In this document: positions 1-64,000 of the stretch, one piece after another
Layout of the letters: the number at the start of each line of letters is the position of its first letter
How positions within the stretch are numbered: the first letter of the stretch is position 1
DNA from: Oopsacas minuta
Lineage: Eukaryota > Animalia > Porifera
Direction of reading: 5' to 3'
Assembly (NCBI GenBank): GCA_024704765.1
Contig: JAKMXF010000144.1
Coordinates: 372,001 to 436,000 of the forward strand
Length of the DNA: 64,000 bases
Position numbers and translations under genes: made by a program
The notes under the pieces: model-generated
Databases searched by the model: none
What the model was told of the DNA's origin: nothing
Seen by the model: only the letters and a program-made list of their open reading frames with translations

Positions 1-431
1 AATCTATGACTCTGAGTATATAGTCGGGTTTATCCGTGGGTAAATTAACGAGTAATACCCTTCCTACTCCACGATTCACCCTCTCTATACACCACATTAT
101 TAAGACTACACATTATTTAAAAGTATTGGTCGTGTGTGGGTAGTAAATGTATTACCTACACCAGCTGCAGTAAAATTATATCTATTCTTTATCATTATTA
201 GAAATCTGCCGTCAAACAAGAAATTGCTTGACCTATTCCAGTGGTACTTACAGTCTTTTTGTCTGCTAAAAACAACTAAAATTGCTAATGATTTTTGAGA
301 TATCACGGGTGTTCAATTGCATGCAACCTTTGAACAAGTTCAAACTCAAGGCAGTGTGTATTTTAAGAATACAATAAAGTTAATAATTAGAAAGTGAAAA
401 AATTGATAAAAATTCCAGTCTATAAGCTATG

Positions 432-2516
432 TTATACATCACTTTCGAAAATGAATTTCTGCCTTAGAAGTGTAATCTTAGGAGCTCTTATTGGAGCAGG
501 TTCAATAGGAAATTCTGTAATAGAAGCTAATGCTGTAGATGTATATGAATGTTTAAGAGATCGCACGGAGAGTTTTCGTCTAGGTTCTGCAGGGTGTATA
601 TCTTCGAAATCTCCAATTAATTCACTTTCTCCTGTACTCGCCTCATCCTCATTGTCTGAATTCTCAATAGTTACATATTTCCGCATGTAATCTCTAAGCT
701 TTAACAAGACCTGGATCATTTTAAGTGCGTGAATTAGAGAAGTTTGAATGTGTTCGTCAACATTAAGGGTGTCATGCTCATTCCAATTCTTATCGCGAGC
801 ATGTTTCATTTTTTCTTGAAAAAACTTACATTTCACAGTATCCATGTTTTTCTTCATTTGCTTAGTGTCAGTCTCTGATAGATAAGTTTTGGTAATTATG
901 TCTAGATCTCTTCTCAAGATAACTAGGCAATGGACAAAGCCAATAGTCTTTGCGTCGCCTGTACGCCTCCTCTCATCCACATCTGCAAATAGCTCCTTAA
1001 ACCCAAACGATTCACCTTTCCTAATTATTGTTGGAAATATTTGTCTCTTCTCACTTCCCAGCTGCTCCAAAATAGTAACAGAACCTTTGGTAATAATAAA
1101 CATTTCTTTAGCAACTTCATTATACTGGTAGATGTATTCTCCAGGCAAAAAGTATTGATTTTCCATTCTAGGTATGAGATAGTTGAAGAAACTATGAGTC
1201 ATCTTCTTAAATATTTCCGGTTTGGTTACGATAGCGTAGTAGCTCTCCTTGTAGACATTCAGGCCAAGTTTTTTGGGGAAATATGTCAAAATTGTTTTCT
1301 CCAAAACATCAATTCGGTTATCGTATCCGTACTCGAAATAATCAGCGGCTTTTTCTTGTGAAGGATCTGAAGACGGAATTTTAGATAATCTAAATATTTG
1401 TTTTGCACGCTGGGACTTCACAAGAAATTGATTTCTTTGCCAATTCTTTATTCTAAGTGTTGATACAAACACTGCATAGAGATACGCCATATTCAATGCA
1501 GCAACAAAATGTGTTATAATCATGAAGAGGTATTGACTACTGTTAGTTGGCCTTCCTTGGTTGTGAATGTTTGTAATCATTACGAATCCCCAGTAGAAAG
1601 AGAACAAGATAGGATGAGTTTGAAATTTTCCTTCTATCACTTCAAAGTTTTGGAATATTCCGTTGGTTTCGTAACCTTGAATTCGATAGAAGGAATAGAA
1701 CGCAGAGCCGACGAGGTTAGAGAGTAGGAGAATTTGAAAGAGGGCCTTGAATTGTCGGAATCTTTGAGCAAAAGAAAATTTGCGTTCAATGAGAGAGCCA
1801 AACTGCAAAACTCTCCATATCTTCAAAAGTCTAAGAATTCGGAAATAAGGGTACGTGAAATCAGGAAAGAAGTACCGGACAACATCCACGAAAGGGACTA
1901 TTATCGAAAGTAGATCCACCCAGAAGGAATAAGTTTTGATATATCGTCTCAGCGTTTCTTTGAAGCTATCAATTCTATGTCCATCTGCTTTAGAAACGAA
2001 CTGCAAACGGCTCTGACAACAGACTATATCAACAACATAGACAATATCCGTCAGTATATCCATCAGGTAGAAAGCAAGGCTATCCTCTAACAGAATCGGG
2101 TTATTACTACCAACTTTCATATCTGAGACTAACAATACATTCCCGTATGCAATTCTCATAGGTATTGTTATGAAATTGTAAACAGCAGACAAACTGACGA
2201 TTAACATCCACCAGAAATACAGCTGACCGTATTCATCTAATGTAAAGCTGAGGACAGTTTTAGAATTGTAAGGCTGCTCAAAGTGGATTCCTAATGTTAG
2301 TTCAATGAACTTTTGCTTGCCTTTCAAGTTATAGTTTGTCCCCTGTGAATACCATTTTGTAGAAGATTCTATTTTCACTTCATCTTCAGAACTTGATGAA
2401 TCGTCTTGTCCAACGTGAGAGCCTAAAATATGCAATTTCGAACTTTCGAAGCTAAGAGCCGAGGTAATGCTGTTTCTCCCATTACTTGACGGAGTTTCTG
2501 GTATTGGTGAGGCCAT
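432..2516 (-). CDS. Cyclic nucleotide-gated channel subunit, intronless, divergent pore
   Basis: 694-aa ORF with six hydrophobic segments, a basic S4 (YFRILRLLKIWRVLQF), pore helix FYWGF..ITNIH, C-linker and CNBD (FLPGEYI..GE.FG..RRT), followed by a coiled-coil-like tail. Confidence 0.9.
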   Translation of the reverse strand: MASPIPETPSSNGRNSITSALSFESSKLHILGSHVGQDDSSSSEDEVKIESSTKWYSQGTNYNLKGKQKFIELTLGIHFEQPYNSKTVLSFTLDEYGQLYFWWMLIVSLSAVYNFITIPMRIAYGNVLLVSDMKVGSNNPILLEDSLAFYLMDILTDIVYVVDIVCCQSRLQFVSKADGHRIDSFKETLRRYIKTYSFWVDLLSIIVPFVDVVRYFFPDFTYPYFRILRLLKIWRVLQFGSLIERKFSFAQRFRQFKALFQILLLSNLVGSAFYSFYRIQGYETNGIFQNFEVIEGKFQTHPILFSFYWGFVMITNIHNQGRPTNSSQYLFMIITHFVAALNMAYLYAVFVSTLRIKNWQRNQFLVKSQRAKQIFRLSKIPSSDPSQEKAADYFEYGYDNRIDVLEKTILTYFPKKLGLNVYKESYYAIVTKPEIFKKMTHSFFNYLIPRMENQYFLPGEYIYQYNEVAKEMFIITKGSVTILEQLGSEKRQIFPTIIRKGESFGFKELFADVDERRRTGDAKTIGFVHCLVILRRDLDIITKTYLSETDTKQMKKNMDTVKCKFFQEKMKHARDKNWNEHDTLNVDEHIQTSLIHALKMIQVLLKLRDYMRKYVTIENSDNEDEASTGESELIGDFEDIHPAEPRRKLSVRSLKHSYTSTALASITEFPIEPAPIRAPKITLLRQKFIFESDV

Positions 2517-2792
2517 CGAGTGATGTTATAATGCTAACTTAAATACGAAAAGCATGTAATAATTAAAATCACCAGATTGCCTGTTTACCGAGAATCTTAT
2601 TACTATGTGGCACGAGTTAGCTATGAACTCCCTCGTGTCATTTCTAATGTATTAGTTACACAAAGAGACATCGCTAGTTACAGAATAGTACACAAGTATG
2701 TATAGTTCACTTGAGCAACGTGATTTAAGGAAATTAGCAAACTAAACTTCTTAATATAACAAGTAGAAATCAGGAAGAATAAATACATTTCA

Positions 2793-3233
2793 ATGTTTTA
2801 CTCATTAGCAATAACTTATCTGCTTTGTATCATCGTATGTAGAGGGATTAGTGAAGGGGACATTAGTTGGAGGAATTGTAACAGCTCTTGGAGTGTCGCA
2901 AATGTGTTAGACGTGTCATTCAATCCTAATCCACCAAAAGCCCATCATCACTTCATAATAACCACTCGTACTGAATTTCGCAGAGAGGTATCAGATGGAC
3001 AAATGGCTTTAATAATTTTGCATGAAGGAGAGCCAGTCTTGAATCAAACAATGCAGTTTTGTGAGTTTAGTAACGATATAGGGTTACCCTGTCCTATTAT
3101 ACCTGGTATACATACGAAATCTACACAAGTATATTTATTTTGGCCAGAAGGTTCATACATTGGAAAGCTAACGGGTTGGGATTCACATTCTCAACTTGTG
3201 TGCGTTGAATTTCATTTTGAAGTAGATGATTAA
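2793..3233 (+). CDS. ML-domain (NPC2/MD-2-like) lipid-binding protein, copy A
   Basis: Signal peptide, W..C, PNPPK, FCE...LPCP and terminal VCVEF; 146 aa, single exon. Confidence 0.85.
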   Translation: MFYSLAITYLLCIIVCRGISEGDISWRNCNSSWSVANVLDVSFNPNPPKAHHHFIITTRTEFRREVSDGQMALIILHEGEPVLNQTMQFCEFSNDIGLPCPIIPGIHTKSTQVYLFWPEGSYIGKLTGWDSHSQLVCVEFHFEVDD

Positions 3234-3354
3234 GAATAATAAATATTCAAAAACTGTCATTTTGATAATTTTATTACACTCAACTCTCGTTATACCGAGT
3301 AGTCTTAAAGTGTACTAATATGTTCGCAAACCGTCAAAGTAACATAATTTTCAC

Positions 3355-3413
3355 AGGTTATATCGAAGTGATTATTGCGGACCTTTGAGCTTCGATATGA
3401 CAGGAGTTGATTG
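3355..3413. mobile_element. MITE family 2 copy (left end eroded)
   Basis: Its reverse complement matches 45054-45122 across the core ATATCGAAGCTCAA.GG.CC..ATAAT.ACTTCGATATAAC; it ends ...GTTGATTG|TA. Confidence 0.6.
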
Positions 3414-3496
3414 TATTATTAATATTGCCACCTGGGTTATAATATGTACCGACTGTATCTAACATTCCTTAGTATATACCTTAGTAACGTATAGCA

Positions 3497-4012
3497 ATGA
3501 AAGGAAGTTTGTTTGTTCTACTACTCTCTGTGTGGGTTGTGTTAAGTATGGGGAAAGTGTCCGTTATAGAATATGACGTGGAAATACTCCCAGCTATCTC
3601 TCTTAATGCTGCTATCCCTGTTAATGTTAACGAGGTAGGAGATATTTGGACTAACTGTGGGAAGGCAGGTGATGGAGTAGAGATCATAAGCGTGAAGATT
3701 ACCCCTGACCCACCTAAGAAGGGACAGAACGTTACAATAGTAGCCTCAGTTAATGTGAAGGAAGAGATAACTGGTGGTAAGGTAAATGCAGGAATAAAAT
3801 GGGGAATTATACATTTGAATAAGTCGTTTGATTTATGTGAATTAGTAAAGAAAGCGGGAGAATCGTGTCCAATAGCAGCTGGGAAACAAATCAAAACGTT
3901 AACCCAAGTGGTTCCAAACAATACTCCAGGGGGACACTACACTGGGAAGATAACAGTGCAGGATCAGAATGGGAAAGAGTTGGGATGTATAGGCATTGAT
4001 TTGCATCTGTAG
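3497..4012 (+). CDS. ML-domain (NPC2/PG-PI transfer protein-like) protein, copy B
   Basis: Signal peptide, short pro-region, WTNCG, ITPDPPKKGQ, DLCE..SCP, GHY..ELGCI. Confidence 0.9.
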   Translation: MKGSLFVLLLSVWVVLSMGKVSVIEYDVEILPAISLNAAIPVNVNEVGDIWTNCGKAGDGVEIISVKITPDPPKKGQNVTIVASVNVKEEITGGKVNAGIKWGIIHLNKSFDLCELVKKAGESCPIAAGKQIKTLTQVVPNNTPGGHYTGKITVQDQNGKELGCIGIDLHL

Positions 4013-4087
4013 ATAGATATGTACGAATTTTAGTTATTTTATTCTCTCCGTTTTGGCAGTGTGATCCATAAGTTTTAGAATTTTTAA

Positions 4088-4377
4088 CTTAACTACTTTG
4101 TATCGTCGTGAGTGGAGGGAATAGTGAAGGGGACATTAGTTGGAGGATTGTAACAGCTCTTGGAGTGTCACAAAAGTGCTAGATGTGTCATTCAATCCTA
4201 ATCCACCAAAAGCCTATCATCACCTCATAATAACCACTCGTACTGAATTACGAGGAGAGGTGGACAGACCCTCCTTCATGCAAAGTCTTTAATGCCAGAT
4301 GGACAGATGGCATTAAAGATTTTGCATGAAGGAGAGCCAGTCTTGAATCAAACAACGCAATTAGTGAGTTTAGTAAC
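4088..4377 (+). pseudogene. Degenerate duplicate of ML copy A
   Basis: Aligns to about 2812-3075 (tagtgaaggggacattagttggagg..., tcattcaatcctaatccaccaaaagcc). It has no start codon, a 1-nt deletion (ggaggaattg to ggaggattg), a ~34-nt insertion and a truncated 3' half. Confidence 0.8.
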
Positions 4378-4540
4378 ACAAAAAATTGTGAAATAGCGCA
4401 CCGGGGAATACATATGTATGTATGTTGAATATATATAATGAAATGTGTTTAACGAGTAAAACTGAAAATAGAACCGCGATTAGTAAATATTACCGACAGT
4501 ATCTAACATTCCTTAGTATATACCTTAGTAACGTATAGCA

Positions 4541-5062
4541 ATGAAAGGAGGTTTGTTTGTTCTACTACTCTCTGTGTGGGTTGTGTTAAGTATGGGGAAA
4601 GTGTCCGTTATAGAATATGACGTGGAAATACTCCCAGCTATCTCTCTTGATGCTGCTACCCCTGTTAATGTTAACGAGGTAGGAGATATTTGGAGTGACT
4701 GTGGGAAGGCTAGTGATGAAGCGAAGATCGTTAGCGTGACGATTACTCCTGACCCACCTAAGAAGGGACAAAAACTTACAGTAAAAGCCTCATTTGGAGT
4801 GAAGGAAAATGTAACAGGTGGTACGGTAAAAGTACAAATAAAATGGGGAGTAATAACTGTTCTTAGCAAGTCTTATGGTTTATGTGACTTAGTAGATGAA
4901 ATGGGAAAAATGTGTCCAGTAGCAGAAGGAACAATAGAATTTACGAAAGAGGAAGCGATTCCAAGCCTTTCTCCAGGTGGAGGATACACAGGGAAGATAA
5001 TAGCGGGGGATCAAAATGGGAAAGAATTGTTATGTATAGATCTTAAATTTGACTTATCATAA
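4541..5062 (+). CDS. ML-domain (NPC2-like) protein, copy B'
   Basis: Paralogue of 3497..4012 with a near-identical N-terminus and ITPDPPKKGQ, LCD..MCP, ELLCI motifs. Confidence 0.9.
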   Translation: MKGGLFVLLLSVWVVLSMGKVSVIEYDVEILPAISLDAATPVNVNEVGDIWSDCGKASDEAKIVSVTITPDPPKKGQKLTVKASFGVKENVTGGTVKVQIKWGVITVLSKSYGLCDLVDEMGKMCPVAEGTIEFTKEEAIPSLSPGGGYTGKIIAGDQNGKELLCIDLKFDLS

Positions 5063-5249
5063 AGTACATTAGTTATTTACTCTCGTGACTTTTAGCAGTG
5101 TGTTAGTATTATTAGTACTTTAGAGTGTGTAGCGTATCTTCTTAATTGTAAACTGACATCCTTTTATAATCTACAATCTGTGTTTTATTATTGGGATATG
5201 ATAAGCTTACAGGTTAATCTATTATTAACCTTTCATTCGGTAGAAAGGA

Positions 5250-6269
5250 ATGTCAAATAACGCTAGGAGGCCATCTCTACAGATACGAGATCTTATGGCA
5301 CGACTGGTGTCTGTCGGGTGTCCATTCATGACAGGGGTGGAAGAGAGCTGGGTTAACGATTTGGTGTTTGAGGTGGGAGAGTCACGTGACAGAATTATCA
5401 AGTGGCTACTAGAGGAAGTGTTAGTTGGCGGTATTGATAAAATTGAGTATGGGACACATATAGGTGGCGGTAAGCAGAGCGACAACAAAAGTCAAATAAC
5501 CAAACTAACTTATATATGCTCTTGTCTGGGTCTATGTGAAGTGAGTGATACCGATTTAGTTTCAGGTGTCCATAAAACACCCGCACAGCTTCTATTTATG
5601 ACCAGACTATTGTCAATGGTTGAAACACTTAGAGAGAATAAATGTGTAGAACCTATTGTACAAGGTAGAGAGTTAGTGGCAGAGATGAGTCAAGAAGAGC
5701 TGAGGGAAGTAACAAATAAAGGAGAAATTGATCTCATACCGGGAGATATTAAGAAATATATAGAGCTTGATAGTTTAACAGAAGTAGAGGGAACAGATGG
5801 GAAGCAAGGTGTGAAAATTGTGTCGTTGTTAACAGAATTAGCACATGAGGCAGGGAATATTGAAACTGAAATTTCAAAACAAACAAAGGAAATAGAAAAG
5901 TTGGGAATTAGTCAGGAAGAGGTGAAAGAGTATAAAGATCTTATACACGGAAACAGAATGGAATGTACTACGAAAATAAAAAGCATTTCTGCTTCAATGC
6001 AAAACCTAAAATTGTTATTAATTAATTTTACAGATTTCTACACTATAGAAGTGGAACCGGAACTAATCAGGCGCAAATTCACACCTCTCCAGACTGAGCT
6101 GGGACTTGAGATAGTTCAGGCACACTCTGCTCTCAGAAATAATCTCGAATTATTTGAGAAGGCAAAAGAATTAATAAAAAGCGCTAAGCAGATTACACTG
6201 CTGAATGAAAGTAAAGATCAATTCGGAAAACTTGGAGAACTAGCTTCTGAAATAATCACTTCTTTATAA
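5250..6269 (+). CDS. HAUS7: HAUS augmin-like complex subunit 7-like
   Basis: N-terminal L..VGCPF..G..E...R..II.WLL and CS.LGLC..D.DLV.G pattern recalls HAUS7; the C-terminal half is coiled-coil. Confidence 0.6.
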   Translation: MSNNARRPSLQIRDLMARLVSVGCPFMTGVEESWVNDLVFEVGESRDRIIKWLLEEVLVGGIDKIEYGTHIGGGKQSDNKSQITKLTYICSCLGLCEVSDTDLVSGVHKTPAQLLFMTRLLSMVETLRENKCVEPIVQGRELVAEMSQEELREVTNKGEIDLIPGDIKKYIELDSLTEVEGTDGKQGVKIVSLLTELAHEAGNIETEISKQTKEIEKLGISQEEVKEYKDLIHGNRMECTTKIKSISASMQNLKLLLINFTDFYTIEVEPELIRRKFTPLQTELGLEIVQAHSALRNNLELFEKAKELIKSAKQITLLNESKDQFGKLGELASEIITSL

Positions 6270-6345
6270 TGATATTAATCACATTCTAGCCAGATGTGAT
6301 AATTGAATAGCTAAATATACATACATAATTATCATACTCACATAT

Positions 6346-9300
6346 TCATAGGGTATCTGTAGAGAAATACTGTAGAGTACAATCTGAGCTTAGAGTAGCT
6401 AACCTCCCTTCTCCTCCTGATAAACTATACCAGTTTAATCCCTCCACAGATCCAAGATGTATTCTAATAGCTATCAGCTGTTTACCAGCTGTGACGTCAT
6501 AGAACACAATGTGTCCATTCTGTGTGACACACGCTAGGAGGTGGCTGTGTGGCAGAGGTGAGAAACACATATATGTAAGTGTGTACCATCCGTATACCCC
6601 AGCTGTTTTTATGGTGTGTAGAGTAATGTATGTCTGACCACAATGAAGGACAACAGTTCTATCATCTGAACAGCTTGCTAGGAGAGAACCTCTACTCGTC
6701 TGCTTCCAGTCAACAGCTGTAACAGCTGCTGAATGACACAAAAAGGTGTGAAGTGGCACGCCAGTGGTGTTATATTCCCAGACACGTACAGATGTGTCCT
6801 CAGAGGCTGTTGCTAATCTCTTATCATCTGGACTCCAGCACACACTCCATACCTCACCGCTTGTCTGCTCATGTGCATAGAACAATAGTATAGGAGAGGG
6901 TATCTATAGAATTGTGATTACACAGTAAACTCCTGCTTATACAGAATTATGAATTGTACAATTATGCTCCCAAACCATCGAAGTTCCATATTTGGACTTG
7001 ACTGTACCTAAATGTACTTGTATTAATTCTCACCTCTGATTTACTTAGACTGAATATACCCAGCTGTCCTTTCGATGTTCCTACAGCTAATTGATCAGCT
7101 GACATACTTAACCTCATATGTAGCACACTACCTTGTAGAATACAGAATCTATCTGGTGGATTCCATGTCACACTATCCCATCTATAAATACTACCATCCA
7201 AGCATCCAATCAGAATACCAGATTCCTTCGTCCATATGATACATCTAAGAGGATTTGACAGCTTATACTCATGTGTCAGAGAAGTGGTCTCTGCCCACAC
7301 AGCCACATTACCAGTTATGTCACCAGCTACTAGCTCTCCTCCATCAGGATTATGACTCAGTCCAAGACAGGTTATTTTATACCCCTGAATCTGACCAATC
7401 AGCTTACAGCTGTTTTTATCCTTATCCACTTGTAATAAACTAAGGTAAGATGGTCCAGCCAGCCAAATAGTGGCGCCCTCTGCCCCCCAACTCATTTTAA
7501 GCGCCTGTTCTACTGGCGCCTTTATTTCCTGCACTTGCTTTCCATCCATAGTCCACCAAATCAAGCTCTCATTAGAAGTAGAAAATACGATTTCACCGCC
7601 ATCAATTAACAGAGATCTAACAGAGTTTTGGAGCTCAAAATCTTTACATTTCAGGTTAGAAGTGTGCACAACTACAATCCATCCTCTGTCTAATACAAGT
7701 AACATTCGTCCATCCATAACAGGCCCTATAGGACCATGGATACTTACAGTATTCATGAATTATAATAATTATATCTTGCCTATATATATAGCAGCAGTAT
7801 GCTTTATACTTTTACTACTGATGATTATTTCTTGAGATTGTATTATATCTCCTGCTACGTCAAGTCTATGTATGACGTCATTATTATTCTGTCTCTCCTC
7901 CACTGCTAGGATCTCCCCACTGACGTCACTGAATTCACACATACTGAATGAGTTCACATAGTCTCCTGTCTGACCAGGTCCTACATCTAATAATGCAAGG
8001 CTTATAAGTTATAACTGTATGCATAGTGTAATTACAGTCAATCCGGTTATAAGAGCATGCAGGATAAAAAAAGGACTATTTTCTGAAAACAGTTCTCATA
8101 TATTCCTGTATATTTATGCTGGTTATAAGGACATGTATTGCTACTCCCAAGATGGTCTTATAACCGTCACCTACTGTATTTCATATAATAGTATATAATA
8201 GCTTCTATGGGTCGCATCATAAAGAAGGGAGATAGAGGAATAGCTACACAATACATAACTCGTAATCAAGCTATCAAACGACTACAAGTAACTCTATCTG
8301 ATTATAGAAAAATCTGTATACTCAAGGGGATATACCCGCGGGAACCAAAGAAGAAAAGGCATTTAAAGAAAGGAACTAATAAGACCTACTATCATATCAA
8401 AGATGTACAGTACCTCTCTCATGAGCCTATTATTGATAAGTTCAGAGAATTCCGTGTGTACCTCAGACGTGTGAAGCGTGCTATAGGACGTAAGGACTAC
8501 TACACAGCTCATGAACTTAAGCTCCGTAAACCTACATATAAACTAGATCTAGTTATAAGAGAGCGTTATCCCACGCTACAGGACGCTCTGAGAGACCTAG
8601 ACGATGCCCTAAGTACTATAGCTCTGTTCAGTACTATGGCACAGATAGCAGGCGTGCAAGGATCTATAATACACGCGTGTACACGTCTGTTAGCTGAATT
8701 CCAGCTCTATGTCATAGAGACAAAATCTCTTAGAAAAGTATTCCTATCCATAAAAGGAATTTACTACCAATGCAGTATTATGGGAGAGATAATAACATGG
8801 ATAGCTCCACAGGAATTTACGACACGACGACCTGCTGATGTTGATTTCCGTCTGATGCTAACATTTGTTGAGTTTTATATTAACTTAATCGGTTTCGTAA
8901 ACTTCCACCTGTTCCAGAAACTTAACTTAACATACCCGCCCAAAATATCAGGACGGTTAGAAGCTCCCCCTCACCTGCATATACATAAGGCTCATAACTA
9001 TCAGTTCAAGTTTGAGAGATATGAAACACTGGATATGTTAACCTCTCTCAACCACTCTATAGAGGGAGCTGGTAAGTTTTCATTATAACCAAGTGCTCGG
9101 GTTTCATTTCGGTATAAGCAGAGTAAAAACAATTACTTCGAGTTATAGAGGGTGAAAATCACTCATTTGAACAGGAGTTTACTGTACTCCAAATAATGGA
9201 CATTTCTTCTGTCCAATTGAGCTATGCTTCTGGTGAATTTGTCTATTACTAGGAACGAATCTGGAGGAAGGAGATGACGAGCTGGATCCAGATCTTATGT

Positions 9301-10617
9301 CAGATGATGACGTCACTGAGGAAGAGCTAGCTATCAGAGAGTCTCAGAAGAGAGAAGAGAAGATGATTTTAGCTCAGCAGGAATTATTCAAGAATTATTT
9401 CTTTTTCCTAGACAGAGAGGTATCAAAATCTCCTCTCGTATTTTGTATTCGTAGCTGTGGTGGTAGTGCCACTTGGGAGGGAGACACACGACACAATGTG
9501 GAGGTGTCAGATGAAGGGATTACTCACCATATAACAGACAGAGGTTCACAGCTGAGCCATCTGTACTTATTGAGAGAGTATATTCAACCACAATGGGTGT
9601 TTGATAGTCTAAATTGTCGTAGATGTCTGACAATGAGTGAATATAGACCTGGCGACACATTACCGCCACATTTGTCACCTTTCATGCAAGAGAAAGAAGG
9701 AGACTATATACCTCCTGAGAGGCTAGCTATCATACAGTACGAGAGAGGGGAGGGAGGAGAAGAGATGAGTGATCCTGATAATCTGGAGTCTGAGAGTGAT
9801 AAAGATGAATCAGCTGTTACTCAAGTAGAAAGTGGTACAGATGGAGGTGTAAAAAAGCGCAAACAGAAGAGAAAGAGACCTCTAGGTGTCGGACAAGTTA
9901 TTCGGGGACAAGTTGAGAATCTTCAAATTACAGATGATAGTTTGGAAGAAGACAAACTCAGAGCTATGTTGTTAACCAAAAAGAAACGTAAATTGTATGA
10001 GAAATTAAAAGGAAGAGACAAACGACACTCAAATAGGATAAACAAACTCAGAGAGAGACGTAAACAAATAGAAAGGAAGAAGATGTTAGAAGCTAAATAA
10101 ACAATAATTATTTGGGAAATTAGAATTAGAAATTATACTATTTTAGCTTTTATAACTTACCAGGTGGACATGTCCTCCAGGATAACTTTAGCTTACTGTT
10201 CATGACGTCATAACATAGAACAGCTGATCCATAGCCTACCCCTGCTATACATACCTGTGCACCATCTCGTCTCCAGGCAGCACATCGTATATCCATACAG
10301 TAAGACAACTGTACTGTATCGAGTAGATTATAATTTGTGTCCCAGAGAGATAAACCTCCACCAAATGCCACTGTCAGACACATTGTGTGACTCTTGTTTA
10401 TAATATGACACCCGATTAAACTGTTGTGAAGTTGTTTCTTAAAAATCTGTGTTTTCTTGTTAATATCCCATCTGACTACAAACATTCCTGAAGGCATATC
10501 GAAACAGTGTTTATTTTTAGAAATAAGACCTGCATCAAATCCTGAGCAATATCTAGCGGATCCTATACCATAGTTCTGGATAGGTTTAAGAATACTCTGT
10601 GTATTAGCTCCTAACAT
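6346..10617 (-). CDS. Uncharacterised multi-repeat WD40 protein, 4 exons (10617-10161, 7986-7780, 7725-7034, 6903-6346)
   Basis: gccATG start and WD repeats (VWSVCWSPDDKRLATASEDTSVRVW). Splice sites are phase-consistent: G|GTAAGT at 10160 to ttag|AT at 7986 gives PD-VGPGQTGDYVNSF in frame; a GC-AG intron lies at 7779-7726; GAG|GTGAGA at 7033 joins tatag|ATA at 6903. Confidence 0.75.
8035..8176. mobile_element. MITE family 3 (Tc1/mariner/pogo-type ends)
   Basis: TA|CAGTCAATCCGGTTATAAGAGCAT ... ATGGTCTTATAACCGTCACCTACTG|TA: imperfect TIRs with TA target duplication, no ORF. Confidence 0.65.
8207..10100 (+). CDS. PES1: Pescadillo homolog, 2 exons (8207-9071, 9253-10100), nested in the WD40 intron
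   Basis: Canonical N-terminus (YITRNQAIKRLQVTL.D.RKICILKGIYPREP), BRCT region (YIQPQWVFDSLN) and phase-1 intron 9072-9252. Confidence 0.97.
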
Positions 10618-11160
10618 GGCTATATCTAGACTGCTAACTATAATTGTCTTAAATATTAGATTATTAATACAGAATCCTATCTCAGCAGGAATATGAGGGT
10701 ACCCTCTGTATTAACGATAATGGTCCCATATATGCTTATTACATATTTAACCATGGATGAGGGATTTTGTATATTAAGATATATACAAATGGCCCCTACA
10801 AACAAGCAAGGAGTGCATAAAAATAACCTAGACCAAAATCCAAGCAGATAAACGAAACCCAGCATCCGTTGTTCAATAACTAATAAGAAGATAGGGAACC
10901 ATTTTCGTCATAACACCCTGATCGAGACTGCAGGCCCCATACAAATATTAGCTTAAACAGAAAAACAATAGAATGGGAGAATTGTTGTGATAACTCGCTA
11001 TTAAACACAAAACAGTGAATGTACGAGACTAGACAGTACAGCACTATTCCAATAAAAGCTACTGACCTTTGTACATTACAATATTTAATACACGAGAGTA
11101 CGCAAGGATCAGTAGGACATATTATGTACAGACTCAGCTGGGGATATACAGCAGTAGTAG

Positions 11161-12216
11161 TCACGAAAATATTGATTCTACGGCTGTAGTAGCGTCCCAG
11201 TTGTAGTGTGATAAAGCACGGACGGCATCTAGCTACAAATACATTAAATGTATGGATGTATGAATCCATGGTCCAGTAATATTATAAGACATAAATAATT
11301 ATAAGTTTGAATAACTGTGTTATAATTACCGATTGTATCCCCATGTCACAGAGACTTTTTACTTTCTGTCTCAGATCTGCAGAATAGCTTGATGGATTCC
11401 CTAATAATGCAAATCAAAATAAACCTCAAATTCTTTACGTTGCTATAGTAACTTACCCCCTGCGAAGAATTCAGCCCAGAACTTGGCTGTCATGTGATAT
11501 ATCTCAGGTGTCTCCTTATACTACAAAGATGAACAAATAATAATACAAATAATTACTATACCTATACGAATAAAACTCACTTGTTTAGCTACAACAGCAT
11601 CTTGTGGGTCGTCTGGCTCAGCTGACGCCAGCAATGCCTATACCAAATATTCATCCATCATTTATTGTTATATAAAATGCTATGTAAATGTATACCTGAA
11701 TTGATAACAACACGGTTCTTAGAGTCATGGCAGCTGCCCTATACAAATACATGTAAACTATAACAGATATACTGTAGGTTATGTGTTAAATAACCTTACC
11801 ATTGGTCCTTGAGAATGTCTAGGCAGATTGCTCCTGTTGCCGAGCTGATATTCGGATGCCATATCTTGGTAGCGAATTTAACCTTAGGAGGATTGAAAGG
11901 GTAACTGTCTGGAATCAGAATATCCAAAATAAATGTTGCACCTGTAAACAAACAAACAAGTAAACAATTTAGAAACTCTTTTCCACGTGATGTTACCTTC
12001 AAACGGAGTATCTGGGGGACCCTTTATCTCTCCTTGTAGATGTTTTAGATTCTCTGCTACCATTTCTAACTTTATTTGAGAGTTCTCTGCCTACACAAAT
12101 GAATTAGTACAATGCTTGACAAGATTAATTATCAGGCTTATAACCTAAATTACCTCAGAACTTGTGACGACTTCTTTGAATTCACGTTTTACCCGTTGGA
12201 TAGCTAAACTCGCCAT
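11161..12216 (-). CDS. UBE2K: Ubiquitin-conjugating enzyme E2 K (UBC + UBA), multi-exon
   Basis: Exons encode [73 protein letters not shown] and the UBA end [22 protein letters not shown]. Confidence 0.92.
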
Positions 12217-12390
12217 TAATAACACCTAGCTACTACCACAATGTATAAATACGATTAAAAATAAAGTCAACTCACATCAAATACAGTGGAACACCAACTG
12301 TAAATGCAAATTAGCGTCCATAAACAAAGCGAAGTGAATCTTTAATTTTCTTGGTTAATACTAAAATATCAAATTTTTACTAAGAATATA

Positions 12391-15300
12391 TCAAATGGAA
12401 TTAGAATTAGAATCCTGTATGAGTTTGTTGTTTACAAAATCCCTCGCATTCTCCATCACTCTATTCACATCTTCATCACTGCCGTAACTCTGCTCAAATG
12501 TCAAATATTTCTTGTAAAAAGATTTCATTTTGTTAACCGACAAATTGAGAGTTGTCCCTCTCTCGCAGACCTCTCTTACACTATCAGGAGTATCGTATTT
12601 TGTTAGAGTATCAATATAGACAAACCAAATATCCAGACGTTTAGGGTGGTTACTCAGAAGAGTCTCGAATATCGTCCTACCCCTCTCCCCATCTCCATGT
12701 TTAAACTCAAATTGTCCGAATTTTGACATTATTTCAACATGAAACTTATCTGCCAATTTTTGTAAGGCATTTTCACACAATTTTCTTGCTTCATCAATTC
12801 TACCAGATTGCATTAACAGTTGTCCGTACTCCTTCCATACACGAGGATTAAGCTTAAACTTGCGAGTCATTGTCGCATAAATATCTTGTGCTTGCTTTAG
12901 CTTGTTTGAATTAATATATATTTGTGCAAGTTTGAAGTAGAGAGTCTCTGGATCATTCTCTCTCAATCCCTCTTGGAATAGAGTCATCAGTAAGCTTTGT
13001 GTTCCGTAAATATTCTCCAAATTGAGGAGAGAAATCCACACATTTAGCTTCTCTTCTTCCAAACGGAAGTTGATAGTCTCCAGCGCCTTCTTCCCGATTT
13101 CTCTCGCTTTGTCCACATTAGCTAGATGCAGGTGAAATGCTATATACTGTATCCAGAGGTAGGAAGAGTTAGGATTCGCTAACAGGAGTCTGTCAAAGTC
13201 TTCTGCACAATCAGGCTGTCTGTTAGGATCTAAGAGGCTCTGTTCAGCTCTATAAATACTCTCTTCTTCTTTCCGCTTAGCTGCTCTCTTTTGTCTTTTT
13301 GTTTTCTTCTTTACAACTTGTCCTTCTTCTGACGTATCAGATTCTGAGCTGGCGTCCTTATCATCGTTTCTTGACTTGTCCCATTCCCATTGGAAGCCCC
13401 CTGTCCCATCTAGTCGGGGGAGAGGATTTGAATCAACATGTCTTCGCTTCTTTTTAACTGAACTATTGATCTTCTGTGTACCCATTGGTACCGATTGTAT
13501 TTCTTCAACATCCAATTCTGTCATTTCGATATCTTCATCTGAATTCGACTGATCCATTGACTCTATAGTGTTCCTAACTTTAGTGACGTCACTGATATCT
13601 TCATCTCCTGAATCGTTATGTTCCATTCCTCCTCCGTTTCTTAGTCTCATTTCTTTTATTTTCTTGTTTTTATCTGGTTTTCCTTTCTGTGCACAGATGA
13701 GAGCGAATTTTTCAGGATTCGTATGAGAGAGACGTAGTGATAAATCTACATTTCCGTTCTCTGGGTCGATATTCAGCACTTTACACTTAACCAATTTCCC
13801 AACAGGAAATCGATCCTTATATTTTTCTAATAAACTGATCACTCATGTTCTTAATTCTAACTCTACCAGTTATTGTCCTGCTCAATTTTACAAACACTCC
13901 AACATCAGTAGCAGCCTTCACGAATCCGCGTATTATTTCACCCTTCGTTAGATCGTGTATAGAGTTTACCACACGGTTCTTGACAACAGGATCCGTCATT
14001 AGGAATTCACCAATACAGCTCTCACGTGTTGACATAATTATCTTATCTTCAATAGCAATTACCTTAGCTTGTAACAGCTGTTTATCTGCAAAACCATCTG
14101 TCATATCTTTAGAATAAGAATCACATATATCCGTTACTTCTATCCTTGCTGTCTCACCAAATGGTAGACTCACTATAAGTGCTTGATTTGAGTATACATG
14201 TGTTACTTGTACACATACAATAGTCCCTATTTCTATTGGATGTTTGGAGATGAGTGTGCCTGTTGATTTTCTTCCTTTCTTTTGCTTTTTAATTAATTCT
14301 ACTTTCACAGTTTGTCCGAGTTTGAAGTGTTTGTCTAAATTTCTCAGCACATTAATATCTTGATTGCATAGCAACAGAGGTATGTATAGCGATCTGCTAG
14401 ATCCTATGCTGATAACAAGATTGCTATTAGGCCAGATTTCCTCCACACACCCGTAGCATGAATCACCGATATTATCTAATTGCAATCTCGGAATGCTCTC
14501 TACACTTACTGACATTTTGCTTGTACGCATAGTCATGTCTAATACTGTATATTCTCTCTTGAGAAGATTATCAGTTAGCTTAAGAGACTTAGAAACAACT
14601 CTAGCTCTTACGGTCTCTCCTTTCTGGAATGTTTTTGTTGGAAATTTCCCCTCAATTGGATTATCAGATATTTCGCTAGCTAAGATCCTCCCTGAATAAG
14701 CCCCAACTCGAACTTTCAGCATTAGTGCATGGACTTCTTTAACCTACCAGAAGAAGAACAATTAGATACTTCGTAAGTACAGATAAATTTGTTTGTTTTT
14801 TTTTGTATTAATATATCTCCAGCATTTTGACTGAGTATATTACGTTATTAATTAGCAATAAGAAGATTGAGGTAATTCTATACTTGATATTTCAGTGGTT
14901 TGATAACTAAGTTAGTACATACCTGTGCTGTGACGATAGAACCGATATTCACGTCTTCTCTATCTCTAACTAACCGCTTTTTCTGTGTGCTAGAGAGTTG
15001 AGAACCCTCCATTAGCAGGCCTAGCGCTATTCCCATACTATCACTGTACAGTATGTCATTCAGTATAACCACGTTAACTCGCTTGTTCATGTATTGTTCT
15101 AGAATATTCTGGAAGCTTTTTGTACTCAATGCTACTTCTCGTATAATATACACTAATCTAGGACCGTGTAGTGTAGCAACAAGACCTACCATATACTTAG
15201 GCAGCACTAATTCTATCCTAGCCTGTACTGAACTACCTACAGCTAGCTCGGATATAAGAACTCCTTCTGTAGAGTACGATTCAACTAGACTCTCATTTAA

Positions 15301-18167
15301 ACTAACATACACTATCATAGGACAAGCAGATACCCCTAGGATACAAGATGAGTATGTTTCACCCACACTTAACTCTGTAGCCTCTAGACCAACTACAGTA
15401 GCATTAATCCCAGAGGATAGCGATACGATGGTACCCTCCTTCCCCATCTCTGCTAGAGCACAACTTACTATCTGTCCTGGAATATAGCAGGACAAAATAT
15501 CTATAACTGACAATTCCTTGAGCAAGGTGTCACGTGTAGAGAGATATGACACAAACCATTTCCCCAGATAATTAATACTCTCTACATCAGGAGGATTTTG
15601 AGATTTAACATCAGAATCCCGTGACGATACTACAAACCTTCCTTCCTCAGTTACTTCCATTACCTTAGTCAATACACTGTCACCCACGGTCAGTATACCA
15701 ACAGGAGAATCTACAAACTCATCACGGATGAATCTATTGGGTAGGAGGCCAGTGGTATCCCCTGGATACCCAATAATGAACCCGTACTTTTCTACTCTCT
15801 TCACTACACCGTGAATTAATACCCCCGTTTCTATCTCACTAGCATTATTTATCATGACGTCACTGGTTATATCTCTAGCTATACCCTCCTTAAGAGATGC
15901 TATACATACGTTACCACTGAATGACTGTGTGTATACGTATAGATCTGGTATAACCAGCTGAGCATTAGCCTTCAGCTGTTTCTCTAATGATTTGTATCTC
16001 AGCTGTTGAATATCTTTATAGTCAGATAGATGGTAAATAGATAGAGCAGCTCTCTCATTAGTATTACTATTGTATAGCTCTAAACCATTTGGAGATATAC
16101 CACCTACTGTAAGTGAAACCTGTGTGAAATTCTCAAGATAATCTGCATTCTCTTGTACAGGATCAGTTGCTAAGGAGAGCTCTAGCTTTTGATCAGCTGG
16201 CTCACAGCTGACAACACAGCACTCTACAACTTGTCCCTCACAAAAGAGATCTGATATAGCTTGTAATGGCATCAGCTGTAGCTTAGATTTGTGTAGAATT
16301 CCTCTCACTTCTTGGTAGAATCTAACAATACAACCGAACTCTCTTACTCCAGCTATAAACCCGTGATATGTATGTCCCACCACAGCATTTGTATACTCAG
16401 ATAGAACAGGGAGAGTCGAAGTAACGATGCTCTTCTTATGGGTTAAAGTTATTCTCTGTTTAGACTCTATCTATAAATAATAATTCTTTATTTATTTATT
16501 TATTTGATTCTAATAAACATGTTTACCTTTAACACTCTGAATGTGTCCTCACAGCCTTCTTGTAGTTTCTTTTGTTTGGATTTTGATTGGTTCTTTCTCT
16601 CAGAAAAGTGTCCTTTAGGACAATACCCCTTAACATGAGGAGAGAGACTAACCAACAGTCCCTTCTCAGATCTAGACACGATCTTACCCTGTACAATATC
16701 CCCCACTTTAACAAATTTGAAGTTTAAGAACTTCTCTTCAATAACAGAAGCCCTTAGGCTGACTACAGTCAATTCATCTAGTGCATTATATGATATAACA
16801 CGGGATTTATGTGTGGTACCCTTTCTGTGAGATTTATCGGGTTTGCTAAGAAATTCATCTGAAATATTCTGCAGAGGACAGTACCCTACAAGGGTATCCC
16901 TCAGCTGTAGGAATAGTCCCCTCGTCTCTGATCGGACTATTTCTGAATCCTCAAATATCTCTCCTACTTCAAATTCATCTATCAAAAGATCAAATTTACG
17001 ATAAACATTAATTAGAATAATTCGTAGCGTACAGTACGGAAGTTGACCGTATATTCACCTGGAGCTGTTATATCACATTGTAATAAAGATTTCTTGAGAG
17101 AAACTCCAATCTGCTTCTCTTCCTGTCTCACCCATATAACTCTCCCCTTAACAGTTTTCATATTGTACCTCTCCAGTCCATCCGACACCCTCTTAAGGTG
17201 TGGTGGAGCACAAGATGCAGTGTACCCTCCTGTTATTTCTAAGATAAGAGAGCTGTCTAACACATTAGTTACTCTACACTCCACTGATTGAAAAGGTACG
17301 ATGTTATCGAATGAGGTTATTAGAGAGGGAGCTGCGGATTTTATTTTGTCTGAGTCAATTGAGACAGGGACAGCTCTTGTTCCACCACTCTCCACATGGC
17401 AGAGCAACACCCGTCCTACACTGAGAGATTGTCCTTCATTATGAGTTTGTATAAATGTCTTAGCACGTTTATTTAGAAGAAACCCAACTCTTCCCTCTAC
17501 ACCAAACGAGATCTGGTATCCATGGTCCTCTTTAGCTGTAATTACACCAGATATTGTCATACCAGTTTGAATAGCAGAGGTGGAGACACGTTTGTTCACA
17601 AGCACAGGGTCGCATGTTAGACCTAAAGAGCCCTTACCGACCTACAGAATCACATAACAATTTAATATAAATCAGCTGTCCATTGAAGTTCGATAAAACA
17701 GGAGTTGACTCTATAATTATTACCTGTTTAACTCGACAAACTACGAACTGTCCTTTATGGAACAGATTATGTATGGATTTTTCTGAGTCATGTTCTAGAA
17801 TATTCTGAGACAAAACAGCTGATATATCGGTTATATCAATCCGACCAATCAGATTATACGGTAGAGACACTAATGCCACAATTTCCTGTATTTCTTTAAT
17901 CACACCCAATAAAATTGTATCTTCTGCCACATTTTTATGATTAATCCATCCAGGAATTCTTCGTTTCTCAATAACCAGCTGTTTAGCTGGAGTAGAATAT
18001 GTATTTTTGTTTGATTTAATTTTTATTGTTTTCCTCTTTTTGTTGGTAGATTGGTCATCCTTGTCAGAACTTTTGAAAATACTTTCATTCTGATCTCTTC
18101 GCCTTTTTCTTTGCGGCAATTTTATCTGTTCGCCCCCACGAGGAAAGTCAATCATATTCGTAGCCAT
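12391..18167 (-). CDS. PDCD11: RRP5/PDCD11 (S1 repeats + C-terminal HAT repeats), multi-exon
   Basis: N-terminal DFPRGG, serial S1 domains across ORFs 17634-18167, 17012-17605, 16500-16985, 14878-16383 and 13817-14722, and HAT region (DFDRLLLANPNSSYLWIQYIAFHL). Confidence 0.95.
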
Positions 18168-18488
18168 TTGTGGTAATATTGAATGATTAAGGTTTAACCC
18201 AGTTCATATAATACTAATATTAATTAGAACACAAAATACGTAACCTGAACAATATTGAACTTTGATATTGGTAAGCTCTCTAATGAGAAATTGAAAGTAA
18301 TTGGAATCAAATTTTCTAAGAAGTAAACCAAATTATCAAAAGATTAATTCAAAAATAGTCAGCACTTAAAATAGAATACCCAAATATATCACAAAATTGA
18401 TGACGCTATACTGAGGCCCATAGCTATATGTTCAATATTATACGCTCACATCATGTGCCCTCCATAACGTGCTATGTACCATCTCTAC

Positions 18489-19283
18489 TCAGCTACTGTG
18501 CTCTTCGTACGTAGCAATGTGTATTAAATTAGAAACTTCCATCACTTGCAGTTTCATCGTAGACGGACTCAGCCCGTTAATAGCTACACTCACTATGTGA
18601 TTAGCATCGATATAACTCTCTTCAAACAGCCAATCATATTGTAGAGTCAGGTACGTAGAGACACGAGTACTAGTTTGAACATTTTCAAGGGTTAGAGGAG
18701 AAAAATTGGAGAAGTCTAGAAATTGTAGATCAAGTGAAATACCCTGTCCAGTAGCTTTTAGATAACTTTCCTTCAAGGTCCATAATCTGTAAAAATTAGT
18801 TAGTTTCATGTGCTGATCAATTGCAGAGTTGATATAACTCCATTCACTGGGTGTGAACAGCTTCCTCATAGTGTGAAAAAACTCTTCTACCGTTTTGTTA
18901 GATCTCGGTAGCTCAATCTTCATAACATCAATCCCAACATTACTACCATCTTCAGCAGCAAGTACTACATAATCTCCTTGATGAGAAATATTGAAGTTAT
19001 AACCAGAAGCATTAGGGTATTTAGAAATAAATTCTTCAGTGAGACAAGGCTTGCCTTTGCTTGTGCGAGACAGCTCGATTTTATCCCAAGGTACCCGTAA
19101 TCCGTTACAAATAGCAGCTCGGATAGATAGCCTACCTACCAGAGCTCGCTTCCGATCATCTAGAAATACAAACTTAGATATTCTGTCTAATTCAGTCCTG
19201 CTGATTAGAGATATTGCTCTCTTCCATTCTTCATCAGTAGGGTTCCATAATCTAATGTTAAATGCCCATCGATATCTACTCAT
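18489..19283 (-). CDS. AASDHPPT: 4'-phosphopantetheinyl transferase (Sfp-type)
   Basis: RTSKGKP, FNISHQGDYVV, VGIDVM and FYRLWTLKESYLKATGQG motifs. Confidence 0.95.
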   Translation of the reverse strand: MSRYRWAFNIRLWNPTDEEWKRAISLISRTELDRISKFVFLDDRKRALVGRLSIRAAICNGLRVPWDKIELSRTSKGKPCLTEEFISKYPNASGYNFNISHQGDYVVLAAEDGSNVGIDVMKIELPRSNKTVEEFFHTMRKLFTPSEWSYINSAIDQHMKLTNFYRLWTLKESYLKATGQGISLDLQFLDFSNFSPLTLENVQTSTRVSTYLTLQYDWLFEESYIDANHIVSVAINGLSPSTMKLQVMEVSNLIHIATYEEHSS

Positions 19284-20210
19284 ATCCTTACAAAGTTCTG
19301 TTTAATCGATCCTACAACTACCCTCTCCTCCCAACATATATTACCTGAGAAATGATAATTTATTGAAAGATTCCATAATTGATTCCAAATGTACATTCGA
19401 TAGTAAACAAATCTAATAATATAGAAAACTCATTTCCTAATTCTGTAATAATGGTAGAGACTTTCTTAATGGATCGAGAATCTCCTAAAGGGAACAAGAT
19501 AAATGAGGACTGATTAATTTATACGAATTCTCTGTCATAGAGTGTTTTTATACTAATACTTATCAGTCTCTTCAATGATTTGTTAATTGATTAGAGCTAG
19601 TAAACACGACACAAACATGACAAAAATATCCGGTCCAGAATTTCATTTGATTTGTTATATTACAGTATGCAGCAAGATTTCTGTTGTAAAACAGTATCGT
19701 GATGGACTCGTGCCATGTCGAGAATATATGTACATGATAATTAAACTTCCCCATTGTGTCGCATTGATACACAACGCAGTGCTCTACATTACTTAGATTA
19801 TTAAGAGTTGGTTGATGCACGAATTAGGGAGAGTACAAAAGTCTCTCATCTTTCTAAACTGGATATATTCATCGACAAAAATATGTAATGTCTCAGCACC
19901 AAAAGTGCCAGATTCCAATTCCCAATTTAAATAAGCACAAATCCACAATATGGCTACATTCAGACATGTGGAGACAATGACTTCCTTAATTGAATTCCAC
20001 CCTTGCATATTTATTGATATAATAGCTGGCAATAGAATCTGTTGTACAACTTAGCTATGACAATTCACACAAGTGTTTGTGATATAATATTACAATTCTA
20101 ATAAATACCTTATTAACAGAGGTCAATAATTGAATAATTATCCTTACAAATCAAAAGACACACTCACGCTAGATGGTACAGATATATCCAAATATTTCCC
20201 AAATATTTAT

Positions 20211-20287
20211 CATAGTTATCTCTTACAAATTATGAAAGTCTCACATTAATACAAAGAGACTTTCATAATTCGTAAGAGATGAGTATG
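20211..20287. other. Near-perfect intergenic inverted repeat (hairpin)
   Basis: ATCTCTTACAAATTATGAAAGTCTC (20218-20242), 13-nt loop, GAGACTTTCATAATTCGTAAGAGAT (20256-20280): 25 bp with one mismatch, extendable by about 7 imperfect pairs. Confidence 0.85.
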
Positions 20288-20780
20288 CGATGCTAACATC
20301 ATGATGGAGCTCTCAAAGTACGCCCATACCCAACCGGCAGTATGCAAATAATTATGAGTTACACGAAATGAAAATGCATAAAATACTTCTCAGACCATGA
20401 CTTGTCTATGCTAGATGTATAATTATGTTTACACAATAGTTCTCTAGTCGCTACGTACTTGTGTTGTCATAACAGATAATTATATTATACATATTGAATC
20501 AATATTGAGTCGATGATGCTTAAAATTAAAAATAGTGTTTTCCTACACGAATCACTAATAAATATTTCATAAATACGTATAAATGAACTTAACAATATCA
20601 CGTATCATGCAGTAGGTGTCAATTTGTTGTAATGATAGTATACTTAACATTAGAACTTTGGTAGTCAAAAACCCAAAAACCAAAATATGATTCTTCTGGA
20701 TTTGCAAAAATATTCTTTTTTGAAAATAAGAATTGTTGAGACGAAAGTTTATTTCGGATAGAAATATTGAGAAAGTATTT

Positions 20781-21157
20781 GTATATATCATGGCTGTATA
20801 TATCATGGCTGTATATATCATGGCTGTATATATCATGGCTGTATATATCATGGCTGTATATATTATGGCTGTATATATTATGGCTGTATATATCATGGCT
20901 GTATATATCATGGCTGTATATATCATGGCTGTATATATCATGGCTGTATATATTATGGCTGTATATATATGGCTGTATATATCATGGCTGTATATATCAT
21001 GGCTGTATATATCATGGCTGTATATATTATGGCTGTATATATCATGGCTGTATATATCATGGCTGTATATATTATGGCTGTATATATCATGGCTGTATAT
21101 ATCATGGCTGTATATATTATGGCTGTATATATCATGGCTGTATATATCATGGTTGTA
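20781..21157. repeat. 15-bp minisatellite GTATATAT(C/T)ATGGCT, about 25 copies
   Basis: Direct reading; one 14-bp unit near 20960 shifts the phase, which explains the frame changes in the spurious MAVYI/WLYIS ORFs. Confidence 0.95.
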
Positions 21158-21302
21158 TTCCTGGAGATTCGTGGAATTTGTCAAAATTAGCAATGATCAT
21201 GATTACGCTTAATCTGTTCAAAATGGTCAGCTCCTGATGTGACACCATTAAGCAGTCTGCTGTGTATTATTGTATATAAATTACTTTTTGATAGCTTTTG
21301 AC

Positions 21303-23415
21303 TCTAATCCTCATCTTCTGTCCTCTCTCCCTCTGTTCTTTGGTTAAGTCTTTCCTCCTTGATATATCTGGATATTTTTTCCTCGATCTATATTGATAAA
21401 TATTCAAAATTTCTGAATAGATGAAGACATCCTAACCAGGTCTGCCAGTATGATTTTAATATATTGAAGGTTAATAGTTCATAAGAGCGTAATTCTAGCG
21501 TATATTTTGTAGGTAAGAATTGACAACTCATGAGATTTACACAAGTAACATATCAACAGATTATAATTTACCAAATTTTGAACTGAAACGAAAGCGATTT
21601 GATATAACATTTCATTTGCAAATTTACTACCTTGTCAGGTTACATATGGGAAATAATAAAAACACTGAATTGGTTATTTCCAATGATGAATAGAGAATAA
21701 AGATTAAAATAATATTACTAACTCTACAAATCTGACGTCATAATTCATCTTAAAACCATTGACGTAAACCAATCACTAATACGCGAATAGTTTATATAAT
21801 ACGAATATTAACAAAGATTTTGGTTCCTGCCTTATTTGAGTATCTAAATACATCAAACAAATCCACAATGTGTCTCTTAAAATTGAATATTGCACCATAT
21901 ATGTTACATAATAGATCAGCTCACAAGCCTGCGTTTATGGAGGTAAAGTGTGCGTGGTGACGAATCACACAATTCCTATGAATACGATAATGAATAATTA
22001 TAACTACAAATATAATTACCTTATTACGACAAGTGGTCAAATCTATACAGAAATATGAGCTTTGATTACAATTAATTATAATTCGGAACTAAAATAACGT
22101 AGCACATATGACAAGATTATTCTATACTTTATTAAGATAATTTGGTAATTACGTTAATTCAGATAATAGTAGACATAATTCTACGTAAATAGGAATGGTA
22201 TTAGAACTAAAAACTTATCCTCTGATTATGAAAAAGTAACACATGTTATGAAAGTATTATGTATTTGTAGAGACACAATTGGTAGTATTTTTAGTTTATG
22301 CTTATAACTACAAAATATATTACAAATGTTTTGTTATAATCTGAGAACCTTTCAGGGATCAACATAAACAGATTGTAACAAATTGGAGTTCATTATCGCC
22401 TCCAAGAGTGGGTCAAGAGTTCATTATTACAATAATTATCAAGTTTACTAGAAGCTAGTGTGTTGCTTCTGACACAATAATAAACAAAATAATATCTACT
22501 GAGTAATTATAATTCTCAGTAATATGTGGAATACTCACAAATAGTCTGAATTAGACTAGCTTTAATTACGTAGAATGAATCAAATTGATTGAGGATGTTA
22601 ACTCATGTAAATATTCATAAGATTTGATACAAATAGAGATTACAAAGTAAGTCGGCGGTTAGAGTAACAATTTTAATTCACAATAACAATATTTGGAGAA
22701 ATACAGTGATCACAAGATTAAAATCAGCTGATGGAACACTATTAGGATTCTGATGAAGATCTTATCAAAGATTATATGTAGTGATGCTGTCCGTATTTCT
22801 ATCTGTTTAATTATTTCAAATTCTATTAACTGGGTTAACACCTTTTTCCGTTTAATCGGGTCAAAATGGCCTGGCCCCAATGTGACCCTGTTACGAGGAG
22901 TTTAATGTATTAGACTTTCTAATAAGGACTTACCTTTTATTCTGAGATTGTATTTCCTCTTTCGTCAACTTTTTCCTGAAAGGGATGAAACTTCCTGTTG
23001 TACAATTATTCTTATCTAGAAACAGGAAATATTTAAATACAGTATACTCAGTAATATCATGCATGGAGAGGATTACGAAGGCTGTTTCAATCATTAATTA
23101 TCTTAAATATAATGTCAAATATTGCAAGAGTAAATATAACGAAACTATATTACATTACGTAAGGCTGAAGTCAGCTTTGTGAAACGTAAATAAACGAATA
23201 TTGTGTAAGTTCAACTCGCGTGTAAGTTGCTACCACATTATCTACCTGATCATATCCTACGTATTATATTAATTGTCAATAATCATAGATTTGGACGTAT
23301 CGTATTTCCCTGAATAAGCGCCAGGGCTAGAAAAATAGCTACAAACCTGTGAATAAATTTTATCACCATCCTCAAGGACAATATTCTCGTTGAAATTAAC
23401 GTCACTTTTGGCCAT
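21303..23415 (-). other. Possible fragments of a small unannotated multi-exon gene
   Basis: First-exon-like tag|cATG-AKSDVNFNENIVLEDGDKIYSQ|GTTTGT near 23415, an internal donor AG|GTAAGT near 22933, and last-exon-like atatag|IEEKISRYIKEERLNQRTEGERTEDED* near 21390-21303. A complete model could not be built. Confidence 0.3.
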
Positions 23416-24178
23416 GCTATAAATTAGAAAAATTTGATTCACAAAATCTTTTGGATTCTCGAAAATTAATAAAATATTTGGAGGATGCAATGCCGACAAA
23501 AAACAAAAAAATTCATAGAGAAAAACGATACTTTAAAAATTAATGATTGCATATAGGTAAGTTAGCGTATCAGAGGTGAAAATGTCATAAACCTTCTGAG
23601 AAAATTTCTACGCGTATGTTTTGCTTACAATCCAAGGAGGTACATAAATTCAAATAAGTCAGATTACAAATATTTGTACAAAATAGCTCTAACATAAAGT
23701 TACTGAAGATCTACAGGAGTAAAAATAAATTTACAGAAACAACAGTAAAGACATTTACATTGCCAAATACGAAACAAATCTATTAATCCAGGCGCCAATG
23801 ATACAATAATCAAATTATTAATTATTCAAACAAGTAGTGATATACCCTGAACTCTCAAAAGGATTCCAAGGAAAAAATTTGATGAGTTGTGTTAGACATT
23901 AATTATGATAGAAACGACATATATTTTGTAGTCAGTATTCTATCAGCTTCCATGTGAACAATTGTTTACAGATCAGTTTATACAAGCAATTGTGAAACAT
24001 AATGTCTACATATCATGCTCACAATTAGGTTGCTAGGGTACACCTCCCCCCATTTCTAAAATAAAATGAGTATAGATTGATTCGAGTTTATTTGCTGCGT
24101 TCGTAAAGCATGCATGCATAGCGTACATGTTGCATAATGTGAATGGAATATAATGTTATTAATATTATACATTATAAT

Positions 24179-25090
24179 TCAAAATTGTAACACCCATGGG
24201 TGAACCAGGACCTCATCGAGGCTGAGTCTTTCCGCGGGATCAACTTTAAATATTCTATGGAAAAGGTCTTTAGCTTTTGGGGAAAGTTGTTGCCAATTTT
24301 CTCCTTCTCTGCAGTAGTCACCTTTTGTTGTGGAATTAAATATTTCATATGTCATATCTGAACTTGTGGGGTCTGTTACAAATGGAACTGAACCTGTTAA
24401 GAGTAGATAGAGTACGGATCCGAGGGACCATACGTCACTTTTTGAGGATTGTGTTGTTTTTTGATTTGGGGAGGGGGTCTTGTTCCATGTTGTGTCCTTC
24501 AAAAGCACTTCTGGGGGCGCGTAAAAAGGTGTGAAAGACAATTCACTGCTTCCTTCTCTCTCCACGAATGAACTTCCGAAATCCGCCAATTTATATTGAT
24601 ATTGTGTCAGTGTATTTGATTCAGACTGGCTATCTTGTGTATTCAACAAAATATTCTCTGGCTTAATGTCTCCATGCACTATACCATCTTTATGGAGATC
24701 AAACAATCCACAAGCAATTTGCTTAAATATGTGAGCGGCCTGTGACTCAGTGAAAACACAGTAATTCTCAATGAGAGAATACAAATCGCCAGATTTCATC
24801 AAGTCCATGACAATGAACAAACATTTCGCTAGAGGATTTGATTTTCCCATTCTGAATGTGTTCTCATAGACATCCACTATCCTAACAACATTATCAGAGG
24901 ATTGGAATTTCGACTGTAGCTCTACTTCCTGACGGTTGTTCTCTGTATCATACACTAGTTTAACTGCATACTTTTTCTTAGAAATCTTGTTCTTGCATTC
25001 AAATACAACTCCGTGTAAACCTGACCCGAGTTTATTCCTAAAGTCGACTTGATAGTCCAAAGTAATACTCGTTTTTTTGTACATATTCAT
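24179..25090 (-). CDS. MAPK-activated protein kinase-like (MK2/MK5 group) Ser/Thr kinase, intronless
   Basis: LGSG..G, YAVK, HGDIKPENILL, LADFG, FTPFYAPPE, SDVWSLG and WQQLSPKAKDL; the FTP(F/Y)Y P+1 loop resembles MAPKAPK5. Confidence 0.85.
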   Translation of the reverse strand: MNMYKKTSITLDYQVDFRNKLGSGLHGVVFECKNKISKKKYAVKLVYDTENNRQEVELQSKFQSSDNVVRIVDVYENTFRMGKSNPLAKCLFIVMDLMKSGDLYSLIENYCVFTESQAAHIFKQIACGLFDLHKDGIVHGDIKPENILLNTQDSQSESNTLTQYQYKLADFGSSFVEREGSSELSFTPFYAPPEVLLKDTTWNKTPSPNQKTTQSSKSDVWSLGSVLYLLLTGSVPFVTDPTSSDMTYEIFNSTTKGDYCREGENWQQLSPKAKDLFHRIFKVDPAERLSLDEVLVHPWVLQF

Positions 25091-25849
25091 TTCTCGATTT
25101 TCAACTTTATTTTGTACTGCGTATTTATATATCTGTCAAGCAGGGTTCGATTCTATAAGGAACTGTACTTATTTCGTAATATTTAGAAAGTCTTGTGTGC
25201 ATATCACTTAAAATGCGAACTTTAAACTATTGGGTGTAATTTTCAATAGTAATCTCAGTTATTTATAGAGTGTGTAGATAATAGTCCATTGAATAATGGT
25301 AACAGACACTAGTAATGAAAGGAATAACTAAATAGAGCACTATTGATACTTATAATTATTCTATAATTGTTGAAACTAAAGCTTATCATAACGAATTAAT
25401 AATCTTAAGTCTTACAAGGTAAATACGTCAGTTAAAAAGATTCGCAATTAATCAGAAGTTTATGCATGATTTTTACACGGATGATACACGAAGCCAATTT
25501 TCTCCAATGATTAAAAATTTCCCCTACCGAATTGCGTAAATACAGTCAGGTACTATTCAGTATTATGCGAAACAGATGGTTTATCAGCATTATGAGAACA
25601 CGACATTAGCTATAGAATGCTGAATGGTTTGAAGTTACAAAGTGCGTAATCTGAGTGTTTGGCATTATTACATACTCAGTAACTGTATTACCTCAAACTA
25701 GATAAATGAATAGAATTGCTCGTTTGATCTTACGCATGTACATAACTGGATAATGGATAGTTCTAGTTGAATTTAAGGAAATTTGTCCAAACAGAATACT
25801 TCAAGCCTGACAGCCAATTTCCCAGTCTATATACAAATACGAACACTTA

Positions 25850-28800
25850 CTAACCTTGTGTATGTGTCTGTATATGCTTATTAGCTGTTGGTATCATAAA
25901 CAGCTGTTGTGCCAATTCACGTCTAGACATTCTACGCTTTTGTAACTCAATCTGTCTGAGAGATGAGTTCATTATAAACCCAGGCTTAAAACTCTGACAA
26001 GCTTCTTGTAGTGAGAAAGTATTTGACACATTTTTAGGTGACACAGTTTCCCCGACACAATCTGAAGATTTCTGTTCGTCACCTGTCACTAGAAATGCCA
26101 CAGAATTTGATTTGACAGATAGCAACATATCTTCTGGAATGTGGTTAGTCTCAACAATTTGTGTCTGCGTGGCGAGATTAGAGACACAGTTTGTCAGCTC
26201 TCTAGTACGTCTACGGACAGGCTTACGTCTTGGTTTTAATACCAAATGATTCCTACGCGTTTGTCTAGCAACCTTAGAGTGTGTTTGGAATGTAAATAGA
26301 GTAGTATCACTAAGTGATGAAGTCATCTTAGTATTGTATCCACTAATTGTAGAGTCAGCTGATTGCATTTTATTATTACGTCTTATTAGTTGTGGCTTAT
26401 TAGAGAAATATGATATATTCTGCAAATAATCATCCCATAATTCATCCAATTTCTGTCTAGCTATTTCTGTAATCATCTCGTCCATTTTATCGGGAAGCTC
26501 AGGTGTGATAATAGTGTCACAAGGTGGCATAGGTATGGTTTCTTCTTCAGATATATTGGGTCGTATTTTGACATTCCTTTTATCCATAAACTTCTTAACT
26601 TCTGCAACAAACCTATTAATGTACTCAAAACTAGTTTCTCGTTGTATATCAAATTGAGTAGAATCATTTCTAAATTCAACATTTTCTAGAGTTAATGAAT
26701 CTTGGAATGGTTTTGATGGACTGACAACACTAGATTGTGGCAGTGATACAATTTCTAATTGCTTGCTGACAGAATACCCCTCAAATGTATTGAATTCAGA
26801 AGGTGTTAGTGGTAGAAATGTGTCTTCTTCAGCCACATCTTCAGCTTCAAGTTTACTAACATCTACGGTATAATGAGAAGGAACTTTCTCAATTTGATAC
26901 TCATTATTAAATGGTTGTATAGATTGATCAGGAGCAATAACAGTATCATAATCTATTGTATGTGGGTGAACAGATGCGAGAGATTGCTGTGAATCTTTGT
27001 CAGATAAAAATGTAGTAGTTGCAAATGGATTCGTAGGAGTGATGAAATCTGTATAAGGCAGTCGTTGTAAATTGATAAATGGAGTAATAGCTGGCTCCTG
27101 CTGTTTGTTAGAGAGTGTCATCTCGTTTGTTTGTTTGGTATCTAAATTATTTGTTTCAATACTATTCTCCTTATGGGGTGATTCCTGAGGAGAAATTACT
27201 TCAAGATTATTATCATACACATCTTGAGAGACATGAGACTTTAGATTAATGAAAGAAGCAGAGCTTGAGGGAAGAAACATGATAGGTAGTTTGGCAATCT
27301 CTATTCTTGTCAGATTGTGTCATTAGTGGTTGATAATCACATTCTGCTGATGTTCTTGTAATTACCTCATTCCTAGAACATATAATAATAATAATAATAA
27401 TAATAATATGCTTAATGCAATGATATGTTACAACAGGCTATGTAATTAATGTGTAGATTTACAAATGTGTATTGACGCAAATCGGGGTTAGAGTTGACAC
27501 GAAATATGCACTAATCAATCCTAGAAATATATACAAGCTATCGTAGCTATCGTAATAGGTATTAATAATTTCATACAAGTCTACGTACAAATAATTATAA
27601 TTACAAATCATACTCGCCTGTTTTCCATTGTTGGGTCAGGTAATACCTGAAAATTCTCCTCCTTTTCCAGATCTACACAACTATGTCCATGTGTCAACTC
27701 ACGTACAGGCTCTGTTCGTGTGTCACACGTCGACACAATTGCAGATGGCGCCGATTTATACCCCATATCGGTAGGTGGTTTGTCAGATAGTTTGATATCG
27801 TTTAATCTTCGATTTGAAGAGAGTCTTTCGTGTTGAGGAATATATCTTAGAGATTCTAGAACAGACTCAATTGTGGCTACGCAGGAGGATTTTCCGATAG
27901 AATTGCTTGCACTTCCACTATCTGTATAGTTAGGTCGAATTTTATTAGCTAATTCTACTCCTAACTCACTGAGGGAAGTGAAGTTACTGAGAAATTCTTC
28001 ATTTAATAATTGTGTCACCTCTGAATCAGCTGTCATTTCTGATGGCAGAGAAGTGTCGTCCTGATCGTTAAAATTAGATTTCTTTGAAGCCAAAAAATCC
28101 TGAATTAATTTCAAATAATCCACTTTTTCTGATAATTCTTGTTCTGTCTGTAACTTTGGAGGTTGTGACTCATAATCCTGTTTATTATCGTTAACTGTTG
28201 ATTCGAACACCTAGGATAGGATATAACAAAAATAACAACAAATATTTGTATATTTGTAAACAAACACCAACTTACAGGTTTGGTAGCTGATCTCGCTATA
28301 ATCGGAGTTGTCAGTTCTTGTGCAGCAAAATTATCATTTGGACTAGTTACATTATTTGGCGTAGAAGTTAATGTATTGTAACCATGGCTACCAAGGTTGG
28401 TAACTGGAATGGGGACCAGACGTACTGTTGGTGCTGAAGGGAACCTTTTTACATCTGAGAATACATAAAATAATAAATTGAAATAATCACAGACATAACT
28501 TACTGTGTGTAGATTTCAAATCTAATTCAGTCTTCTTAGTTCCAATTACGTCATTGCTATAAGTGCGCTTCTCAGTGGTTAGATTCGGGTTGTTGTGAGG
28601 TCTGCGGAATGTTGGTAGTTTATTAACCAGGAGAGGTGTCATTATTTGTGGCTTCTGAAGTGGCACAGTTGTGTCACGTGACAGATTAGGTAATACTGTC
28701 TCAGATGGCCGTTTTGGAGTAATTTTGCCACGGGATACAGTCCTAGCAACAGGATCTGACATAGGAATGTTAGAAGTGATGTCAGAAAATTTTCTTGAAA

Positions 28801-28906
28801 GGAAAGGAGAAGACATGAAATCTCTTTCTACTGAGCCGATGTCTGTCTCCGTCAAATTGTGTCGAAGTGGTACAGAAGTGGTCCAGCGGACAGGATTAAT
28901 TTCCAT
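25850..28906 (-). CDS. Uncharacterised large S/T/P-rich low-complexity protein, multi-exon (model partly unresolved)
   Basis: Long ORFs 28487-28915, 27608-28210 and 25850-27280 plus an intervening exon near 28455-28277 with consistent GT-AG phases. The junction near 27.3-27.6 kb was not resolved and no domain was recognised. Confidence 0.55.
27382..27408. repeat. (AAT)n microsatellite
   Basis: Direct reading, intronic. Confidence 0.9.
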
Positions 28907-28970
28907 AACTAACAATTTGTTTACATTTAGTTACATAAAAATAACAAACATTGCCATAAATATTAATTAA

Positions 28971-30446
28971 CTATTTTCCAATACAAAATTTACTGAATAT
29001 TCTTGACAATATATTCTCTACTCCAATTTTACCAGTGATATGTCCTAAGTGATATAAACTGTGTCTCAAGTACTCAGCAGATATTCCAGTATCTGTACTC
29101 TCTATAGCCTCTGATAGAGAGCTCGCTACCTCTGTCAAGTGGTATTGATGTCGCTCCCCAACTATTATTACGTCATCATTCAATCCACATTCTATCAGTG
29201 TACCAATTCTCACTGACAAAGATTCTAAGAACTCAGACACACCCTGGTTGTCCTTGCATGATATATATTGCGCATTCTTTATCTCAGGACGGTTGTCAAG
29301 GAGATCACTCTTGTTCACAAGTATGTAAGAAGCATCACATGACGTCATTATCTTAAGAATATCACAGTTAATAGATCGCCCAATCAATCTCAGAGATTGT
29401 GTAACGTCAGGAAAATCTGACACCTCACTGACATCTAACACTGCCACAATTATATCAGCCTCTTTAGCTCTAATAATAGCTCTACCTATCCCTTCACACT
29501 CTATCTGGTCAGAAGTGGCACGCAGCCCAGCTGTGTCGCACACGGAGACCATCATGCCACCAATCTCAAGTCTGCACTCTACGATATCACGTGTAGTCCC
29601 TGGGGTGGGTGAGGTAATAGCTACTTCTCTCTGAGATAATAAGTTCATGAGACTGCTCTTACCCACGTTAGGAGGTCCTATGATTACTACAGTGAATCCA
29701 TTCTTAATTCTGTCACGTATTTGACTATCTTTAAGGAATTGTGTCACAGATTGTAACACCTCATCAGCTGTTATCATGCTCTCAGCTGCTAGAGAGCTGC
29801 CTAGAGATTCACTCTCTGAAAAGTCAATATGTGCTTCCATGTTAGCAACAGCTCCGATCAGCTGTTCAGTCCATTTCTCATAAACTCGAGTCAGCTGTCC
29901 TTCCATGTGACTGAGTGCTACTTTCCGTTGCATTTCAGTTTCAGAATTAACTAGCTCAGAGAGAGCCTCAACCTCCAATAGACTCATTCGTCCGTTAGCC
30001 AATGCACGTTGAGTGAACTCTCCAGGCTGAGCTGGTCGCAGCCACTTCACACCTCTTAGACACCTTAATGTGGCACGGATAACAGCTGGAGATCCATGAA
30101 GGTGTAACTCTACTGTGTCCTCACCGGTAAAACTGCCTCCTTCAGGGAACCATAAGACCACAGCTCTGTCAATTGGCTCAATAGTAATTGGACTATACAC
30201 TCTACGGAGGACAGCTTTCCTCGGTGTAATTTTATTGGTGGATTGTATTAGAGCGTGTAAAGTGGGTAAAGCATGGTCACCTGTTATTCTAATTATAGAA
30301 ATGGCGCTCTTTCCGGGAGGAGTAGAGAGTGCGAAAATTGTGTCCTTATCACCGTAGCCTAGCCCGGATATGTTTCTAGTGACAGGTGTCAAGTGGCATA
30401 GATTATATCCCAAATATCTGGAAAGTATCATCTTCGTATATTTCAT
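28971..30446 (-). CDS. GTPBP3: Mitochondrial tRNA modification GTPase (MnmE/TrmE), intronless
   Basis: TIFALST, SFTGED.VE...HG, GEFT.RA..NG, GPPNVGKSSL.N, PGTTRD, DTAG, NKSD and terminal FSKFCIGK; the exact ATG is uncertain (30446 or 30431). Confidence 0.95.
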   Translation of the reverse strand: MKYTKMILSRYLGYNLCHLTPVTRNISGLGYGDKDTIFALSTPPGKSAISIIRITGDHALPTLHALIQSTNKITPRKAVLRRVYSPITIEPIDRAVVLWFPEGGSFTGEDTVELHLHGSPAVIRATLRCLRGVKWLRPAQPGEFTQRALANGRMSLLEVEALSELVNSETEMQRKVALSHMEGQLTRVYEKWTEQLIGAVANMEAHIDFSESESLGSSLAAESMITADEVLQSVTQFLKDSQIRDRIKNGFTVVIIGPPNVGKSSLMNLLSQREVAITSPTPGTTRDIVECRLEIGGMMVSVCDTAGLRATSDQIECEGIGRAIIRAKEADIIVAVLDVSEVSDFPDVTQSLRLIGRSINCDILKIMTSCDASYILVNKSDLLDNRPEIKNAQYISCKDNQGVSEFLESLSVRIGTLIECGLNDDVIIVGERHQYHLTEVASSLSEAIESTDTGISAEYLRHSLYHLGHITGKIGVENILSRIFSKFCIGK

Positions 30447-30690
30447 TAAGTATATGTGAAACATTAGAATAATTCATAGAAATGTATTATTGTATTTATT
30501 CTCGTATAATTGATAAATCATTGCATAATCGTCCAGATGTGTTCAAATTTAGTTCAATCTATTTACAGAAATGATTAAAGAGAGAGACAAGCTAAAAATC
30601 AAAATTGTGTACCTACAGATTAAACAGCTGATTAGAAGAGATTTGATTGATATGAGGGTGATCAGGATGCCTTCAATTTATTTGTAATTA

Positions 30691-33600
30691 GTCGTAGTTG
30701 AGAGAGCTTAATAGTTTGAATGAGAGACATTTTCTGAGTCCAGTCTTATGGGGAGAGTGCTAAGGAGAGATAGAAGGGTGAAATCAGGTATCACTTTACA
30801 GTGTAATCTCCACAAAAATGCTACCCCGTTGGCCGGTTTTGTCAAATTCCATGTTGTGTAGGTTCATTTGTATGGGACTAGGGATTCGCTTAATGTATAC
30901 TTAAGTTCTCCGTTTTCACAGGCCTATTTTATGGAGATTACACTGTATATTTACAAGAGAATTTGAACTGACCTGTGATTCTTGTGATTTACTAGACTTT
31001 AGACTATTTCTTTTGAGAATCTTTTTGAATTTCATCTCAGATTTCTTCTCTGAGCTTCTTGTAAATCTACATAGATTCTCAAACAGCTTAACAGAGCTAG
31101 CTACAGAGGGTAACTTCTCAGTTTCTATAGCTATAGACTCCATATTCAATACACTCTTTGATTTGTGTATTTCCTGAATAGGAGAGACCTGTATTAATGT
31201 AACAGCTGATCTACAAGGCAGTATGCCTGGACTACACTCAAAACTAGAATTAGAATCTCTGCTAGCACTCTTGTTTACAAAACAAGTAGAATCATTAGAG
31301 CTGATATCTTGCTTGCGTGTGCTGAGGACACGAGCTCTAGGGGGCTTTGTAGGAGTTCTGTGCCTGCTTGGGATCCTTCTGTGTCTCCTATCTGTGTGCT
31401 TGATTAGGTCAGGGAGTTGTTCAAATCTCCGTTCCGTATTTTCAACTGACGGGAGAGAGTATAAGACAGATAAAGAGGGGCAATGAAGTTTTATATAATC
31501 TATGGAATCTTACCTAAATCAGATGTAGAATTAGAAACAACATCTGATCTGTTATAACGTGTTGTGTTAGAAGATTTGCTGGCTGATATAGCCAGGGTGG
31601 CGGTCTTAGTTGCTAGTCGGGTAACGTCAGGAGAGTCCTGTTTACATTTGCGTTTGCATTCAGGAGTGGAGTCGTAGTGGAGATCAAGTTTGGAGGAAGA
31701 GAGTTGTAACTTTGGAGAGGAAATACCATTTTTGAATGCCCATTGTGTGCTTGCAGCAGTCAGTTGTACAGGGGAAGAATCTGTATCAGATGAATCTATG
31801 GGAAATAGCAAAAAGTAATGACTCTCGTGGGGATCGAACCGAACTTGATTCAGTCTGAATTTCAGTTCTAAGCAAAAAGAACTCCCGAGCCGGGAATCGA
31901 ACCCGGGCCGCGCGGGTGAGAGCCGCGAATCCTAACCACTAGACCACTCGGGAGTATGAAAAGATAATAAGTTTTTTTAAGTATAAATTAGCAATTGAAT
32001 ACACTTTCAATACCTTTATCCAGTGATGATCTATCAATTTTCTTGACATTAAAAGGTTTAGCCAGCTTTTTGAAACTTTTTCTAATTGCAACACTTCTTT
32101 GAAAAGTGGCAGGTGTCTCAGAGTCTGTAAAGGAAATATCTTTAGCAAAACTGGAATGGATACCCAAATTCTTAGGTGTTATCTGGAAACAGCTAGGTGT
32201 AAAGTTGAAACAGTTCATCTGTGTCTTACTTGGTCTTGTATTCAACTGGGGAGTATGTGCTCTATCCCTTGGCAGGGCCCCTGATTTCTATATATACACA
32301 TATTGGGTGAATAAACTACCGAAAAACAAACCAGTAATTAGCGATAATTCCTGAATATACTTACAATTATCCTTGCATGTGTGCGTATGAGAGTTGGATT
32401 AGAATCAAAAGTGACTTTTTGAGGCTTATTGATAGCTTCTGGGGAGATGGGCGTACTAGCTAACAGGTAGTCAGGAGAAGGAGTGATTTGGTTCACTAAC
32501 AACCTCTGTGTCTCAGTTCCCCCAAGAGGATCTTCTAATGCATGACGACCAATTGGTGTACAATTGAATTTAGAATCATTTGTAGCAAGGGAATCAGCAA
32601 AATTAACTAAACTCTCCTCAGAAGCGCTAAGATGCATTACGTATTCATATTTCCCCTCCAAAGCCTCGCTCGCCTCTCCTGAAATATCGTATGTCGTGTC
32701 TAGAGGTTTGTTAGTAGGTAATTCGACAGGAGGAGGAGGAGCAGAGAACACATAACAAGGCTCTTCGGGATTAATCTCATTAAAGTTAAGATTTAGCCTA
32801 ACATCGTCCAAAGAGATTCTTTCTGAAGTGAAAGCGAATGGCATTTCTTCTAAAAATAAAATAGATAAATTCCTAAAATATAAATACATACAAAATAGCA
32901 TACCAGATTCTTTATTGGCTTTTTTAAATGCATTCCTCCTCTCCAATCTCTTCTTAACAAATGAGCTAGCATACAGTTTGTTGTTATCAGCTGTTAGAGT
33001 TCTCTCTCTGAACTTTTTCTTATCCTGAATATCTTCCTCGTTTCCCATTCTCTTCCTAATAGAACGGGTCTTGCTCACACAGTGTGTTTTAGGAGAGATT
33101 GTCTTAGCGGAAATAGCCGGTCGAGCATCTAACATTAACATACAAATAATATAATCAGTAAATTGGCATAAAGAACTTACTGGGAGTGTTGAAGTTGTAA
33201 GGAGAAGAAATAGAGATATCTTCCTTCTTCCTCCGTAGACGGAATAAATCTGAAAATGAATCAGTCAAACACAAATTATAAGAATAAAATGTAGAAATAC
33301 AAACCAGTGAGTGAGCCTTTCCTTCTCCGATTCTTCTTATCATTCTGACACATAGAACTCATCATGAAGGAAGGTTGGAAATTGAAACAGAACTTCTCTA
33401 TTCCAACCTTCTCTGAATTATGTAGTAAAGTTTCTAATATCTAAAGTAAACAAGTAAATAAATAAACAGAAATATCCTCTGTTTAAAAGTATCATAGAAA
33501 TTACAGAAATTCCATTCTGAATTTCGCTCTGAGTGACTTTCTTGCTGTTTTGCTTCTGGAAGAGACTAGGAGCTAAAATAATCGCGAGACTATCCAAACT

Positions 33601-34788
33601 CATTTTATTTTGCTTTTCATTAGCTATCACTTTAGCTAGGAATGATAGTAGAGCTTGTAAACATTGAATATGCATTGTAGGAAGTAGGAAGACAGTTAGC
33701 AGAACTGCTTTTAATACTAGTTCTTCTCGTAAGTGGAGAGCTTGCCAGAACATGTTACTCGCATACTCAGGTATAAGAGCTGTTGCCTGGCAACTGAGGA
33801 ATGTCTTGAGGAGGCAAGCTACGTCATGAGCTCTGGGGTTAAGTTGCTCAATAGAAACGCCTGATTCAAGTTTTGCCTTAAATAAAATGGAATAATACTC
33901 ATACCATTAATTCGCTAGAATAATACACATCAAACTACAGTAAAATTGTACTAAGAGTGGCCGTTAGGTACAGGTTACACAAGTTTCACATACTTGCATA
34001 GATTTTATCCTAGAAGCAGATCCAGCTATTCGAAAGAGGCCAACTGTTGTAAGACAATTCTCCAGATATTCTAAACATTCTGCCATTATACTAGAGAGAA
34101 ATAACAAGTCAAAATTATATAAATTTGATATATACATTTTGTCAACAACGTATAGTGAATATTTGTTGTTGTTTAGGTGTACAAAGTGAACAAATTTCTA
34201 AATCATCCGGAAACTTGTTTCAACTGCCTTAATGTGTTAATCGATTCCAATGAATCTGAATTTCGCATTTCAAGTTTCTCAAATGTGAATAATAGTTTGG
34301 GTTCTTATGAAATTCGATGCGAACACAGAGTGTTCGCAAGCAGTTCGCATTATGTAAATACTTACTCAGGTATTCGTACACAGAATGTATTATCCTCAAA
34401 CGTAACCTCATAAGGTATAGTGTATTCATACTCTTCTAAGGGTGTTGAGAACTTCTTTAGAGATTTCTAAATGAGAATTAATTATAATATGTAATATATA
34501 TTTGTCAAAGAAATATTATACATTTGTTCCTGTAGAGAATATCTTAGGTTTATTGTGTCCGTGCGTTCCTTTCCAAGTGCGCCACACATCAATACCAAAC
34601 CCCATTGACTTCAACTCTTCACTGGCAATACATGCCAATACTGAGAATCGGTCGTTAGGGAGAACTTCTCGTTTGGAGGGTCTTGCCTTGAGAGGGCGGG
34701 GAATAGAGTCCTCACTAGATTGGGACTTTACACTTAAGGTGGTAGAGTTTAGTGCGGGGAATCTCTTAAGAGTCCTCTGTAGTGTCAT
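30691..34788 (-). CDS. RhoGAP-domain protein with long low-complexity C-terminus, about 10 exons
   Basis: Exons give FSTPLEE..., ECLEYLENCLTTVGLFRIAGSASRIK, HDVACLLKTFL and NKMSLDSLAIILAPSLF. Downstream exons are phase-consistent to CAG|GTCAGT at 30972; the terminal exon (about 30763-30691) is tentative. Confidence 0.8.
30799..30945. mobile_element. MITE family 1 (Tc1/mariner-type), 147 bp
   Basis: TA|CAGTGTAATCTCCACAAAAAT ... ATTTTATGGAGATTACACTG|TA: 14-bp perfect TIR plus extension, TA duplication. Confidence 0.8.
31819..31840 (-). pseudogene. 3' remnant of a tRNA (T-loop/B-box + acceptor arm)
   Basis: The minus strand reads GGTTCGATCCCCACGAGAGTCA then TTACTTTTT. The 5' side of the T-stem and everything upstream are missing. 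Confidence 0.55.
31882..31953 (-). tRNA. tRNA-Glu(CTC), intronic in the RhoGAP gene
   Basis: TCCCGAG-TGGTCTAGTGGTTAGGATTCGCGGCT-CTC-ACCCGCGCGGCCCGGGTTCGATTCCCGG-CTCGGGA-G: intact cloverleaf with A and B boxes and a TTTTT terminator at 31878-31874. Confidence 0.95.
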
Positions 34789-35091
34789 GCAGAGAGGACG
34801 CTAATCAGCTGATTTAACGCAGGAAATGAAATATAATAAACTAAACCTGAATAGTTCAAACTATACAGTCAAATATGTCGAGCAGCTGCCATGATGAGAG
34901 TATATTCAATGCTCTAATATATTTCCACTAATTGCTCACAAATGGTAAGGGGTTCCCAGGCCAGCTGGACAATTAGGAATAATCTGTAAGTGAATAGATA
35001 CAAATATAGCCATTCAGAATCAAACAATTTACAACAAGAATAAGTGGAGAGGAAATAGGAAAATCAGGATAATTACACTCATATATTTACA

Positions 35092-35586
35092 TTAGTTACT
35101 ATTAAACACATAATCCACACATCCAAGAGAGTTGCCATTCTGATCAGTTACAGATACTCTACCTTTACAAGTAATACCCTCTGGGATAGGATAATCCAAA
35201 GGGTATGTGATCTTATGAGAGTAGTTTCCAGCGGATAACGGACACTCACCATCAGCCAATTCCAAGAGATTGCAGAGCCCCATAGTCTTAGATAAGATTT
35301 CTATACCACTCATATAAACAGTTAATGATACACGACCACCTGATACTTCCTCTTGAAGAGTGAAGTCATAATATATAGTGACCTCAGAATTACCGAATGA
35401 AGCACTTAGAGCATTTATAGTAGCCATGGATCCATCGGAGGAGCAATCCGTAAATGAAATTGAATCATCACTCTGAACAGCTGGTATGTATCCTATAAAT
35501 GGTCTCTTAGCATAGTTCCCCCTCATATTTCTACCCAAACAGCTGACTGTCATGAGCGATAGGATGAGCATTGATAAAGTCCACAT
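35092..35586 (-). CDS. ML-domain (NPC2-like) protein, fourth copy
   Basis: The signal peptide probably starts at MWTLSML; motifs SFTDCS, GLCNLLE...ECPLSAG and DQNGNSLGCV. Confidence 0.85.
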   Translation of the reverse strand: MWTLSMLILSLMTVSCLGRNMRGNYAKRPFIGYIPAVQSDDSISFTDCSSDGSMATINALSASFGNSEVTIYYDFTLQEEVSGGRVSLTVYMSGIEILSKTMGLCNLLELADGECPLSAGNYSHKITYPLDYPIPEGITCKGRVSVTDQNGNSLGCVDYVFNSN

Positions 35587-36031
35587 AATGGAGAGATGAA
35601 TATGTACACTAATTGAGCAATAATATAGACTCCGTTCAAAGAAGTTATGCAAATAAATTGACAATTAAAATGCGAAAAAAGGCCAGAATAATAACAACAG
35701 TTAGCAATACATTAGTATCAGACTTCATTCCCTCTATATATACCCCTCTACCACTGCGTTATACAGCTGGATAGCTTATTATCTTGAAACCTAACCTATC
35801 GTTATTACGTGAAACCATCTGTTAGCGAAAACAAGTTAGAAGCAAAGTGGACATGGCAGTGGCCTCCCAGAAGGACTACAGATCAATGACTGGTGAGTTC
35901 TAACCGTAGAGTGACCAGTCTTTTGAAGATCAAAGAAATACACAATCAACATATCAAGAAATGTTTACACATATTTAAAATAATCGACAAATGTGATTTT
36001 TTATTATTATTTACGAAATAAGTGAAAATAA

Positions 36032-36508
36032 TCAATTTTTAGCTTTTAACCTAAAAGTGTTTCTAATTCTACCTAAGATAGTTTGTTTCTTTTCTCTCAG
36101 ACCCATTTCATACAGGAATTCTGATAATTCAGGGGTCCCATACTTCTCAGCTACTGCTATCTCATTCCGCTTCCAGAAAGGTTTTTGTCTCTCATTATAC
36201 AATTCTTGTACTACAGTAGATAGAGGAAGATACAGAGAGTTCTCTGGCATTTCTGTGTAAGAGGATTGTCTCTTCCGAAGATATCTCTTCCTGTAGTGAT
36301 CTGTGCGGAGACGTTTCAAGGCTTCTAATTCCCGTCTTGCTAGTGAGAGAGTAGCCGCGTCAGAGAATCGGGAGTCCAGCTGTTTGATGAAATTAGTCCT
36401 CAAATGGTAACCAAGGTCCCTACCCTCTCGGAATGCAACAACTGGCCAAGTAGTACAGATATCTCGTATACGATTGACAGTAACTGATAATATGCTTGAT
36501 CGGGACAT
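36032..36508 (-). CDS. UQCC2: Ubiquinol-cytochrome c reductase complex assembly factor 2-like
   Basis: IC..WPV....GRDLG..LR and E..AL.RL..DHY.K.Y.R match the UQCC2/Cbp6 pattern. Confidence 0.75.
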   Translation of the reverse strand: MSRSSILSVTVNRIRDICTTWPVVAFREGRDLGYHLRTNFIKQLDSRFSDAATLSLARRELEALKRLRTDHYRKRYLRKRQSSYTEMPENSLYLPLSTVVQELYNERQKPFWKRNEIAVAEKYGTPELSEFLYEMGLREKKQTILGRIRNTFRLKAKN

Positions 36509-36728
36509 CTATAACAGAATTATATTGAGTAATGTATTTCTATTAACAAGACAGCTGGTCTGCAAAATATACTTGTATAGCATAACATAACTGCAAGAAT
36601 TTGTGAATCTGGACTTTATCGATATGGAAACGGTAATTTCCTTTGGTATTACAAATTAGGACAGAACAGAAAGTACACAATAGCAACTGATATAATAAAA
36701 TAAAATAAGACGTATATTAATTCGATAA

Positions 36729-37784
36729 TTATATAACTTTAGAATGTCTATTATCAACAATTAATCTTGCATGTTCTGAGAGATTTGAATGAATAGAATG
36801 TTCATGTTGATAATCTGTAGCTCCTTGATATACGTCATACTCTTCCATTTGAGGGACTTTACGACAACAAGTAGACACATGAACCTTCAAATTTGACCAT
36901 TTTAGCTCTTTTATAGTTTGCGTGTCGAGTGCAAAAACAAGAGCCAGACACAGACCGAGCAGAGGAGAAGACACCGCTTGGAGTAGCGCAAGTATAAATA
37001 TGGGATGTTTAGGTACAATAGCGTCCTGGATACGGTTAACAAGTGGAAATAGATTCAACAGCAAATACACACAGGGATATTTCATGAGAGGATAAATCTC
37101 CTTCTTCAGAAGCTCTCTCTGTATACTGCTGTATGGATTAGTTGGATCATAAGAGCGTATATGCATCGTAACACGACAAATAATCATTAGATATACTGCA
37201 AACATTAGGAATACAATGATATATGTGGGGATATACCATGTGACGAAACGGAAAACTTTTTCAAGGACAGTTTCGTTATCAATCCAACACCATAGGCCAG
37301 CTGGTCCGTATGAGTCATTTATAAAAGGTAGACAAGCAAAGAACAAAGGAACGACGAAAGACACGGATAAATAAAACACCTCAAACCATCGGTTAGTCGG
37401 TCGCATAAATACGACATTCCAGGTCAAATTAGCAGTTATATTACACATCCATACTACAACCATCCAGTCGAAAAACTGCAGCCAAGCACCTTGAAACGTA
37501 CAAAAGAATCCTTCAGTCAAATCATATTTACCAATCGTATATCCTATACCGTCAAAAAGCGCAGAAATGGTTAGATACAGGATAAGACGCTGCACCAACA
37601 GTGTATATCTTTTCAATAGGAAAATAAGCAGAATAACGAATATGGTCCCGATAATGGAAACAATGCCTAAGCTCCTTCGTACGTTTATTAGAATCATACA
37701 ATAATAATCACTGCCATATGTGCAGTTGGTGCGAGTAGTAGAGTTTTCTAGAGCAAGTGGAGTAGTGTTTGACGACACAATCAT
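36729..37784 (-). CDS. 7TM GPCR of the cAMP-receptor-like (Dictyostelium CAR/GCR1/GPR157) type
   Basis: Seven hydrophobic segments, QRLILYL, FCTFQG..LQFFDW, YGPAGLWCWI and YP.VY..LN.FP..NR. Confidence 0.85.
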   Translation of the reverse strand: MIVSSNTTPLALENSTTRTNCTYGSDYYCMILINVRRSLGIVSIIGTIFVILLIFLLKRYTLLVQRLILYLTISALFDGIGYTIGKYDLTEGFFCTFQGAWLQFFDWMVVVWMCNITANLTWNVVFMRPTNRWFEVFYLSVSFVVPLFFACLPFINDSYGPAGLWCWIDNETVLEKVFRFVTWYIPTYIIVFLMFAVYLMIICRVTMHIRSYDPTNPYSSIQRELLKKEIYPLMKYPCVYLLLNLFPLVNRIQDAIVPKHPIFILALLQAVSSPLLGLCLALVFALDTQTIKELKWSNLKVHVSTCCRKVPQMEEYDVYQGATDYQHEHSIHSNLSEHARLIVDNRHSKVI

Positions 37785-38091
37785 CCTAAAAATATAGTGA
37801 AATAATTATATAACATATTTATACTACCAGCTATATGCTAGCAAATCACGAATGAGTTGTTTTTATTAACGTGTGAAAGTTAATCGAGCGCGTGATATGA
37901 CGAGATATAATTAATTATTTAGTGTATTTACACTACTTAGTATAATGTTGGATAACAGGGCTAACCTGAATTTTGACACTCCCTATCTCCAATGCGCCTC
38001 ATCAGTCCGCACATTCCAAATTACCCATAACAGTATATAAATATTCACACAATTGCAATATAGAATAATCACCAAATATTATATCCTAAAC

Positions 38092-38778
38092 ATGTCCCGT
38101 ATGAGAATTATTCACACGTCAGCTATAAATACAGCTTATAGAACCCCGTGGGCAAGAGAGCATCTAGAAGACTACTACGTTAAGCTAGCTCATAAGGACG
38201 GCTACAGATGTAGAAGTGCTTATAAATTGCTAGAATTGCAGCAAAGATTTCATCTACTCAAACCAAATATATCAGTGATAGATCTAGGAGCTAGCCCTGG
38301 ATCATGGTCTCAAGTAGCAGCTGATATTATCTTCAAAACACACAGGCAATTAAACAACACCCTGATTGCAGTAGACATACAACCTATCGACCATATCAAT
38401 AACGTAACAGTACTAAGTGGACATGACATGACACTAGACACAACTCGTGACAAAATCAAGTCACTGTTACCCTCAGGAGTTGAAGTTGTTATGAGTGACA
38501 TGGCGCCTAGTCCTACTGGTATTAAAGACATTGACAACCATAAGATCATAGAGTTATGCCGGATTGCTATGTCACTAGCTAAAGACGTGTTAGTGGATGA
38601 TGGCGCATTTGTGTGTAAAGTATGGCAGAGTAGTTTATCGGATAAATTACAGAAAGAACTCTCTGATAGCTTCAAGAGTACTCAATTAGTTACAACTAAA
38701 GCTACGAAGAAGGGATCAAGGGAGAAGTATATTGTTAGTAGAGGTTTCAAAGTTCTGGGAAGAGGTAAATATCTGTAA
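38092..38778 (+). CDS. MRM2: Mitochondrial rRNA 2'-O-methyltransferase (RrmJ/FtsJ family)
   Basis: W..EH..DYYV..A...GYRCRSAYKL.E, VIDLGASPGSWSQV, VMSDMAP and FVCK; the ATG was taken at MSRMR. Confidence 0.92.
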   Translation: MSRMRIIHTSAINTAYRTPWAREHLEDYYVKLAHKDGYRCRSAYKLLELQQRFHLLKPNISVIDLGASPGSWSQVAADIIFKTHRQLNNTLIAVDIQPIDHINNVTVLSGHDMTLDTTRDKIKSLLPSGVEVVMSDMAPSPTGIKDIDNHKIIELCRIAMSLAKDVLVDDGAFVCKVWQSSLSDKLQKELSDSFKSTQLVTTKATKKGSREKYIVSRGFKVLGRGKYL

Positions 38779-39024
38779 TTATATTAACAAGCAAGCTTCG
38801 CTTTCTTGCTGATGACAATGAAAGTATGAGAAATGGAAATATATTAAGGAAGACAAGATGAGGTTTCTAAATATCTAATTATTCAAATTCACATATTCAA
38901 TGATTTGGTCAGAAACCTGGGCAAGAAGAAAATTTAATAAATATTCGTTTCGCATCACCTTACATTCAATACAAAATAAACAACTCGAAAATAAATATAT
39001 TCAATCGTGTAAACAAAAACAAAA

Positions 39025-40434
39025 TTAGTTGATGGCTGTATTGTGCTGTAAGAGAGATCTATTCTCTTCATAAGCTATGCCCTTGAGTCTTCTTTTCTTG
39101 TAATATTCATATATCATGAGTAATAACACGACACAACACGGTATAACAGATGTAGCACTGATTATAAAGAAGCAGTAAGAAGCGTTTATTTTTCTAAGCG
39201 TAGGATAAAGAGCATTGAAAAATAAAGTACTAAATACTGTAGAGATACAATTCACAATCTCGATTATAGTCAGCATACTACCTTGTTCAGTAGAGACGAC
39301 TAGTTTAGACAGCCCAGATCGAATAGAAGGTACCCCTAAAGATGTGAGGAATCCACTCACAGGGACGACACCCAACAGCCACCACGTAGAGCTAGACACA
39401 CCAATAATCCCGAATGCAATAGCATTGTCAATAGCGCCGATTAGCAACAAAGCTAGATCGGGTACCCCACATAATATCAATAGTGGGAGAACAATGTAAA
39501 TACCAATCGTCATGCTAAAGTTACGTAACCCGAAGTAATACCCCTGGTAGATAGGGCCCCAGCATATAGGAGGCGCTAACACATACAGAGCGAATATACT
39601 ACGGTTTGATGCTATATCCTCAATGAAAAATATATATGCTACCACGAATACAATGAACCTATATCTGTTCTTATTATGCTTAAACAAACGGAGAGGAGTT
39701 AGTGATTTTGCTAGCAAATATTTAATATCAAAAGTGATATCCTTTTCTGTTTGTTTCTGGTGAAGAGTCTCTGGGATATATCTAGTATAGCAGAGAATCA
39801 AAGACCAGATAAATACAATAAACGCAAAGCAGCCTAAGAACCCCATAGAATCAATAATTAATCCACTCAGAAGGTTAGAAGCTAACGCACCTATTATAAA
39901 CGCGGATTCAAATATCCCCATTCTAAGCGTTCTATACTTCTCGCTGGATATATCCAAACACATAGCTACTATGCCCAAATATATGACAGAGCGATTACCA
40001 AATATTCCATCAATAATACTCGGTAATAATATAAAGAATGGATGTAATGAGAATATATCTATCATACAGAAACACATTAGTGAAATGATTGAAGCAAATA
40101 AGGCTGTTAGTATTATGACCTTTCTACCAAGTAAATCAGACAATGGGCCAGTAATAAATATAGCAGGAATAGCTAGAGATGAGTATAGGACCTGTGAGAG
40201 TAACAAGAGGTATGATGAGTATGCTTCTATCTGATCTACGGTGTTGTTAAGATTACAGTAAAATTTTGTTTTACTCAGCGTGAATGTACAGTTATCACCA
40301 TTAAGATAACGACAACTGAGATAATAACTGTAGTTAGGTAGGGCAGCATGGTATATGTATAATCCGAAGTTGTATATCAATATGATTAACTCAGGGGGAG
40401 GTGTCAATGTCCAGCTATTCAATATTTGTATCAT
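39025..40434 (-). CDS. MFS transporter, SLC46 (PCFT-like) family
   Basis: About 12 TM segments, GPLSDLLGRK motif A, RT.RMGI.E, and IRSGLSKLV..EQG. Confidence 0.85.
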   Translation of the reverse strand: MIQILNSWTLTPPPELIILIYNFGLYIYHAALPNYSYYLSCRYLNGDNCTFTLSKTKFYCNLNNTVDQIEAYSSYLLLLSQVLYSSLAIPAIFITGPLSDLLGRKVIILTALFASIISLMCFCMIDIFSLHPFFILLPSIIDGIFGNRSVIYLGIVAMCLDISSEKYRTLRMGIFESAFIIGALASNLLSGLIIDSMGFLGCFAFIVFIWSLILCYTRYIPETLHQKQTEKDITFDIKYLLAKSLTPLRLFKHNKNRYRFIVFVVAYIFFIEDIASNRSIFALYVLAPPICWGPIYQGYYFGLRNFSMTIGIYIVLPLLILCGVPDLALLLIGAIDNAIAFGIIGVSSSTWWLLGVVPVSGFLTSLGVPSIRSGLSKLVVSTEQGSMLTIIEIVNCISTVFSTLFFNALYPTLRKINASYCFFIISATSVIPCCVVLLLMIYEYYKKRRLKGIAYEENRSLLQHNTAIN

Positions 40435-40475
40435 GCTAGAGAAATTGGAAATAGCTGCAACATTTAAAGTAGGTA

Positions 40476-40569
40476 CAGTCAACTCAAGTTATATCGCACA
40501 CGGAATATCCGCTTCTTTCGAAGTATTTATGGCGGTCCCTTGAGCTTCGATATAATGGTAGTTTAACCG
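40476..40569. mobile_element. MITE family 2 copy
   Basis: TA|CAGTCAACTCAAGTTATATCG ... GGTCCCTTGAGCTTCGATATAATGGTAGTTTAACCG|TA; a 24-nt core is identical to the reverse complement of 45065-45088. Confidence 0.7.
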
Positions 40570-40690
40570 TAATAATAATATTCATTCAACTTTTGAATAA
40601 TTTCCAATGATCATATATATCAATACAATATACGCGTTAAATATTAGTGATAAGGAGGTGGTGGATAGAATAATGAATCAAAAATTTTAT

Positions 40691-41110
40691 TCACATAATC
40701 CCTGGTTTCTGTGTGTCACAATTTAACACTTCCAAATCGTTCCTGAAATGTTCCAGCTCAGATTTAAGTTCTGACACATGGTTGAGGGTATTGAACAGTA
40801 TTTGTAGTTTAGTTTGTATTACTTCACTGGTAGCTTGTGATTTGCTTAAAATAAACTTTTCTATTCGTGCAAATGATGACGTAGTATGGTTATCTAGTTC
40901 AGTCTTCAGCTCGGAGAGGATGGTCGCGTCCCTCTGTCTCTTGGCGTTAATTTCCTGGATCAGCTGACGAGCACATTCCTGAAGGCTCTCTAAAGATGAC
41001 ATGTGGGGTATAGGTTCATTATCTTGTGACAAGATGCCGTTAGTTAAAGTGACAGAGGGCGACACATTTGTGGCAGCTACGGTGGTTGATTGTGTATTAT
41101 CTTGAGACAT
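40691..41110 (-). CDS. SYCE2: Synaptonemal complex central element protein 2-like
   Basis: LQE.A.QLI.EIN.KRQ.D...L...K..L and IQ.KLQ.L...L..VS.L..EL recall the SYCE2 coiled-coil core. Confidence 0.7.
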   Translation of the reverse strand: MSQDNTQSTTVAATNVSPSVTLTNGILSQDNEPIPHMSSLESLQECARQLIQEINAKRQRDATILSELKTELDNHTTSSFARIEKFILSKSQATSEVIQTKLQILFNTLNHVSELKSELEHFRNDLEVLNCDTQKPGIM

Positions 41111-41252
41111 TTACTGAATAACCTAATTAGAAAATTTCATTGAAATCAACAGTAAAAGTATTCACCCAAATTTCAATATTTTTCTATGTTTGTAATGCAT
41201 CTACTATATTTACCCAATCAACAAGAGGATATAACCATATATCATCCAATTA

Positions 41253-44200
41253 TTATTTCAAAACAATTTCCATAATCATCTGATTAAAAATCTCAAAAAT
41301 CTCATCGGTTACAGTCTGTGGATATTTCATAATCTGTTGAATACAGCTGCGACGTAACGATGTACAGATATCTCTGAAGATATAGCGACAAATCTTATTG
41401 GCTAACAAACACCAGTGAAACTCAATTGACAATACCAATAGTGCAACTGCGTTGTTAGGACTGATATGTCTGCCGAGGGAAGTTGTCACCTTGGTTTTAT
41501 AATTCATAATTAAAATATCAGTGGTGAAGAATAGAGATAAGAGATGTAGGAATTTTGTGAATAGATTTGACGAGCTAGTGGAAGAAGGATCATGATAACC
41601 TGGGAATATACTGGATTGGTCTTGTGTAGCTTTAAAAACATCTTTCAAAAGAATATTCATTGAAGGAGACAGTGATGTAGCATGATCTGTTAGAAAATTA
41701 ATATGTTTCAGTTGTATATCATTAGGATTCTGGAAATCTGTATTCTGATCTTGATCATGTGGCCATAACATATTCGAGATCGTAGGACACGAATAATCAC
41801 AGTAGTAAATCTGATGGATGATTGACTCAAAAATGAAAGCAGGGACAAGTGTGAAAGCGACACATGAACCACTAGAAGTGGCACGAGCCCATCTTATCAT
41901 AGCTCCCAATACATCTGAACTAGCTTCTATCTTATCCACATGTACTCGAAACGATTTATTTTCAACACAAAACTCAAAATCAAAATCTTTCTCATTGAAT
42001 TTTGAATAGAAACAAACGTTTGAGTTCTGTTCAGTAAAAACAGTTAAGTCATTAGAATCTAGGAGAGAAGCTTCTGTGTCTATATGAGGCCGTTTAGCCG
42101 GTGGACAATACTCAATGCTACCTACTTCAGGACGAATAGCTCTATTCAATTTATACTGACGTCTAGCTGATGAATCATATGAATAATCTTCATCACTTAG
42201 AGCACCAGAGCTAAGCTCACTACCTGAATCATCCATGTATTTAGACGGAGAGCGTGAGTACCATTGACTAGGCGTAGAGTTCATATAAGCTGTGTTATAG
42301 TCATGAGGGGGTGAATACGAGGATGGAGACTGAGAAGGAGGAGAGGTAGGAGAGAGACAGAGTCTATGGGGTAAGTCTGTTGGTATAGGTTTGTGTAGAA
42401 CTTCACATAGGTAGCTGAATGCTTTAATTGACTGCTGGAACTGTTCCTCATCAACTGGGTCAGATAGAATATTAATTAGAGAAGATACAGTCCCTGTGAA
42501 GTCATGGAAGAAACGTCTTTTGTGAGTTCTAAAATTTCACAATGAATAAATTCTGTAAAGTAAATTTTAGGAAATAACTCACCTGAATAAATATGGCAGA
42601 GATAGAACACAAGTTGTTCTCTCAACAGCTGATCCTTTCAGCATACTATTAATAACCCCCATTCCATACGGAGTCTCAGCTGTTCTGGTTATCTTATCCA
42701 TAAGATTGTACTCCTCTGTGGGTGCATACACCGGGCAATTACTCATATCAAGCTTGGATATGCCAATATATCCGGGAGGAAGGCTCTCAGCATGTATACA
42801 CAGTTCATAGAACAACGGAATGTTACCGTATCGTAGAAGCTTCTCAAAACAAGCATTATCTTGAGAAATACGCTGTAGTATCTTAACACACTTAAAGTGT
42901 GGATTACGAGAAACTAAGATGTATAGGATGAGAGCACGGAATATATCTGAAGAAGCTAGGTAGATGAGACAACTCTTTATGTGACTGATTCTGCAGGAAA
43001 ATACATATCGAAGTTAGGCAGAAACATTAGTAAGGTTATCATTAAGACTTTGCATAGTGAATTAATGGTACGACGAATTGTCCAGAGACACATATTCTCG
43101 GGAAGAAGGCACTCTAACCTACATTTTTGCAATTTTAAGCATATATAACAGATTCATAGTTTTCGAGATATGGCCATACAAGGTGGTTGATCCGCAATCA
43201 ATTGTGGTTATAAGATTTGACGTGGATTAGGGAGGTGTAACAAATCCCTGTAATTTCCTAGTATTACTCGTGTATGCATCAATGAGTATAATAAGTACTA
43301 ACTTAGATAGTAGATGTAATAGATGACATTCCATCCAGCTGATCAGAGATTGAGTATTACCAGCACCATCTGAGCTATCAGCTGATTGAATGAATGAGTC
43401 TGAAGCTAGGAAAGATAACTCATTCATTTGCATGTTTGTAGGGATGTGTATCTCTGTGGAAGAACTATCCTGTTCTGTATCTTCAGAGCTTGCCTTAATG
43501 GCCTCATTTATCCTAAATACAAGTGTTGAGAGGATGTTAAGAGAAAATAAATACAGTGCATGCAGGTTATAAGAACCCCCATATGAGTAGCAATAGATAT
43601 TCTTATAACCAGCTTATACTATATTAGTGGACAGGGTATACTTACTGTTGTAAGAGGTGAGTGAGTGTGTCTACGAGTTTTAATTGCTTAACCATGAAAA
43701 CAAACGATTCTTCATCATAATAGTAATGATTGATTGTGTGTAGTAGTTGTATTTTAGTTTTAACCGAATTGACCTCTTTCAAGACATCAATAATAAACTG
43801 TAACGCATTTGATAGTTTTATGTGTTGTCTGTTACTCGGATCATTACTACAACCTGACATTATATCAATCAAGTGTTGAGGCATTTCATTTGGAGGATAT
43901 GAACTCAGTTTGCTTAACAACAATTGTATCCCTCCTGCATTACCTATACTAGCACGTGTCTCACTAGAATTATTAAATTCCAGGAAACACTCCCAGGCAA
44001 CCGAACTGATTTGAGAGTTCTTGCTTTGACAGAGTTCTATAACTTTATAAACACCTCCATGAGAATTGAAACTAGAAGCGAGAATATCTTTTTTGTGACG
44101 TAGAATGTTTGTAAATATCTTCAGCACCTGAAGACAAGTAGAGAGTCATAAATATAACAAAATAAACAATAACAAGTGCTGTCTCTTGCTAACGTTAGAT

Positions 44201-47200
44201 ATTTTCAAGTGATTAATTGTCTACACTGCAGACAGTAATAATAAGAAATTCACTAAAACGCTGAAAATCTGGAGAATTTCATGAATAACAAAGCAAAATT
44301 ACAATTATAATTTTGAGGTCAGACAGAATATCGACTGAATAGCATAACGGTAGTCATAATTACTGATGGCGAACTTATTACGTAATTATAAATGTGATAA
44401 ATTACAACACGACAACACGTTGATTAGGCTAGCATCACTGTTAATACCACTGTATCTATGACGATATTGCGTATCAGTTTACCTTGAACCATAACCAATG
44501 GAGCATATATCAGCATGGCAAAGATTCAAATATAAGTACTTATTGCAAATAACATTCAGTTCTATAAGAAAATGTTGAAGTTCGTTTTGTTAATATTGGC
44601 ATTCATGTCATTAGTACATGGACAATGTAACGTAGGAGAGGTATTTATTGGTTGTGGTTCAGCGTGTGAGGACACCTGTGACAATTATCAAGATGTTGGT
44701 CGTATTTGCACTCTTCAGTGTGTGTCTGGTTGCTTTTGTGAGGGAAATAAGGTACGAGGACCTGGTGGAAGCTGTGTGGATATTCTAGAATGTTCACCTC
44801 AGTGTGATATTAACCAACAGTACGGATGTGGTAGTGAATGTCCTGATACCTGTGATAACTATAATGTATCTAGGAGCTGTATTGAGAGCTGCAGGTAATG
44901 ATAAGTTACATTATGACGTGGCAGTATACCACAATAGCACTATGACTAGTCAGTATAGTTAGAATCCATACAACGGCCATTACCGCTTTCTTGGCTCACA
45001 AATCTTATCAATAGCCACCGAATACGTGACATATAAATGTATGGTATTAATTCCGGTCAACTCCCATTATATCGAAGCTCAAGGGACCACGATAATTACT
45101 TCGATATAACAGGAGTAGATTGTATATTTATTTACAGGATTGGATGTTTTTGCAATCAAGGCTACGTTCTAATAGATGAGAACTCTAATGAATGCATACA
45201 CACATCAGAGTGTCCAGGGAGAGAAGGGTGTGCTATAGATGAGCACTACAGGATATGCGGGACAGCTTGTCCTACTACATGTGACAACAGAGGAGAGCAG
45301 ACAATTTGCCCGAGTGTATGCGTAGATGGATGTTTCTGTAACGACGGATTCGTATTGCATGAGGGACAATGTGTAAAGGAAGATACATGTCTTCAATTAC
45401 TGGGACTACTACCGAGTAAAGGAGCAGCTTTGGAGAATTTGGGATTACTTCTTATGCTAGCTAGCTTATTGGTTATCCTCCTCATAGGATTATAATCTAC
45501 TACCCTAAGTCCCCTAATAAAAAACTAAAAACATTCTCTAGATTTGGTAGCTCATTTTGAACAACATTTCTATTTTATTATCTTCATTCGCCCCTTATTT
45601 TGTCTGTTTGCGTTTTTTATGAAAAAATACATTTATATTCGTTCAAGGGTAGCCGGTAGGAGACAATACTACAATACACAAATATTCCTGTAAAAATCTC
45701 AATGATAATGTTATAGAGTAATTAATTAATGAAATATAATTAATTTGTCCTGCTATGCAGACAATATTATTCCTACAGACTAAATATTATCTATTCAAGT
45801 GGATAAACGTATAACAACACTGACATAATATTATATCACCAAAACTGGCCTGGAACGATATTACAACCATTGAATGAGAAGACAAAACAATTTGTCTAAG
45901 AAAAGTGGTTCTACGCGAAGGAAATTAAGCCACTTGGTTTTATATCGGAGGAGGACGACTCCAGAAATGCTCAAGTAATGGAAAATCAAATATCTATTTA
46001 AACAAAAGACTTTAAGGTTACTGAAAAAGAAAAGATGAATATTCTAAAATCAATAATACTGATTGTAATAATAGCTACTGCAGCACAAGCCAGGCAAATA
46101 TGTGGACCAAATCAGGAGTATAAAGAATGTGGTTGTCACGTTACATGTAAGAATTTCCTTAACCTAACAATTTGTGATGAGAGGAGCTGCGTAGAGGACT
46201 GTTTTTGTAAAAGTTACTTTGCTTTAAACAGTACTGGACATTGCGTAGATATCTTCAGCTGTAACAGACCTACAAATCCTTGTGGAGAAGATGAAGTGCA
46301 TTGGGAATGTGGGACCGCTTGTCCACCTACTTGTGATGATCCTAATCCAGAGTGTGAAGAATACTGCCAAGCTGGATGTGTATGTAAGGAGAGTACTGTT
46401 AGGAACAGTGATGGAGATTGTGTTACTGTAAGTGATTGCCCTAAGGACCCAGAAGATCCTAGTAAAGAGGAGTGTGTGGGGAATCAAGTCTACGTTGAGT
46501 GCAAATCAAACTGTCCATACACTTGTAATAACTGCTATGATGAAGTTAACTGTGAAAATATAACTTGCACGTAAGTATATTGTTATTGAATAATTTCATA
46601 AACGAGCTAATTACGTATATTATTGTAGGCCTGGCTGTGATTGCAAAGATGGGTTCGTCCTAGCTGATAACACTCACAATGTGTGTATTCAAGAGTCTGA
46701 ATGCCAAGACTCATCAGGTGAAGAACATGATAAGGATAAAGATGATGATAACGATGAGGATAATACAGGTTCAGATAGAGGTCATGGTAAGGGTAGGAAA
46801 GGGCATGATCATGAAGATAATACAGGTTCAGATAGAGGTCATGGTAAGGATAGGAACGGGCATGATCATGAGGATAATACAGGTTCAGATAGAGGTCATG
46901 GTAAGGATAGGAACGGGCATGATCATGAGGATAATACAGGTTCAGATAGAGGCCATGGTAAGGATAGGAACGGGCATGATCATGAGGATAATACAGGTTC
47001 AGATAGAGGTCATGGAAATGATGAGAATAGGGACAATGGTAAACACGGTCATGGACATGGAAAAAATAACAATGAAAGAAAAAGGCGGCCAAAGCCAAAC
47101 CCACATTAAGTTATTAACTTGTTAGCATAATTATATTACCAGTAATTTTTGCATATATTATGTATACACGTACATAGGTACATTAAGTTGTACAAATATT

Positions 47201-50200
47201 ATAGTGTGTAATTAGATATTGTAAGAATGGGCAGTCCTTAAGCAAGTCATAAAGGAAGTGATCCCAAGGTGTCAGTTATATGATACCGTAAATTAATATT
47301 CATACAATCACATAATGTTACATTACCATTGCAAATAACAAGTTCAAAATGACTCATCTCTGAACTATCAACCCTGCCTAGGCAATAAGGCTGTAACATG
47401 ATCCTGCTATAACCACCATCTTGTATACTTCTGAGTATAAATATAGAATTACCCTAGACTTGTTACTATTCTACAAAATCTACAATGCGGACGTACATTA
47501 TTTCTGCATTATTAATTGCAGTAGCTGCCATAGCAGTACATGCACTAACAGAAACTTGTAAAGAGGGTGAAGTATACAATCTATGTGGTAGCGCATGTCC
47601 CGAGACCTGTTTTGACACTTCAGAAGTGATATGTACCCAACAATGCGTTCCAGGGTGCTATTGTGAGGAAGGTAAAGTTAGGAACAAAAACGAACAATGT
47701 GTAGATAGAGTGAACTGTTTCGTTGATGAATTGCCACTTCGTTGTGATCCTCTAGAGGAGAAATGTTCCCTGGGTAAGGATCTGGTAGATGAGTTGATAA
47801 ACGGAATTGGACCAATACATATAGAGGACATCCCCAAATTACCAATCCCCGCAATACCGGAAATACCCGTAGGAGATCGTCCAACAAGGCCAGATCGACC
47901 CACGGGTGATCGTCCAGGCCGTCCCACTGGAGATCGTCCAGAACGTCCCACTGGAGATCGTCCAGACCGTCCCACTGGAGATCGTCCAGACCGTCCCACA
48001 GGGGATCGTCCAGATCGACCCACTGGAGATCGTCCACACCGTCCTACTGGAGATCGTCCAGACCGTCCCACAGGGGATCGTCCACACCGTCCTACTGGAG
48101 ATCGTCCAGACCGTCCCACAGGGGATCGTCCACACCGTCCCACTGGAGATCGTCCAGACCGGCCCACTGGAGATCGTCCAGAACGTCCCACTGGAGATCG
48201 TCCAGAACGTCCCACTGGAGATCGTCCAGACCGTCCCACAGGGGATCGTCCAGGCCGTCCCACTGGAGATCGTCCAGAACGTCCCACTGGAGATCGTCCA
48301 GACCGTCCCACTGGAGATCGTCCAGAACGTCCCACTGGAGATCGTCCAGACCGTCCCACAGGGGATCGTCCAGATCGACCCACTGGAGATCGTCCACACC
48401 GTCCTACTGGAGATCGTCCACACCGTCCCACAGGGGATCGTCCACACCGTCCTACTGGAGATCGTCCAGACCGTCCCACAGGGGATCGTCCACACCGTCC
48501 CACTGGAGATCGTCCAGACCGGCCCACTGGAGATCGTCCACACCGTCCTACTGGAGATCGTCCAGACCGTCCCATAGGGGATCGTCCCGTAAGGCCAGAT
48601 CGACCTGATGGAGATAGACCAACAAGACCGGCTAGACCTGATGGAGATCGTCCAACAAGACCAGCTCGACCTGATGGAGATAGACCAACAAGACCGGCTA
48701 GACCTGATGGAGACAGGTCAAGGTACCACGGAAGGAGCCACTCCTAACCAGCTGATTAGCTGAATTTCCAATAAAATAATTGTAAATACTCTCCTTTGTA
48801 GTTTGTGTGTATATCTCTAGAAACTTTCTGATATAATTAATACTTGTAAATAGGTCATAACTTCAAGCTATATATCTGTTATGTGAATAGTATTTAATAA
48901 ATCATATTCTTATCTTATTGAAAAGTTAAAACAAATTGTAAATCTTGTTAAACTGGTCATCTTTTGAAGTCAATGACTGACAAATATCTAAAGATCGAAA
49001 GTCACACACCTTAGACAAGGAGAGAGGGAGCTTGGGAGCTTAAACACCCACACCCACTGTTTTCTACTATTAATATAAACCATTATGGACAAAAATAGTA
49101 AACTCCCACTTGATATTATAAGCCTCCTCCTCCCACCCACTTTGAATAGTTGTCTACCTGGGTCATATATGTACAGTAACATACGTATGTCTATTTGTAG
49201 CCGAAACACAAAATTTTGTTTTACTAATACAGTATGTAATAAAAGTGAATCTTGAAAAATAGTCAATCAACACATCTGCGTCACCAGCATTTATGGCTAT
49301 AAATACAGTTAAAATCAGTGTTTGTTATTATCATAAAAATCTACAATGAAGACATTCATAATAACTACGCTAACAATCACGGTAATTGCCCTTACAGTAC
49401 AAGTGGTAATTGCCATTCCAGCTCCAACTTGTAAGGAGGGCGAAGAAATCAGGAATTCATGTAATGCAACTGAGAGAACTTGCACAAGACCGAATGAAGA
49501 GCCAGAGACTGTCCCAACAACCTCATCAGGCCTACAATGTTGCTGTAAGGGCGACCTAGTTAGAAATGACGATGGAAACTGTGTTCTACTTAATGAGTGT
49601 GATGCTGAGGATGTTGAAGATAGTGATAGTGATAGTGATAGTGATAATGATAGTGATAGTGATAGTGATAGTGATAGTGATAGTGATAGTGATAGTGATA
49701 GTGATAGTGATAGTGATAGTGATAGTGATAGTGATAGTGATAGTGATGATGAATGTGAAAGACCAAAAGGAAGAAGACGTCATAAACATAGACATCGTGG
49801 AAGAGGCAGGAAAGGTCGTCCATGCAAATATCCCAAAACAACTACCAGTACTACCGCAACTAATGCAACTACGGTAGCCACCGGTACTACCGAAATTACC
49901 GGAATTACCGGAAATACTACAACTACCAGTACTAACGCAACTGCGGTAACCACGGGTACTACCGCAATTCCCGGAACTACAGAACCAGAGGATGTAGGTG
50001 ACTTTGGAGAATTACCAAGTAGCAGGGAAAATCCAGATGGAGGACAAGAAGGAGGGCGGAGACTACCACGACCAAGAAGAACCAGTGATCACATCTTCAG
50101 AAACAAGAGGTCGCTCAGAAGTATCATGCCCTAAAACTTTCTAATCAGCTGATCTTACAATTAGTTTTTAGTTATCTATACTTAAGGTGCTATATGTTTG

Positions 50201-51381
50201 TATAAAGTGATACTTATTTGTATTGTGTATAGGATTTGTAGAAATAAACAGATATGCTTCTTATACTTTGCCATCTTAGTCTATTCGTTAAAAATAGTGA
50301 GTGAGAGGTAAACAGGAATAATTAGATATATTGTACTACTACGAATTTGTATGTTAGCAAGAGAAGTGGACACAATCGTAATATCTAATAACTGACCTCA
50401 ATAATAGTACTGTCTTCTTCTATTCTATGCGAGTACTCTAGCAGTATTGTAATCCCACTAGTATCAATCATACGGACACAGATATGAAGTGAGTGTGTTA
50501 GTCCAGTGAATAGCTTGATAACAGACATAATAGACTTATTATCCTCACGATTGAATGCTCCTAGCAACATCTCCACTAAACCCAGCTCACATAACAGCTC
50601 TATATGATGTGGTTTATGTACTTTTAACACGAATAACAACTTCACAACATCTGACCATAGCTTTCCCCTGTTCTCAATCTCTCCATCTGATAATATGTTT
50701 ATTAAACACTTCAGTGTGTCATTCGATAAAATCTGAATTAAAATAAATAAAACCGCCTACACTGTAATTACAGGTAACATCATAAATATCAAATGGAAAT
50801 ATGCTATAGTTATATTGAATTTCAAGATGGTATATTTTGACTACAATACAATCAGAGTTCGAGAGTACAGTGGTTATCGCATACATCCTTGGGAGTAACA
50901 AAATATAAATCATACACAAGAGTATATGATAACCGTTTTCCCCAGGGATGTTACGATATGTGATATGTTCTTAGAAGCGATAATATACGTAAATGTGATC
51001 TCAGGGCACTTTAGGTATTTCGAAATAACTTACAGATGATTGCACTAAGTTAGATTGTATACAGCAGTTCCCCAAAATACCAACAATAAGTGAGATCAGC
51101 TGAGAATGCTCCATGTGAGATTGTATGACGTAATCTCTTGTGTAGTATATTAGAATTGTTACAAGCAACTTCAAGCCCTGTAGATCTCTGAAAGAACGTA
51201 CATTAGGTTTTGAATTGACATGCTTCATCAGTACACGAAGCTGGACCAGAATATTTGGAATATTCTTATCTTCAAAACAAACATTCAATTTGTTAATCTC
51301 TTCAGTAAAGTTTAAAGTAATCTCAGAAACTTTCTTGGTGTTTTTTTCAGAGGCAGATTCACTTTTCGTGCACGTTGTCAT
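41253..51381 (-). CDS. ARMC5: Armadillo repeat-containing protein 5 (ARM + C-terminal BTB), multi-exon with a 6.27-kb intron
   Basis: Exon 1 51381-51034 (L..LR.......V.SFR...GL..LV.IL...ILGNCC), exon 2 50732-50397, and GAG|GTCAGT at 50396 joining ttgtcttcag|GTG at 44127 (phase 0). ARM exons run 44.1-42.6 kb and the BTB-like terminal exon reads [14 protein letters not shown]. Confidence 0.85.
43554..43620. mobile_element. MITE family 3 short copy (ARMC5 intron)
   Basis: GGTTATAAGA...GAGTAGCAATA...TTATAACCAG matches the reverse complement of about 8120-8166 and starts TA|CAGTG. Confidence 0.55.
44572..45495 (+). CDS. Secreted/anchored protein with 3 TIL (trypsin-inhibitor-like Cys-rich) domains and a hydrophobic C-terminus (TIL-A); exons 44572-44894, 45138-45495
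   Basis: Signal peptide, three C..C.S.C..TC...C...C..GCFC...C..C units, phase-2 intron, and tail [28 protein letters not shown]. Confidence 0.9.
45054..45122. mobile_element. MITE family 2 copy, 69 bp (in the TIL-A intron)
   Basis: CGGTCAACTCCCATTATATCGAAG ... CTTCGATATAACAGGAGTAGATTG|TA: imperfect 24-bp TIRs around a 21-nt core. Confidence 0.7.
46035..47109 (+). CDS. Secreted protein with 3 TIL domains and a His/Asp/Gly-rich repeat tail (TIL-B); exons 46035-46570, 46629-47109
   Basis: Signal peptide; AC|GTAAGT...TTGTAG|G completes the third TIL domain ([14 protein letters not shown]); tail ([19 protein letters not shown])n. Confidence 0.9.
46756..47016 (+). repeat. 57-bp coding tandem repeat, 4 full copies and 1 partial
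   Basis: The unit encodes [19 protein letters not shown]; unit starts at 46756 and 46813 are 57 bp apart. Confidence 0.95.
47436..47443 (+). promoter_or_regulatory. TATA-like element of TIL-C
   Basis: TATAAATA about 41 nt before AAAATCTACA-ATG; the same element and spacing occur at TIL-D. Confidence 0.5.
47485..48747 (+). CDS. Secreted protein with 1 TIL domain and a long RPTGDRP[D/E/H/G] repeat tail (TIL-C), intronless
   Basis: Signal peptide, [19 protein letters not shown]...[12 protein letters not shown], about 29 octamers, then three [11 protein letters not shown] units. Confidence 0.9.
47896..48714 (+). repeat. 24-bp coding tandem repeat (about 29 copies) followed by a 33-bp repeat (about 3 copies)
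   Basis: Unit like CGTCCCACTGGAGATCGTCCAGAC; variation falls at synonymous sites and at one codon (D/E/H/G). Confidence 0.95.
49298..49305 (+). promoter_or_regulatory. TATA-like element of TIL-D
   Basis: TATAAATA about 40 nt before AAAATCTACA-ATG. Confidence 0.5.
49346..50134 (+). CDS. Secreted protein with a degenerate TIL domain, poly-(Asp-Ser), an Arg/His/Lys block and a Thr-rich region (TIL-D), intronless
   Basis: Signal peptide; TCKEGEE..SC...RTC...[21 protein letters not shown] (8 Cys); about 21 DS pairs; [24 protein letters not shown]; Thr-rich stalk; C-terminal RNKR. Confidence 0.88.
   Translation: MKTFIITTLTITVIALTVQVVIAIPAPTCKEGEEIRNSCNATERTCTRPNEEPETVPTTSSGLQCCCKGDLVRNDDGNCVLLNECDAEDVEDSDSDSDSDNDSDSDSDSDSDSDSDSDSDSDSDSDSDSDSDSDDECERPKGRRRHKHRHRGRGRKGRPCKYPKTTTSTTATNATTVATGTTEITGITGNTTTTSTNATAVTTGTTAIPGTTEPEDVGDFGELPSSRENPDGGQEGGRRLPRPRRTSDHIFRNKRSLRSIMP
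49619..49744 (+). repeat. (GATAGT)n hexamer microsatellite encoding (Asp-Ser)n
   Basis: About 21 units with a single GATAAT interruption, in frame within TIL-D. Confidence 0.95.
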
Positions 51382-52091
51382 CTTTAATCAAATAACAGAC
51401 CTCTCTCAACATTAGTATATTAGATTAACACTTGCTCATATGACTATAACATCATGAATATATTGTGTAGACATTAGCTACATATAGGGGTAATACTTAA
51501 ATGTATTAATTCAGATAATATAAGTATTTAATAGCTCACATATTACTGAAAGATAATCTTTTGGTTTGAGAGAGTTCACATCTCAAAATACTACGCAAAT
51601 GGAAAAGGAATGATTGCTCTTCCTACTGAGTGGTGAAAACAACTACTAAACACTAAATCAATACTGAGAATTTGGTTACAAGTTCATTTGAATGCACGGT
51701 GTTGAATTTTTGTACATATTTTCGGGGTAACCAAATATGGCATAATAATATTGTACTCAAAATGACCTAGAGGGTATCGCCCCACAAAACCAAGTCGGCT
51801 CTTTGGAGAAAAGCTAGAAGCTCTAAACAAGTTGATTCTCTTTTAACAAGGCTGACATACATGGAATAAGTTTTACCAATTAACGATGAATATTCGGTTG
51901 CAAAAGTTCACTTTTAAACAGAACCATTGATTTATGTATTTGTGGAGTAAAGCAGACATAATTACAGTCTGTTTAGGATGGCTCAACAATTTCTGTATAG
52001 CAATACATTATCTAAGCATTATAATTGTATGATTATACTAATTAATGTATTAACAAACTACTTCAATAAGCTTACCTCAGGTAAAAGAGAA

Positions 52092-53222
52092 TTAAAATGT
52101 AGGTCTTCCAATGCTCCAGTAACCCATTCCAGAACAAGAAAGATATACTAATTGTCTGTGCATACCGCCAGTAGAGTCAGGCTTTGTCTCTACTTTAAAC
52201 ATAACTCCGAAGAAATCCTTCAAATGTCTCAAGAACTCAATCGTATAATCAGTGAGATATCCCATTATAACACGAGACACACCGTCAGATGCCATTGCCA
52301 TTAGTAACAATACCAGAGATTGATTGCGTGTATCTACACAACCTCCACGGAATATTTCTTCTAACAACAAATGACTACAATTCTTTCCTATGTCTTCTGG
52401 ACGATCCGGGTGTATGCCCTCTCCCACTGAGGTAAATGTGTTGGCAGCTAATAATGTACCACTTGTGGTCTCTGCCACAAGACACATGCCATAACCGGGA
52501 GATTTTCCGGATTCTTTTCCCTTCGCATGATCTGATACGATAAATACATCCGGTAAAAACCGGTTAAACACACCTCTACACTCATCTATCATACGATTAG
52601 CATTCGTAGGAGCTACACGCATAGTACACGCTATTCCACGTACCTTCTTAACTAATCCAGGGTCTAACCAGTGTAATGGCTTCAATTTCTGTATAACAGG
52701 GCACGTGAATAGTACCTCACCCCCTCCAAGAGGTTTTGCACCTCTGCTAATGATCTTAATATCCAATCCTGGACTGATGCCAGCTCTGTCCAATAGTTTA
52801 AGACTTGTATGTTTCAGATAATCGACAGACGGATCATCACAACAATTCGTAACTCCTTTAAATCGGGCCTTAATCGGTTCTTTACAGAAGGGAGCTACCA
52901 TTAATAATACTTCCAAATAATATCCAATCGATTTGTCAAGATTACAAACATGTTCGATAGGGCCCCCGATAAGAATCCCGGGTTTATAGACTATTCTGGT
53001 ACCAGTCTCATTTATCTCTATAGCTGCTCCACTCATAATCTTCTCTAATAGCCATATGACACCAGCTTCATACTCTCTAATCCCTGGCTCTTCCTCTCCA
53101 TAACGTATATCAGAGATAATTATCGGTAGAGTACTCAGTGTGGATAGTACTAGTCTCTGTCTGAAGAAGCTAGGTCCTGTGTATTCTAGCTTCTTGGAAT
53201 TAAGGCTAATCCCTGTTGTCAT
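52092..53222 (-). CDS. RCL1: RNA 3'-terminal phosphate cyclase-like protein
   Basis: FRQRLVLSTLS, PG...YE, RG..PLGGGEV, G.SPGYG..LVAETT, EEI.RGGCVD and G.GY; the ATG was taken at MTTG (53222). Confidence 0.97.
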   Translation of the reverse strand: MTTGISLNSKKLEYTGPSFFRQRLVLSTLSTLPIIISDIRYGEEEPGIREYEAGVIWLLEKIMSGAAIEINETGTRIVYKPGILIGGPIEHVCNLDKSIGYYLEVLLMVAPFCKEPIKARFKGVTNCCDDPSVDYLKHTSLKLLDRAGISPGLDIKIISRGAKPLGGGEVLFTCPVIQKLKPLHWLDPGLVKKVRGIACTMRVAPTNANRMIDECRGVFNRFLPDVFIVSDHAKGKESGKSPGYGMCLVAETTSGTLLAANTFTSVGEGIHPDRPEDIGKNCSHLLLEEIFRGGCVDTRNQSLVLLLMAMASDGVSRVIMGYLTDYTIEFLRHLKDFFGVMFKVETKPDSTGGMHRQLVYLSCSGMGYWSIGRPTF

Positions 53223-53289
53223 AATGCAAACTATTATTGATAATATCTCTTTATTGGATTTCATTTGGAGGCTTAACGACAAATATAGT

Positions 53290-53384
53290 GATACCTCCAT
53301 ACACGGGGAATATGAAAAAACAGGGAATCAGAGTAGCATTTTTCTGCTTCCCTAGCACCCCGCTACTTTATGGAGATTACACTG
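53290..53384. mobile_element. MITE family 1 degenerate copy
   Basis: The right end TGGAGATTACACTG|TA is identical to 30932-30947; the left end TAGTGATACCTCCA is only a weak match. Confidence 0.5.
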
Positions 53385-53480
53385 TATACCATTTAACAAA
53401 ATTAAAATGTGACTGAATGCTGTCAGTATGTATATAGAAATTAATTACAACATTCCTAATATACAAATTCTAAAATATCT

Positions 53481-54419
53481 TTAAAATCTTACTACATTCT
53501 TAGTGAATGCTTGTCTTGTCCATTGCTCTTCTATCCCTGTTAGAAATTCCTCTCTAACAACTTTACCTCTCAAACTGTTGAAATGAATACCACTGTCTTT
53601 CAGTTTAAGAATTTTAGCAGGGTTAGAAAAAGGAGAATCTTCATCTATCCGTAGGTATACCCCTTCTATAGGACCTGGGTAATATTGGGACTGTTGAGCT
53701 TTCAATAAATTCAAAATCTAAAAAAGCATAAATAATTTGCAAATATTTATCAAAGCAGTTCATATTTACATCTTTCTGATTAGCTAATGGCTGCTCCTGT
53801 ATAAGAGGAACACATGGTATAGTTGTTTGGTTTAAAACTTTATTTCTCTCTCTACGACTGTAAAACCTTCTCTCCTTTCTGTCGTACAGATCGAATGCAA
53901 TGAAATAAGATGGCAACTGATTGTAGTGTATGGAATGCTTCGCGTAGACCCATTCCCCAAATAGGATGTGTCTTTCTGGTTCTAGAAGATAAATAAACAA
54001 GAAATCAAGGGGTAGCAAAGGTTCAGTCCATACCTAAAATCTCGAAGAGCTCAGCTGAATGATCTTGTACCCATGAGTCTAATGGCGAGAACTGTTTGTG
54101 TGTAACACTAGTGACGTAATGAGACCTATTCTGACATAATAGTCTGTAATCTTTTGCAATTGATATACCAAGATTAGCTCCATCTATCTAATTACTTAAT
54201 TAATAAATACTAAGGTAGAATTAATAGTTGGTATGATACCTTCTCTTCAATACTGACTACTCTAGAGTCTGGAGTTTTAGGGTCTGTGTAGAAGAGATTC
54301 TCTTCTCCTTTATCCATTAGAAGATCATCTCTAGATACACCTTTACCGACTGCGAAGAGATGTTTCGTACGAGGGAACTTCGATATTGAATCTATCCCAG
54401 AAGGGCCTGCGCTAGCCAT
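53481..54419 (-). CDS. ATP-dependent RNA ligase of the Rnl2/nucleotidyltransferase superfamily, 4 exons
   Basis: Spliced product: KFPRT.HL, EEK|IDGANLGIS (motif I), QNRSHY, LFGEW.YAKHSI.Y (motif III), F.AFD.YD (IIIa), EGVYLR (IV) and RGKVVR.EF (V). Three GT-AG introns are phase-consistent. Confidence 0.85.
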
Positions 54420-54530
54420 TAGCAATAGATTGCTAGAAATACAGTATGTATGTATGTATTTGTATATGTTCCTTATATGGAAGTGTTATGTCCTGACATT
54501 TGATAAATGAATTATATTTAAATACAATAG

Positions 54531-57500
54531 CTAAGTATTCAATTTCTTAGGTCGAGGTTTTTGAGATTTTTGTTTTAACTTGCGGACTAATGCCAATAAT
54601 TCAATCTGATCTTTACTCATTGAATCGTCTCCAATATTCCTATGTTTTTTATTTGAAGTTCCTTGAGAGATCTGTATTTCTCTTCTTCTCTTCCTCTCGT
54701 TTATAATATCTTGGAGATTACGTCCCTGGTGAAATTGTGGATCTGAAGGATCAGGAGCATACATAGGAGATTCTAACAATCTCTCAAATCTTGTATCATT
54801 TAAATCTATCTTAAAATCATCTTGCTGTTTCTCTTTTCCCTTCTTAGCTAGCTTCCTTTTCTTCCTTTGAGATAAAGTATTATTCTTCCAGATTTCTTTC
54901 ATATTGAAATGTTTCTTATCATTACCCTCTCCCTCAGAATCTGAAACCATTAGTAACTCCAGTTCTCCTCTCTCCTTCTGTCCAGACTCTGTTATCGTAT
55001 CCTTTAGGGGTTTAGACTTTTTCTTCTTCTTTCCTGAAAAAATGGTCGATTTTAAATCAGGTAAATAGTTGGGATCATTTCCTTACCTCCTAATTCTGTA
55101 AATACACTCTCAATTTTAGTTTGATCTTCTTCATCTGAGTTGACATTCTTTTCCCTATTTATATTTCTCTTGATCTTTTTCTTTTCCTTTCGTTTCTGTA
55201 AATACTCTTCCCATTGCGTCAGTGTCTCGTCTTCTCCAGTTTTCTTACTGATAGCTTCTTCAAGTGGAGCTAGCTTACCAGGTTCCCATGTAATTTCTAA
55301 ATCTATGTCATCATCTTTCTTAGAACTCTCTTTACACTCAATAGTGTCTAGCTCTGTCAGAATAGATTTAAATTTAGCCAAAGTTTTATCCTCTGAAATA
55401 ACTCCGTTTTCTTCCCCACCAGAGCTCTCGTCTGATTCGCTCCCTGATGCTAAATATGCCTGTAAGGAATGTGACAGACATAACAAGGCTAAAACTCAAC
55501 AAACTTTGCGAAAATATTCCCATATAAAAATACCAACAAACTCTATTATATGAGAATTCTTACATTACCTTAAGCTATTGTATAAGAATTATGCTGAAAA
55601 TACCCGAGATTCTTCCAGACAATATGCCGTAACCTAAAGTAAGGAAAACACACGTTCTTGCTGAAGCGGGAACTGGGCTTTTGCCCGCCTATTTTTTTCT
55701 TGGGAAAAAGGCTGCCTCTTGGAATTCCTGCCTACTTTGTAGGAATTCTATTACGTGTGGTCTCCCGTTAATAGATAAAGTAATTGTTATCAAACCTGAA
55801 AATCCATTTCTCTAATATCAGTCTTAGAGAAATTCTGATTGAGTATTTTCTGTCTGTCAGGATCTGTCTCATCCCACGTCAGATGTACTTTAGTGTGTTG
55901 TAGGGCTGAGTTATAAAAGGAAGAGGGTTGATAATCAACAGGAAGTGAATCTGGAGTAGCTACAGAGGTCGCTTCTGTATCCGTGAACTCCATATCATCC
56001 GGGACAACTCGTAGGTCCAATCGTGTACCTGAGAGTTCATACTCTATACCATTACACTCTTCATATAGATAATCTGATGTAGCATTACTGTCTGTCTCTG
56101 TAATACAATAATAATAGTAATTGGAGCTCTCTAATACACCCATAAATATGCTCAATATCAAGTTTACCTTACTTTATTCCCAAACTAATTATAATTATCC
56201 TTTAGTTAGAAAATGGCAACAGCCCAATCGTTAGAATCCTGGGAGTTAGATGAAGGGAGATTCATCCAGCTACTGACTGCGTTAATCGGAGAGGTAGAGT
56301 TCCTACAGAACAATCCTCCTACTTACGTCCCGAAGGAAAGTCGAGCGGCTAGACACGCTATGGAAGTACTGAAGGAATATTCAACTGGAGATAATCCTGT
56401 CCTAAAAGTAAAGCTAGTGGAGTACAAGGAAAACAGAGGGAACCTGATCATAGAATATAACTCAGAATGTACACAAGGAGTAGTGAGTTTCGTAGGAAGT
56501 CATCTGGACGTAGTGCCAGCTAATCCTGACACCTGGGACAGGAACCCTTTCAAACTCAGTCAGGAAGGTGACAAACTGTATGCCAGGGGTACTACAGACT
56601 GTCTAGGACATGTAGCACTCATAACAGAATTATTCAGACAGTTAGCGGAGAAGAAACCGGTCTTGAGTGTCAGAGTAGTAGCCGTGTTTATTGCGTCAGA
56701 AGAGAACAGCTCTATTCCCTGTGTGGGAATAGATCAGCTGGTCAAAGAAGGCCTCCTGGAGAACCTAAAATCTGGACCAGTGTTCTGGGTAGACTCCTCA
56801 GATTCGCACCCCTGTATTGGATGTTGTAGTGCCCTTATGTGGAAGTTAAGAGCGGAAGGGAGACTATCTCACTCAGGTCTACCATGGAATGGTATCAATG
56901 CTCTGGAGCTAGCCACAGCTGCTTGTAAAGATCTCATAAAGCATTTCTACAACAAGTATCCTAAACACGAGTTAGAAGAAAAGTATCGCTTCCTAGGGCC
57001 TTCAACCATGAAGGAGACTCAGGTTAAGTGTATGGAGGGGAGTGTTAACCAGATACCAGCATCTTGTGAGCTTGCTGGAGACATACGTCTAGTACCTTTC
57101 TACGATCATCACAAATGCAAACAGGAAATCCTAGACAGAGCACAGTATCTGAATGAACACATAGAAGAGCTACAGAGTCACGAGCAGTCTAAGTTTATTA
57201 TAACACTAGGTAGCGGAGAAGTAGTGAGAGGGAAACTGAAATTAGAATTTGATACAGCTGATCTAGGGGGCATTGCTTGTAAACTGGATTCTCCGGGCTA
57301 CAAAGCTCTATACGATGCTACTAAGAAAGTGTTAGGCAGTGCTGAACCCTACTCAGTGGGGGGCAGTCTCCCTCTTGTTGGGACTATGCAAGCTGAAGGG
57401 TTTGACATACAAATAACTGGATATGGATTGACCAGTGTATACCATGCTGATAATGAATATGCTCAGTTAAGCGATATGAAGAATGGATTCAGAATACTGG

Positions 57501-58366
57501 CTCAGCTGATTTCTACACTTTCAAAGTAGCTATAAATAGCTCCCTTGAGAATTGCTATTAGAGTAGTATTATTAGTTACTAGTGTTTGTAGTTGAATAGT
57601 ACGTATATACTTACCAACAATTGCATAGTAGTATAGCAATCTGTTAAGCTGATATTTCCTAAGTCTTTCTGTCTGTAAAGCTTCATTCTGATCCTCCTCT
57701 CCACTCCCTTCATTATCGCCTCCTCCAAGGAGTTCCTCTGGTCCCACTGCCTCCTCAATCTTTATCCTACTCGCCCCGTACTTAGAGGGGAATACTCTCA
57801 CAGAGAGGATGTGGCCATTGTCAGATGTCAAACTTGAGAGTAATTTAAATATGTCAATAGCTGTAACTCTATCCCAGTCCATATTACATACAGCTAGACG
57901 AGAAGTAGACACGTCAGTAGTAGCTACTGATTGGTCTAACTCTGCCCACGCGTGTATCAGCTCCTCTCTAACATTCCCAGCATCTATAAATAGGAGTGAT
58001 ATTCAGGTAATTAAACTATATTTATAGAATTATACCTTCTTGCTCTGAATCACTACTGGAAGAGCTTTCTATTTCGATCTCTCCACGAGACCGACACACC
58101 AACTCAGCTCCGGTTAGTCCTCCTCCCTCCTCTCCCTCCTCTAGCCTGTAGTATCGTCTAAGGTCCTCTGAGGCTGTACTAGAGATAGGACGGCCCCGCT
58201 TGTCCTGAGAGTAGTTCAGCTTAAAACGAGCCTCTTTGAACATTCCTTCGAATCGATCGTCAATTTCAATTTTCCGAACCTTCCTTGGTACTCGTTTGAA
58301 ACGAGGATCAGAATTGGCGGACGAAAACCTTTCATCTGCCAAACCAGTTCCTTTACCCTTAGACAT
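54531..58366 (-). CDS. ESF1: ESF1 pre-rRNA processing factor, 5 exons
   Basis: D.RF......DPRF, RLAVCNMDWDRV.A.D, RKYQLNRL.YYYAIV|E (intron 57614-56098), LDLR.VPDD, LTWDETDP.R and NUC153 region (D.RF..L.....YA.DPSDP.F). Confidence 0.93.
55643..55765. other. GC-richer structured island in an ESF1 intron
   Basis: The minus strand has terminal pairing GGAGACCACACGT/ACGTGTGTTTTCC enclosing three short hairpins (GAATTCCT/AGGAATTC, GCCT..AGGC, GGGC-AAAA-GCCC). Confidence 0.4.
56213..57529 (+). CDS. Acetylornithine deacetylase (M20A, plant/Dictyostelium ArgE type), intronless, nested in an ESF1 intron
   Basis: GSHLDVVPA, RGTTDCLGHVAL, FIASEE, HSG.P..GINALEL, GD.RLVPFY, GGSLPLV and YHADNEY. Confidence 0.92.
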   Translation: MATAQSLESWELDEGRFIQLLTALIGEVEFLQNNPPTYVPKESRAARHAMEVLKEYSTGDNPVLKVKLVEYKENRGNLIIEYNSECTQGVVSFVGSHLDVVPANPDTWDRNPFKLSQEGDKLYARGTTDCLGHVALITELFRQLAEKKPVLSVRVVAVFIASEENSSIPCVGIDQLVKEGLLENLKSGPVFWVDSSDSHPCIGCCSALMWKLRAEGRLSHSGLPWNGINALELATAACKDLIKHFYNKYPKHELEEKYRFLGPSTMKETQVKCMEGSVNQIPASCELAGDIRLVPFYDHHKCKQEILDRAQYLNEHIEELQSHEQSKFIITLGSGEVVRGKLKLEFDTADLGGIACKLDSPGYKALYDATKKVLGSAEPYSVGGSLPLVGTMQAEGFDIQITGYGLTSVYHADNEYAQLSDMKNGFRILAQLISTLSK

Positions 58367-58448
58367 TCTCAAACTAACGAAATACAATGCAAACACATAA
58401 AAACTAAAATCGCTCTGATGGCTGAACTAACTAAACAATGACGAAACC

Positions 58449-58450
58449 AA

Positions 58451-58497
<47 letters not shown>

Positions 58498-58500
58498 ATA
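58449..58500. repeat. (AAAT)n microsatellite
   Basis: About 13 units between the MPPED stop and the ESF1 start. Confidence 0.95.
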
Positions 58501-58507
58501 TCTACAT

Positions 58508-59431
58508 CTATAATACAACATCACTCTTCACTGTGTTCTGTATGTCGAACACTACAGGAGGATTAAGAGGCTTATAATGCAGGTTACAAGTAGAAGCGTT
58601 AATATAAGTAGTATATCCATCTGTAGTGACGCCATACGCTTCATGAATATGTCCGAATATATGATATCTTGGCTTTACTCGCTCTCTAACGGTTTTTAAC
58701 AACTCAACACATCCAGATCGTATCCCACCCTTAGTTAGGTCTCCTTGTCCAACAGGGGGACCATGAGTAACTAACACGTCGATATCCTCGGGGATCTGGT
58801 CCCACTTTTTCAGAATTGCACCTCCTCGGATCAAATTGAAGCCCCAGTTCTGGAACTCTGGTTGCCATGGAGACCCAAATATTTTAAATCCTAACACCTC
58901 AACACCACAATCTTCTAAATAAATACAATTCCGTAAAGACTGCTTTATCTCTGAAGAATTGTATTTTTTCGGATGACTAAAGGTGGACCAAAGCAAATGC
59001 GAATATTTATCAGTCTCAAAGCTAATATCATGATTCCCTGCTATAACTATCTTATATTTATGAGGCAATCGGCCTAAGAATTCATTAAACTTTGTAACTT
59101 CTTGAGGCAATCCTCTTTGTGTAAAATCTCCCGCGTGTATTAGCACATCTCCTGAGGGGATATCGAGTGTATCGGTTTTACCGTGAGTATCAGAAATACA
59201 TACAAATCTAGTGGACCCTTCAGGTATATCTGATGGTGCTATAGGCTGTACAACTTTGTCTGAGTTAACTTTAACTTTAAGTATGCTCCATGATTTTGTG
59301 GGGTTATCAGTGTATTTATATACCTGTATACTGGATGTACCAGCTCTAGGCGGGATAGGAATTAGATCTGGAATATTAGATTGGAAATAGAATGAAATAT
59401 CATCTGAAGGGTTTTGGTGCTTAGAAGCCAT
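58508..59431 (-). CDS. Metallophosphoesterase MPPED1/2-like
   Basis: FVCISDTH, HAGDFT, IAGNHD, FGSPWQP, LVTHGPP and HIFGHIHE.YG. Confidence 0.93.
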   Translation of the reverse strand: MASKHQNPSDDISFYFQSNIPDLIPIPPRAGTSSIQVYKYTDNPTKSWSILKVKVNSDKVVQPIAPSDIPEGSTRFVCISDTHGKTDTLDIPSGDVLIHAGDFTQRGLPQEVTKFNEFLGRLPHKYKIVIAGNHDISFETDKYSHLLWSTFSHPKKYNSSEIKQSLRNCIYLEDCGVEVLGFKIFGSPWQPEFQNWGFNLIRGGAILKKWDQIPEDIDVLVTHGPPVGQGDLTKGGIRSGCVELLKTVRERVKPRYHIFGHIHEAYGVTTDGYTTYINASTCNLHYKPLNPPVVFDIQNTVKSDVVL

Positions 59432-59477
59432 CTGGATACCTATGGAATGATTTCAACGTTTAAAAGTAAATACATTT

Positions 59478-59558
59478 GTGGATGCGAGTTATCAGAACCC
59501 CCTTGGGAGTTCAGAGGATAGTACTTATATCTGGTCCTCTTATAACCAGAATCCACTG
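59478..59558. mobile_element. MITE family 3-related copy
   Basis: GTTATCAGAACCCCCTTGGGAGT...TCTTATAACCAGAATCCACTG shares the CTTGGGAGT core and the TTATAACC..CTG end with 8035-8176. Confidence 0.45.
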
Positions 59559-59791
59559 AACTAACTATTGCATTATATTATTAAGAATTACAACATATGA
59601 ACTTAACATTCAATGAACAAGAATCGAGTATAGAATTTAATAGTTAGAGTTGAACCATTTAGTATGAGAGATACAAATAAATCGATAAATATGAGTTGAG
59701 TTCTACAAAAGTTTCTAATGAGTGAGAGAGTGAGTATTGTGATTTCTAACTTGTCTCTTATAGTATAGCGTAATATATATATCCTATTCTA

Positions 59792-62700
59792 TTACTTGGC
59801 ACGGCTCGATCTAGTAATTCTTGTACTGTAAGATCGCGTGGATGTTCTCACCAGAGGCTTAGGGGGAGAATCTGCGGATTTTGTCGCTACAAGCTTACTG
59901 GGAGAGAGGGCGAATGAAACTGTAGCGGCTCTTGTGCGTCCAACTTCATTTATCACTCGTTTGGAGTTAGATAACTTTGGGGCCATCGGAGAGAGATTCA
60001 AGGTTACTTTATTCTTAGCTTGGGGTTGGGAAACCTGTCGTCTTGACAGAATTTTGAGAATACCCTTTACTTCTGTTTGCTTTTCACTTCTCAAAACTCT
60101 CTTATTTATAGGAGAGGGAGGTGATAGGCTATCAATCTTTGAAGGTGGTTGAGTTTTCACTGCAACAGGCTTTGTACTCGTAGCATTCCTTTGTCTCAAT
60201 ATCCTCACTGGGGGAGGAGATGGAGAAGATTCCATTTTAGGGATAGGAGGCTTAGCTTTCCCCATTGGTGAAAAAATCCTTGCAGATCTCACAAGTTTTG
60301 CTTTATGTGTTGTAACAGTAGATTTCACAGATTTCTTAGCCATAGAAGAAGTGTTTCTGTTAGAAATTCTGTTCCTAGTTATCCTAACGGGGAGAGGAGA
60401 GGGAGAGAGGGGTTTTATTTTAGTCCTGATCATGAAGGGGGAGGTGCTTGGAGATTTGGGGGGACTGACTATGATAACTTTAGCTGGTGATGACGGAGCG
60501 TTTTTATTGACAACTCGCTTTTTGACTTCTCTCGTTTTCTCTACTTGAGCTCCTCTCCTCGTGACTCTAGTCTCCCGTAGGACAAGAGGAGATACCTCTG
60601 GGGGCTCATGGGTATTAGGTCGAGGTGCTTTAGAGGGAGTCTTCCTGCTACTCTTCTGAGCAGCCCCTCGTAAATGTGACAATAACGGTGTAGGAGGAGA
60701 TTTGAATAGATCAGACAAGAATATCTCCTCTGGTTTTGAAGGAGTGTGTACAGGCTTAATCCGTGGGGTTCTGAACAGGTAAGGATAGAATGTGTCCTCT
60801 GGTTGAGCGGAGTGTTTTTTACGTGGAGTCCTCTCTTTAGGGAGAGAAGCAGTGCGTTTACGTCTCAGCTGAGGGACAGAAGGAGAGTCCTGTGGTGCAG
60901 ATGTGGCTCGCCTGGTACTACGAGGGGATACAGGAGTGTTGAAGAGAGATGGTCTGAAGTTAGACTCTAAGTCTGTAACCTTAATCTTAGGAGTATCAAA
61001 TAGCCGAGGATTGAATACATCCTGGTCCCGTAAGGATCTTCGTGAAGGAGGTCGAGGGGTGTCGGCATGGGTATGATTCTCAACACTCTTTGATACTCTT
61101 ACAGATGTGTTGAGAGGAGCTACTCGAGGGGTGAGCGAGCGTGTACATGTTGGGGACACCCAAGCCAGACGGAGAACTTTAGAGCTAACGAGAGATCTAC
61201 CACGACGGGGGGATTTTGGAAGCGGAGAGCTCCTATTAGAGCGGGGACTAGCTACACGAGCAGATAGAGGAGTAGCAGTTATGTTATTGGTACTAGGGGT
61301 TGATATATATGATCTTGGAGTCCTAGCTTTTAGTTTGGGAGTACTATCATGAACTATTGACCTCTCAAACTCTGAGCTAACCAGAGGATGGCTAATCTGT
61401 ACATGAGAAGTATTTCTAACAGCTCTCTTAGCTGATGAGCTTCTGCTTACTTGGGTATCTGTCTGATTGGTGGATGATCTTGATCTGAGGCCAGGAGACT
61501 TAGATTTACTATTTGATGGAGTATGAACAGCTGGAGATTTGTTCGATATAGCAGAAGATTTACTTTGAATAGCTGGAGGTTTCGCTTCAACAGTTTGAAT
61601 AGTTGGAGATCTAAGCGAATAAATATGAGAATCCTTTGGAATAGCTGGTGACTTTGAAACAGCTGGAGACTTCTTTGAAACAGCTGGAGACTTCTTTGAA
61701 ACAGCTGGAGAGTTCTTTGAAACAGCTGGAGAGTTCTTTAAGACAGCTGGAGATTTCTTTGAAATAGCTGGAGATTTGTTCGATAGAGCAGGAGATTTCA
61801 CCTCAACTGATTGAACAGCTGGAGATTTACTAGTTGAGGAGATAGATTTTGATTGAACAGCTGATCCATAAGAATCATGCACTGGGGTGACAACTTGATG
61901 CTTCAGGCCAGACAGTGGAGGAGACTGGAATAAATCTGGAGATTTAGAAAGACGCTGAGACATTCTAAAAGGAGATTCAAGAGAAATTTTTCTAGATTGT
62001 TCAGTTAGTTTAGGAAGAATACCAGCCTCAGGAGTCTTACGAATCATCTTGGGAGTGGTTTTGGGGCTGTTAATAGCCCTGACAATTGACTGATTAGAAC
62101 TAGGAGATAATTTCACTGTATCAGGGGTAGTTATTTGTGAAGAGGAAAGGTCCAGTGATTTAGATTTACGTGGTAGACTAATTCTAGTAGGAGCAGGATA
62201 GTTTTGGAGTGGAGACATAGTATGTCTCTTCTTTGCTGATTGTTGAAATTCTAATTCACCAGATTTGTTGCTAGGGGAGACTGATGTACCTTTTGGACTT
62301 AACAACTGGTCAGGAGATTTGGAACCCAGTCTAGGAGAAGTTATTAGCAGAGAAGCCTTGGCTTGTTGGGCTAAGTTAGAAACATTATTTCTCTTGAATA
62401 AAGTACGAGTTTCTCGAGCTGACAACTTACTAGGGAGCTTGGAATGTATAGAAGTTGGTGTGGATATACGTGAAGAGAGCTTCAAGTTATGAGATTCTTT
62501 CATTTCAGATAGGACAGCACTCCTTAGTCCTCTCCTTAACATAGTCTCACTAGTCATTGACTTGACTGGTAGGGACTTTGTCTCTTTCAATGGAGTTATA
62601 GTTTTTCCTACTTTTGGTGATTTTGGAGTGGAAAATTGGTTTTTGGATAGAGATTGTCTGGGAGAGAGTTTGGGTGAGTTCTGGAGTCTGTTTGGAGTGG

Positions 62701-64000
62701 TGAATTTGGCTTTAGGAGATAATTTAGAGAATTGTGTTGCTACTGAGAGGGGGAGCTTATAGGGGGTAGATCTCCTGAGAACTGCTTTAGTAGCAGATCG
62801 AGTTATAGGAGTACCACCTCGTTTAACTGGAGTACTAGGGGGCAGGTTACGACAGAATTCCTCTGGAGAGAGGGAGGGTCCAAACCTAACACTCTTACGA
62901 CTAGATAGAGTGAGAGGAGACCTTGATCGGCGAGCAGATAGACCTGTAGAGTTCGGATGTTTGTAAGTAGACGGGTACTTCTTGGGTGTGCTAATAGGAG
63001 GAGAGGTCTTAAGAGACTCTCTGGGAGATTTCCTGAGATAGGATTTAGAAGGAGACTTCTGAGGTGTCTGCTGGGTACGTGTAGATCTCCTCAGACCAGA
63101 ATTATTTGGAGAATCCTAGATATACATAGAATTATTATACATAGACCGTGAACGAAATTCACACTATGACGTCATTGTTAACTCACCATTTTGTGGTCAG
63201 AAAATCTGGGAGATATCCTAACGAAAGTAATAGGAGCACTTTTACGCTTCAACTTGACAGGAGATGATATTGTCTCCTTAGGGAAGTCTGACAAACGTCT
63301 CTTCTCTGTGGATGGCTCTACCGATACATTCATTGTAGTACTCATGTCACGAGCAATCAAGCTAGGCTGTGAAGTATTTACTTCCATACTAGCATAGCTG
63401 TTATCAGTAGCATCGTGTGTGGCGCTTCTGCTATCTGATGCTGATAATGGAGTAGTGGATCTCTTGGTATTAGCTGGAGTAGAAGATTGTGTGGGAGACG
63501 AGTACGTGACATATTTTCTAGGTGATGGAGGGATGTTACTACCCCCTGGAGATGAGTGCGGACTGATTTGTTTTCTGGGAGAACTACGAATTGAAAGTCT
63601 GTCAACTTTAGGAGATTTGGCGGGACTTAGTGGATAAATTGTCTCTAGGTCAGCTGACTTTTCAAGATCCTCTAAAACTTCATCAATTTGAGACAGATTG
63701 GATGACGTAATAGCATCAGATAGTTTAGCCTTAGGATAACCAGGCTTGTATTCTACTCTGAAGTTCTTCCCTGCTACATGTATGACATCTAAATTCTCTA
63801 AGGGGTGTAGTGTTTTGATAGTTAGAGTAGTATTGTTCAGAAGACAGGGATTGCCAGAACTGAAGTTTATAACAAATATGTTCCCCAAAGAATCAACTAT
63901 AAGCGAGCAATGTTTTGGTTCAGCAAAGAACATTCTCAAGTCTGAGTCTACGTCACTACCCATAGCTATCTGGTCGTAAGGAGTGATCTGGTTGCCTAGC
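59792..64000 (-). CDS. MKI67: Ki-67-like protein (FHA + PP1-docking motif + basic disordered tail), 5'-truncated by the window edge; exons >=64000-63187 and 63115-59792
   Basis: The FHA-like segment contains HC.L.V....V.NFSSGNP.L.N and DVI.V....FR.E. ATG|GTGAGT at 63186 joins tctag|GAT at 63115 (phase 0), putting RKSVRFGPSLSPEEFCRNLPPSTPVKRGGTP in frame with the 932-aa S/P/K/R-rich ORF. Confidence 0.75.
61640..61797 (-). repeat. 21-bp coding repeat (SPAVSKK-like heptads)
   Basis: KSPALSNKSPAISKKSPAVLKNSPAVSKNSPAVSKKSPAVSKKSPAVSK-SPA. Confidence 0.85.

Follow-up and report, generated by a model that had tools for sequence, protein, structure and literature searches.

Four genes encoding predicted secreted proteins, here called A to D, lie on the forward strand within a single intron of ARMC5 in the sponge Oopsacas minuta (the window analyzed comprises 64,000 nucleotides, positions 372,001 to 436,000 of contig JAKMXF010000144.1, assembly GCA_024704765.1). 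A comparison of this window with four other assemblies (L001, L002, L005, and L006/L007) placed A, B, and one gene joining features of C and D, termed CD, in the same ARMC5 intron, adjoining RCL1, in each of the four. We tentatively read the locus as a hexactinellid TIL cluster in which the B product organizes silica or metal ions, the A product is anchored, and C and D are the split halves of CD, an interpretation that we place slightly short of an even chance.

The cluster and the biomineral hypothesis attached to it are already known. Francis et al. (2023, PMC10282587, section 2.3 and Fig. 4) described the TIL cluster of O. minuta, reported that four such genes stand in tandem in A. vastus and O. 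minuta, named an O. minuta orthologue with three TIL domains and His-rich repeats, and proposed the cluster as a candidate scaffold of the glass skeleton. The locus examined here agrees with that description, with four genes and a B protein combining three TIL domains with a His-rich tail. The new elements are the presence of the cluster within this ARMC5 intron in four additional assemblies, the GPI-anchor-like signal with which A constantly ends, the constantly His-rich acidic tail of B that lacks a conserved sequence, and the presence elsewhere of a CD gene as opposed to the separate C and D of O. minuta, where the TIL domain of D is degenerate. The state of knowledge on function is unchanged by the comparison.

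Four genes nested in one ARMC5 intron

The features of the locus are listed below in window coordinates.

43642..44127, minus strand: ARMC5 exon downstream (in gene sense) of the host intron, supported by Pfam ARM_ARMC5 and an X4 RNA contig
44128..50396, minus strand: ARMC5 host intron, 6,269 bp, phase 0, GT..AG on the minus strand
44572..45495, plus strand: gene A, 226 aa, exons 44572-44894 and 45138-45495, supported by Pfam TIL, the X4 intron joint, and the NCBI model
46035..47109, plus strand: gene B, 338 aa, exons 46035-46570 and 46629-47109, supported by Pfam TIL, the X4 joint, and protein KAI6656480.1
46754..47022, plus strand: tandem repeat of B, 57 nt x4.7, 96% matches, encoding a 19-aa His-rich unit
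47436..47484, plus strand: TATAAA box and 5' leader of C, from alignment with the upstream region of D
47485..48747, plus strand: gene C, 420 aa, single exon, supported by Pfam TIL (E 2.3e-11), X4 depth over the head, and the NCBI 420-aa model
47890..48713, plus strand: repeat of the C polyampholyte tail, 24 nt x29 plus 33/66-nt variants, from repeat analysis, giving GDRPxRPT
49298-49345, plus strand: TATAAA box and 5' leader of D, matching those of C
49346..50134, plus strand: gene D, 262 aa, single exon, supported by the ORF and the NCBI 262-aa model
49619..49747, plus strand: repeat of D, GATAGT x21.5, microsatellite-like, encoding the (DS)n run
50397..50645 (upper boundary provisional), minus strand: ARMC5 exon upstream of the host intron, supported by the ORF and the RNA joint to 44127

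The initial annotation had placed four co-oriented genes antisense within one phase-0 intron of ARMC5, and the splicing of this host intron was borne out by RNA. X4, an RNA-like run whose read assembly covered positions 43600-47880 of the window, yielded a contig spanning 43645-44129 of the downstream ARMC5 exon, in which Pfam ARM_ARMC5 was matched with an E value of 1.4e-22 (80.9 bits, compared to a cut-off of 79.9). Because an X4 contig passes directly from 44127 to 50397, its end at 44129 corresponding to window position 50399 onward, ARMC5 is spliced across 44128-50396, and the translation reads ...STIIE followed at the joint by VLKIF.... Counterparts of the upstream exon are present in assemblies L001 and L002. 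Genes A to D, which fill 65% of the intron, are thus whole genes inside a segment spliced out of the host mRNA, i.e., nested genes. The O. minuta annotation splits ARMC5 in two because nested genes are not modeled.

Proteins encoded by A and B

Gene A encodes a signal peptide, three ten-cysteine TIL domains, and a GPI-anchor-like hydrophobic C terminus; its intron is in phase 2 and falls within TIL2, and an identical 226-aa model is carried by the NCBI annotation. Orthologues that are 54-59% identical and have a like tail type were found in the four other assemblies. Read by eye, all five tails (5/5 orthologues) lead from small residues through a short spacer into a hydrophobic end that has zero cytosolic residues, so that the pattern of a GPI-anchored protein is found at both termini, with an N-terminal signal peptide and the C-terminal signal. 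We infer that the A product is held by a GPI anchor on the outer or luminal face of the membrane.

The spliced model of gene B is identical to KAI6656480.1 of O. minuta and presumably corresponds to LOD99_1276. The protein comprises a signal peptide, three ten-cysteine TIL domains, and a 134-aa His/Asp/Gly/Asn tail, and its 58-nt phase-2 intron lies within TIL3. X4 RNA contigs confirmed both GT..AG joints, at 44895-45137 in A and at 46571-46628 in B. Across the five assemblies, the B tails range from 134 to 580 aa and contain 13-34% His, the remainder being Gly/Asn/Gln/Glu/Asp; they are net acidic with a short basic C-end, and their repeat units are unalignable. A His-rich acidic composition has been kept where the sequence itself has not. 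The repeat of the tail in L002 is HEH(N/Q), consistent with Aphrocallistes, and the Sp2, Sp4, and Sp5 tails are Gly/His-rich. His/Gly-rich tails fit metal binding as well.

Genes C and D and the CD gene

From its N terminus, the C protein consists of a signal peptide, one ten-cysteine TIL domain, a Cys-bracketed CDPxxEKC motif, a linker, and approximately 30 GDRPxRPT octamers. In D, a signal peptide is followed by an 8-Cys TIL remnant, (DS)~21, a Cys-bracketed Arg/His/Lys block, a Thr-rich stretch, and a basic C-end that holds an RNKR site. A signal peptide and a TIL domain had been claimed for all four proteins; the TIL claim stands for A, B, and C (PF01826) and fails for D. Since D gave no Pfam TIL match at E<=0.1, has only 8 Cys with its central loop replaced, and reached only 10.2 bits with an HMM made from its paralogues, its TIL is considered a degenerate remnant. 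The tails fared better, the hydrophobic end of A, the His/Asp/Gly repeats of B, the GDRPxRPT units of C, and the (DS)n run, basic block, and Thr-rich region of D all being found as initially annotated.

The heads of C and D are 36% identical, and the two genes have a core promoter in common, their aligned upstream regions both containing TATAAATA, TTGTTAyTAT, and AAAATCTACAATG. In the other assemblies, the CD gene encodes a TIL domain, CDPxDxEC, (DS)n, a basic block, PC, and (TRPDR)n together in one protein. Judging from this distribution of parts, C and D of O. minuta are the products of a split of one ancestral CD gene. The possibility that C and D are artefactual ORFs within repeats was ruled out, since each has a TATA box, a poly(A) signal, a signal peptide, and orthologous CD genes, and massive transcription in X4 further excludes it for C.

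TIL heads and their relatives

The counts of TIL domains rest on a family-specific HMM, as a regular expression missed many of them. Pfam TIL (PF01826) matched A, B, and C with E values from 2e-11 to 5e-22 (45.9 and 61.4 bits for A, 78.3 for B, and 44.1 for C, with a gathering cut-off of 24.5), whereas D falls outside the family by both the cut-off and the ten-cysteine pattern. A domain tree unites A-TIL2 with B-TIL3 in a single clade (97/95), and the phase-2 intron is common to both.

Among solved structures, A-TIL1 comes nearest to the bee chymotrypsin inhibitor 1CCV (E 3.6e-7), in which RICTMQC, the loop that we take to hold the reactive site, aligns to RICTLQC of A-TIL1. This C-T-x-x-C loop is kept in A-TIL1 and in the TIL of C and is absent from the TIL domains of B and the D remnant; its two x residues vary between orthologues (LQ, LD, AL, AL, and TN). 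Given that A-TIL1 and the C TIL keep the loop of true inhibitors, the heads may serve a separate function. The protein-atlas neighbors of the C head are arthropod TIL inhibitors, with scores of 0.82 that lie below the reliability line, and a word-indexed homology search gave no match for the C head and only low-complexity chance matches for D. The proteins could accordingly be secreted or surface serine-protease inhibitors for innate defense or symbiont control, with activity residing in the TIL heads and the cationic, His-rich, or Pro/Arg-rich tails being antimicrobial, metal-withholding, or tethering. The 1CCV alignment and the atlas neighbors agree with such a role, as does the variable loop, a trait of many inhibitor families. 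However, neither the B domains nor the D remnant has the loop motif, the conserved distinguishing feature of B is the composition of its tail and not its head, and tip-specific expression of the B orthologue (PMC10282587) is not predicted by a defense role. We give this defense reading a minor share of the probability.

Conservation of the cluster

Synteny was observed directly, the cluster occupying the same intron in all four further assemblies, where three genes are found compared to four in O. minuta. No further TIL-coding segment was detected by tblastn with all heads in L001, L002, or the whole window. In the text of Francis et al. (PMC10282587) on A. vastus, the fourth TIL gene is reported as incomplete; because the search with the heads returned no further TIL segment, an incomplete fourth gene of this type was not found in L002. 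The cluster reads as an old tandem family kept within one ARMC5 intron, and it is so far restricted to silica-building hexactinellids. The five-assembly comparison also strengthened the earlier notion of a paralogue family combining a disulfide-rich TIL head with interchangeable ionic tails, and the guess, made from the letters alone, that the source was a sponge with a silica skeleton proved right, O. minuta being a hexactinellid.

Expression of the nested genes

Transcript levels of A, B, and C greatly exceed that of ARMC5 in X4 (C as measured by its head), with depths of 240,000-515,000 over the C head and 7,934 at the intron joint of A; these values are assembler word depths from one run and are qualitative only. 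According to the passages of PMC10282587 on A. vastus, the B orthologue shows a roughly 50-fold rise in expression within the growing osculum (tip), the TIL genes are not co-regulated, with one alone upregulated in the tip, and the scaffold hypothesis rests on this behavior of the His-rich B orthologue. The same source reports that the growing tip also upregulates collagens, collagen oxidases, and proteases. Since new tissue and collagen are made there too, the tip signal of B is not silica-specific.

These data bear on a reading in which the proteins are general extracellular matrix, mucus, or adhesive glycoproteins, or Zn/Cu-crosslinked structural proteins, with no direct silica role. The collagen-related program of the tip is in line with it, and the very high transcript depth of C would suit a bulk structural product. 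The Thr-rich stretch of D is mucin-like (a weak Pfam Mucin match, E 0.006), and the Sp2, Sp4, and Sp5 tails resemble polychaete jaw proteins, which are Gly/His-rich and metal-hardened. The likeness of the B tail to the His/Asp region of glassin and the restriction to hexactinellids nonetheless weakly favor a mineral link, and we give this explanation a minor share of the probability.

Functional interpretation

Under the interpretation that we tentatively favor, that of a TIL cluster with a silica- or metal-organizing B, each protein would enter the secretory pathway via its signal peptide and consist of a compact TIL head knotted by disulfides, joined to an ionic tail that is intrinsically disordered and evolves fast. 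In the growth zone, the His-rich acidic tail of B would most likely bind and organize silicic acid or silica (or metal ions), much as glassin's His/Asp domain does in vitro. A would be displayed on the membrane by its predicted anchor. C would keep the Arg-Pro-Asp polyampholyte repeats of the ancestral CD protein, probably as an extended spacer, and D would keep its poly-DS block, probably phosphorylated, together with the polybasic block. As the evidence stands, B alone is a credible candidate for the silica matrix, and the four proteins are probably not one co-regulated machine.

A bolder model would make the cluster a modular silica-matrix toolkit specific to hexactinellids, in which GPI-anchored A on the silicalemma recruits its TIL partners and the labor is shared among the tails, that of B acting as His-rich polycondensation template, that of C as rigid polyampholyte spacer, and that of D as phospho-DS/polybasic nucleator. 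We consider this model improbable. If it were true, the C/D split of O. minuta would constitute a natural experiment in which a single ancestral protein had its two tail modules parted. Similarly improbable is a single coordinated silica-templating system, co-expressed where spicules form and assembled through TIL heads, with A as anchor, B as His-rich catalyst, C as zwitterionic spacer, and D as phospho-DS/polybasic nucleator. All of its tail chemistries have analogues among biomineral proteins, the cluster and its tail classes are kept in five assemblies, transcription of A, B, and C alike is high in O. minuta, and PMC10282587 itself raises repetitive scaffold proteins or TIL-domain proteins, in combinations. 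Yet the absence of co-regulation in A. vastus contradicts the co-expressed four-gene cassette suggested by the initial annotation, and the other assemblies do with three genes. Binding between TIL heads is likewise a supposition, and the text of the paper characterizing the silica-occluded hexactinellid proteins hexaxilin and perisilin, a targeted study and not a full proteome, mentions no TIL protein, which counts against the favored interpretation as well.

The cluster is, as already hypothesized in print, a candidate component of silica deposition in glass sponges, which lack silicatein for this purpose. Sharper targets are now offered by a B tail whose composition is kept through complete sequence turnover, the putatively anchored paralogue A, and the natural split of the C and D modules.

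Comparison with known systems

Ascaris-type TIL inhibitors (MEROPS I8; AMCI, 1CCV) have the ten-cysteine fold in common with the heads of A, B, and C, and the C-T-x-x-C loop with A-TIL1 and C-TIL, but the classic members are single domains of 55-60 aa without long ionic tails or membrane anchors.

Long Asp-Ser runs like the DS block of D and CD occur in dentin phosphophoryn (DSPP) and in Asp/Ser-rich shell proteins; such runs become polyanionic on phosphorylation. The unit is (DS)n in D and (DSS)n in phosphophoryn, and both lineage and mineral differ (calcium phosphate/carbonate versus silica). The zwitterionic idea of diatom silaffins and silacidins, acidic phospho-Ser beside a basic region, also recalls D and CD with their predicted phosphorylation. 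Silaffins, however, need KxxK-type motifs and polyamines borne on Lys; D/CD lack these and have an Arg/His-rich basic block. What D displays of these phosphophoryn- and silaffin-like traits is confined to the basic blocks and the (DS)n run.

Glassin, hexaxilin, and perisilin are, to our knowledge, the sole proteins linked to glass-sponge silica. Glassin is secreted, as B is predicted to be, and both are His-rich with Asp, with fast-evolving, species-specific repeats, a likeness by composition only; glassin has no TIL domains and is defined by a conserved C-terminal domain. Both are nested in an intron of another gene, and both are upregulated in the growing tip in the account of PMC10282587. 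The passages of that paper on the cluster cover only the His-rich member and leave out the GPI-like tail of A, the C and D tails, the CD split, and the ARMC5 host. The cluster of Francis et al. 2023 (Avas.s003.g337 and its neighbors; the LOD99_1276 cluster) is otherwise the same system, with the same locus, species, architecture, tandem arrangement of four, and proposed role.

A TIL gene cluster nested in an ARMC5 intron

The minus-strand exon at 43642-44127 scored above the Pfam ARM_ARMC5 cut-off. Three of the four sequencing runs covering the stretch (X1-X3) had a flat, DNA-like depth; the fourth, X4, was RNA-like, with depth confined to exons, adapter ends and spliced joints, including the GT..AG introns of gene A (44895-45137) and gene B (46571-46628). 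An X4 contig exits the window at 44129 and resumes with letters unique to 50399. Since this contig joins both sides, ARMC5 is spliced across 44128-50396 (6,269 bp), and the reading frame crosses the joint in phase 0. The initial annotation, which had placed four genes in a 6.27-kb phase-0 intron of ARMC5, was confirmed almost to the base. In the public annotation, ARMC5 is divided into genes of 799 and 231 aa flanking the TIL cluster (L003 5219-8472 and 14351-15347). Because the RNA contig joins both parts, ARMC5 (window exons 43642-44127 and 50397-50645) is one gene containing nested genes, which occupy 65% of its intron.

Genes nested in the ARMC5 intron
44572-44894 + 45138-45495, plus strand: gene A, 226 aa; signal peptide, three ten-cysteine TIL domains, hydrophobic C-terminus
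46035-46570 + 46629-47109, plus strand: gene B, 338 aa; signal peptide, three TIL domains, 134-aa tail
47485-48747, plus strand: gene C, 420 aa, one exon; one TIL domain, short Cys-bracketed motif, linker, ~30 GDRPxRPT octamers
49346-50134, plus strand: gene D, 262 aa, one exon; signal peptide, cysteine-containing head

The public annotation of contig JAKMXF010000144.1 (GCA_024704765.1) lists genes of 226, 338, 420 and 262 aa in this order. In an exhaustive profile search with the first exon of B, the spliced B model proved identical to the 338-aa KAI6656480.1, "Tenascin-like [Oopsacas minuta]". JAKMXF is the accession stated in the O. minuta genome paper, so the window belongs to this glass sponge. 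TATA-like boxes lie ~40-50 nt upstream of B, C and D, and AATAAA soon follows the stop codon in A, C and D. X4 assembler word depth, a poor measure of level that we used qualitatively only, was ~400-590 on the ARMC5 exon and 30-300 between genes, rising to tens of thousands for A and B and to 240,000-515,000 for the C head, which marks all three of these genes as strongly transcribed. Within the intron of A, the contigs from X1-X3 are interrupted at 45056-45110, where summed word depth rises ~60-fold; this segment resembles a short dispersed repeat present in many copies.

Domains and tails of the four proteins

All four products have signal peptide-like N-termini. The initial annotation had assigned TIL domains to every one of them, which held for A, B and C (Pfam TIL E-values of 2e-11 to 5e-22) and failed for D. 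The latter had no match to Pfam TIL, keeps 8 cysteines with the central loop gone, and reached only 10 bits against an HMM built from its own paralogues; what it carries is a degenerate TIL remnant. The heads of D and C are 36% identical.

The proposal of four distinct tails was borne out by the hydrophobic end of A and the repeats of B, C and D. The tail unit of B is a 19-aa His/Asp/Gly/Asn sequence from a 57-nt repeat (4.7 copies), and the octamers of C are coded by a 24-nt repeat (29 copies). In D, the head is followed by ~21 Asp-Ser pairs coded by GATAGT (21.5 copies), then by an Arg/His/Lys block with a cysteine on either side, and finally by a Thr-rich stretch and a basic end. Possible proprotein-convertase sites occur near the C-termini of B (RKRR, within 46629-47109) and D (RNKR, within 49346-50134); glassin is suspected to be cut by an unknown protease (PMC10282587).

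Conservation of the cluster across assemblies

Orthologous regions from four further assemblies (L001, L002, L005 and the two haplotigs L006/L007) were retrieved via the first exon of B and the ARMC5 exon. In all four, the corresponding pair of ARMC5 exons encloses the TIL genes in antisense orientation, with RCL1 adjacent, so the nesting is old. The cluster counts three genes in each of them, one fewer than in O. minuta. In L001, a ~39-nt minisatellite of ~20 copies (13956-14776) shares an uninterrupted ORF with the first coding exon of ARMC5; it may either be intronic or represent a coding expansion.

Gene A is the most conserved (54-59% identical across assemblies). Its C-terminus always consists of small residues, then a short spacer, then hydrophobic residues up to the very end, a pattern that would fit a GPI-anchor signal and not a membrane-spanning helix with cytosolic residues after it. 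In L005 (reverse strand), the conserved TIL2 intron of A, at ~9070, apparently has a GC-AG donor, the others being GT-AG.

The B tail is always His-rich (His 13-34%, the remainder Gly, Asn/Gln and Glu/Asp) and net acidic with a short basic C-terminus, and its repeat units are non-alignable between species, with lengths of 134-580 aa. Its composition is kept as its sequence turns over. In L002, the tail repeats HEH(N/Q) over about the length published for Aphrocallistes, with which this assembly is consistent. The third TIL domain of B and its intron are absent in L005 and L006, where the B orthologues are single-exon (L005 5645-7897 and L006 5289-7487, reverse strand), with His/Gly/Asn/Glu tails enlarged to ~570 aa.

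The third gene of the other assemblies, "CD", encodes a TIL domain, CDPxDxEC, (DS)n, a basic block ending in PC and (TRPDR)n-type repeats, in this order. O. minuta C retains a CDPxxEKC motif together with Arg-Pro-Asp repeats, and D retains the DS run plus the basic block bracketed by cysteines. The two genes have a core promoter and leader in common. On the best reading, a lineage-specific duplication gave rise to C and D, each of which then lost the tail modules kept by the other. In a tree of 37 TIL domains, with few columns and many open forks, each domain position groups across species, and A-TIL2 joins B-TIL3 (support 97/95). It is these two domains that are interrupted by the same phase-2 intron, immediately ahead of the xGCxC motif.

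Possible functions of the TIL proteins

Both the locus and the biomineral hypothesis of the initial annotation are already published, in section 2.3 and Fig. 4 of the Aphrocallistes vastus genome paper (Francis et al. 2023, PMC10282587). A screen for biased-composition proteins raised in the growing osculum identified Avas.s003.g337, raised roughly 50-fold in the tip, which has three TIL domains and HEH(N/Q) repeats spanning ~120 aa; its O. minuta orthologue was named LOD99_1276 "based on the synteny" (PMC10282587). Our literature search found no further paper mentioning these TIL genes, and TIL proteins go unmentioned in the paper characterizing hexaxilin and perisilin, which were both identified from hexactinellid silica. 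The additions made here are incremental: ARMC5 nesting in five assemblies, the GPI-like anchor of A, the composition-only conservation of the B tail, the C/D split and the decayed TIL of D.

We infer every function considered for A-D. The matrix interpretation is reasonable and matches the published hypothesis. The further suggestion, that the paralogues might be co-expressed as one coordinated four-part system, is highly improbable: the genes of the cluster lack co-regulation (PMC10282587), the other assemblies have three genes and a proteomic link is absent.

A protease-inhibitor or defense role is unlikely but a serious rival, given the resemblance of A-TIL1 to its closest solved relative, the bee chymotrypsin inhibitor 1CCV. 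RICTLQC of A-TIL1 aligns to RICTMQC of 1CCV, the loop that presumably holds the reactive bond, and the corresponding stretch of C reads ICTQQC; orthologues differ at the two loop residues. Equally unlikely is a role in a non-mineral matrix, in mucus or in metal crosslinking. In its favor, the very abundant transcripts of C suggest a bulk product, Gly/His-rich tails are also suited to binding metals, and the growing tip forms new tissue as well, with collagens and proteases up-regulated (PMC10282587).

Our tentative preference, quite possibly correct, is for a secreted or surface-held matrix family in which the His-rich acidic tail of B would participate in silica deposition and the remaining members would have different matrix or surface roles, without co-regulation. 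The model for the B tail is glassin, whose His/Asp region acts in silica deposition in vitro.

Follow-up and report, generated by a model that had tools for sequence, protein, structure and literature searches.

TIL proteins and the silica-forming proteins of glass sponges

Hexaxilin, glassin and perisilin are the three currently accepted families of silicifying proteins in hexactinellid sponges, and additional, uncharacterised ones are expected (Shimizu et al., 2024). Zwitterionic design and the pairing of polyions is an established theme in silica-forming proteins (PMC11733937). Four tandem genes encoding TIL proteins in Oopsacas minuta and A. vastus have been put forward as candidate silica scaffolds, and one of the A. 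vastus members is ~50-fold up-regulated in the growing osculum (Francis et al., 2023; PMC10282587). The published candidate is a His-rich protein with three TIL domains (Avas.s003.g337 in A. vastus, LOD99_1276 in O. minuta) (PMC10282587). Up-regulation in the A. vastus growth zone is limited to the His-rich member, the orthologue of the gene named TIL-B below, and the four genes are not co-regulated (PMC10282587). Work on the proteins extractable from hexactinellid silica makes no mention of TIL proteins (Shimizu et al., 2024).

The window analysed here is a stretch of 64,000 nucleotides of the O. minuta genome. It contains the four-gene tandem TIL array reported for this species (PMC10282587), as four gene units that all lie on the forward strand between 44573 and 50134:

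44573..45495, + strand: TIL-A, with a signal peptide and TIL exon (44573 to ~44897), an intron, TIL domains and a hydrophobic C-terminus
46035..47109, + strand: TIL-B, with three TIL domains (Pfam 78.3 bits) and His/Asp/Gly 57-bp repeats
47485..48747, + strand: TIL-C, with a signal peptide, a canonical 10-Cys TIL domain (Pfam TIL 44.1 bits) and ~29 RPTGDRPx octamers
49346..50134, + strand: TIL-D, an open reading frame of 262 codons in a single exon, with no internal stop

The TIL matches of TIL-A are located at 44626-44793 and 45229-45390, the octamers of TIL-C are encoded by a 24-bp repeat present 29 times, and TIL-B fits the description of LOD99_1276 (Francis et al., 2023). Each member of the cluster has its own, different repeat-encoded charged tail, which resembles the head-plus-variable-tail design of perisilin and glassin (Shimizu et al., 2024). 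TIL-D has in common with the hexactinellid TIL scaffold candidates the tandem locus, a signal peptide, one or more TIL heads and a species-specific, charged tail of low complexity. In contrast to the published candidate, TIL-D has one degenerate 8-Cys TIL domain, followed by a tail that consists of an Asp-Ser (DS) tract, a basic loop and a Thr-rich segment. The cluster has been known as a source of scaffold candidates since 2023, and this tail is absent from the main text of that paper (PMC10282587). When metagenomes were scanned with TIL-B's head of three TIL domains for a syntenic locus in another glass sponge, no relatives turned up.

In the surroundings of the cluster, an exon at 43642-44127 on the reverse strand is of the ARMC5 type (80.9 bits), and ARM-like open reading frames at 50385-51381, also on the reverse strand, score under the threshold of the ARMC5 profile. 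It is plausible that the TIL cluster is nested in an ARMC5 intron.

TIL-D is a derived member of the cluster

The following features define the gene and the N-terminal part of its product:

49298..49305, + strand: TATA box TATAAATA, 41-48 nt 5' of the ATG, read directly
49346..49414, + strand: signal-type N-terminus (residues 1-23), with MK, a hydrophobic core and V-I-A before the likely cleavage point
49430..49600, + strand: degenerate 8-Cys TIL-like domain (residues 29-85)
50243..50248, + strand: AATAAA polyadenylation-type signal, 109 nt 3' of the stop codon, read directly

The DNA is AT-rich, and at the local base composition 262 codons would be free of stops by chance with a probability of ~1e-8; for the non-repeat parts by themselves the values are ~1e-3 and ~1e-4. 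The ESM Atlas contains an identical sequence of 262 aa, so the same open reading frame had previously been called as a protein. The N-terminus has a signal-type hydropathy profile, from which the cleavage point was placed heuristically, and aligns with the signal peptide of TIL-C. The resemblance to TIL-C reaches further: TATAAATA upstream of TIL-C aligns with the TATA box of TIL-D, and the two genes have the TATA box, the 5' leader, the signal peptide and a TCKEGE start in common. Their heads are 36% identical (pairwise E 0.001). As judged from these alignments, TIL-D descends from a bona fide TIL gene and is a tandem paralogue of TIL-C, which is its nearest paralogue. The intact reading frame, the TATA box, the signal-type N-terminus and the AATAAA signal, together with a paralogy that extends to promoter and leader, lead us to regard TIL-D with high confidence as a real member of the O. 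minuta TIL cluster, of which it is the fourth and most derived.

The post-TIL regions of TIL-C and TIL-D, compared with the DS tract excised, align no better than shuffled sequences (the score was reached in 214 of 500). TIL-D probably originated in the tandem duplication of a TIL-C-like gene. The duplicate would have retained the promoter, the leader, the signal peptide and a TIL head since decayed to eight cysteines, and would have gained a new tail of low complexity through repeat expansion.

TIL domains are classically protease inhibitors, and the canonical pattern comprises ten cysteines in five disulfides (1-7, 2-6, 3-5, 4-10, 8-9). The TIL-like part of TIL-D has eight (Cys 29, 39, 46, 65, 66, 67, 79 and 85). 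According to the alignment, canonical Cys3, Cys5 and Cys6 were lost and a new cysteine arose between Cys7 and Cys8, resulting in a CCC triplet; the loss of these three could reflect relaxed constraint. The Pfam TIL profile (PF01826) is matched over its full length (1-55 of 55), with 13.2 bits (E 0.11) against a cut-off of 24.5 bits, and a genome-wide TIL scan at E <= 0.01 did not recover TIL-D. An AF2 model of the head has a pLDDT of 74.7, from an alignment of six paralogous sequences that biases the model towards TIL. With this model, the best Foldseek matches were all TIL proteins (1ccv, with TM 0.64/0.71, as well as NAP5, LL-TIL and VWF), yet every one of them had E > 0.1. The ESM Atlas model aligns to TIL clusters over residues 13-87.

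Two oppositely charged blocks and a Thr-rich tail

Downstream of the head, TIL-D consists of the following segments:

49601..49753, + strand: polyanionic block DAEDVE-(DS)4-DN-(DS)16-DDE (residues 86-136), net charge -28
49619..49747, + strand: (GATAGT)21.5 coding microsatellite (TRF: period 6, 98% matches), with one GATAAT variant
49754..49825, + strand: basic loop Cys137...Cys160, with 12 Arg/Lys and 3 His among the 22 residues between the two Cys
49829..49990, + strand: Thr-rich, mucin-like segment with three N-x-T sequons and two copies of a ~66-bp unit
49991..50134, + strand: unique C-terminal tail and stop codon, with RPRR at 50069-50080 and RNKR at 50099-50110

The original prediction had described most of this layout. 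The degenerate TIL with its CCC triplet, the Cys-bracketed Arg/His/Lys block adjoining the DS tract, the Thr-rich stretch with sequons (N173, N190 and N197) and the terminal RNKR (residues 252-255, with RPRR at 242-245 as a second site) were all recovered. The term block polyampholyte suits the juxtaposition of the acidic block and the loop. A long DS tract was likewise present, for which the estimate of about 21 pairs can be refined to exactly 20 DS pairs and one DN.

In the 61-Mb genome, GATAGT runs of at least five units are found in TIL-D only, apart from one short imperfect run. The repeat is thus essentially unique genome-wide, which rules out that (GATAGT)n is a common genomic microsatellite. 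That the tract is an intron could also be rejected: GT...AG pairs inside the repeat enclose 6k+1 bases, so that their removal breaks the frame, and consensus splice signals are lacking.

The basic loop, which according to TRF is not encoded by tandem repeats, has a charge of +12 plus three His. The acidic and basic charges are thus unequal (-28 vs +12), and the pI of the whole protein is 4.6. On the basis of the even number of cysteines, Cys137 and Cys160 probably form a disulfide that closes the loop; TIL-C likewise carries an additional pair of Cys downstream of its TIL domain. In the Thr-rich part, which consists of an internally duplicated unit, the Pfam Mucin-like profile gives a weak match (E 0.006, under the cut-off). 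Over the whole protein, sequons are found at N40, N101, N173, N190 and N197. TIL-D is probably a secreted-type, mostly disordered and glycosylated protein.

Word-index homology searches with residues 1-90, with residues 136-262 and with the N-terminal piece alone found no relatives, and HMMER returned 0 matches for the C-terminal 126 residues against 1.84 billion representative proteins. Exact-sequence look-ups gave no match for TIL-D and its neighbours, nor for ordinary housekeeping open reading frames of the window, in collections from which records of the same genome may be excluded, so that these negatives bear neither on annotation nor on transcription. Neither head nor tail has a detectable orthologue in the collections searched, which do not include the A. 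vastus genome or transcriptomes. Such isolation would be expected of a recent, rapidly evolving duplicate that has hardly any specific function or none, in which the head is decaying, the tail results from neutral slippage and segmental duplication, and the adjacency of acid and base is incidental. The three lost canonical cysteines and the sub-threshold Pfam match would accord with this, as would the recent expansion suggested by the 98% purity of the DS microsatellite and the recent duplication in the Thr-rich part. We nevertheless consider this history unlikely, as the 262 codons have remained intact in AT-rich DNA (p ~1e-8), conservation with TIL-C covers promoter, leader and signal peptide, and slippage of a hexamer unit preserves the frame. 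The changes in the head also left an even number of cysteines: Cys3 and Cys5, disulfide partners in the canonical pattern, were both lost, and the adjacent new Cys offsets the loss of Cys6.

Proposed phosphorylation and convertase processing

Phosphophoryn (DSPP) and other Asp/Ser biomineral proteins are secreted and contain a long polyanionic Asp-Ser tract, as does TIL-D. On this ground TIL-D could be a strict phosphophoryn-type protein, in which a Fam20C-type Golgi kinase heavily phosphorylates the DS tract and the tract binds Ca2+ or nucleates mineral. The acidophilic pattern S-x-x-D/E applies to all 20 serines of the tract and S-x-S to most of them, so that hierarchical phosphorylation would be possible. 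However, the repeat unit of phosphophoryn is DSS rather than DS, and its setting is calcium phosphate or carbonate and Fam20C-dependent, whereas the skeleton of O. minuta is silica. No homology to phosphophoryn or other SIBLING proteins was detected (Pfam; HMMER, 1.84 billion representatives). The label phosphophoryn-like in the original prediction is therefore apt for composition and not for ancestry.

The accompanying proposal, that the tract offers S-x-E/pS sites to a FAM20C-type kinase, was not supported: the tract has 0 S-x-E motifs, and such a kinase was not found in the genome. There is a single, spliced Fam20 gene, and all three of the exons compared, searched individually and unjoined, give better scores with Hydra Fam20B (5xom) than with Fam20C (48.8 vs 35.1, 44.8 vs 31.2 and 81.6 vs 70.6 bits). 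On these scores the sole O. minuta Fam20 is closest to the xylosylkinase Fam20B and not to Fam20C, and the genome appears to be without a Fam20C-type protein kinase. The only sponge Fam20 assayed biochemically so far is a xylosylkinase and did not phosphorylate protein (PMC5865150). A phosphophoryn-type function of TIL-D is consequently very unlikely indeed. The presence of only a Fam20B-like kinase also bears on any claim of vertebrate-style phosphorylation of matrix proteins in sponges.

For processing by a proprotein convertase the picture is more favourable. RPRR and RNKR are present in a secretory-type protein, and the genome encodes a furin-type convertase (520 bits against furin, across its catalytic and P domains; P-domain match of 77.8 bits), making R-x-K/R-R processing of TIL-D feasible. 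The proposed processing is thus upheld as far as sites and enzyme are concerned, but a cut at RNKR, 7 residues short of the C-terminus, would take off just those 7 residues.

A possible role in the silica matrix

The best explanation for these features, which we hold tentatively, is that TIL-D is a cluster member that undergoes charge-driven assembly in the extracellular space where the skeleton is formed. The partners of the basic loop would be polyanions, among them silicate oligomers, silica surfaces or the acidic tracts of TIL-D or its neighbours, and the acidic block would act as counter-polyion, along the lines of zwitterionic silaffins or of silacidins with polyamines. The segment rich in Thr may serve as a glycosylated spacer, and furin may trim the basic C-terminus.

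A silica-scaffold function is supported by the published proposal for the cluster and the ~50-fold up-regulation in the A. vastus osculum, by the perisilin- and glassin-like design of repeat-encoded charged tails, and by the theme of polyion pairing (PMC11733937) together with the furin in the genome. Apart from the DS tract, the genome has a single long tract of Asp and a hydroxy residue, a (DT)14, which gives further support, as it is located in a perisilin-type, His-rich secreted protein with the same immediate flanks. The gene for this protein (G000:C111, L003) is the one place besides TIL-D with a long GATA[C/G]T run, which as in TIL-D is coding and part of a secreted protein of low complexity, and has V-E before and D-D-E after the repeat (TGTTGAA...GATGATGAA). 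It belongs to a different gene family and differs from TIL-D in its perisilin/CAP neighbourhood, its His-Gly and His-Asp blocks, its hydrophobic C-terminus and the use of Thr for Ser, and the similarity is confined to 7 + 9 flanking bases, with none beyond. The scaffold reading is weakened by the growth-zone data, in which only the TIL-B orthologue is up-regulated, and by the silica extracts, for which TIL proteins are not mentioned (Shimizu et al., 2024). The lack of a detectable tail orthologue, the lost cysteines, the apparent lack of a Fam20C-type kinase and the charge imbalance (-28 vs +12) also count against it. A role of TIL-D in the formation of silica or the skeletal matrix is accordingly possible but doubtful.

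TIL-D might instead be a non-skeletal protein, secreted in mucus, at the surface or for defence, with the acidic block masking the cationic loop, much as anionic propieces neutralise cationic host-defence peptides, on a head derived from a TIL of the protease-inhibitor type. The Arg-rich loop between two Cys, the multibasic sites together with a furin, the signal peptide, the Thr-rich stretch with sequons and its weak Mucin-like match would all suit such a protein, as would the classic inhibitor role of the domain. However, the Cys4-Cys7 region that forms the inhibitor loop has been replaced and three Cys have been lost, which makes inhibitor activity unlikely. Neither is the arrangement that of a masked peptide: the cationic block is internal, with ~100 residues after it, and there is no convertase site between the acidic and basic blocks. 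Homology to known antimicrobial peptides or mucins was not found (Pfam; HMMER, 1.84 billion representatives). Three of the four A. vastus cluster genes are not growth-zone specific (PMC10282587), as might be expected of non-skeletal proteins; on balance, we regard a mucus or defence function as improbable.

Charge-driven assembly in the skeleton-forming space can be taken one step further. Within the cluster, only TIL-D joins a strongly polyanionic and a strongly polycationic block in the same chain, and this is the charge logic by which silica is known to be precipitated in diatoms. The protein could be a single-chain animal counterpart of the silacidin-plus-polycation (silaffin-like) system of diatoms that templates extracellular silica, with VE-(D[S/T])n-DDE as a module of hexactinellid skeleton proteins that is mobile or has evolved recurrently; we consider this quite unlikely. 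The (DS)n tract and the Arg/His/Lys loop would then drive the assembly of TIL-D with itself or with its neighbours, the His-rich and RPTGDRP-repeat TIL proteins. Silaffins and silacidins share with TIL-D a silica-forming host, a secreted precursor, a Ser/Asp polyanion, an Arg/Lys polycation and multibasic sites, as well as a proposed action through charge-driven assembly. The likeness is functional and architectural only, as TIL-D is from an animal, a different lineage, and of independent origin, and neither the word-index search nor HMMER against 1.84 billion representatives revealed a sequence relationship of its tail to silaffins or silacidins. In contrast to silaffins, in which charge is largely due to phosphoserine and polyamine-modified lysine, Asp provides the negative charge of TIL-D without modification. 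If true, single-chain silica templating would be a case of convergence between animals and diatoms and, if active, the two blocks would make up a compact, fully genetically encoded silica-templating peptide pair for which polyamine modification is unneeded.

The same dipeptide is found in the SD-repeat proteins of the staphylococcal Clf/Sdr type, where it is encoded by length-variable, hexamer-based DNA repeats and forms an extended, glycosylated spacer. These proteins are bacterial adhesins anchored in the cell wall, without a basic loop or a TIL domain, and are otherwise unrelated to TIL-D. By analogy with them, an alternative reading of the DS tract would be that of a mechanical spacer.

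Organization of the TIL-D gene and its product

TIL-D, the last gene of a cluster of four TIL gene units (44573-50134, all on the + strand), is a single unbroken open reading frame of 262 codons (49346-50134, + strand). At the base composition of the window (G+C 30-46%), a stop-free run as long as this has a chance probability of ~1e-8, and the two non-repeat parts alone would be stop-free with probabilities of ~1e-3 and ~1e-4. The ESM Atlas contains a sequence identical to the 262-residue product, and the frame has therefore previously been called as a protein.

Features of the TIL cluster and its surroundings (window coordinates)
41253-42284, - strand: BTB-like ORF
43642-44127, - strand: ARMC5-type ARM exon (Pfam ARM_ARMC5, 80.9 bits)
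44573-45495, + strand: TIL-A; signal peptide, TIL domains, one intron, hydrophobic C-terminus
TIL-B, + strand: three TIL domains and 57-bp His/Asp/Gly repeats
TIL-C, + strand: one canonical TIL domain and a 24-bp repeat (x29) encoding RPTGDRPx
49298-49305, + strand: TATAAATA box upstream of TIL-D
50243-50248, + strand: AATAAA downstream of TIL-D
50385-51381, - strand: ARM-like ORFs, below the ARMC5 profile

The original prediction described the frame accurately: an eight-cysteine head, a DS tract, a Cys-bracketed basic loop and a Thr-rich part are all confirmed. The N-terminus consists of MK followed by ~21 residues that are mostly hydrophobic in the hydropathy profile, with V-I-A at residues 21-23 as a plausible signal-peptidase site by heuristic. 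The acidic block reads DAEDVE-(DS)4-DN-(DS)16-DDE and is encoded by (GATAGT)21.5 of 98% purity; it comprises 20 DS pairs and one DN. Its net charge is -28, against +12 plus three His for the 22-residue loop between Cys137 and Cys160, and the pI of the whole protein is 4.6. Residues 162-215, encoded by two copies of a ~66-bp unit, are Thr-rich with three N-x-T sequons; a rival reading would make TIL-D a mucin-like or defence protein. RPRR (242-245) and RNKR (252-255) lie near the C-terminus, the latter not terminal, as had been stated, but seven residues short of the end.

The TIL-like head

The head carries cysteines at positions 29, 39, 46, 65, 66, 67, 79 and 85, which fits a degenerate TIL domain, although its Pfam score (13.2 bits) is under the threshold of 24.5. 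In the alignment of the TIL domains of the cluster, TIL-D retains Cys1, 2, 4, 7, 8, 9 and 10, lacks Cys3, 5 and 6, and has an extra Cys between Cys7 and Cys8. The canonical disulfides of the Pfam description are 1-7, 2-6, 3-5, 4-10 and 8-9. As the lost Cys3 and Cys5 are partners, and the extra Cys could take the role of Cys6 by pairing with Cys2, four disulfides are still possible in the TIL-D head.

The AF2 model of residues 26-88 has a pLDDT of 74.7, and its top Foldseek matches in the PDB are TIL proteins only, all with E > 0.1 and from a model biased by the paralogue alignment. Residues 13-87 of the ESM Atlas model also match TIL clusters. For the protein as a whole, the ESM Atlas model is of low quality (pLDDT 0.47, pTM 0.25), which is consistent with disorder outside the head.

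The TIL cluster and its genomic setting

TIL-C and TIL-D have in common a TATA box, the leader AAAATCTACAATG, a signal peptide and the mature start TCKEGE, and their heads are 36% identical. Beyond the TIL domain no similarity between the two was detectable, the observed score being reached by 214 of 500 shuffles. A second rival holds that TIL-D is a young duplicate that drifts without function.

An unlisted first exon of TIL-A has its ATG at 44573, encodes the signal peptide and TIL domains, and has a GT donor near 44897. After the intron comes the ORF 45037-45495 (+), which ends in the hydrophobic C-terminus, and the product may therefore be membrane- or GPI-tethered. The third TIL domain of TIL-B is divided between the ORFs 46035-46574 and 46681-47109 (+), which implies a short intron within the domain, upstream of the 57-bp repeats.

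The cluster is flanked on both sides by minus-strand ARM sequences, the ARMC5-type exon and the ARM-like ORFs upstream of it, and plausibly lies inside a ~6.2-kb intron of an ARMC5-like gene, to which the BTB-like ORF would also belong. Glassin is reported to be nested in both sponges as well, in a different host gene (PMC10282587).

Our search covered 61,460,524 bases in 365 contigs, in agreement with the published assembly of Oopsacas minuta (Hexactinellida; 365 scaffolds, ~61 Mb, G+C 36%) (PMC10280926). The whole genome holds only three TIL loci, this cluster included. The others lie at C133:536950-538848 and C288:316775-318111; one of them is an open frame of 836 aa that encodes seven or more TIL domains, and the other is a group of three minus-strand ORFs that carry TIL domains.

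Whole TIL-D found itself and three weak acidic-tract matches in its own genome, and nothing else. Residues 1-90, residues 136-262 and the N-terminal piece by itself gave no match in word-index searches. HMMER, run with the last 126 residues on 1.84 billion representatives (E <= 0.001), was equally without a match, as was a scan of metagenomes for the head of TIL-B. These searches show TIL-D to be without detectable relatives elsewhere; they have no bearing on annotation or expression, because the exact-match collection lacks ordinary genes of the window, too.

A candidate silica-scaffold protein

In a screen of Aphrocallistes vastus for compositionally biased proteins (Francis et al., 2023, R Soc Open Sci, section 2.3, figure 4; PMC10282587), Avas.s003.g337, with three TIL domains and an HEH(N/Q) tract, stood out by ~50-fold higher expression in the growing osculum; LOD99_1276 is given as its orthologue in O. 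minuta. Four related TIL genes lie in tandem in each of the two sponges and are proposed there as candidate silica scaffolds. Avas.s003.g337 was the sole differentially expressed gene among the A. vastus cluster members, one of which is apparently incomplete (PMC10282587). The main text of that paper gives no description of a DS/basic-loop protein. In later papers the silicifying proteins named for hexactinellids are hexaxilin, glassin and perisilin alone, and TIL proteins go unmentioned (PMC10772126, PMC12978542). The silica-scaffold idea is thus already published at the level of the cluster, as a candidate, and the architecture of TIL-D is an unreported detail.

Silaffins work via a zwitterionic motif, and polyamines precipitate silica only together with a polyanion, for instance silacidin or phosphate (review PMC11733937). 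TIL-D has an acidic block and a basic loop on one chain. The tract is polyanionic even when unmodified, via 28 Asp/Glu, and by these charge rules a role in silica templating would fit the design. The original interpretation is partly supported: TIL-D is a secreted-type block polyampholyte of the published candidate cluster.

Proposed processing and phosphorylation

The genome encodes a true furin homologue, with a P domain at 77.8 bits and a 520-bit match to furin that spans the catalytic and P domains. The proposed convertase processing is feasible at RPRR or RNKR, though it would take off no more than 17 or 7 residues, respectively; K-G-R-R-R within the loop is a further possible site.

The proposed Fam20C-type phosphorylation is weakened, and the evidence that bears on it speaks against it. 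The only Fam20 locus (C312:108041-109470) is a spliced gene, three exons of which were searched singly against PDB sequences and left unjoined. The best match of each is the Hydra Fam20B xylosylkinase 5xom (48.8, 44.8 and 81.6 bits, versus 35.1, 31.2 and 70.6 bits for Fam20C), and a Fam20C-type secretory kinase is therefore probably missing from O. minuta. In the sponge Amphimedon, the sole Fam20 was shown to phosphorylate Gal-Xyl but not casein, osteopontin or enamelin (Zhang et al., 2018; PMC5865150). The tract also contains no S-x-E, contrary to the original prediction, its serines being S-x-S and S-x-x-D/E. Phosphorylation by other kinases is possible.

A parallel (DT)14 tract

GATA[C/G]T runs of at least four units occur at only three sites in the 61-Mb genome. 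The two long ones are both coding: (GATAGT)n in TIL-D and a perfect (GATACT)14 on contig C111, encoding (DT)14, their units differing in one base. At the third site there is an AATACT/GATACT microsatellite outside coding sequence. The ORF that contains the (DT)14 tract bears a signal peptide, is rich in His-Gly/His-Asp and of perisilin type, and adjoins a CAP-domain gene. Both tracts are framed by TGTTGAA and GATGATGAA, giving V-E before the repeat and D-D-E after it (7/7 and 9/9 bases; C111:164997-165096, excerpt L003:1533-1632, versus window 49612-49753), with no similarity between the loci further out. Across the genome, the pattern TGTTGAAGATASTGATAST is matched perfectly by these two tracts and nowhere else. 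The common flanks may go back to one small ancestral cassette, or similar acidic seeds may have led to convergent slippage.

The only other five-unit GATAGT run, with one mismatch, encodes (DS)5 in a short ORF on contig C188 (excerpt L019:1382-1753) that carries MPTEGSTNLGSDYQDI three times and has neither a signal peptide nor a Pfam family. The His-rich (DT)14 ORF (L003:1045-2052) shifts frame within a CATGGT run near L003:1685-1695 (ggtcatgtcatgg); either the assembly is off by one base there or the frame break is genuine. The alternative frame continues His/Asp/Gly-rich through a Ser-rich stretch to a hydrophobic, apparently GPI-like tail at ~2050, and the CAP-domain ORF follows downstream at L003:2634-2981 (Pfam CAP, 22.7 bits).

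Follow-up and report, generated by a model that had tools for sequence, protein, structure and literature searches.

A probable Ki-67 family gene in the glass sponge Oopsacas minuta, with a diverged FHA domain and a PP1-docking module

Vertebrate Ki-67, represented here by human structures (1R21 and 2AFF for the FHA domain, 5J28 for the PP1 complex) and by the Python bivittatus protein (P0023), is built in the order FHA domain, RVxF motif with KiR-SLiM, long basic disordered region rich in S/T-P sites and arginine-rich C-terminal tail. Repo-Man/CDCA2 lacks the FHA domain and is shorter (1023 aa, compared with 3256 aa for human Ki-67; PMC5005033), and a published search found the KiR-SLiM in Ki-67 and Repo-Man only (PMC5005033). 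Repo-Man has been described as probably a duplicate of Ki-67 (review PMC8354752), and our literature search for analyses of Ki-67/Repo-Man paralogy found nothing specific. Non-vertebrate homologues of Ki-67, including one from the demosponge Amphimedon queenslandica, were reported in a June 2026 preprint, where the homologue search began from FHA-based database entries (10.64898/2026.06.18.733134). These proteins, like the decapod Ki-67-like proteins described below, combine FHA and PP1_bind without K167R repeats, are highly basic and S/T-P-dense, contain internal short repeats and span ~1200-3000 aa; the Amphimedon protein (A0A1X7VPY3) is tabulated at 1208 aa and pI 11.71, with the Pfam PP1 motif. 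Non-vertebrate Ki-67, that of sponges included, is thus already known and the gene described below is one more member of the family; an earlier note on this DNA, made from the sequence alone, had cautioned that previously described sponge orthologues would lower the novelty, and the Amphimedon protein is such a case.

The gene lies on the minus strand at the end of the window, the whole 64,000-nucleotide stretch of DNA that was analysed, from the glass sponge Oopsacas minuta (Hexactinellida; GCA_024704765.1), an early-branching animal. We consider it, with a probability of roughly 0.8, to be a glass-sponge member of the Ki-67 family. The Ki-67-like architecture in an early-branching animal that the earlier note had proposed is borne out, in that FHA domain, PP1 dock and basic tail are all encoded. 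The FHA-coding exon continues past the window edge, and the gene is organized as follows:

63187..64000, minus strand: exon 1, in-window part, encoding residues 61-331 of the public model P0001 and identical to it there
63116..63186, minus strand: intron 1, 71 nt, GT..AG, phase 0, removed in P0001 and skipped in one contig of run X4
59792..63115, minus strand: exon 2, by translation a single frame that stays open over 1107 codons and closes with a stop
62371..62430, minus strand: candidate second intron, GTAAGT..TTAG, 60 nt and in-frame, removed in P0001

The minus-strand frame of exon 1 is open from 63999 to 63187 and ends in ...AAA ATG|GTGAGT; read without splicing, it reaches a TAA three codons on. 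The donor is the consensus GTGAGT and the acceptor, TATATCTAG|GAT, is a polypyrimidine-rich AG. Public annotation, which is RNA-guided, joins both exons in P0001 (1418 aa) at precisely the 63186-63116 junction claimed in the earlier note, and one contig of run X4 leaves out the 71 nt exactly (read on the plus strand, CT..AC); genome and reads are colinear in the three DNA-like runs, X1-X3. The read evidence consists of Logan contigs, and the splice support is one contig from X4, a probable RNA run of unrecorded kind; among the read runs sought for Oopsacas minuta, none was recorded as RNA. The coding start was located in upstream DNA (L001:8001), and because this puts the start codon 179 nt past the window edge, MGSD... 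is not the real N-terminus. At 62371..62430, P0001 is without the 20 codons, no junction was found in the read contigs, and relatives read through the region with partly conserved residues, so that it is probably coding or optionally spliced; the gene has two exons and possibly a third. The open-reading-frame list does hide the gene, as the earlier note held, in that its long frame opens with TTG 62590, after the PP1 motif (62899-62807), which has no start codon upstream in its frame inside exon 2, but P0001 shows that the public annotation had already joined the exons.

The paired FHA and PP1 exons were also found at three syntenic loci (L002-L004), giving four loci in which their adjacency is conserved, and a fifth sponge FHA exon is represented by P0006; the FHA and PP1 gene occupies the same gene neighbourhood in four or five related sponge assemblies. 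When the protein was compared with python Ki-67 using BLASTP, two colinear matches were obtained, one in the FHA domain (1e-4) and one in the PP1 region (2e-6), and the disordered tail showed no alignable similarity in the same comparison. The features from the FHA domain to the PP1 module are:

63730..63999, minus strand: FHA domain, in-window part (P0001 residues 61-150), identified with Pfam FHA, a sponge profile, and AF2 with Foldseek
63361..63417, minus strand: linker motif HDATDNSYASMEVNTSQPS between the FHA domain and the PP1 site, near-invariant in 4/4 aligned sponge sequences (columns H255-S273 of alignment A1)
62807..62899, minus strand: PP1-docking module with RVxF (KSVRF), ...SPEEF and the KiR-SLiM-like FCRNLPPSTPVKRGGTP, identified with Pfam PP1_bind and PDB peptides

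Both strings quoted in the earlier note, NFSSGNP in the FHA domain and RKSVRFGPSLSPEEFCRNLPPSTPVKRGGTP, are present as written. The PP1 module, which the earlier note had placed downstream of the FHA domain and which lies ~250 residues from it, scores 46.7 bits with Pfam PP1_bind (exon-2 aa 73-112; cutoff 27), and its KSVRF satisfies [RK]-x(0,1)-[VI]-{P}-[FW]. It matches 11 of the 14 specified positions of the KiR-SLiM consensus (PMC5005033). Among PDB peptides the best match was CDCA2:PP1 (5IOH, E 3.7e-7), followed by Ki-67:PP1 (5J28, E 1.1e-4), with 5INB also matched; the PP1 motif of the decapod Ki-67-like protein introduced below also has a better score with CDCA2 than with Ki-67. The similarity covers ~40 residues and runs on into AVL[RK][RK][ST], which is common to python Ki-67. 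The segment closely resembles that of Repo-Man and keeps all three CDK S/T-P sites (LSPEEF, STPV and GGTP), and the Phi-Phi pair is EE in the sponge, EL in Ki-67 and EV in Repo-Man, the second residue being Glu in the sponge. A word-based search with the PP1 region returned three close sponge relatives and nothing else. In vertebrates an Aurora-B switch sits inside the RVxF motif, at S507 in Ki-67 and T394 in Repo-Man. The sponge has Arg there instead of the Ser of vertebrate Ki-67, which leaves no phosphorylatable residue inside the motif, and because of this Arg the switch cannot operate there.

The FHA domain is strongly diverged. Residues 25-60 of P0001, comprising beta-1 and most of a 24-residue insert that is specific to glass sponges and lacking from vertebrate Ki-67, fall outside the window, and the Pfam FHA score is 20.6 bits for the window part and 21.8 bits for the complete N-terminus (cutoff 20.7); the relative P0006 does not reach the cutoff. 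The profile searches that the earlier note had proposed as a check thus recover both domains, FHA at 21.8 bits and PP1_bind well above its cutoff, whereas precomputed Pfam lists PP1_bind alone for the Oopsacas protein, with FHA absent, a degree of divergence that sets it apart from the published non-vertebrate homologues. In direct comparison the similarity to Ki-67 is weak (15-19 bits): a single-sequence search of the PDB was not significant (E 0.15), and the FHA region of P0001, used as query in a word-based search of proteins, gave the self-match alone. A profile made from sponge FHAs only matched one FHA in the PDB, that of human Ki-67 (E 0.0099). When this profile was run against 1.84 billion representative proteins, three decapod proteins (P0009-P0011) gave the best true FHA matches outside glass sponges and the only ones with E <1e-4 (E 3e-6 to 7e-5), and all three carry an N-terminal FHA together with PP1_bind; the library matches P0007, P0008 and P0012 were set aside as spurious, being to multi-repeat proteins (bacterial-type beta-propeller and Ig-like repeat proteins). 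One decapod protein bears the name 'proliferation marker protein Ki-67-like', and its FHA matches that of human Ki-67 with E 1.3e-22, the next family following at 2.4e-4. The FHA domain is therefore of the Ki-67 subtype, the link being strongest through the decapod intermediates and the direct signal weak, and the clustering with another family that the earlier note had allowed for was not found in these PDB and library searches. Its N-x-S-S-x-N-P loop and its F-R-x-E-Y end are shared with vertebrate Ki-67. An AF2 model from a 12-sequence alignment reached pLDDT 76 (a first model from four sequences, pLDDT 52.6, was discarded), and Foldseek placed 2AFF, the Ki-67 FHA, at the top with an rmsd of 1.3 A; other FHA domains rank close by, many within tenfold of the top E-value, so that the predicted structure confirms an FHA fold and does not tell subtypes apart.

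According to the general FHA literature, phosphothreonine is contacted in canonical FHA domains by Gly-Arg and Ser-x-x-His, which in human Ki-67 supply R31, S45 and H48. G-R and S-x-x-H are present in the decapod and python proteins, whereas all five glass-sponge FHAs have G-S and E-P-K-H: the phosphate-contacting Arg is replaced by Ser (human R31) and the Ser by Glu (human S45), with the His and the loop Asn retained. Judged by these residues, the glass-sponge FHA probably does not bind phosphothreonine in the canonical way. Across the five sponge genomes it is strongly conserved, with 87% mean column identity, and is therefore under selection.

Downstream of the PP1 module there are ~1000 aa of basic, S/T-P-dense sequence of disordered type, with the following elements:

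61634..61799, minus strand: 21-nt tandem repeat, seven copies, encoding KSPAVSK heptads (TRF and translation)
60695..61015, minus strand: four spaced [ED][ED]-x-F-x-P-x-LF-x-[TS]P motifs (regular expression and conserved blocks), kept in sponge relatives
59792..59824, minus strand: C-terminal basic tail ...TRITRSSRAK plus stop, with similar ends in relatives, compared without a statistic

Exon 2 has a pI of 11.76, 81 S/T-P sites and a net charge of +159, in keeping with the more than 1000 aa of basic, S/T-P-rich disorder proposed in the earlier note, and the whole protein has a pI of 11.07, 95 S/T-P sites (1 per 15 aa) and a net charge of +155. Disorder, judged by composition, is indicated by 71% disorder-promoting residues and a place in the disordered region of the charge-hydropathy plot, below the boundary. 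The pI, S/T-P content and charge match the feature list given for Ki-67 homologues (10.64898/2026.06.18.733134), and it is through that preprint's tabulated values that the protein is likened to the one from Amphimedon, which belongs to a different sponge class. Exon 2 is 44-51% identical to its three sponge relatives, among which the copy number of the KSPAVSK heptad varies. No match to K167R (PF08065) was found by Pfam at E up to 10 in the whole of exon 2 or its sub-regions; PF08065 is present in python Ki-67 and absent from the decapod proteins, and the sponge protein is less than half the length of vertebrate Ki-67. By eye, the four ED-x-F-x-P-x-LF-x-TP motifs look like the human Ki-67 motif ...EDLAGFKELFQTP (PMC8354752). 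Their reading as a minimal Ki-67 repeat goes no further than this resemblance, K167R being unmatched and an HMM built from 14 sponge instances giving no significant match in the python or decapod Ki-67-like proteins. As candidate counterparts of the C-terminal LR chromatin-binding domain of vertebrate Ki-67, the last 270 aa contain several [LV]R-x(1,2)-R motifs, and Pfam gave no match in P0001 residues 1140-1418. The C-terminal ends read ...RATRAK and ...RASRAK in sponge relatives, ...RRTRAQK and ...RRTRARK in decapods and ...GRTRASKRIRK in python Ki-67, a ...TR..RA.K tail that the sponge protein has in common with the decapod and python proteins when compared without profile or statistic.

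In the broad sense of the family, FHA domain, PP1 dock and basic disordered S/T-P region are all present; a strict vertebrate definition with K167R tandem repeats does not cover the sponge protein, and neither does the CDCA2-type layout of PP1_bind without FHA, the FHA being conserved. If Repo-Man/CDCA2 arose when Ki-67 was duplicated, as the review cited above holds probable, the sponge gene would predate that split and is most likely a co-orthologue of the two. A surfactant-like, perichromosomal role may be proposed by analogy with Ki-67. The basic tail and its C-terminal [LV]R..R motifs would bind chromatin or nucleic acid, and the extended charged chain could coat chromosomes, its +155 net charge being reversed in mitosis if the ~95 S/T-P sites were phosphorylated by CDK. 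The three S/T-P sites of the PP1 module may, as has been shown for Repo-Man, keep PP1 off for as long as CDK activity is high, by which means PP1 would be brought to chromatin at mitotic exit.

It may be asked whether such a protein, as a true relative of Ki-67 and Repo-Man, would act mainly as a chromatin-bound PP1-targeting scaffold, a Repo-Man-like mitotic-exit phosphatase rather than a surfactant, with an FHA domain that is degenerate or repurposed. We regard this as unlikely, if well worth keeping in view: conservation is highest in the PP1 module, which favours CDCA2 over Ki-67 in score, the phosphate-binding residues of the FHA are lost, Ki-67 repeats are lacking and ~1400 aa is nearer to Repo-Man than to human Ki-67, but the FHA fold and sequence are held across five genomes, charge, S/T-P density and disorder fit the Ki-67 homologues, and the two functions are compatible, human Ki-67 performing both.

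Readings that deny the relationship fare worse. That a lineage-specific FHA protein gained its PP1-docking motif by convergence, with no orthology to Ki-67, is very improbable; an FHA-only query retrieved proteins that all have PP1_bind in the same order, which is unexpected if the parts are unrelated, and the length of the PP1 match, its agreement with the KiR-SLiM, its continuation as in python Ki-67 and the restriction of that motif to Ki-67 and Repo-Man in the published search all weigh against the weak direct FHA similarity, the unalignable tail and the general capacity of short linear motifs to arise convergently. Least probable of all is a gene-model artefact in which the 71-nt stretch is no intron and separates an FHA gene from a PP1-binding gene. 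Splicing is supported by a single contig of a run of unrecorded type, and prokaryote-style gene calls give two ORFs on L002-L004; against this stand the phase-0 junction with its consensus donor and acceptor, the PP1 motif without an in-frame upstream start, the RNA-guided annotation, the adjacency conserved in four loci and the occurrence of both domains in one protein in every homologue found.

Membership of the Ki-67 family, the preferred reading, brings Hexactinellida, as one further data point, to the deep origin that was recently proposed for Ki-67. Members such as the Oopsacas gene can be missed by database-driven surveys because their FHA lies at or below the Pfam threshold, and a search that begins with FHA entries, the way that of 10.64898/2026.06.18.733134 did, would probably miss this one. 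The replaced phosphothreonine residues and the missing Aurora-B site are testable differences that bear on which Ki-67 features are ancestral. A tentative and rather doubtful reading goes further. In it the FHA of syncytial glass sponges, remodelled by the replaced phosphate-binding Arg and Ser and by the conserved 24-residue insert and yet strongly constrained by purifying selection, would have a phospho-independent, non-canonical partner, and the four ED-x-F-x-P-x-LF-x-TP motifs would be the ancestral seed of the vertebrate Ki-67 motif (EDLAGFKELFQTP); if it were true, all four Ki-67 modules (FHA, PP1 dock, Ki-67 motif and basic C-terminal tail) would go back to the animal root. Glass sponges are syncytial and rank among the most gene-poor and cytologically unusual of animal lineages, and the layout of FHA domain, PP1 dock and basic tail persists in them.

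Oopsacas minuta is a glass sponge (Hexactinellida; PMC10280926), in agreement with the early-branching animal guessed in the earlier note, and PMC10542158 lists the assembly GCA_024704765.1 as O. minuta, Santini et al. 2023. The Ki-67-like gene lies on the minus strand at the end of the window, where an open frame runs from 63999 to 63187 and closes with AAA ATG followed by GTGAGT; left unspliced, this exon 1 frame meets TAA three codons past the exon end. The gene and its downstream neighbour contain the following features:

63361-63417, minus strand: linker motif HDATDNSYASMEVNTSQPS, FHA to PP1 site; 19 residues, near-invariant in all four aligned sponge sequences
63186-63116, minus strand: intron 1; 71 nt, GT..AG, phase 0
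63115-59792, minus strand: exon 2; open frame of 1107 codons plus stop
62430-62371, minus strand: in-frame GTAAGT..TTAG stretch of 60 nt, cut out as a second intron in the public annotated protein, P0001
61634-61799: 21-nt tandem repeat encoding seven KSPAVSK heptads
58508-59431, minus strand: metallophosphoesterase gene; intron-less, 307 aa, Pfam Metallophos (contig gene table)

P0001 (1418 aa) was returned by a word-based protein search as the window's own annotated product, and it joins the exons between ...SDHKM and DSPNN..., exactly the junction that had been proposed from the sequence; both peptide strings quoted in that proposal were also found. It carries a further 60 N-terminal residues encoded past the window edge, so the window cuts the FHA domain short, and the protein does not begin at MGSD. 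The locus is held by four sequencing runs from one sample and study, none of them on record as RNA. In three of them the contigs are long, colinear with the genome and bear remnants of Nextera-type adaptors, and the fourth has hundreds of short, deep contigs with a TruSeq-type adaptor and A-run loose ends; these features agree with the RNA-seq, DNA-seq and Nextera mate-pair libraries reported in the O. minuta genome paper. In the fourth run, probably RNA, one contig lacks exactly the 71 nt at 63116-63186 (its borders read CT..AC on the plus strand and thus GT..AG in the gene's orientation), so that splicing of intron 1 is supported by a single contig. The gene had been described as hidden, which is true of the mechanical ORF list, where the long ORF does not begin until TTG 62590, after the PP1 motif (62899-62807) has passed, but not of the public annotation, which has P0001.

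Relatives of exon 2 (44-51% identity) were found in three ENA assemblies, each with an FHA ORF starting MQP... directly upstream and bearing the same FHA; a fifth FHA ORF of this kind, P0006, came from a library search. Mean column identity across the FHA block is 87% (four sequences). The linker around the 63361-63417 motif is poorly conserved, and this motif gave no match to a known motif. Within the disordered part, the conserved islands are this motif, the PP1 module with VLRRSTPYK after it, LKLSSRISTPTS, four [ED][ED]-x-F-x-P-x-LF-x-[TS]P motifs and SSPAKV. No read joint at 62430-62371 was seen in the run contigs, and the three relatives continue uninterrupted through the 60-nt stretch, with partly conserved residues (...KR..VS.L...); the second intron is doubtful or optional, the stretch being probably coding or an optional in-frame intron. 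The three relatives also share their gene neighbourhood, with a kinase-RCC1 gene upstream and metallophosphoesterase and M20 peptidase genes downstream. The order kinase-RCC1, Ki-67-like, metallophosphoesterase, M20 peptidase is identical in four assemblies, the metallophosphoesterase gene lying directly downstream here as in 3/3 related loci. Upstream and outside the window are two genes, a large one encoding a kinase with RCC1 repeats and a small one with a CMIP6 domain (O. minuta locus L001:2552-7778; related loci L002-L004:1-3900). Between the metallophosphoesterase gene and the next gene, an ESF1-like one on the minus strand, TTTA-type simple repeats (58369-58524) show up in the ORF list as a pseudo-ORF, YLFIYLFI....

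A profile check of both domains had been suggested, and both exceed their Pfam cutoffs: PP1_bind (PF15276) scores 46.7 bits (curated cutoff 27; exon-2 residues 73-112), and FHA (PF00498), at 20.6 bits for the in-window part of exon 1 alone, reaches 21.8 bits, above its cutoff of 20.7, when the N-terminal residues from outside the window are included. Exon 2 has a net charge of +159, 81 S/T-P sites and pI 11.76; the whole protein (+155, 95 S/T-P sites or 1/15 residues, pI 11.07) is of disordered type by composition, as judged from the charge-hydropathy boundary, and 71% of its residues are disorder-promoting. Three PP1-docking elements have been set out by Kumar et al. 2016 (PMC5005033): RVxF (RVSF in Ki-67, RVTF in Repo-Man), the Phi-Phi pair (EL and EV, respectively) and the KiR-SLiM, FDxxLP(P/A)N(T/S)PL(R/K)(R/K)Gx(T/S)P, found only in these two proteins. 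In the sponge module the order is KSVRF, ...SPEEF and FCRNLPPSTPVKRGGTP, with 11 of the 14 specified KiR-SLiM positions matching (changes D to C, N to S and L to V). In Repo-Man, PP1 binding is blocked by CDK1 phosphorylation at three S/T-P positions (PMC5005033), all three of which are kept in the sponge. Aurora B phosphorylates a residue inside RVxF, S507 in Ki-67 and T394 in Repo-Man (PMC5005033), whereas the equivalent residue is Arg in 4/4 sponge sequences; from that work, the Aurora B switch would be unable to operate there.

A single-sequence PDB search with the FHA was suggestive at most (Ki-67 E 0.15, CHFR 1.3). With a profile of the four sponge sequences, the human Ki-67 FHA (2AFF, 1R21; E about 0.01) was the sole FHA matched in PDB at E up to 10. 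Since a word search gave no FHA relatives, an exhaustive search of 1.84 billion representatives was run with the FHA-only profile, yielding ten matches at E up to 0.001: three glass-sponge proteins, three repeat proteins discarded as spurious, and four true FHA proteins. The best three of these four are decapod crustacean proteins, 1191-2989 aa long and with E-values of 3e-6 to 7e-5; in each, the FHA is N-terminal and PP1_bind follows after about 60 residues. One bears the NCBI name 'proliferation marker protein Ki-67-like', and its FHA matches that of human Ki-67 with E 1.3e-22, while CHFR, the next family, reaches 2.4e-4. Automatic naming across these proteins is inconsistent: P0009 and P0011, both with clear FHA and PP1_bind, are misleadingly called 'proteoglycan 4-like' and 'serine/arginine repetitive matrix protein 2-like'. 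With Python bivittatus Ki-67, whose domains are FHA, K167R and PP1_bind, P0001 gives two colinear BLASTP matches (FHA 1e-4, PP1 2e-6). Modelled with AlphaFold2 on an alignment of 12 sequences, the sponge domain has the FHA fold (pLDDT 76); the model's best Foldseek match is the Ki-67 FHA 2AFF (rmsd 1.3 A, 78 columns), with other FHA domains close behind. Proteins recovered by an FHA-only query independently carry the PP1 module, which favours shared ancestry of the entire architecture over convergence. A 539 aa ENA protein on a 26.7 kb contig, P0013, has a Ki-67-type FHA loop (NYSSTNPCILNG), a KRISFG site that resembles RVxF, and LKTP...AI..RR units in several copies, with Pfam PP1_bind absent, and may be a distant Ki-67-like protein.

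The sponge protein also departs from vertebrate Ki-67. In glass-sponge FHA domains the first strand is followed by an insert of 24 residues, absent from the decapod and python proteins. Relative to human Ki-67, R31 is replaced by Ser and S45 by Glu, while H48 and the loop Asn are retained. In FHA domains generally, that Arg and Ser contact the phosphate of phosphothreonine; both being replaced, canonical phosphopeptide reading by the sponge FHA appears doubtful. K167R gave no match even at E 10, in the whole exon or sub-regions. The human Ki-67 motif quoted as ...EDLAGFKELFQTP (PMC8354752) looks like the four sponge LF-x-TP motifs; an HMM of 14 sponge instances found nothing significant in the python or decapod proteins, so a relationship stays a lead only. 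Several [LV]R..R motifs lie in the C-terminal part of the sponge protein, which appears to share a ...TR..RA.K end with the decapod and python proteins.

Sponge or cnidarian Ki-67, which the earlier note said would lower the novelty, has already been described: according to a preprint of June 2026 (10.64898/2026.06.18.733134), Ki-67-like proteins occur in tunicates, sponges, molluscs, insects and cnidarians, and even in fungi, its Table 1 including Amphimedon queenslandica A0A1X7VPY3 (1208 aa, pI 11.71, Pfam PP1 motif 219-270). Ki-67 is nowhere mentioned in the O. minuta genome paper, and the precomputed Pfam tag on the protein is PP1_bind alone. The present gene adds to these Ki-67-like proteins a hexactinellid member whose FHA is cryptic and remodelled.
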